Virus record (IMG/VR): IMGVR_UViG_2617270964_000015
DNA from: a virus
Taxonomy: Duplodnaviria; Heunggongvirae; Uroviricota; Caudoviricetes
Reading direction: 5' to 3' (one strand)
DNA: 15,512 nt
Of this stretch, positions 1 to 15,512 are shown one piece after another. The notes beneath the pieces are model-generated. The model did not search any database and was not told the origin of the DNA. It saw only the letters and a program-made list of their open reading frames with translations. The position numbers and the translations under genes are program-made. Numbering within the stretch: the stretch's first letter is position 1; each line of letters opens with the position of its first letter.

Positions 1-375
1 GACGAACAGTGGGGCTATGTCGGGGCTAAATCGCGCCAGCGCTGGCTGTTTTACGCGTATGACAGTCTCCGGAAGACGGTTGTTGCGCACGTATTCGGTG
101 AACGCACTATGGCGACGCTGGGGCGTCTTATGAGCCTGCTGTCACCCTTTGACGTGGTGATATGGATGACGGATGGCTGGCCGCTGTATGAATCCCGCCT
201 GAAGGGAAAGCTGCACGTAATCAGCAAGCGATATACGCAGCGAATTGAGCGGCATAACCTGAATCTGAGGCAGCACCTGGCACGGCTGGGACGGAAGTCG
301 CTGTCGTTCTCAAAATCGGTGGAGCTGCATGACAAAGTCATCGGGCATTATCTGAACATAAAACACTATCAATAA
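1..375 (+). CDS. insB: IS1 transposase InsB reading frame, 5'-truncated by the window edge
   Basis: Open frame from base 1 to TAA at 373-375; the ORF track reports the internal ATG at 109 (88 aa) but the frame is open from base 1 and matches InsB throughout. IS1 transposase is made as an InsA-InsB fusion by frameshifting, so an independent start is not expected. Confidence 0.85.
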
Positions 376-390
376 GTTGGAGTCATTACC
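1..390 (+). mobile_element. IS1: IS1 insertion sequence, 3' portion (element continues beyond the left window edge)
   Basis: Frame-1 translation from base 1 reads [44 protein letters not shown]...HYLNIKHYQ, which I recognise as the C-terminal part of IS1 InsB. Stop TAA at 373-375 is followed by the IS1 right terminal inverted repeat atcaataagttggagtcattacc at 368-390. Left end and any target-site duplication are outside the window. Confidence 0.9.
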
Positions 391-1257
391 GCCAGTTAGC
401 GCGCCATTTACACGTATTTCTATATTTTTCTCAGATTCAGAAAGCAGAGATATTATTCTTTTTGCACAGAGTTCGTCTATTTCATATAGATTCATTATTT
501 TCTTACCAAGAACAAACTCAATTTTTACAGGCAAGTCTTCAAAACTATTAATCATCTGATCGTCATTTTCATCATAAATCTCACTCTCGTTTTTTTTGAT
601 ATCAAAATCATCTGTTTCAAAATCTTCCTCGTACTCAAAATGATCAGCCATTTTTAACTCCTCTGGATAAATTAAATCAAAAATTTTTGTATTATAAATA
701 ACCGCATAAGCCAAATTATTTGAGATTAATAAAACATCACCAACTTCAATATCAACAAGACTTCTGTAACATGTTTTACTAAATCCAATTACAAAATGAA
801 TGGAGCAATATAACGATTTTTTGTCTAACGCTGGAGCGTTTCCGTATTGGCAGACTGTGACTTTATCTAACCAAAGATTCAATTCCCCTCTCCATATTCT
901 TATTAGTGGTTGAGCAGGGCTCAATACTCCATCAAATACTTTACCTACGCGCAAACGATTATATTTTAGTTCAGGATGCTTTAGATTTAACGGGGAACTG
1001 GATAAACTGAGCCATTCCCCTATTAACCTTTCCGTTTCTGGCATCAAAGCCATCCCAGCGAGCTCAGATGAAATTAAGGGAAATATTTCTCCAAGCAATA
1101 CCCATCCAGACCAGCTGCCACTCTCTTCTGCTATCGGTAGCCATTTAGCACTAAATTCGGGCATTAATAATGCAACATCTTCGCCATTTTCTTTCCAATT
1201 TTGAAAAGTGGTTTCAAACGTATGAGTGTTTCGATTTACTTTCCTCAGACCGAACAT
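391..1257 (-). pseudogene. Type III secretion SctQ/FliN-like protein with SpoA domains, 3' end cut by the IS1 insertion
   Basis: ATG at 1257-1255 with an AAGGA-like RBS upstream. The translation contains two SpoA-like segments, LVDIEVGDVLLISNN and DLPVKIEFVLGKKIMNLYEIDELCAKRIISLLSESEKNIEIRVNG, the second aligning closely to the FliN/SpaO C-terminal SpoA domain. The ORF-track frame (310..1257) continues into IS1 sequence, so the last ~27 codons are IS1-derived and the native C-terminus is lost. AT-rich by eye. Confidence 0.45.
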
Positions 1258-1388
1258 TAACTTTCATCCTTCTGATCGTTTTCGAATTTGCTTTCATTTT
1301 CTTGCTCCTCATAAGGCTGATGTCGTTGTCCTTGTCGTTCATCTTGCTCAGTCAATACCCAACGTTGTGCTGTAACTCATTATGAAAA

Positions 1389-2999
1389 CTATTTAATTCC
1401 CTCATCATTGATAAGATTGGACATCTCTTTCAACATGAGAGTCATTGAAGCTTTCGACCAATTTAGCGGAATGATAGGGCTTGGCGCTTCATGCAAAGTT
1501 CCCGACTTGTGGATATAGTTATAGCTTTCGGGAAGTGCCATTTCTGGTACGCTCCTGCCATTTGCACCAATCATATTCTCGCCTGTTATTTGGGCCAATG
1601 ATCTATTCATAAATTGCACTGAGTCATTCAAATACTCTTCTTTTCTTGATTCTTTATAAACAATTGCTGCTGATTTTGCATACCATGAGTCAAAAAACCA
1701 TTCTGCTTCTGTTGATGGAATGAAGCTCTTTTCTCTTTTCACATGTGAATTTTGATCGGTATCGGTTTTAATATCATTGAACCAAAAATTTGCCGACTGA
1801 TAATTATCCTTCTCGTATCTTTTTATACCATACGGACCTGCTAGTTTTTTAACTATTTTTAGAACCTGCTCTTTTCTTCTGGTGTTTATCTTTGCAAGAT
1901 TTGCAGGATAAATAACATTAAGTAAAGCCGCATCGGCTTCTCTGTAATGTTTATCTTTTTCCAGATAACCTGGGGATTCTCCCCCTAAATCAAGCTGTAA
2001 CGTTATTCTTTCATAACCTTTATCTATGAGGTGGTTCAACCTCGTTGTTGAAAGAGGTTCATCCAGTTCATTGGCTTTAGCTTCGCGTAGTAAATCAGAG
2101 ACAAAAACAGAGTCTTTCTTCGAGAGTAAGTTCGACAAACGTTCCAGTCCAGAGGTCACCAGTGCAACGGAAGATGTGTTTAATCGGGCATCTTCTTCCC
2201 ATGCTCCGGAATCTTCCATAACATAGAAATTGGCTTTATCCAGATAAGCAATCAGCAGCGCAACCGATTTTAATCGGTCACCTTTTTGCCAATCTTCAGC
2301 GTTAATTGTACCAGTGTCGATTGCTTGTATAAGGAGATCAAGATAAAGACCTAACGCATCATTTTGTTTATGGTTCCACAGCTGCGGCTTGCCTTCTTCC
2401 TGCACATCTGCCATCACGGGGAAGTTGCTGTCAAATCGGATATGCACAGCATTCATTTGCCCGGGAACTCCATCCAGTCGTTTGGGGTTGCTAATGACGT
2501 CCTGCATCCGCTTAATCTGGTCGGGCGTAGACATATAATCCCACAGGGTGAGCAGAACCTTTTTTGCGGCTACACTATTTCCCTGATCTGATACTAATGC
2601 CATATAGCCCCATAAACTATCCCTCAGCCAGACAGCATCATAGTGGGTTTCTGCCGCTGTTTTGTCATCTTCGAAAGTAGAAGCAAGAATAAATGTTCCC
2701 CAGGGTTTCTCCGTCAACGTTAACTTTCGTGTGTTTTCTGTTAATGTTAACAACCCTTGAATTTCGTCTTTGGTATAGTGGCTCTTTATTTCATTTTTTA
2801 ATTTGGCTGAGTGAATCAGAAGACGATAATTAGGGTACTTATCTGGATTTAACGATAAATAACTTTTATCTGTTGCTGCCCCCGTGGAATTAAGAATGTT
2901 AAATACAGATTCACTCGTCACTTCTGCCCCTGTCGCCTGGCATGTGCCGCACGAAAATATACCAGCGAGCAGAAGAGTTAATGCAGATTTCCCTTTCAT
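1389..2999 (-). CDS. Glycoside hydrolase family 15-like (glucoamylase-like) exported protein or lipoprotein
   Basis: Long ORF (track 1389..3041 begins at a GTG). The ATG at 2999-2997 gives MKGKSALTLLLAGIFSCGTCQA, a signal peptide with a possible lipobox cysteine. Internal DSGAWEED resembles the GH15 catalytic-region signature (S-G-x-W-E-E). AT-rich gene. Confidence 0.6.
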   Translation of the reverse strand: MKGKSALTLLLAGIFSCGTCQATGAEVTSESVFNILNSTGAATDKSYLSLNPDKYPNYRLLIHSAKLKNEIKSHYTKDEIQGLLTLTENTRKLTLTEKPWGTFILASTFEDDKTAAETHYDAVWLRDSLWGYMALVSDQGNSVAAKKVLLTLWDYMSTPDQIKRMQDVISNPKRLDGVPGQMNAVHIRFDSNFPVMADVQEEGKPQLWNHKQNDALGLYLDLLIQAIDTGTINAEDWQKGDRLKSVALLIAYLDKANFYVMEDSGAWEEDARLNTSSVALVTSGLERLSNLLSKKDSVFVSDLLREAKANELDEPLSTTRLNHLIDKGYERITLQLDLGGESPGYLEKDKHYREADAALLNVIYPANLAKINTRRKEQVLKIVKKLAGPYGIKRYEKDNYQSANFWFNDIKTDTDQNSHVKREKSFIPSTEAEWFFDSWYAKSAAIVYKESRKEEYLNDSVQFMNRSLAQITGENMIGANGRSVPEMALPESYNYIHKSGTLHEAPSPIIPLNWSKASMTLMLKEMSNLINDEGIK

Positions 3000-3306
3000 A
3001 AAATATTCCATCAATCGTTTGTTAAAAGCGTAGATAACCACTTATTTAACAACTTGAAAATAAGGTGTTTTACCTGGGTTGTTACAAAAGGATTGCATTG
3101 CGTAAACGCTTTTTATTTACAACAAAATGGGGAAATATTACGGCGATTGCGAAAAGTCTGAAGCGATTGAATTAAGATAATATAGAAAATCAGATACAGC
3201 AAAAATGGCAGATTGATGAGGCGAAGATAAATTGGAGCGGCGAAGGGAACAATACAACAAGCAACAAGACCAGTAATAAAGGCACATTCTCGAGTTCTAA
3301 AATAGA

Positions 3307-3328
3307 TTCTATACACATTTCTATACAC
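3307..3328. repeat. Near-tandem 10-bp direct repeat ttctatacac x2 (2-bp spacer) in the AT-rich upstream region of the GH15-like gene
   Basis: ttctatacac at 3307-3316 and again at 3319-3328. Confidence 0.5.
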
Positions 3329-3830
3329 GTTTATCACTCGCTTGGGGATTACACATCCCTGTTATCCGTGATCAAGCTGGTGGCGTTCCTGTTGCAGCAC
3401 AACGGAAACAGGTAGTGAACATCCGTTAAGTTTGCTTGCTGGTTACCGGGTTGAAATGGGTTAGTAGGGGGAGCGGTACGCATTCCACGTATCGGTTTCG
3501 TATCCGGTGGATGTTCTGCGTACTTTTTTGCACAAGACCAGTAATGGCGGTCTTTCCGCTGGTACGCACTTTTCTTTTTGCGTACCACTTTTGCGCACTT
3601 TTTCAAGGTCGGATCACAGATTCCCACCATTATGGGACCAGTTGAAGGGGCCGAACAAATCAATAGCTGTGGTGGTATCGTTTTGCATGTCAGGTTTTGA
3701 CAGGTTTTTATGGACTCCGAAAACTCACTGCACCAGATGCGCAATACATCGCGCTCATTTCGTTAACTAACGTCGCGCGCGTACTTGTCGCAAAATGTCG
3801 CAATTTTGCGTTATCGGGAATATCAGCAAG

Positions 3831-4115
3831 TTACCGCCGCAACCGTTCCGGCTTCTTCCAGTGGTAAGTAATTTTCTCCTTTTCCCGATGCATCTCCACG
3901 CGGCGACGGTATGCCAGCAACCCGAGAACTTTGGTGCGTATGTTGCGCATATCAACGCCGTTAAGCTCGATACCATCGCGGCGCATCACCTCAGCAACAA
4001 CACGCGCGTAATTTTCAGCGGTCACGCTGTCCGGCTGCGTGGCCTCCTGTGTGCCTGTAGCCTGGCTGATTCCGGTAATACTGCGGATTATCCCGAGCAC
4101 TTCGGCTTCAGTCAT
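3831..4115 (-). CDS. Hypothetical protein (~94 aa)
   Basis: Minus-strand ORF; ATG at 4115-4113 lies 8 nt downstream of a GGAGG Shine-Dalgarno (on the coding strand). A second in-frame ATG is at 4121-4119. The longer ORF-track start at 4364 would overlap the upstream lipoprotein gene. No recognisable motif. Confidence 0.35.
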   Translation of the reverse strand: MTEAEVLGIIRSITGISQATGTQEATQPDSVTAENYARVVAEVMRRDGIELNGVDMRNIRTKVLGLLAYRRRVEMHREKEKITYHWKKPERLRR

Positions 4116-4203
4116 TGTCATGGCCTCCGTAGTGATTAGGGGAGTGATGCTGTAATTGTGGCTGCTGGATCCTAGAAGGTGAAGCAGCCTACCAGCACAA
4201 TGT

Positions 4204-5256
4204 TTAGTACCCTCGAGCAGAGTAGACACGGGCCATTCCTGCCCAATGCGAAAACAGGATTTCATACTTGACTGGATTGTAATTAATGCTGCCATCCAGG
4301 GCGGCCGCATTCCATGCCCCGTCTGAAATAGTACGGTCGCTGGCTGTTTTCCCCCACTCGACAATGCTCCTCGCTATGCCCTGAACACATGCGCGATTTA
4401 ATGCCGTCTCACCAACATATGCCCCAGCGTCTGAACATGACTTCATACTCAGATCCAGGCTATTCCTGAAAAATTCCAGCCCGGCAATTGACATAAACCA
4501 GCGACCATTAGCGTATGCCACGCCATCGTTTCTTATTGTGAATTTAATAGTGTGCAGAGCATCAACAATCATCTGTTGCTCAGCTGTTGGATTCTGCCAT
4601 AACACGAGATCAATCGTTTTTTCAGAAGCCTTAGACTCTTCTTTCTCACGCTTGATGCGTTCGTCACGTTCAGCCCGGTATCGCTTTTGGTTTTCGTTAC
4701 GTAACTTCTGGTATTCAGAGGCGAGCTTATCCCGTTCCTGTGCAAAAGTAGCCAGACTCGTTTTAAAATCGCTTTCGTTGACTGTAACAAGCCCCATGCT
4801 CCAGCGATCATTTCCATAATCAGTATAGATAGCGTCAACTTTTGCCGGATTGCTCAATGCTATGGCTAGGTTAACCAGAATCTTCGAGGCTTCCTCACCA
4901 GTTTTGGAGCTATTGTCAAACCTGGATAGTTCCCCGACTCCATTGCCCCCATATTCATGGTAAGCAGCGTAAAACACAGGGATTGTCTGAGGTTTACTAT
5001 TAACCGCCTGGATAATACTTTTATCGTCGCACGTCAGCCCGTCCCACTTAAAGAGACTGCCACCACCGCTTTTGTATGCCTCACAATCATCGATACCCAG
5101 ACGAACCAACGCAGTCCAGCCGGGGCGCTTCTTATACTTGTCGCTTTTGGCGATATGCATTTGTGTTAACGCTTTTGCGGGATCGATCTTCCCCGCGGTG
5201 CAGCCTGTGAACATTAACGCCAAAGAGGTTAAAGCAATGCGATTGATTAAATTCAT
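4204..5256 (-). CDS. Putative lipoprotein with a central coiled-coil segment
   Basis: ORF 4204..5289; the internal ATG at 5256-5254 gives MNLINRIALTSLALMFTGCTAGK, an N-terminal signal with a lipobox-like cysteine. The middle is rich in charged residues (ERDKLASEYQKLRNENQKRYRAERDERIKREKEESKASEK), typical of coiled coil. Start at 5289 is also possible. Stop TAA at 4206-4204. Confidence 0.6.
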   Translation of the reverse strand: MNLINRIALTSLALMFTGCTAGKIDPAKALTQMHIAKSDKYKKRPGWTALVRLGIDDCEAYKSGGGSLFKWDGLTCDDKSIIQAVNSKPQTIPVFYAAYHEYGGNGVGELSRFDNSSKTGEEASKILVNLAIALSNPAKVDAIYTDYGNDRWSMGLVTVNESDFKTSLATFAQERDKLASEYQKLRNENQKRYRAERDERIKREKEESKASEKTIDLVLWQNPTAEQQMIVDALHTIKFTIRNDGVAYANGRWFMSIAGLEFFRNSLDLSMKSCSDAGAYVGETALNRACVQGIARSIVEWGKTASDRTISDGAWNAAALDGSINYNPVKYEILFSHWAGMARVYSARGY

Positions 5257-5335
5257 TATCCTTGTGTCCAGAGTTAGGTCGACCGGCATAGCTTACCCGT
5301 GGAGAAATGAATCGTCGAATGAGTTTGGTCGGGAG

Positions 5336-6007
5336 TTATTCCACCAGCAAAAATGGCGTTGCCCGGTCAATAACGTTGATGCCAATTAACGAGCTAACAT
5401 TGCGACCATTCACAATGCTATCCCGTTCAAGCAAATGCGCTATTTTTTCTACTTCATACCAGTATTGAGCCATGAGGGCTTTGGTCTTTTCAACGAGTTT
5501 AGAAAGCATTAACTCCCTGTTAATTCGCTTATCTGTAGCGCAGATTAAATCGAGCATGTCATTTACGTTAGCCATGTCATAGCGATGAGGCAGCGAATAC
5601 TTTTTGTTGAAAATATCGTTGTTTTCGTAAAGGGCTTCGCTTACTGGTCCGGCGAGGGATACAAAAGCGGCCTTTATTGCATCGCGCTTTATACCATCCG
5701 CATAGTAACGTATGAAAGGGATAACTTTACCATCCCGCCCAACTACACCAGATTTACTATCCCGCAAACGCCCGAGATCGTGGCTGTGAATTATGCTGTG
5801 TTTAACAACGCCCAAACACTTGGCCTCATGTACATGTTCGCCAGCAACGTAACCGTATTCATCCATAACGGCGATAACCTGTACATCTAAGCGAATAAGC
5901 CATGCAGCTACTGCATGGCCCGCTTCGTGGAATGCTACACATCGTTTACCATCGCCTATCCAGTTATAGAACATTTCCTGCTCATATATCTGGTGAATGG
6001 CGCCCAT
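5336..6007 (-). CDS. Stand-alone FtsH/peptidase-M41-like HExxH zinc metalloprotease domain protein (no AAA ATPase domain)
   Basis: ATG at 6007-6005 overlaps the upstream stop (TAATG). The translation carries CVAFHEAGHAVAAWL, with the HEAGH codons at about 5914-5928 on the minus strand, resembling the FtsH protease-domain zinc motif (HEAGHA). Downstream SLAGPVSEALYEN and NVNDMLDLICATDK resemble later FtsH protease-domain segments. At 223 aa it is too short to include an ATPase module. Confidence 0.6.
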   Translation of the reverse strand: MGAIHQIYEQEMFYNWIGDGKRCVAFHEAGHAVAAWLIRLDVQVIAVMDEYGYVAGEHVHEAKCLGVVKHSIIHSHDLGRLRDSKSGVVGRDGKVIPFIRYYADGIKRDAIKAAFVSLAGPVSEALYENNDIFNKKYSLPHRYDMANVNDMLDLICATDKRINRELMLSKLVEKTKALMAQYWYEVEKIAHLLERDSIVNGRNVSSLIGINVIDRATPFLLVE

Positions 6008-6183
6008 TACGCGCCCTCGCTTGCCAGTGAGGCCAGAGCCTTAGCCATGAGGCCGCGGGCAATCTGGTGAACGGTGGGAGCGACGCCGAGATTGGAGCGC
6101 TGGCGTTCACGTTCCTGAATGTTGCGTATGGCCTGCATCTGCTCGGCGGACAGCAGGACCGGCTTAACGTTTGGCTTTCTCAT
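6007..6183 (-). CDS. Small basic protein (~58 aa), translationally coupled to the protease-domain gene
   Basis: The ORF-track frame 6007..6276 begins at a TTG (6276-6274, shown as M). The ATG at 6183-6181 gives MRKPNVKPVLLSAEQMQAIRNIQERERQRSNLGVAPTVHQIARGLMAKALASLASEGA; an ATG at 6207-6205 is also in frame. Stop TAA (6009-6007) overlaps the downstream ATG. The true start is uncertain. Confidence 0.35.
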   Translation of the reverse strand: MRKPNVKPVLLSAEQMQAIRNIQERERQRSNLGVAPTVHQIARGLMAKALASLASEGA

Positions 6184-6358
6184 TCTGTTCACTCCAGAAC
6201 CGTGCATTTGATTCGTTGAGTTGCTGCAGGTTGCGACTCTGGCGATCGAAGTTATTGCGTGCCTTTGCCGCTTCAAGATCCTGACGGGTCAGCATCGGGC
6301 GGTGGGCGCGCTGTGGGTTGCCTGCGGCTAATTTCGGGTCATAGATAGGCATGCTCAT
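6164..6358 (-). CDS. Small hypothetical protein (64 aa)
   Basis: ATG at 6358-6356 sits 6 nt after the stop of the 183-aa gene and is preceded by AAAGAG. The 3' end overlaps the start region of the 58-aa ORF in another frame by about 20 nt. Confidence 0.4.
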   Translation of the reverse strand: MSMPIYDPKLAAGNPQRAHRPMLTRQDLEAAKARNNFDRQSRNLQQLNESNARFWSEQNEKAKR

Positions 6359-6364
6359 ATCTCT

Positions 6365-6916
6365 TTAGTGTTTTTTGCCCCAGAAGGTGGCGTTGTCAGC
6401 ATTGATGCTGCGGATTGCGTCTCCTGTAGAAATTATTTTCGGAGCGATATTGTTTGCTTTCATGTAGTCGCCAACCTGCTCGAGTATATCGATAGCCTGA
6501 TCCAGCTGGATTTCTGACATTGGGGTAGGGTGTACGGCGCTGAACGCCTCAGCAGGGGCGTAGCGCAGCACATCGAGCGCAACGATGCGCGGGTCGGCGT
6601 CGGGCAGTGCTGAATCGTATTTCGGCGCTACGGCACGTACCAGACGCATGAACTCAGCATTCATTGCTATCGGTGCCGTGGAAGTAGCAGACGTGCCATT
6701 CAAACCGCGGGAAATCATATCACTGTCGCGGGTGTACATGCGGCGCAGGCGGTCGCCGGTGGCGATGCGCATTTTGCGTTCTTTCTCGAGTGTCGTTGCA
6801 AGACTTGCAATGATGGTCGCAACGGTTCCGCTGCACTGGAACTCCTCTTTACTGCCGTCGGCATACGTCACCACGCCATCTTCGCCAGTCACGGCGATGT
6901 TTGTAATATCTTTCAT
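6365..6916 (-). CDS. Hypothetical protein (183 aa), first gene of a four-gene cassette
   Basis: ATG at 6916-6914 with GAGG 8 nt upstream on the coding strand. Stop TAA at 6367-6365. No motif I can assign. Confidence 0.6.
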   Translation of the reverse strand: MKDITNIAVTGEDGVVTYADGSKEEFQCSGTVATIIASLATTLEKERKMRIATGDRLRRMYTRDSDMISRGLNGTSATSTAPIAMNAEFMRLVRAVAPKYDSALPDADPRIVALDVLRYAPAEAFSAVHPTPMSEIQLDQAIDILEQVGDYMKANNIAPKIISTGDAIRSINADNATFWGKKH

Positions 6917-7030
6917 CGGTCAGACCTCAGTATGTTCTATCGGATATTTATGTTTCATTATACGCAATAATGATATTTATTGTTGCAATTATTGCAATGT
7001 GTTTTTCTTGTGATAACATGCAAATTGAGG
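6917..7030 (-). promoter_or_regulatory. Promoter/operator-like region upstream of the 183-aa gene
   Basis: AT-rich. A perfect TATAAT on the minus strand (plus-strand attata at 6957-6962). Two adjacent palindromes: caataa-tgatat-ttattg (6965-6982) and ttgcaat-t-attgcaa (6983-6997). The best -35 candidate, ttgcaa, lies 20 nt from the -10, which is too far, so exact promoter geometry is unresolved. Confidence 0.4.
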
Positions 7031-7087
7031 TCAGAACTCAATGAGTTGGTTCCAAACATGGTTACTGGTACACAAAAGCCCGTGCGT

Positions 7088-7115
7088 CTCCAGCGCGGGC
7101 TTTTTACTGGCACAA
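7088..7115 (+). terminator. Intrinsic terminator-like hairpin (plus strand), A-run before and T-run after
   Basis: gcccgtg / cgcgggc stem (7 bp with one G-U pair), 9-nt loop, followed by ttttt at 7111-7115 and preceded by aaaa. Confidence 0.45.
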
Positions 7116-7123
7116 AAAAGCCG

Positions 7124-7147
7124 GGAAAAATCCCGGCCTCCGTCACT
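7124..7147 (-). terminator. Rho-independent terminator of the ProQ-like/PerC-like operon
   Basis: Minus-strand reading: stop TGA of the PerC-like gene, then gccggga-tttt-tcccggc (perfect 7-bp GC-rich stem, 4-nt loop; plus coordinates 7130-7147), then tttttt (plus-strand a-run 7124-7129). Confidence 0.65.
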
Positions 7148-7430
7148 GACTGCAATTTTTCGATCCAGGGTATTTCCTGAATGCCTTACCATTGGGCTGA
7201 TGTAATCCCATCCCGGCATGTGCCCGGCTGATGGTTTCGCGCATCTCCCCGAAATTATCCTGCCTTGCTGGTGGGCGTGCTGCCTTGTGGATACATTCCG
7301 CACGACGCTTTGCCGCCTGTTCCCGTGCCTTGTCATCATTCGCCAGCATGATGACCTCAGCCCACCGCGCCGCCGCTCTCCGGTACAGGCCACGCGCTTC
7401 CAGTGCTTCCGCTTTGCTGTCGTGAATCAT
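7143..7430 (-). CDS. PerC-family-like small transcriptional regulator (95 aa)
   Basis: N-terminus MIHDSKAEALEARGLYRRAAARWAEVIM matches my recollection of the PerC-family N-terminal signature (AE-LE--G-YRRAA-RW-EV). ATG at 7430-7428 overlaps the upstream stop (ATGA, 7427-7430). Confidence 0.5.
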   Translation of the reverse strand: MIHDSKAEALEARGLYRRAAARWAEVIMLANDDKAREQAAKRRAECIHKAARPPARQDNFGEMRETISRAHAGMGLHQPNGKAFRKYPGSKNCSQ

Positions 7431-7969
7431 GCGCCTGTTTTCTCCCTGGCTGCCCGGCGCTGGCGTTTGCGCTTCTCATTCAGCGCCACCAGCCGCGTTT
7501 CTGCCTCCTGCTGTTCCTGTGGTGTCACTTCCCCACATGGCTGGCCTTTCAGGTCGTAGCGTCCCCCACCAGCCATTAAGGCGCGGTAATAGCGCGGACA
7601 CTGCGCATAAGATGCCAGCGTCGCACGTAATGCCCCTGGCCCGAATGCCAGCCCCCTGACGGCGAGATCCTGCATCAGGTCGTCGAATATCCCCACCTTA
7701 AGCGGCTTCGGTGCTTCCCGGCTGAATAATTCAGGCCACAGTTCGATAAGGCGGTTAACGCGTCTGCGGTTTTTGCGCTGGCGTTTGGTCATATGCCGCC
7801 ACGGTGTCGCCCCTGTGGGCTTCTGCTGCGCTTTCTGGTTATCGGGCATCACTTTATGCGCCGATGTGGTTTTATCCTGCTCCTGTGCCGCCTGCGTCGT
7901 TTTCTGCGGCGTGCCGTAAATGCCTTTAGGTTTTCTGTTAATGGTCAGCTTTGTCATGCTTTGCCCCAT
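7427..7969 (-). CDS. ProQ/FinO-family RNA-binding protein
   Basis: PLKVGIFDDLMQDLAVRGL...YRALMAGGGRYDLKGQPCGEVTPQEQQEAETRL parallels the ProQ N-terminal FinO-like domain as I recall it (PLKIGIF-DL, RYL, R-DL-G-PCGE) and is followed by a basic tail. ATG at 7969 or at 7957-7955; the latter has GGGG 6 nt upstream. Confidence 0.7.
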   Translation of the reverse strand: MGQSMTKLTINRKPKGIYGTPQKTTQAAQEQDKTTSAHKVMPDNQKAQQKPTGATPWRHMTKRQRKNRRRVNRLIELWPELFSREAPKPLKVGIFDDLMQDLAVRGLAFGPGALRATLASYAQCPRYYRALMAGGGRYDLKGQPCGEVTPQEQQEAETRLVALNEKRKRQRRAAREKTGA

Positions 7970-7974
7970 CGTTA

Positions 7975-8312
7975 CAACTGTCTACCAACTGTCTACTGAT
8001 ATAATTTATTGATTTATTTCATATTATTCACACATGAATAAAAAACAACCTATCAACTATCTACCAACTGTCTACCGCATTAATGCATTGATAATTAATG
8101 ATTTTTACTAAATGGTAGACAGAGTAGACAGTTAAAAGAGAAATTTTAAAAATGAACCCTTAACTATCTGTTTTTATATACCCCCCGTGGTTTAGGAATA
8201 TAGAAACAACTGTCTACTCTCTACCACATTTAAAAATATCTATACAATTCAATGTATTAATTGGTAGATAGTTGGTAGAGGGTTAAGTATTACTGTCTAC
8301 CAACAGTCTACC
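7975..8312. repeat. Iteron array: about 12 copies of a 10-11 bp motif CAACTGTCTAC(C) in six tandem pairs, both orientations; putative replication origin
   Basis: Direct pairs at 7975-7996 (caactgtctac x2), 8054-8075 (caactatctac + caactgtctac), 8207-8226 and 8292-8312. Inverted pairs at 8114-8133 (ggtagacagagtagacagtt) and 8262-8280 (ttggtagatagttggtagag). AT-rich stretches lie between pairs at about 8000-8050 and 8135-8200. The array sits directly 3' of the primase gene. Confidence 0.6.
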
Positions 8313-8339
8313 TTTACGTTTCAGCTTATAAATTTCGTA

Positions 8340-10145
8340 TTATGTTCTGTCGTTAATCCCTGTTGCTGCTGGCAACCAGCCATCAGCATCATCATCTAAC
8401 AGAACATTTGTTATCACTCGCCCTTTATCCGGGCCTTTAGTGCATTTAGCCCGCTTATACTCCTTTCCGTATTCCGCCATAGCACCCGGCATATCAGTGC
8501 CAAAGCGTTTCAGTGATACTGGTTTTCCCAGACCATGCGCTGACATATAGGCTAAATAAGCATGATACAGATATCGCCTCGGGCTAAATGGCACTATTCC
8601 CGCATTACCCACCATCATTCCTTCACATTTAACCAACGACATCAGATATCCGCAAAAGTCCACCAGTGAATCACCCTCACGTTTTATCACCAGAGCCTCT
8701 TCTGATTTCTGCTGCTCATATAACAGACGTCTGGCTTCATCCTGGTCAGAAAAACGAGTAAGCAGGTGGCGAATCACTACCGCCAGTTCGCCTTCTATTT
8801 TTTCCACCAGCATGGGATCGCGTTCGTTCTCCGGTACGACCTCAGAGAAATTAAATATCACCCTACGACGCGAGATCCCCCCGCTTCGGTCACTGAATGA
8901 CATGGCGTTATTGTTTACTGCCAGCACTACCGCCGGAATACGAGTGGAGTATGGGGCTTTATGTTTCGGGTCGATCGCCACCTTGTCACCACCAGTAATT
9001 GCCTTAATTCCTGCACCATCACCAGCGTAGCGGGTCATATCCGGCATGATAATCAGCGAAAAGCCAACGACTAACGCGCGTTCCCTTGCGTCTTCCAGCG
9101 CCTTCATGCTTGCCGATACTGTATTGGCCTTACCCGCCAGCATGGTACAAATCTCCGCCATCACACTTTTACCGCTTCCGCCCGGCCCCGTTACCTCAAG
9201 GAATAACTGCCAGTCGTACCGGTTCGCCAGTACCATGAATAATGCCGCCAGTACGCGATCTGCTTTACGATCGTTATTTGCCACCGAACGACGCAGCCAC
9301 TTCCAGAAATTCGGCGCATGTGTTGCCAGTGTTTCCCCCTCTGCTGGTGGGCTGAACGGTAATTCACTGGCATTTAACAACCAGTCATTTTTGTTATGCT
9401 CCCGAAAATTTCCTGTCCGGGTATCAAATACCCCGTTACTGAATCCAATAAGATTCCTGTCTGCCCCGCCCATAACAGGCAGGCTCAATTTCATTGTGTC
9501 TACGGCAAATTTAATGGCGTTTTGCGAATAACTGATTCCAGCATCAATAAAAATCTTCGCCATAGACCGCTGGAGTTCCTTATCAGATACAGGCTCCCAG
9601 ACAATTCCGTTGTAATGGTGAACTACATCAGAATCGTCATTTATAGCCAGTGCCCTTCCATAATATTCAAGCAATACTTCCCCTCTCTGGCTGGCTCCCA
9701 TCTGATTTAGTGCTGGCCTGGGTAGGTCACTATTTTTTGTGACTAATTTCATCGCTGAAACTTCCCCGCGCTCTGCCTGTTCGCGGATCCGTTGCAGGTA
9801 ATCGCGCCAGTTCTCCGGCTCCCGGTCGGTGATGCCTTTGTATAATTTCGCCTCCTGTACGCCAGCCAGTGCCAGTTTTTCAGCGATAGCATTGATCTGG
9901 ATTGGTTCGATCTCCCCCGCGAGATAGACACGCGCAAAGCGGCGTTCATCGTCGACAATGCGGATATTCGCCAGGTCTGCCAGTTGCTTTGGCCCCAAGT
10001 AAACAGGTGGTACGTTATCGCCGTGCTTCCGTCCTTCGCTTTCAATCCAGTGTTGAGCATGGGAGTAAGCATCCGTCCCGGCAAAAATGATTACCTCAGT
10101 GAATTTATCCTTCGGCTGATATTTCAAATTCGGTGCGTTTTTCAC
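8340..10145 (-). CDS. P4-family phage/plasmid primase-like replication protein with P-loop NTPase module
   Basis: 601-aa ORF with Walker A GPGGSGKS. Overall resemblance to satellite/PICI primase-replication proteins is from memory only. Start is GTG at 10145-10143 with GGAGG just upstream, overlapping the upstream gene's stop (GTGA). Stop TAA at 8342-8340. Confidence 0.8.
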   Translation of the reverse strand: MKNAPNLKYQPKDKFTEVIIFAGTDAYSHAQHWIESEGRKHGDNVPPVYLGPKQLADLANIRIVDDERRFARVYLAGEIEPIQINAIAEKLALAGVQEAKLYKGITDREPENWRDYLQRIREQAERGEVSAMKLVTKNSDLPRPALNQMGASQRGEVLLEYYGRALAINDDSDVVHHYNGIVWEPVSDKELQRSMAKIFIDAGISYSQNAIKFAVDTMKLSLPVMGGADRNLIGFSNGVFDTRTGNFREHNKNDWLLNASELPFSPPAEGETLATHAPNFWKWLRRSVANNDRKADRVLAALFMVLANRYDWQLFLEVTGPGGSGKSVMAEICTMLAGKANTVSASMKALEDARERALVVGFSLIIMPDMTRYAGDGAGIKAITGGDKVAIDPKHKAPYSTRIPAVVLAVNNNAMSFSDRSGGISRRRVIFNFSEVVPENERDPMLVEKIEGELAVVIRHLLTRFSDQDEARRLLYEQQKSEEALVIKREGDSLVDFCGYLMSLVKCEGMMVGNAGIVPFSPRRYLYHAYLAYMSAHGLGKPVSLKRFGTDMPGAMAEYGKEYKRAKCTKGPDKGRVITNVLLDDDADGWLPAATGINDRT

Positions 10146-10432
10146 TTCTTACCTCCCGCAACCAACATTGCCCGGATTTTTTTAATATTCGTGGCTGCAC
10201 GTCTCGCCACTGCCTGTTGTTTGTTTTCAAGCAGAATAAAATCACGCTCAAACTGACGGCGCGGCATTACGCAGTCATATTCGTAAGCCTCACGGCGGTA
10301 GGTGATATTGCCTGGCGTAACGTGACGAATAACCACTCGTCCCCCACGCCTGGTGTCGCGGTAAATATCTCCGTGTCTGATTTCAGGTCGAGAGAGGCCG
10401 CTGGCAGTAAAGCCAGAATTTTTCTTTTTCAT
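10142..10432 (-). CDS. Hypothetical basic protein (96 aa), translationally coupled to the primase gene
   Basis: ATG at 10432-10430; stop TGA overlaps the primase GTG start. Lys/Arg-rich, no motif assigned. Confidence 0.5.
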   Translation of the reverse strand: MKKKNSGFTASGLSRPEIRHGDIYRDTRRGGRVVIRHVTPGNITYRREAYEYDCVMPRRQFERDFILLENKQQAVARRAATNIKKIRAMLVAGGKK

Positions 10433-10485
10433 GGTTTTATTTTCCTGTCAGCAGTTCCGGTTTTATTTCCGCACGAATACAGAGT

Positions 10486-10638
10486 TCAGAAAAAAAATTC
10501 AGGAGAACCAACAATCTCATTACTTTTCAGTCGGCATTGTGATTTCACTTTCCCTTTATCCAAGTAAACCAGCACGCGTCCGGTGAAATCATCTGGCACA
10601 CTCAGGGTAATTGTCATTGTTGCTTGCTGATTATCCAT
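10486..10638 (-). CDS. Small ORF (50 aa) carrying the third copy of an FTG repeat unit; likely the out-of-frame 3' part of the upstream gene
   Basis: ATG at 10638-10636 lies immediately after the homopolymer. The translation MDNQQATMTITLSVPDDFTGRVLVYLDKGKV... repeats the FTG-x-LV unit found twice in the upstream ORF. Confidence 0.3.
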   Translation of the reverse strand: MDNQQATMTITLSVPDDFTGRVLVYLDKGKVKSQCRLKSNEIVGSPEFFF

Positions 10639-11000
10639 GATTCCCCCCCCCCCTGAATAACCTGATAACCGCAACTGGTCAGCAATTCGATAAATTCCGG
10701 CAATGTGCCGAAACAGCAATCATCACGCAGACGTTCGCGGGATACCTCAACGTCGTTTTCATAATGGCTCACCATGCGTCCGGTAAAATGCAAATCATCA
10801 TCGTGATGGCACGTTGACGGTTTAATCAGTCGCGCACGCTCTGCCAGTTCCAGCAATGCTTCAACACTTCCGGCAATTGCACCATCCGGCAGGTGGTAAT
10901 TACGCACTATGCGCCCGTTCTCCACATGGACCAGTAGCTGCCCGGTAAATTTCTCGTCAAACTGAATGCGGTTAAGGTCGGTAAGTGACAGGTTAATCAT
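10614..11000 (-). CDS. Hypothetical protein with two internal repeats (128 aa as read), ending just after a G11 tract
   Basis: ATG at 11000-10998 overlaps the upstream stop (ATGATTAA). Repeats DEKFTGQLLVHVENGRIV and DLHFTGRMVSHYENDVEV. C-terminus ...VIQGGGESWIISKQQ is encoded across the homopolymer. Confidence 0.5.
   Translation of the reverse strand: MINLSLTDLNRIQFDEKFTGQLLVHVENGRIVRNYHLPDGAIAGSVEALLELAERARLIKPSTCHHDDDLHFTGRMVSHYENDVEVSRERLRDDCCFGTLPEFIELLTSCGYQVIQGGGESWIISKQQ
10643..10653. repeat. Homopolymeric tract C11 (G11 on the coding minus strand) inside a coding region
   Basis: ttcccccccccccctg; eleven consecutive C at 10643-10653. Confidence 0.9.
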
Positions 11001-11358
11001 GGCGCACCTCCTGGCGAATACGGGCGGCGAATACCATCACGCAGCCATCAGGAGATTGCTGGCGTGCTTCCTGTTCGCTGGTGGCCTCGATGTGAATCAC
11101 GCGCGGTTGTGCCGTACTCAGGGCGATAAAACGCCAGATAGAATTGTTTTCGCATTTCTGAATAAACAGCGTGTTTTCTTCGCGCCCTTTCCATGTTGCC
11201 GAGATATAGCCCATGTCATTGAGCATCTCGCAGGCATCCACCAGCGTATCAGCGGCTACGTGTACAGTGTTTTTACCGTCAGCTATGCAATCACGGTGCA
11301 CCGCCAGGAAGGTGTATATAAATTTAGGGTGAGTTTGGGTATGCTGTGTTCCAGCCAT
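10993..11358 (-). CDS. Hypothetical protein (121 aa), first gene of the primase operon
   Basis: ATG at 11358-11356 with GAGG upstream on the coding strand. This is the 3' third of the 382-aa ORF-track entry 10993..12141, whose upstream part crosses the divergent regulatory region and a plus-strand gene. Stop overlaps the next start. Confidence 0.5.
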   Translation of the reverse strand: MAGTQHTQTHPKFIYTFLAVHRDCIADGKNTVHVAADTLVDACEMLNDMGYISATWKGREENTLFIQKCENNSIWRFIALSTAQPRVIHIEATSEQEARQQSPDGCVMVFAARIRQEVRHD

Positions 11359-11557
11359 AATCGTTACCTCGTTTAACGGTTTGGTTAGAAGCCCCGTTAC
11401 TGCTCCAACAGTGCGGGGCTTCGTTGTTTCAATTGCTGAATTGCATGTATCAGCCCTTGTGGTATTCAGATTACATTTTGGTGAATACCATTTCAAGTCT
11501 TTTTTGGTATTCACTTTTGTATTACACTGCATCCCGTTATTAATCGGAGGTGCAAAC
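11359..11557. promoter_or_regulatory. Divergent intergenic control region with hairpin and GGTATTCA operator-like repeats
   Basis: Stem-loop gaagccccg-(17 nt)-cggggcttc at about 11390-11425. Three copies of GGTATTCA / TGAATACC at about 11460-11516, one inverted. GGAGG at 11546-11550 precedes the ATG at 11558. Confidence 0.45.
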
Positions 11558-11863
11558 ATGTCCACGAGTTCTGTTAACAATAAGTCACAGCAACTGAATG
11601 CCAGATTTCCACATGAAGTAGTGAGTGGCATTGAGGCATCCCTACAGCCAGGGGAAACTAAAGCGAATTTTATAGTTACGGCTGTACGCGGTGAGATCGC
11701 CCGCCGCCAGGCAGAAGGAAGCGGAGAAAACCCCCTAGTTTCTTCGCTCGATGCGCTGGCGCAGGTGGAAAAAATCGGTGTCAAAGCTGCCGAGGAGATC
11801 GGGCAACTCGTCACCGTCGCGCGTGAAGAACTCCAGCGGCGCAAGGCCAAAGAACAGGAGTAG
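11558..11863 (+). CDS. Ribbon-helix-helix (Arc/MetJ-type) DNA-binding regulator, 101 aa
   Basis: ATG at 11558 seven nt after GGAGG; the ORF-track start at 11381 is unlikely because it crosses the control region. QQLNARFPHEVVSGIEA then ANFIVTAVRGEIARRQ fits the beta-strand-helix-helix pattern of Arc-like repressors. It is the only confident plus-strand gene inside the element. Confidence 0.55.
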   Translation: MSTSSVNNKSQQLNARFPHEVVSGIEASLQPGETKANFIVTAVRGEIARRQAEGSGENPLVSSLDALAQVEKIGVKAAEEIGQLVTVAREELQRRKAKEQE

Positions 11864-12087
11864 TTGATCAGCACCGGGCAACCAGAAAAAATCGTATCAG
11901 TTGCGCCACCAGCAAATTTTTTTGCTTTCCGGACGACGTTGCCAACGGCATTTTGCAGCAAAATATTCCGCATTTCTGGCGTACTGTAGTAACGGTGATC
12001 AGCGCCTTCACTCTGTGCGACCACAACGCTATAATCTGCCTCGTAGACAGTAAGCAATATAGCGCAGTAGAATATTCGTTCACAAAG

Positions 12088-12119
12088 GCGCTCCGGCAAC
12101 GGGGCGCTTTCTCTTTTTG
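12088..12119 (+). terminator. Intrinsic terminator-like hairpin, plus strand
   Basis: gcgctcc-ggcaac-ggggcgc (7-bp stem with one G-U pair, 12088-12107) followed by tttctctttttg (12108-12119). It lies about 225 nt past the stop of the plus-strand regulator gene and about 27 nt past the stop of the convergent minus-strand gene. Confidence 0.5.
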
Positions 12120-12133
12120 TAACGGTCAGAGCG

Positions 12134-12982
12134 TTACACATGGCTGTTTTCCTCCATGCGACGGGCTAACCAACGCTGCGAAAGACGAATTAATTCAGCT
12201 TTCCGCTGGTGGTAGTCCTGGCCTAACTCAATCAGCGTGATATTGCTCTGCTCAAGGTAAGAAAGGTGCTCAAGCTGCAACGTGCTCATGTGGTCGCGTG
12301 GTTCGCCTGTAATGCCGTTCGCCTGCGCCCACTGTTTTGCAGTCATGCCACCCAGCACGATACGCGCCAGCATATTGGCTTCCGTGGTGTAGTGGTGCTG
12401 GAGTGTGTTTTTACCCAGCTCAGCCCGGTATGCTTCCAGCGCGGCGCACATCGGCTTAAAGTAGCTGGCAACGGTGATACGGGCTTTCAGTTCCCGGCGT
12501 AACGCTGCGGAACGCACTGGCGCTACCTTGTGTAGCTCCTCCTCGCATTTGATGAAGTACTGACGAACGGCACGGCCCTGTTCGGTGCGTTCGACCATCG
12601 CCAGTTCTTTTGCCATGTTCGTGGAGATCAAATAGTCTTCACTGCGACGATCACCGCCGCGCTTTGTTGTCCAATCAGAATCAAACTGTTCAATATTTAC
12701 ACTTTGGTTCCCCCGTTTCGGGGAATCAAAGTACAAATTTTCTACAACTTTAAAATCCACGCCATTTTTAAATCCGTACTCATCAATACGTCCTTTAATC
12801 CAGGTAGTGAAATCACGGCCTCCCCCGAGCGCCTTATGCAACGCTCTGGCGCTAACAATATTGGTTTCACGCCCGCCAATAACGCCGGAAATAACCGGGA
12901 TAATTTCGCCGAAATTTTGCAGATTCTGGTTTTCAGGCCGAACTAAGCCCTGCCCCTGTACGGGCGTTTTTCGCTGTTTCAT
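12134..12982 (-). CDS. AntA/AntB-family phage antirepressor-like protein
   Basis: ATG at 12982-12980 with AGGAG 5 nt upstream. N-terminal region ARALHKALGGGRDFTTWIKGRIDEYGFKNGVDFKV ... MAKELAMVERTEQGRAVRQYFIKCEE matches the AntA-domain pattern I recall (DF-TWIK-RI--YGF, AKELAMVER--G---RQYFI-CE). Confidence 0.65.
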   Translation of the reverse strand: MKQRKTPVQGQGLVRPENQNLQNFGEIIPVISGVIGGRETNIVSARALHKALGGGRDFTTWIKGRIDEYGFKNGVDFKVVENLYFDSPKRGNQSVNIEQFDSDWTTKRGGDRRSEDYLISTNMAKELAMVERTEQGRAVRQYFIKCEEELHKVAPVRSAALRRELKARITVASYFKPMCAALEAYRAELGKNTLQHHYTTEANMLARIVLGGMTAKQWAQANGITGEPRDHMSTLQLEHLSYLEQSNITLIELGQDYHQRKAELIRLSQRWLARRMEENSHV

Positions 12983-13059
12983 AAAAACTCCTGCTAACGA
13001 ATTAAGTTACTTTTATTTGCTGGTGGATAGCTGGGGCTTCTGGCCCCGTAGCCATTTAA

Positions 13060-13260
13060 TCAGGTAGCTGTTCCGCGTGATTCCGCAATACGCTGATTAA
13101 TCCACTCGTCAATTTCACTCTCAACGAAAGCAATAGCTCGCGAGCCAATTTTTACAGGTTTAGGAAAACTCCCTTGGGCAATGAGTTTATAGATCCATGC
13201 CCTTCCATAGCCTGTACGGCGCATGGTTTCTGACATACGAATTAAATTTTGCTTATCCAT
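13060..13260 (-). CDS. alpA: AlpA-family transcriptional regulator / excisionase-like HTH protein
   Basis: MDKQNLIRMSETMRRTGYGRAWIYKLIAQGSFPKPVKIGSRAIAFVESEIDEWINQR matches the AlpA family (small HTH protein ending -EIDEWI-QR). ATG at 13260-13258 has AGGAG 6 nt upstream; the ORF-track start at 13305 is less likely. It lies downstream of int on the same strand, as in P4-like and PICI elements. Confidence 0.75.
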   Translation of the reverse strand: MDKQNLIRMSETMRRTGYGRAWIYKLIAQGSFPKPVKIGSRAIAFVESEIDEWINQRIAESRGTAT

Positions 13261-13317
13261 ACACTTCTCCTGATGCATATAAAAGTCTGTTTCTGGAATA
13301 TACACAAGAGAAGGATG

Positions 13318-13380
13318 TATTTTTTAAATTAAATATTAAAATTTAAATTAAATACAATTTAATTCAATTTAAATAATTTT
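13318..13380. repeat. AT-only low-complexity repeat (AATTTAAAT-type units) spanning the 3' end of the cargo gene and the alpA upstream region
   Basis: ttttttaaattaaatattaaaatttaaattaaatacaatttaattcaatttaaataatttt, with multiple overlapping direct and palindromic AAATT/AATTT units. Confidence 0.6.
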
Positions 13381-14267
13381 CTGTACTCCTCTGGGATAAC
13401 CAAGCGGAAATCATCTTTTGTTTCCACTCCTGTTTTGCCAATTCCTTCTGAACAAAGAATATTTCTAATTGTACCTACTTTAGGCGTATTAACAGCATCA
13501 ATAGAATAAAGCAAGGAGTGTATTTTATTGATAATTAATGTCGTATGGCTCCACGGATAAGAAATACGAGTAGCTTTCGCTACATCAACAATAACATTTC
13601 GATAGATATTTCTAGGCTTACCCACCATTTTGTTAATTGTTTCGCAACTACGTGAATTCACCCCATCCATTTTACTTTTAATAAAATCGGGATACTTTTC
13701 CATAGATGATTTGACTTGGTTTAATCTCCAATTTATTGTCACCCCACCATTTTTAAGCAAAAATAATTCACTTTTAGTTATAACTAAATCGCTTGTTTTA
13801 ATATTTATACCGCCATTAATTAAAATTACTCGTGGGTTATAATCCTCCAAGTTATAGTGCGTAAAAGATGGAAGCCTCACTGGATATAGCCTATCAACAA
13901 CAAATTCTTTTACGTTATCAAAATCAGCATCCATCTTAAAAAGATTGGATATTCGGACAGAAAAAAGACCACAGGCCTTAATGACTTTTCTATGTTTTAA
14001 CTTTCCATTAGATTCGCAACTAATAACTTCACTTATTTTTGCATAGTTAGAGCGATGTCTGAATTTTTTACTTCTTGTATTAGAAAATATTTCTTTATTA
14101 AATTTACCACGAACAGAGACCCTTCCTTCTTCAATAAGCTCTGACAAATCTATATTTATTGCTACATCAACCATTCCGATTGATATATAGTGAAATAAAT
14201 CATAAACATCTCTATTTATCTCAAAAGCTGCTTTATTCAGAGTGTAAAACAATCTTTCAGGAAGCAT
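13359..14267 (-). CDS. Hypothetical AT-rich cargo protein (302 aa) between int and alpA
   Basis: ATG at 14267-14265 with AGGTGA upstream, only about 30 bp after the integrase stop. Uninterrupted 302-codon ORF in clearly AT-rich DNA (by eye about one-third G+C, against about half in flanking int and alpA). Asn/Ile/Lys-rich; no catalytic motif I can name. Confidence 0.6.
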   Translation of the reverse strand: MLPERLFYTLNKAAFEINRDVYDLFHYISIGMVDVAINIDLSELIEEGRVSVRGKFNKEIFSNTRSKKFRHRSNYAKISEVISCESNGKLKHRKVIKACGLFSVRISNLFKMDADFDNVKEFVVDRLYPVRLPSFTHYNLEDYNPRVILINGGINIKTSDLVITKSELFLLKNGGVTINWRLNQVKSSMEKYPDFIKSKMDGVNSRSCETINKMVGKPRNIYRNVIVDVAKATRISYPWSHTTLIINKIHSLLYSIDAVNTPKVGTIRNILCSEGIGKTGVETKDDFRLVIPEEYRKLFKLN

Positions 14268-14297
14268 GATATCACCTATATAAGAATATCAATGTAA

Positions 14298-15512
14298 TCA
14301 ATCTAATTTTTCAGATTTTATGTAAACAACGTTTCCGCCATGCTCAAGCGAATCCATATAGTCGGCGTACCACTGGAGCATTTCCCGGCGACCATCCAGA
14401 TATTGCGCATGGTTGTATGTGCCACGAATTGAGTTTTTATCGGCGTGCGCAAGCTGTGTCTCTATCCACGCGGTGTTATAGCCCTGCTCATGCAAAATGG
14501 TGCTCATGGTGTGCCGGAATCCATGACCAGTAACGCGCCCGGCGTAGCCAATACGACGAATGAGCACATTCATTGCCATTTCACTCATTGGCTTACTGTG
14601 GTGAATACGACCGGGGAAAATAAACTGATACTGGCCTGTCATGTTTTTTAACTGCTCCAGTATTTTTATCGCCTGTTCTGGTAATGGCACACAATGCGGA
14701 CGGCGCATCTTCATTCGTTCTTTAGGCACTTCCCACAAACGATTATCAAAATCGATCTCCCGCCATTCTGCCTGCCGTAATTCCCCGGGTCTGACACCTG
14801 TCAGAATTAATAGCCGCATTGCCAGTTTGACGATCTGGCTTCCGGTGTACGTATTAAAAACGCGGAAAAATTCCGGCAGTTCGTCGGCCTTCAGATAGGC
14901 GTAATGCTCTTTTTTATGTGGAGCAAATGCGCTCACCAGGTCAGGGGCTGGATTATATTCGGCGCGTCCGGTGATGATTGCGTACCGGAACACCTCGCCA
15001 CATCGCTGGCGAACCTTACGCAATTTTTCAGTCGCACCACGGTCATTAAGACGGGAAAGAACCGCCAGCAATTCCATCGGCTTAATTTCTGCGATCGGCC
15101 TACCGCCAATGTACGGAAAAACATCTTTTTCAAACGTCTCGATCATTTCCTCGGCGTATGACGATGACCACCTGTCGATCCGCTTTTCGTACCATTCGCG
15201 AGCGATACCCTCAAAAGTATTGCCAAATTTGCTCGCCTGTTCTCGCTTTTGGGCTTTTCTGGCCTCACTTGGATTTATACCACCAGCAAGAAGCCTTTTA
15301 GCCTCATCCCTTGCCGCCCTGGCATCAGACAGAGACACATCAGGGTACACACCCAACGACAACATTTTGGGCTTTCCTGCAAACCTGTAGCGCAGTCGCC
15401 ACCCTTTCGAACCGTTCGGCTCAATGAGCAACGAAAGCCCGTTACCGTCATTGAGTGTATAAGCCTTTTCTTTCGGCTTCGCGCGCCTGATGGCAAGGTC
15501 TGAAAGCAGCAT
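14298..15512 (-). CDS. int: Tyrosine recombinase, P4-type phage integrase
   Basis: ATG occupies the last three bases of the window (15512-15510). N-terminus MLLSDLAIRRAKPKEKAYTLNDGNGLSLLIEPNGSKGWRLRYRF is the P4-integrase arm-binding signature. C-terminal catalytic region GHGFRHTMSTIL ... LAHADKNSIRGTYNHAQY carries the R/HxxR/Y residues. Upstream promoter and att site are outside the window. Confidence 0.85.
   Translation of the reverse strand: MLLSDLAIRRAKPKEKAYTLNDGNGLSLLIEPNGSKGWRLRYRFAGKPKMLSLGVYPDVSLSDARAARDEAKRLLAGGINPSEARKAQKREQASKFGNTFEGIAREWYEKRIDRWSSSYAEEMIETFEKDVFPYIGGRPIAEIKPMELLAVLSRLNDRGATEKLRKVRQRCGEVFRYAIITGRAEYNPAPDLVSAFAPHKKEHYAYLKADELPEFFRVFNTYTGSQIVKLAMRLLILTGVRPGELRQAEWREIDFDNRLWEVPKERMKMRRPHCVPLPEQAIKILEQLKNMTGQYQFIFPGRIHHSKPMSEMAMNVLIRRIGYAGRVTGHGFRHTMSTILHEQGYNTAWIETQLAHADKNSIRGTYNHAQYLDGRREMLQWYADYMDSLEHGGNVVYIKSEKLD

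What the first reader, a model, noticed from the sequence alone, without database searches (positions are those of the whole stretch)
12134..13305. alpA followed directly by an AntA-like antirepressor
AlpA-type regulators activate excision and gene expression in P4-like and PICI elements, and an antirepressor-family protein immediately downstream suggests the element can derepress itself or a co-resident prophage. The pair has strong Shine-Dalgarno sites and a small hairpin (about 13040-13055) between them.
Basis: partly seen in the sequence, partly recalled or inferred. Interest (0 to 1): 0.4.

Follow-up and report, generated by a model that had tools for sequence, protein, structure and literature searches.

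The report
Satellite regulator pair: alpA plus AntA-domain gene
The two genes are real and are the usual front end of a phage-satellite island found widely in enterobacteria, but calling the second gene an "antirepressor" rests only on a domain name; it looks more like a DNA-binding regulator.

Summary
Observation confirmed. On the minus strand, alpA (13060-13260; Pfam Phage_AlpA, 4e-19) is followed after 77 nt by a 282-aa gene (12134-12982) whose residues 43-133 match Pfam AntA (2e-22). Both genes have AGGAG Shine-Dalgarno sites, and a GC-rich hairpin lies between them at 13027-13055.

The pair sits in a PICI-type satellite next to tRNA-Gly: int, cargo gene, alpA, antA, Icd-like gene, DUF4222, primase, ProQ, PerC. 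The order int, alpA, antA, primase recurs in about 50 of 62 loci from different species. The published "integration zone / Bro zone" layout of Gram-negative PICIs already describes it, and the validated PICI EcCIMP1 has it too.

The antirepressor reading is only partly supported:
- There is no KilA-C domain.
- The conserved C-terminal half is an unnamed helical module shared with Rha, KilA-N and Bro-N proteins.
- The only significant structural relative of the predicted fold is the DNA-binding dimer DdrC.
- In the one AntA-domain protein that has been dissected (Listeria AriS), that domain regulates the phage's own genes.
- The functional PICI EcCICFT073 keeps only a remnant of this gene.

Most likely this is an AlpA-co-expressed, accessory DNA-binding regulator. 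It is ordinary as a finding. Two side leads came up: a DdrC-like fold, and a P4 eta/kil-like long ORF translationally coupled to antA.

The parts
13060..13260 (-). alpA: 66-aa AlpA/Vis-family helix-turn-helix regulator. The open frame extends to a GTG at 13305. The Shine-Dalgarno AGGAG is at 13267-13271.
   Evidence: Pfam Phage_AlpA 4.3e-19. Same CDS annotated in EC02. 36% identical to P4 ORF88/Vis. Sequence read.
13027..13055 (-). GC-rich stem-loop in the 77-nt alpA-antA spacer: 11 bp with a 2-nt bulge, and no U-tract after it.
   Evidence: RNA fold. Only partly conserved, with no covariation, in 7 related junctions.
12134..12982 (-). antA-like gene, 282 aa. It has a basic leader (aa 1-22), an AntA winged-helix-type domain (aa 43-133, nt 12584-12856) with a variable insert at aa 76-115, a long helix, and a conserved helical C-domain (aa 134-282, nt 12137-12583). 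The Shine-Dalgarno AGGAG is at 12988-12992.
   Evidence: Pfam AntA 1.9e-22 and no other Pfam hit. PHROG Ant families. Alignment A1. AF2 model. DdrC as the only significant fold match. C-domain combined with Rha, AntA, KilA-N or Bro-N N-domains.
12085..12110 (.). Strong stem-loop just downstream of the antA stop. It has a T-run on the + strand, making it a likely terminator of the convergent YlcI/YnfO transcript. On the - strand the tail is only TTTGTG. It lies inside the long ORF that starts at the antA stop codon.
   Evidence: Terminator scan. A 34-nt block including the stem is identical in EcCICFT073 although the flanks differ.
10993..12141 (-). Stop-free 382-codon frame whose ATG overlaps the antA stop (ATGTGTAA). 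It runs through the hairpin and antisense to YlcI, and ends in an Icd-like/Kil-like domain. In layout it resembles the nested eta/kil genes of P4.
   Evidence: ORF list. NCBIfam phage_ICD_like 3.8e-21 at aa 335-377. The same long open frame reaches back over the AntA stop in 24 other loci. Its N-terminal part is not conserved as protein. Kil-like N-terminus matches P4.
11558..11863 (+). YlcI/YnfO-family gene, 101 aa, convergent with alpA-antA and lying inside the long minus-strand frame.
   Evidence: NCBIfam YlcI_YnfO_N 2.9e-16. PHROG 6522 5.6e-46. The 101-aa length is conserved in homologues.
13319..13380 (.). Nearly pure A/T block with overlapping TTTAAATTAAAT-type palindromes upstream of alpA. 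It is a candidate promoter or operator region. It overlaps the 3' end of the 302-aa ORF (13359-14267).
   Evidence: Repeat search. Sequence read. The simple scan found no sigma-70 consensus promoter on the minus strand here.
14298..15512 (-). Tyrosine integrase of the island (context). In near-identical loci it lies next to tRNA-Gly.
8340..10145 (-). P4-family primase/helicase (context: the replication zone downstream of the same operon).
   Evidence: Pfam D5_N, DUF5906 and Pox_D5, plus TIGR01613.

Best explanation
alpA and antA are the first two genes of the inducible leftward operon of a Gram-negative PICI-type phage satellite integrated at tRNA-Gly.

Proposed sequence of events:
1. A helper phage in its lytic cycle raises alpA expression (known from relatives).
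2. AlpA activates its own promoter.
3. Transcription continues into antA. This is inferred from the 77-nt spacer with no terminator, and from AlpA-dependent expression of the homologous 'ORF3' position in EcCICFT073.
4. Transcription and translation then continue through a translationally coupled long ORF into the Icd-like and primase genes (inferred).

The AntA-like protein itself is most likely a dimeric DNA-binding regulator of the 'Bro network'. It has an exchangeable N-terminal winged-helix-type AntA domain with a variable wing, which would give target specificity on satellite or helper DNA. It also has a strongly conserved helical C-domain, which would provide dimerisation and/or contact with a conserved partner.

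It is an accessory modulator of satellite or helper gene expression. It is not the switch of the island, and there is no evidence that it is a repressor-binding antirepressor.
For: Genes and domains.

Island context at tRNA-Gly, with int, primase, PerC and ProQ.

Conserved order Int, AlpA, AntA, (DUF4222/Icd/YlcI), Pri in about 50 of 62 loci from different species.

The published four-zone model of Gram-negative PICIs places Bro-network genes directly after int/alpA and lists AntA explicitly among them: PMC10111431.

The validated PICI EcCIMP1 has alpA, orfX, antA (59% identical), DUF4222, ash/Icd, primase; PMC11773190.

AlpA is the helper-dependent, self-activating master activator, and it drives expression of the ORF after it in EcCICFT073: PMC6092414. 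The first ~47 codons of that ORF are homologous to antA.

DNA-binding reading of the protein:
- In the AF2 model the C-half has pLDDT above 90.
- The protein is basic, with twelve invariant Arg/Lys.
- In 80 diverse representatives the C-domain is fused to Rha (29), AntA (26), KilA-N (17) or Bro-N (2).
- Relatives carry Rha-AntA-BroN or Rha-GIY-YIG-BroN tandems behind the same alpA and leader.
- In Listeria AriS the AntA domain regulates the phage's own genes (PMC9043618).

Accessory status: EcCICFT073 works with only a remnant of the gene. AntA stays 55-69% identical across loci while the Int, AlpA and primase alleles change.
Against: - No DNA binding, dimerisation or target site has been shown for this protein or any close relative.
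- The fold comparison rests on a predicted model (mean pLDDT 73, pTM 0.48). TM-scores to DdrC are low (0.3-0.4), and no sequence-level relation was found.
- DdrC's own wHTH is negatively charged, and its DNA binding uses grooves formed by both domains, so 'wHTH means DNA reader' is not automatic.
- Co-transcription with alpA is inferred, not measured. The alpA allele here differs from that of EcCICFT073.
- The strong conservation of the C-domain fits binding to a conserved protein equally well.
- The P1/P7 Ant proteins, from which the family name comes, do bind a repressor.
Confidence: 0.55

Rival explanations
1. True antirepressor. AntA binds and inactivates the immunity repressor of a co-resident helper prophage, as P4 epsilon does to the P2 C repressor, or a repressor of the island itself. 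An activated or newly arrived satellite could then switch its helper on.
For: - Pfam AntA and PHROG Ant matches.
- The family name goes back to the P1/P7 Ant proteins (as cited in PMC9043618).
- P4 has a helper-derepression gene (epsilon) in the same operon, between the eta/kil region and the primase.
- The variable insert at aa 76-115 could be a specificity determinant.
- A possible island-encoded regulator (YlcI/YnfO) lies convergent to antA.
Against: - No KilA-C/ANT domain.
- The conserved half of the protein is a module shared with Rha, KilA-N and Bro-N DNA-binding proteins.
- The protein is 55-69% identical across genera whose prophage repressors differ widely.
- alpA-operon expression follows helper induction rather than preceding it (PMC6092414).
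- EcCICFT073 keeps YlcI but has only an antA remnant and is still fully inducible.
- The AntA domain of AriS is not an antirepressor (PMC9043618).
- There is no similarity to P4 epsilon.
Confidence: 0.17
2. DdrC-like DNA-architecture protein. A dimer with two DNA-binding faces compacts, bridges or circularises satellite DNA, or protects its ends from nucleases, during replication and packaging. It would not regulate transcription.
For: Full-length DdrC is the only significant structural match in two independent searches. DdrC compacts and circularises DNA and protects it from nucleases (PMC9303277). The protein is basic, with invariant Arg/Lys along the long helix. The gene sits directly upstream of the replication zone.
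Against: - The similarity is at fold level only and rests on a medium-confidence model.
- The family's N-domains (AntA, Rha, KilA-N, Bro-N) are typical of sequence-specific regulators.
- EcCICFT073 replicates and is packaged without the gene.
- The one experimental precedent for the AntA domain points to transcription effects (PMC9043618).
Confidence: 0.12
3. Interference or defence cargo. The protein acts against the helper or competing phages, for example by repressing their late genes as PLE CapR does, or as a defence candidate. The benefit would go to the satellite or the host.
For: The C-terminal part matches the PADLOC candidate family PDC-S22 (6.3e-10). [quoted passage not shown]
Against: PDC-S22 is an untested candidate, and its defence-island association may simply reflect residence in satellites. 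The gene lies in the regulatory backbone rather than in the variable cargo spot between int and alpA. This explanation overlaps largely with the best one, since it needs the same DNA-binding mechanism.
Confidence: 0.1

Closest known systems
'Bro zone' of Gram-negative PICIs (four-zone model: Integration / Bro / Replication / Late; PMC10111431)
   Same: int and alpA are followed, in the same orientation, by one or more Bro-network genes and then by the primase. AntA is one of the ten Pfam families listed for this network. Modules are swapped between relatives: AntA here, and Rha-AntA-BroN or Rha-GIY-YIG-BroN behind the same alpA and leader.
   Different: No C4/isrK-type immunity RNA was found here, whereas that paper reports such RNAs in several PICI Bro zones. 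Here there is a single Bro-network gene. The function of these genes in PICIs is untested in the literature I could read.
EcCIMP1 'antirepressor' (E. coli MP1 PICI, helper phage Kapi1; PMC11773190)
   Same: 59% identical over 258 residues, with the same two-domain protein. The operon is the same: int, alpA, antA, DUF4222, ash/Icd, primase, PerC. EcCIMP1 is experimentally helper-induced and transduced, and its alpA is required.
   Different: EcCIMP1 has a 143-aa gene between alpA and antA, integrates at tRNA-Thr, and has a different primase type (TOPRIM/DUF927). Its antirepressor gene was annotated but not tested.
EcCICFT073 ORF3 (prototype Gram-negative PICI; PMC6092414)
   Same: Same position after alpA. 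The first ~47 codons are about 88% identical at the DNA level. The post-gene hairpin is identical. The downstream YlcI, Icd-like, DUF4222, primase and PerC backbone is the same. ORF3 expression was shown to depend on AlpA.
   Different: ORF3 is a remnant. It has the AntA leader and beta-hairpin, then a Bro-N-like fragment (E 0.027), and is fused in frame to the long Icd-ending ORF. It has no complete DNA-binding domain and no C-domain. The alpA allele is different.
Phage P4 left operon (vis, eta/kil with cI RNA, epsilon, alpha)
   Same: The AlpA homologue (36% identical) comes first. It is followed by a long ORF, translationally coupled to the gene before it, that contains a nested Kil/Icd-like gene (Kil N-terminus similar). 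The P4-family primase comes further downstream.
   Different: P4 has no AntA gene. Its helper derepressor, epsilon, is unrelated and lies after kil. P4 has C4 and isrK RNAs and the sid/delta/psu genes, none of which were found in the window.
Listeria phage phi10403S AriS (AntA/AntB + ANT/KilAC; PMC9043618)
   Same: N-terminal AntA domain. The architecture is modular: an exchangeable N-domain (AntA, Bro-N or Rha) on a conserved C-domain. It was annotated as an antirepressor but acts otherwise.
   Different: The C-domain here is not KilAC. AriS's SOS-inhibiting activity resides in KilAC and so cannot be transferred to this protein. AriS is encoded by a Gram-positive prophage, not a satellite.
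Deinococcus radiodurans DdrC (PDB 7qvb, 7udi, 8u0g)
   Same: Predicted fold plan over the full length: beta-hairpin, winged helix, linker helix, C-terminal helical bundle.
   Different: No detectable sequence similarity. DdrC is a chromosomal DNA-damage-response protein. The domain-swapped dimer and DNA binding are unverified for AntA.

Membership tests
Gram-negative PICI (phage-inducible chromosomal island) | Tyrosine integrase at one end, next to a specific att site (often a tRNA gene), reading into the island | tested here: met
   [not shown]
Gram-negative PICI (phage-inducible chromosomal island) | alpA downstream of int in the same orientation | tested here: met
   Pfam Phage_AlpA 4.3e-19. 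A 302-aa cargo ORF separates int and alpA.
Gram-negative PICI (phage-inducible chromosomal island) | Bro-network gene(s) between alpA and the replication genes | tested here: met
   AntA-domain gene at 12134-12982. The same layout occurs in about 50 of 62 loci and is described in PMC10111431.
Gram-negative PICI (phage-inducible chromosomal island) | Primase/replication module; island of roughly 10-20 kb lacking a full set of phage structural and lysis genes | tested here: met
   P4-family primase at 8340-10145. The remaining ORFs between about 3.3 and 8 kb give PerC, ProQ and no capsid, terminase, tail or lysis families in Pfam. Not all of them were checked against PHROGs.
Gram-negative PICI (phage-inducible chromosomal island) | Induction, excision, replication and high-frequency transfer dependent on a helper phage | not testable with these tools
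   Shown only for the relatives EcCICFT073 (PMC6092414) and EcCIMP1 (PMC11773190).
Phage antirepressors of the Ant type (P1/P7 Ant, P22 Ant and AntA+KilAC proteins) | AntA/AntB N-terminal domain | tested here: met
   PF08346, E 1.9e-22, 80 bits against a cut-off of 27, full model length 1-68.
Phage antirepressors of the Ant type (P1/P7 Ant, P22 Ant and AntA+KilAC proteins) | ANT/KilA-C C-terminal domain | tested here: not met
   No Pfam family other than AntA at E<=10, for the whole protein or for residues 134-282 alone.
Phage antirepressors of the Ant type (P1/P7 Ant, P22 Ant and AntA+KilAC proteins) | Binds and inactivates an immunity repressor; expression alone induces the prophage | not testable with these tools
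I found no paper testing this for any member of this subfamily.
Phage antirepressors of the Ant type (P1/P7 Ant, P22 Ant and AntA+KilAC proteins) | Expression held in check by an immunity circuit (C4-type antisense RNA as in P1 immI; this feature is stated from my own knowledge) | tested here: not met
   No C4 or isrK match in the window at E<=10, whereas P4 gives both. Other kinds of control were not tested.
P4-like satellites | vis/alpA, then a coupled long ORF with a nested kil-like gene, then an alpha-type primase | tested here: met
   In the window the coupling is to antA, not directly to alpA.
P4-like satellites | sid, delta, psu capsid-size and transactivation genes; epsilon; cI/C4 RNA | tested here: not met
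   None of these families was hit in Pfam, NCBIfam or PHROG scans of the window's ORFs. There is no C4 RNA.
DdrC-like fold | beta-hairpin + winged helix N-domain, linker helix, C-terminal helical bundle in one chain | tested here: inconclusive
   [not shown]
DdrC-like fold | Domain-swapped asymmetric homodimer with two DNA-binding faces | not testable with these tools
   Only monomer prediction was available.

The most novel reading that the evidence does not exclude
The proteobacterial 'AntA/AntB antirepressor family' proteins of this type may be mis-named. They would be DdrC-like, dimeric DNA-binding proteins built from an exchangeable reader domain (AntA, Rha, KilA-N or Bro-N) and a conserved helical C-domain that no Pfam model in the copy used here matches. 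This would give DdrC, so far reported to have no structural homologues, a large family of phage and satellite relatives.

In this island, the protein's gene would also be the upstream partner of a P4-eta-like 'translated spacer'. That ORF's translation would carry AlpA-driven transcription through a terminator and a convergent YlcI gene into the replication genes. This would be an RNA-independent version of the P4 immunity switch.
Probability: 0.25. Interest if true: 0.55.

Novelty: new member of a known kind. Interest (0 to 1): 0.25.

Why it matters
As stated, the finding is routine. It is the standard regulatory front end of a common family of enterobacterial phage satellites. The arrangement is already annotated in RefSeq and described in the PICI literature.

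What it does offer is a caution and two leads:
- Caution: 'antirepressor' in such annotations is a domain label and does not establish function.
- First lead: the Bro-zone proteins placed directly after the master activator AlpA are conserved across genera, yet untested in any PICI. If they tune helper or satellite transcription, they are part of how these islands parasitise phages.
- Second lead: the predicted DdrC-like fold and the long coupled ORF give concrete, cheap experiments.

Tried and rejected
- KilA-C/ANT domain: absent at E<=10.
- Sequence search of the PDB with the protein and with its family profile: only chance hits, such as apolipoprotein E and a retroviral envelope.
- Rfam on the whole window, and on 10900-13400 with lax filters: no C4, isrK or other credible family. 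The HOLDH hit at 13383-13661 scores 28 bits against a gathering score of 319, in AT-rich DNA, and I treat it as chance.
- Megablast of the gene pair against 50,697 phage records: no match. By protein, the full two-domain architecture appears in only three phage records, for example Edwardsiella phage EPP-1, where it is not in an immunity region.
- Hairpin between alpA and antA as a conserved RNA element: RNAalifold gives a positive covariation term (+0.43) and no compensatory pairs. It is rejected as a demonstrably functional structure, although EcCICFT073 has a different GC hairpin at roughly the same place.
- A generic search for a conserved terminator after antA across all loci gave nothing consistent beyond the E. 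coli-type islands.
- tblastn of the Icd-like part against phages did not reach P4. A direct pairwise comparison did show a short Kil-like match.
- YlcI as a ribbon-helix-helix repressor: one source names a homologue 'CopG family'. The AF2 monomer is all-helical, and neither Foldseek nor the PDB profile search gave support. Left open.
- PADLOC: only the untested candidate PDC-S22 for AntA, and nothing for the 302-aa cargo ORF.
- Literature searches for any functional test of AntA-type genes in PICIs, or any link between DdrC and Bro-network domains, found none.
Full report
**What is in the sequence**

All relevant genes lie on the minus strand.

The first ORF is an AlpA-family helix-turn-helix protein: Pfam Phage_AlpA E=4.3e-19, HTH_17 2.5e-6. 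Its probable start is the ATG at 13260, which is preceded by AGGAG at 13267-13271. RefSeq annotates that 201-nt CDS in the 99.7%-identical locus of E. coli EC02.

The second ORF matches Pfam AntA over residues 43-133 (E=1.9e-22, whole model) and several PHROG 'anti-repressor Ant' families. It has AGGAG at 12988-12992, five nt before its ATG.

The two genes are 77 nt apart. In that spacer the RNA folds into an 11-bp GC-rich stem with a 2-nt bulge at 13027-13055.

The hairpin is the weakest part of it:
- The spacer folds no better than shuffled sequence (z = -1.18).
- No U-run follows the stem.
- In seven related junctions the stem is only partly kept, and no compensatory change is in register.

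**Where it sits**

Near-identical DNA occurs in E. coli chromosomes next to tRNA-Gly, between actS and the ETT2 type III secretion remnant. The left 3.3 kb of the window is that ETT2 remnant: a YscQ/HrcQ-like gene and a glycoside hydrolase 15 gene.

The island reads, on the minus strand:
1. integrase, 14298-15512
2. an AT-rich 302-aa ORF with no family match
3. alpA
4. antA
5. a long ORF ending in an Icd-like domain, with a YlcI/YnfO gene on the opposite strand inside it
6. a 128-aa ORF
7. DUF4222
8. a P4-family primase, 8340-10145
9. ProQ/FinO
10. PerC
11. several unknown genes

This is the gene content of a Gram-negative phage-inducible chromosomal island (PICI).

A scan of one genome per species found 62 loci with a relative of the AntA protein. 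In about 50 of them the order is integrase, AlpA, AntA, (DUF4222/Icd/YlcI), primase. These loci span Escherichia, Serratia, Xenorhabdus, Pantoea, Pectobacterium, Klebsiella, Providencia, Aeromonas and others. The exceptions are mainly Edwardsiella loci without an integrase or primase nearby.

About 465 of 5,426 complete E. coli genomes carry the gene pair or part of it.

**What is already known**

Mageeney and co-workers describe four ordered zones in Gram-negative PICIs (PMC10111431):
[quoted passage not shown] - a late zone

AntA is one of the ten Pfam families they list for that network. The pair in this window is exactly that junction.

The PICI EcCIMP1 is experimentally helper-induced, needs its alpA, and is transduced by phage Kapi1 (PMC11773190). 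It has alpA, a 143-aa gene, an antA/AntB gene 59% identical to ours, DUF4222, ash, Icd-like and primase. That paper colours the gene 'antirepressor' but does not test it.

In the prototype EcCICFT073, AlpA is the helper-dependent, self-activating master activator. It also drives expression of the ORF that follows it, 'ORF3' (PMC6092414).

I located EcCICFT073 in the CFT073 chromosome. Its backbone is the same as the window's: int, alpA, YlcI on the opposite strand, Icd-like, DUF4222, primase, PerC.

ORF3 turned out to be a remnant of antA. Its first ~47 codons are about 88% identical in DNA to the start of our gene. A Bro-N-like fragment follows, and then the frame runs straight into the long Icd-ending ORF. 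A PICI that is induced, replicates and transfers therefore does so without an intact copy of this gene.

**What the protein looks like**

The AntA match covers only the N-terminal third.

An alignment of 38 full-length homologues shows a variable insert at residues 76-115. The C-terminal half is much better conserved: 51 of 149 positions are invariant, against 16 of 111 in the N-terminal half. The protein is basic (pI 9.35), with twelve invariant Arg/Lys.

The AlphaFold2 model has mean pLDDT 73, above 90 through most of residues 180-270, and is disordered in the leader and the insert. Its order of elements is a beta-hairpin, two helices, a two-stranded wing, a helix, one helix of 55 residues, and a helical bundle.

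DdrC has the same plan: a beta-hairpin plus winged helix, a linker helix and a four-helix bundle. It is a domain-swapped DNA-binding dimer, and its authors state that no structural homologue was known (PMC9303277).

There is no sequence-level signal, and TM-scores are low because the domains are oriented differently. I treat this as a lead, not a result.

**The C-terminal half is a separate module**

A search of 1.84 billion representative proteins with residues 134-282 finds 285 clusters. Almost all are proteins of 210-280 aa with the match in their C-terminal half. Of 80 diverse members, 29 have an N-terminal Rha domain, 26 AntA, 17 KilA-N and 2 Bro-N.

In other E. coli islands the same alpA, spacer and first ~20 codons are followed by Rha-AntA-BroN or Rha-GIY-YIG-BroN tandems with overlapping stop and start codons.

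This is the domain-shuffling behaviour of a family of DNA-binding regulators. An exchangeable reader domain sits on a constant domain that presumably dimerises or touches a conserved partner.

Across loci, AntA stays 55-69% identical to ours while integrase, AlpA and primase switch between unrelated alleles. It is therefore not a specificity partner of those proteins.

The one experimentally dissected AntA-domain protein I could find is AriS of Listeria phage phi10403S. It was annotated as an antirepressor. In fact its AntA domain modulates transcription of the phage's own genes, and its KilAC domain damps the SOS response. The authors note that the function of both domains is otherwise unclear (PMC9043618).

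**How it most likely works**

Shown in relatives: a helper phage in its lytic cycle raises alpA expression, AlpA activates its own promoter, and the next ORF is expressed in an AlpA-dependent way (PMC6092414, PMC11773190).

Inferred for this window: alpA and antA are co-transcribed, because they are separated by 77 nt with no terminator and each has its own strong ribosome-binding site.

I then infer that AntA is a dimeric DNA-binding protein that adjusts satellite or helper gene expression. It would be an accessory function, because EcCICFT073 dispenses with it. I give this 0.55.

The name derives from P1/P7 Ant. P4 does carry a helper derepressor (epsilon) in the same operon. The variable wing could also confer specificity. 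Against it stand the following points:
- The KilA-C domain is missing.
- The conserved module is shared with other DNA-binding proteins.
- The protein is conserved across genera whose prophage repressors differ.
- The timing is wrong, since the gene lies downstream of a helper-dependent activator.
- AriS provides a contrary precedent.

A DdrC-like architectural role gets 0.12, and an interference or defence role 0.10. The C-terminus hits the untested PADLOC candidate PDC-S22, and the PLE protein CapR is a precedent for the interference role.

**A side observation that bears on the operon**

The antA stop overlaps an ATG (ATGTGTAA) that opens a 382-codon stop-free frame, 10993-12141. This frame runs through a strong hairpin at 12085-12110. 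That hairpin is a good terminator for the plus strand, where it follows YlcI, but has only a weak tail on the minus strand. The frame then runs antisense through YlcI and ends in the Icd-like domain.

In 24 other loci the open frame that ends in the Icd-like domain (624-1317 nt) reaches back over the AntA stop. Where DUF4222 follows antA, the frame abuts DUF4222 instead. The upstream part is not conserved as protein, which suggests that being translated matters more than the product.

One caveat applies. Over the 306 nt opposite YlcI, the frame shares wobble positions with YlcI. By general experience this is the antisense frame that most often stays open by chance (my own reasoning, not tested).

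This is the layout of P4 eta/kil. Eta is coupled to the AlpA homologue, and its translation lets transcripts pass the immunity terminator (as summarised in PMC10111431).

The start of the Icd-like protein resembles the start of P4 Kil. Unlike P4, which gives C4 and isrK hits, neither the window nor EcCICFT073 has a recognisable immunity RNA.

**Verdict**

The arrangement is a known, widespread one. 'Antirepressor' is a label inherited from a domain name, and the evidence gathered here leans towards a DNA-binding regulator.

Interest is low (0.25). Novelty: a new member of a known kind.

Noticed in passing
window 10993-12141 (-): A 382-codon stop-free frame starts on the antA stop codon (ATGTGTAA). 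It passes through a terminator-like hairpin and the antisense of YlcI, and ends in an Icd/Kil-like domain. The same long open frame recurs in 24 other loci, although its upstream part is not conserved as protein. It looks like a counterpart of P4 eta/kil (translation-dependent read-through) but without a C4-type RNA.
   Followed up: partly
[not shown]
   Followed up: partly
window 12137-12583 (-), protein residues 134-282: The conserved C-terminal half has no Pfam model in the copy used. It forms a family of 285 representative clusters. In these it is fused to Rha (29 of 80), AntA (26), KilA-N (17) or Bro-N (2) N-terminal domains. It also matches the untested PADLOC defence candidate PDC-S22 (6e-10).
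   Followed up: yes
window 11558-11863 (+) and 12085-12110: A YlcI/YnfO-family gene is convergent with alpA-antA, and a strong plus-strand terminator ends just before the antA stop. The 101-aa form is conserved in homologues, whereas RefSeq calls a 59-aa version in EC02. One source names a homologue 'CopG family'. It could be a regulator opposing the alpA operon, but structure searches gave no support.
   Followed up: partly
window 12007-12085, both strands: Back-to-back promoter-like sites. On the plus strand there are TTCACT-17-TATAAT (12007-12035) and TAGACA-18-TAGAAT (12044-12073), both 10 of 12 matches and facing the terminator at 12085-12110. A transcript from there would be a short RNA antisense to the start of the long ORF. 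On the minus strand there is TTGTGA-18-TATATT (12085-12056). These are consensus matches only.
   Followed up: no
window 13359-14267 (-): A 302-aa ORF at about 32% GC lies between int and alpA, in an island of about 50% GC. It has no match in Pfam, NCBIfam, PHROGs or PADLOC. Relatives carry different genes at this spot, for example an 798-nt gene annotated as a 'bZIP transcription factor'. This suggests a variable cargo position. The weak Rfam HOLDH hit here is far below threshold.
   Followed up: partly
window 13319-13380: A block of almost pure A/T with overlapping TTTAAATTAAAT-type palindromes lies directly upstream of alpA. It may be the AlpA-responsive promoter or operator, or a site for nucleoid proteins.
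   Followed up: no
L065 9767-11053 (E. coli CFT073, EcCICFT073): 'ORF3' of the prototype PICI is a chimeric remnant. It consists of the antA leader and beta-hairpin, then a Bro-N-like fragment, fused in frame to the long Icd-ending ORF. The 34-nt hairpin block after antA is identical to the one in the window.
   Followed up: yes
L068 1363-3197 and L069 1287-3138 (E. coli GPEC1366, VTB96815v): Behind the same alpA, spacer and first ~20 codons, these islands carry three tandem Bro-network genes with 8-nt stop/start overlaps: Rha, AntA/AntB, BRO-N, or Rha, GIY-YIG nuclease, BRO-N.
   Followed up: partly
L058 7475-7909; L072 18223-18654: Most relatives, including EcCIMP1, have an extra gene of about 144 aa between alpA and antA. 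Its ATG overlaps the alpA stop (TAATG). It has no Pfam match.
   Followed up: partly
window 1-3300: The left end of the window is not part of the island. It holds remnants of the ETT2 type III secretion locus: a YscQ/HrcQ-like ORF at 310-1257 and a glycoside hydrolase 15/YgeQ-like ORF at 1389-3041. The island's far boundary was not mapped.
   Followed up: partly
window 7143-7969 (-): PerC-family (7143-7430) and ProQ/FinO-family (7427-7969) genes overlap by 4 nt downstream of the primase. PerC-like genes are typical PICI accessory genes, and one in EcCIMP1 silences LEE expression.
   Followed up: no

What the first reader, a model, noticed from the sequence alone, without database searches (positions are those of the whole stretch)
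13359..14267. AT-rich 302-aa cargo gene between int and alpA: candidate single-gene defence or exclusion function
The int-alpA interval of P4-like islands is a variable cargo position; from memory, E. coli K-12 CP4-57 carries the uncharacterised yfjH at the equivalent place. This ORF is much more AT-rich than both neighbours, starts only about 30 bp after the integrase stop with no room for its own promoter, and has no motif I recognise. That is the usual profile of a recently acquired accessory gene, and such slots are known to host anti-phage genes.
Basis: partly seen in the sequence, partly recalled or inferred. Interest (0 to 1): 0.65.

Follow-up and report, generated by a model that had tools for sequence, protein, structure and literature searches.

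The report
DNA-binding partner gene of satellite alpA
The AT-rich 302-codon gene is real, but it looks less like an anti-phage cargo gene than a member of an undescribed family that always sits just upstream of the satellite switch gene alpA and probably controls that switch through repeats at its own stop codon.

Summary
ORF 13359-14267 (-) encodes 302 aa, has GC 0.32 against 0.50 for int, and starts 30 nt after the int stop.

The window is an E. coli PICI-type phage satellite at tRNA-Gly. It runs int, ORF302, alpA, antA, primase, ProQ, PerC.

ORF302 matches nothing in Pfam, NCBIfam, PADLOC or PDB sequences. It does have remote relatives at 20-40% identity. In all 24 informative contexts (E. 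coli, Buttiauxella, Gilliamella, IMG/VR contigs), the relative lies directly upstream of alpA on the same strand.

Close E. coli relatives carry unrelated genes in the same slot. The exchange has sharp boundaries at 13216-14325, which includes the alpA upstream region.

A 10-14-bp motif repeated at 19-22-bp spacing starts at or next to the gene's stop codon. The motif differs between subfamilies and follows ORF302 type, not AlpA or Int type.

Best reading (inferred): a sequence-specific DNA-binding regulator that gates alpA. The defence-cargo reading is not supported, but it is not excluded either.

The parts
14298..15512 (-). Tyrosine integrase (404 aa) of the satellite. The element is integrated at tRNA-Gly just beyond the window end.
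   Evidence: Pfam Arm-DNA-bind_3, Phage_int_M and Phage_integrase. tRNA-Gly lies next to int in the near-identical loci L001 and L002.
14268..14297 (-). 30-nt int-ORF302 spacer carrying the Shine-Dalgarno-like AGGTGA. Co-transcription with int is inferred.
   Evidence: Sequence. No minus-strand promoter-like site. In relatives the gene overlaps int by 4 nt (L031) or starts 2 nt after the int ORF (L025).
13359..14267 (-). ORF302, called 'X' here: a member of an undescribed protein family found directly upstream of alpA.
14127..14267 (-). Codons 1-47: N-terminal beta-alpha-alpha-beta winged-helix-like domain. It carries the family motif LPERxYYxLxKAAxxL..DLxHxxxIG.
13797..14120 (-). Codons 50-157: antiparallel beta-sheet domain with no fold match. 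This is the most variable part between subfamilies.
   Evidence: AF2 model. No significant Foldseek PDB or BFVD hit. Alignment A1.
13743..13796 (-). Codons 158-175: second conserved family motif, DLxITxxELxLLxxGG.
   Evidence: Alignments A1 and A6.
13443..13613 (-). Codons 219-275: C-terminal three-helix domain. It is followed by the conserved (Y/F)ELVIP tail at codons about 290-297.
   Evidence: AF2 pLDDT 90-93. Alignments A1 and A5.
13323..13375 (-). Three phased copies of TATTTAA(T/A)TT(A/G)AA at 13363-13375 (inside the last codons), 13342-13354 and 13323-13335, spaced 19-21 bp. Putative binding sites of ORF302.
   Evidence: The only matches in the 15.5-kb window: 6 strand-hits against 1.19 expected. 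A 13-nt exact repeat was seen in 0 of 300 shuffles. The repeats are identical in L001 and L002. The same architecture with other motifs occurs in relatives.
13261..13358 (-). ORF302-alpA intergenic region. It holds the repeats and, by inference, the alpA promoter.
13216..14325 (.). Exchangeable cassette. It comprises the last 9 codons of int, ORF302, the spacer with the repeats, and the first 15 codons of alpA.
   Evidence: blastn breakpoints are identical in all seven E. coli loci that carry other slot genes.
13060..13260 (-). alpA (66 aa), the satellite's activator/excisionase-type switch gene.
   Evidence: Pfam Phage_AlpA, 4e-19. Start taken from RefSeq annotation and from the alignment of relatives.

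Best explanation
ORF302 is the E. coli representative of an undescribed family of satellite proteins ('X') that belongs to the int-X-alpA control module of Gram-negative phage-inducible chromosomal islands (PICIs).

Proposed mechanism:
- It is probably made together with the integrase while the island is quiescent.
- It binds, through its N-terminal Xis/MerR-like winged helix, to the phased repeats that begin at its own stop codon, 75-115 nt upstream of the alpA start.
- From there it gates expression of alpA, the gene whose product triggers excision and replication.
- The geometry (sites on the path from int-X into alpA, all genes co-directional) favours negative control by promoter occlusion or roadblock. 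The variable beta and C-terminal domains would then receive the signal, for example a helper-phage protein.
- Protein and sites are exchanged together as a cassette, much like an immunity region.

Shown here: the family, the synteny, the cassette boundaries, the repeats, and their co-variation with X type.

Inferred: DNA binding by X, control of alpA, and the sign of that control.
For: 1. Synteny. X relatives at 20-40% identity lie immediately upstream of an alpA homologue on the same strand in 24 of 24 informative contexts. Int lies upstream wherever the contig reaches that far.
2. Link to alpA rather than int. The X-alpA spacer is always about 50-220 nt. The int-X distance ranges from a 4-nt overlap to 2.6 kb with extra genes in between.
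3. Cassette. Homology with elements carrying other slot genes is lost exactly between 13216 and 14325, so X travels with the alpA upstream region.
4. Repeats.
   - A motif repeated at 19-22-bp spacing starts within -25..+15 of the X stop codon in 10 of 19 loci at 10/12 matches, against 1.3% of background windows (P about 1e-14).
   - At 11/12 matches the count is 6 of 19 against 0.24%.
   - Most other loci have a palindrome at the stop codon.
5. Co-variation with X, not AlpA or Int.
   - L011 and L038-L040 share TGGAATATTCCA x2, with X 40% identical but AlpA only 29% and different int types.
   - L038 vs the window (AlpA 61%), L011 vs L023 (AlpA 75%) and L003 vs L017 (AlpA nearly identical) have different motifs.
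   - Window and L003 int are 98.6% identical, yet their motifs differ.
6. Protein features.
   - Net charge is about +15, there is no transmembrane segment, and no column of the 19-sequence alignment is invariant or nearly so, so no catalytic motif stands out.
7. Literature.
   - How alpA is kept silent and then induced in Gram-negative PICIs is unresolved (PMC6092414).
   - In Vibrio PICMIs the gene between int and alpA (iolg) is needed for excision, and 13 unrelated families occupy that position (PMC10803314).
Against: - Binding of X to the repeats is inferred from position and co-variation only.
- In AT-rich spacers some of the repeats are of low complexity.
- L047 and L048 have an intrinsic-terminator-like hairpin between the repeats and alpA. 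That separates the sites from any alpA promoter downstream of it.
- EcCICFT073, a functional PICI, has no gene between int and alpA (PMC6092414). X therefore cannot be a universal requirement.
- The PICMI iolg deletion abolishes excision rather than causing constitutive induction (PMC10803314). If the genes are functional analogues, that argues against a simple repressor.
- Unrelated proteins replace X next to nearly the same Int and AlpA, which a cargo slot would also produce.
Confidence: 0.45

Rival explanations
1. Integrase/AlpA recombination cofactor. X works like the PICMI iolg product: it is made with Int and joins Int and AlpA in the excision (or integration) complex, rather than controlling alpA transcription.
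For: - iolg lies between int and alpA, overlaps int by ATGA, and is required for helper-induced excision and transfer of PICMI115. The iolg/icg genes fall into 13 unrelated families (PMC10803314).
- X overlaps int by 4 nt in Buttiauxella, starts 2 nt after the int ORF in L025, and starts 30 nt after int here.
- The N-terminal domain resembles excisionases such as Pukovnik Xis and RdfS.
Against: - The invariant neighbour is alpA, not int. Up to 2.6 kb and several genes can separate int from X.
- The repeats are more than 2 kb from the attachment site at tRNA-Gly, too far to be arm sites.
- Unrelated proteins replace X beside a 98.6% identical Int, which is hard to reconcile with a specific protein-protein partner.
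- EcCICFT073 excises without such a gene (PMC6092414).
Confidence: 0.2
2. Accessory cargo. This is the first reader's reading: a single-gene anti-phage defence, or an exclusion function directed against other phages or satellites, sitting in a hotspot.
For: - The slot holds alternative unrelated genes in near-identical elements.
- The gene is AT-rich and rare.
- The quiescent-state expression implied by the 30-nt link to int would suit a defence gene.
- Satellites are known to carry defence hotspots (cited in PMC10803314). EcCIMP1 shows an unexplained immunity phenotype with no known system (PMC11773190).
Against: - No PADLOC hit for any of the 19 family members.
- No enzymatic or membrane features.
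- The family was never found outside the X-alpA arrangement (24 of 24), and there is no tblastn hit in the phage or plasmid collections.
- It has co-diverged with int rather than arriving recently.
- The slot always holds one gene of about 240-300 aa, with its own repeats. That looks like replacement by functional analogues rather than random cargo.
- Where extra genes do occur (a toxin-antitoxin-like pair in L012, small ORFs in L007), they lie upstream of X, i.e. on its int side.
Confidence: 0.15
3. Packaging or other site-specific DNA function. X acts like a small-terminase or other recognition protein, and the repeats beside its gene serve as a pac-like or partition-like site.
For: - From general knowledge of pac-type phages, recognition sites often lie in or next to the gene of the protein that binds them.
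Against: - There is no similarity to terminase families in Pfam or PHROGs.
- The beta-sheet middle domain is unlike the helical oligomerisation domain of small terminases.
- A position in the integration zone, with likely expression in the quiescent state, does not fit a late packaging function.
Confidence: 0.05

Closest known systems
iolg/icg genes (integrase-overlapping or integrase-contiguous genes) of Vibrionaceae PICMI satellites (PMC10803314)
   Same: - A single gene between int and alpA, on the same strand, abutting or overlapping int.
- Many unrelated families occupy the position.
- No recognisable domains.
   Different: - Homology could not be tested because no IOLG sequence was available.
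- PICMI hosts are Vibrionaceae and the elements integrate at fis. Here the host is E. coli and the site is tRNA-Gly.
- No operator-like repeats or DNA-binding role were described for iolg.
- Here the tight link is to alpA rather than to int.
Stl/Rpr master repressors of Gram-positive PICIs (SaPIs) (PMC6092414, PMC6695447)
   Same: [quoted passage not shown]
- About 250-300 aa, with an N-terminal DNA-binding domain followed by variable domains.
- Extremely divergent between islands.
- Sites lie between the regulator gene and the genes that start the island cycle.
   Different: - No sequence or fold match was found.
- Stl is transcribed divergently from its target operon, whereas X is co-directional with alpA and its sites overlap its own stop codon.
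- Repressor activity is not shown for X.
AlpA/Vis/Xis/TorI and MerR-type winged-helix proteins (Pfam PF05930, PF12728)
   Same: The predicted beta-alpha-alpha-beta-beta topology and spacing of the first 47 residues match. The best structural neighbours are MerR regulators and excisionases.
   Different: - No HMM match, and the profile comparison with AlpA is not significant.
- X is 4-5 times longer, with a beta domain and a C-terminal helical domain that these proteins lack.
Immunity regions of lambdoid phages (general knowledge)
   Same: A regulator gene and its operators are exchanged together between otherwise homologous genomes, with breakpoints in the conserved flanking genes.
   Different: The regulator is unrelated to CI/Cro. 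The element is a satellite. Immunity between satellites has not been tested.

Membership tests
Known anti-phage defence systems (PADLOC-DB 2.0 models) | Significant match to a defence-protein HMM | tested here: not met
   0 families for ORF302 at E<=1. 0 families for all 19 family members at E<=0.01.
Known anti-phage defence systems (PADLOC-DB 2.0 models) | Occurs in varied contexts (defence islands, prophages, plasmids) rather than one fixed position | tested here: not met
   24 of 24 informative contexts are X followed by alpA. No tblastn hit in 50,697 phage or 72,556 plasmid records.
Known anti-phage defence systems (PADLOC-DB 2.0 models) | Reduces phage plaquing when expressed | not testable with these tools
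   Needs cloning and a phage panel.
PICMI iolg/icg class | Lies between int and alpA on the same strand, overlapping or contiguous with int | tested here: met
   30-nt gap here. 4-nt overlap in L031. X starts 2 nt after the int ORF in L025. alpA lies directly downstream.
PICMI iolg/icg class | Sequence homology to one of the 13 PICMI iolg/icg families | not testable with these tools
   No IOLG sequence in the paper or its supplements.
PICMI iolg/icg class | Required for helper-induced excision | not testable with these tools
   Needs genetics.
AlpA/Xis/MerR winged-helix DNA-binding domain | HMM match to PF05930, PF12728 or MerR models | tested here: not met
   No Pfam hit for ORF302 or for any of the 19 members.
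AlpA/Xis/MerR winged-helix DNA-binding domain | Fold similarity of the N-terminal domain | tested here: inconclusive
Stl/Rpr-type PICI master repressor | Gene next to int and co-directional with it | tested here: met
Stl/Rpr-type PICI master repressor | Divergent arrangement with the operon it represses | tested here: not met
   X and alpA are on the same strand in every locus.
Stl/Rpr-type PICI master repressor | Cognate operators between the regulator gene and its target | tested here: inconclusive
   Subfamily-specific repeats are present and co-vary with X. Binding has not been tested.
Gram-negative PICI (the element that carries the gene) | Co-directional int, alpA and primase; integrated at a specific site; no phage structural module | tested here: met
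   Pfam assignments. tRNA-Gly site and annotation in L001-L003. The layout matches the zones described in PMC10111431.
Rfam int-alpA RNA (RF02996) | Covariance-model match between int and alpA in the window | tested here: not met
   No hit in the window at the gathering threshold. The int-X gap here is only 30 nt.

The most novel reading that the evidence does not exclude
The gene immediately upstream of alpA is the missing master regulator of many Gram-negative PICIs.
- It is a fast-evolving DNA-binding protein that sits on repeats at its own stop codon and blocks alpA expression until a helper-phage product removes it.
- The int-alpA slot is then an immunity or induction-specificity region with interchangeable cassettes (X family, 265-aa family, 238-aa family, PICMI iolg families), not a cargo hotspot.
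- The Rfam 'int-alpA RNA' would be a leader or other element associated with this regulator gene.
Probability: 0.3. Interest if true: 0.8.

Novelty: new variant of a known kind. Interest (0 to 1): 0.6.

Why it matters
How helper phages switch on alpA in Gram-negative phage-inducible islands, and what keeps alpA silent beforehand, is an acknowledged open question (PMC6092414, PMC10803314).

This analysis offers a concrete candidate that can be tested directly. It is a protein family with no annotation that is always glued to alpA, together with its likely binding sites. It also offers a natural swap experiment, because E. coli strains carry the same island with three different cassettes.

The result also cautions against reading every AT-rich variable gene next to an integrase as defence cargo. 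Finally, it suggests what the orphan Rfam motif 'int-alpA RNA' is associated with.

Tried and rejected
- **Family libraries.** Pfam, NCBIfam, PHROGs, PADLOC and PDB sequence searches of ORF302 gave nothing usable. Profile searches of PDB with the N- and C-terminal alignments gave nothing. PHROGs on all members gave only weak hits to phrog_13283, of unknown function.
- **Structure.**
  - The single-sequence AlphaFold model was useless (pLDDT 28).
  - Foldseek against PDB and BFVD found no significant match for the good model.
  - The AFDB library was unavailable.
- **Word-indexed homologue search.**
  - The full-length searches returned only two close clusters, plus one remote Gilliamella hit with the profile.
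  - The search with the N-terminal profile returned only short fragments.
- **Locus search with alignments.** Alignment A6 worked.
- **Relation to other slot genes.** The idea that the E. coli 265-aa and 238-aa slot genes, or K-12 yfjH, are divergent relatives of ORF302 was rejected by hhalign.
- **Who binds the repeats.** AlpA or Int binding the repeats was rejected, because the motifs differ between loci with near-identical AlpA or Int and agree between loci with different ones.
- **Promoter and terminator.** The consensus scan found no minus-strand promoter-like site anywhere in 12900-15512. Its three minus-strand terminator-like hairpins lie inside the int and ORF302 coding regions, with none between ORF302 and alpA. 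The sign of regulation therefore could not be deduced.
- **PICMI IOLG.** Its sequence could not be obtained from the paper or its supplements.

Full report
**Observation**

- It begins 30 nt after the stop of a 404-aa tyrosine integrase (14298..15512). An AGGTGA ribosome-binding site sits in the spacer.
- Its GC content is 0.316 (GC3 0.244). Int is 0.496, alpA 0.438 and antA 0.515.
- Downstream lies alpA (Pfam Phage_AlpA, 4e-19). From RefSeq annotation and an alignment of relatives, alpA starts at ATG 13260, which leaves a 98-nt spacer.
- The ORF is under purifying selection, with dN/dS 0.20-0.22 against two other alleles. It is therefore a real gene.

**Setting**

The window is E. coli DNA, 99.8% identical to strain EC02 over 12001-15512, and the whole-window match to EC02 is 98.5%.
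- Positions from about 3.2 kb to the right end are a Gram-negative PICI-type satellite integrated at tRNA-Gly.
- Its gene order is int, ORF302, alpA, AntA/Bro-type gene, Icd-like, DUF4222, D5-type primase, ProQ, PerC and several unknowns, all on one strand.
- This matches the zone layout described for such islands (PMC10111431).
- The left 3 kb are remnants of the ETT2 type III secretion island.

**Is it an orphan?**

The DNA of ORF302 occurs in only 2 of 5426 complete E. coli genomes, both in the same slot. The protein has no hit in Pfam, NCBIfam or PADLOC, only insignificant PHROG hits (E>=0.07), and no significant hit to PDB sequences. There is also no tblastn hit in the phage or plasmid collections.

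An exhaustive phmmer search of 1.84 billion representatives nevertheless found 19 proteins of 181-344 aa (plus one 64-aa fragment), at about 20-40% identity outside the close E. coli alleles. The alignment shows:
- a shared N-terminal motif, LPERxYYxLxKAAxxL..DLxHxxxIG;
- a central motif, DLxITxxELxLLxxGG;
- in one branch, a C-terminal domain ending in (Y/F)ELVIP.

None of these relatives has a Pfam or PADLOC match.

**Context of the relatives**

Every relative whose surroundings could be read lies directly upstream of an AlpA homologue on the same strand. An integrase lies further upstream whenever the contig reaches that far. The contexts are:
- Gilliamella (L004) and metagenomic contigs L007, L010, L011, L022, L023/24, L025/26 and L027;
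- Buttiauxella massiliensis (L031), where the gene overlaps int by 4 nt;
- fifteen IMG/VR contigs, L034-L048.

That is 24 of 24 informative contexts, spanning at least five AlpA types and several integrase types. One decayed copy in Serratia and one doubtful alphaproteobacterial hit were set aside.

The distance from X to alpA is always short, about 50-220 nt. The distance from int to X varies from an overlap to 2.6 kb with extra small genes. The fixed partner is therefore alpA.

**The slot in close relatives**

E. coli islands whose int is up to 98.6% identical, and whose alpA region is 84-94% identical, carry a different single gene in the slot. It is a 265-aa protein in most cases and a 238-aa protein in one. 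hhalign shows no relation of these, or of K-12 yfjH, to the ORF302 family. yfjH is also on the opposite strand.

The homology breakpoints are the same in all seven loci: similarity is lost between 13216 and 14325. The exchanged unit is therefore the last 9 int codons, the slot gene, the whole spacer, and the first 15 alpA codons.

ORF302 is not a recent arrival in its own lineage. Its synonymous divergence from the most distant allele (dS 0.19) equals that of the adjacent int (0.20).

**Structure**

With the 19-sequence alignment, AlphaFold gave mean pLDDT 79. The model has these parts:
- a small beta-alpha-alpha-beta unit (residues 1-47);
- a six-stranded beta domain (50-157);
- the conserved strand-helix motif (158-175);
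- a disordered linker (184-218);
- a three-helix C-terminal domain (219-275).

A profile comparison of the N-terminal domain with AlpA aligns the expected register but is not significant. The protein is basic, has no membrane segment, and the 19-sequence alignment has no invariant or nearly invariant column, so no catalytic motif stands out. The winged-helix assignment is therefore plausible but not established.

**Repeats at the stop codon**

In the window, TATTTAATTTAAA occurs twice exactly (13342-13354 and 13323-13335). A third copy with two mismatches lies inside the last codons (13363-13375). The spacing is 19-21 bp, and the motif occurs nowhere else in the window.

Relatives show the same layout with other sequences:

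| Loci | Motif | Spacing |
|---|---|---|
| L011, L038-L040 | TGGAATATTCCA x2 | 21 bp |
| L025, L031, L041, L046 | GTGA(A/T)(A/T)TCAC; the TGA stop codon is part of the palindrome | 20-21 bp (second copy degenerate in L025 and L046) |
| L035 | AAATTT(A/G)GAACA | 21 bp |
| L047 | TG(A/G)AAAAGTCTAATT | 20 bp |
| L042-L044, L048, L034, L022 | palindromes at the stop codon | n/a |

Across 19 loci, a 10/12 direct repeat at 19-22-bp spacing starts within -25..+15 of the stop codon in 10. The background rate is 1.3% of windows (P about 1e-14). At 11/12 the count is 6 of 19 against 0.24%.

The unrelated 265-aa cassette has three to four copies of ACCCTGAGGGT in its spacer, and no exact copy elsewhere in that locus.

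**Who binds the repeats?**

The motif follows the X subfamily, not AlpA or Int:
- L011 and L038 share the motif. Their X proteins are 40% identical, their AlpA proteins only 29%, and their integrases are of different types.
- L038 and the window have 61% identical AlpA but different motifs.
- L011 and L023 have 75% identical AlpA but different motifs.
- L003 and L017 have nearly identical AlpA but different slot genes and different repeats.
- The window and L003 have 98.6% identical int but different motifs.

The simplest reading is that the slot protein recognises the repeats next to its own gene.

**Interpretation**

The evidence supports a sequence-specific DNA-binding protein that belongs to the alpA control region. 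I infer that it gates alpA.
- The sites lie on the only transcriptional path from int-X into alpA, and 75-115 nt before the alpA start codon. That favours occlusion or roadblock.
- The variable domains would act as the input, and cassette exchange would change specificity.

This would bear on an open question. The first study of Gram-negative PICIs found no repressor and showed only that alpA expression depends on a helper phage (PMC6092414).

The sign of control is not settled.
- In Vibrio PICMIs, deleting the gene at this position (iolg) abolished excision, and the authors proposed an excision complex of Int, IOLG and AlpA (PMC10803314).
- A sensor-activator or a recombination cofactor therefore remain serious alternatives.
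- X cannot be universal, because EcCICFT073 has a 365-bp gap with no annotated gene between int and alpA yet is fully functional (PMC6092414).
- In L047 and L048 a terminator-like hairpin lies between the repeats and alpA, which complicates a simple operator model.

**The defence reading**

The slot is indeed variable and the gene is AT-rich and rare. Four findings point away from a portable defence gene:
- the fixed partnership with alpA;
- the absence of the family from any other context;
- the lack of any defence-model hit for 19 members;
- co-divergence with int.

Where extra genes do occur (a toxin-antitoxin-like pair in L012, small ORFs in L007), they lie upstream of X, i.e. on its int side. 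No experiment has been done, so exclusion of phages or of rival satellites stays possible. I put it at about 0.15.

**Novelty and verdict**

Genes between int and alpA have been noted before: iolg/icg in PICMIs, and the unexplained EcCIMP1_002 (PMC10803314, PMC11773190). No function beyond 'needed for excision' is known.

What is new here:
- the family itself;
- its strict linkage to alpA across genera;
- the cassette boundaries;
- the subfamily-specific repeats at the stop codon.

I rate it a new variant of a known kind, with interest 0.6. The best explanation has confidence 0.45.

Noticed in passing
L003 15745-15812; L014 1900-1967; L011 1585-1652; L023 5913-5980; L034 1348-1411; L042 3895-3965; L044 1491-1561: The orphan Rfam motif 'int-alpA RNA' (RF02996) lies between int and the slot gene, 17-118 nt (mostly about 20-35 nt) before its start codon. 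This holds for both the ORF302 family and the unrelated 265-aa family. It may be a leader or other RNA element associated with the slot gene. It is absent from the window, where the gap is 30 nt.
   Followed up: partly
window 310-3041: The AT-rich left end is not part of the satellite. It holds a FliN/YscQ-like ORF (310-1257) and a glycoside-hydrolase-15-like ORF (1389-3041; RefSeq relatives annotate this region as ygeQ or GH15 family protein), which are remnants of the ETT2 type III secretion island next to tRNA-Gly.
   Followed up: partly
window 13060-13305: The mechanical ORF list starts alpA at GTG 13305 (81 aa). RefSeq relatives and the alignment support ATG 13260 (66 aa), preceded by AGGAGA.
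   Followed up: yes
window 10993-12141: A 382-aa mechanical ORF spans the region that RefSeq relatives annotate as a short Icd-like gene plus small ORFs. It is probably not one gene. Only its C-terminal part resembles the Icd-like region seen in L031.
   Followed up: no
L030 about 8185-8245 (E. coli CFT073): [quoted passage not shown]
   Followed up: no
L025 6765-6802; L046 about 775-815 (inside the longer alpA-like ORF called there): A perfect 11-bp hairpin (AAATGCTCCTG ... CAGGAGCATTT) contains the alpA ribosome-binding site in L025 (4 of 300 shuffles), and the same hairpin is present in L046. It may be a translational or termination control element.
   Followed up: no
L004 about 7880-8000 (Gilliamella): The called start of P0020 is too far downstream. 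The conserved N-terminal domain (KLPPIPFITLERAAKLLDC...) is encoded just upstream, in what looks like the same reading frame as the gene.
   Followed up: partly
L012 1152-2031; L007 2158-3855: Extra genes (a Gp49/HTH_3 toxin-antitoxin-like pair, and small ORFs) lie upstream of the ORF302 relative, between int and it in L007. The real cargo position may therefore be on the int side of the gene.
   Followed up: no
L023 8923-9138; L034 3981-4208: P4-type immunity RNA motifs (isrK and C4) occur in the Bro zone of two related satellites. None was found in the window at the gathering threshold.
   Followed up: no
L047 4810-4845; L048 4825-4860: A GC-rich hairpin followed by a T run (GCCGCCCAC..GGGCGGC TATATTTTT) lies between the repeats and alpA, a terminator-like element that is absent from the window.
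   Followed up: no
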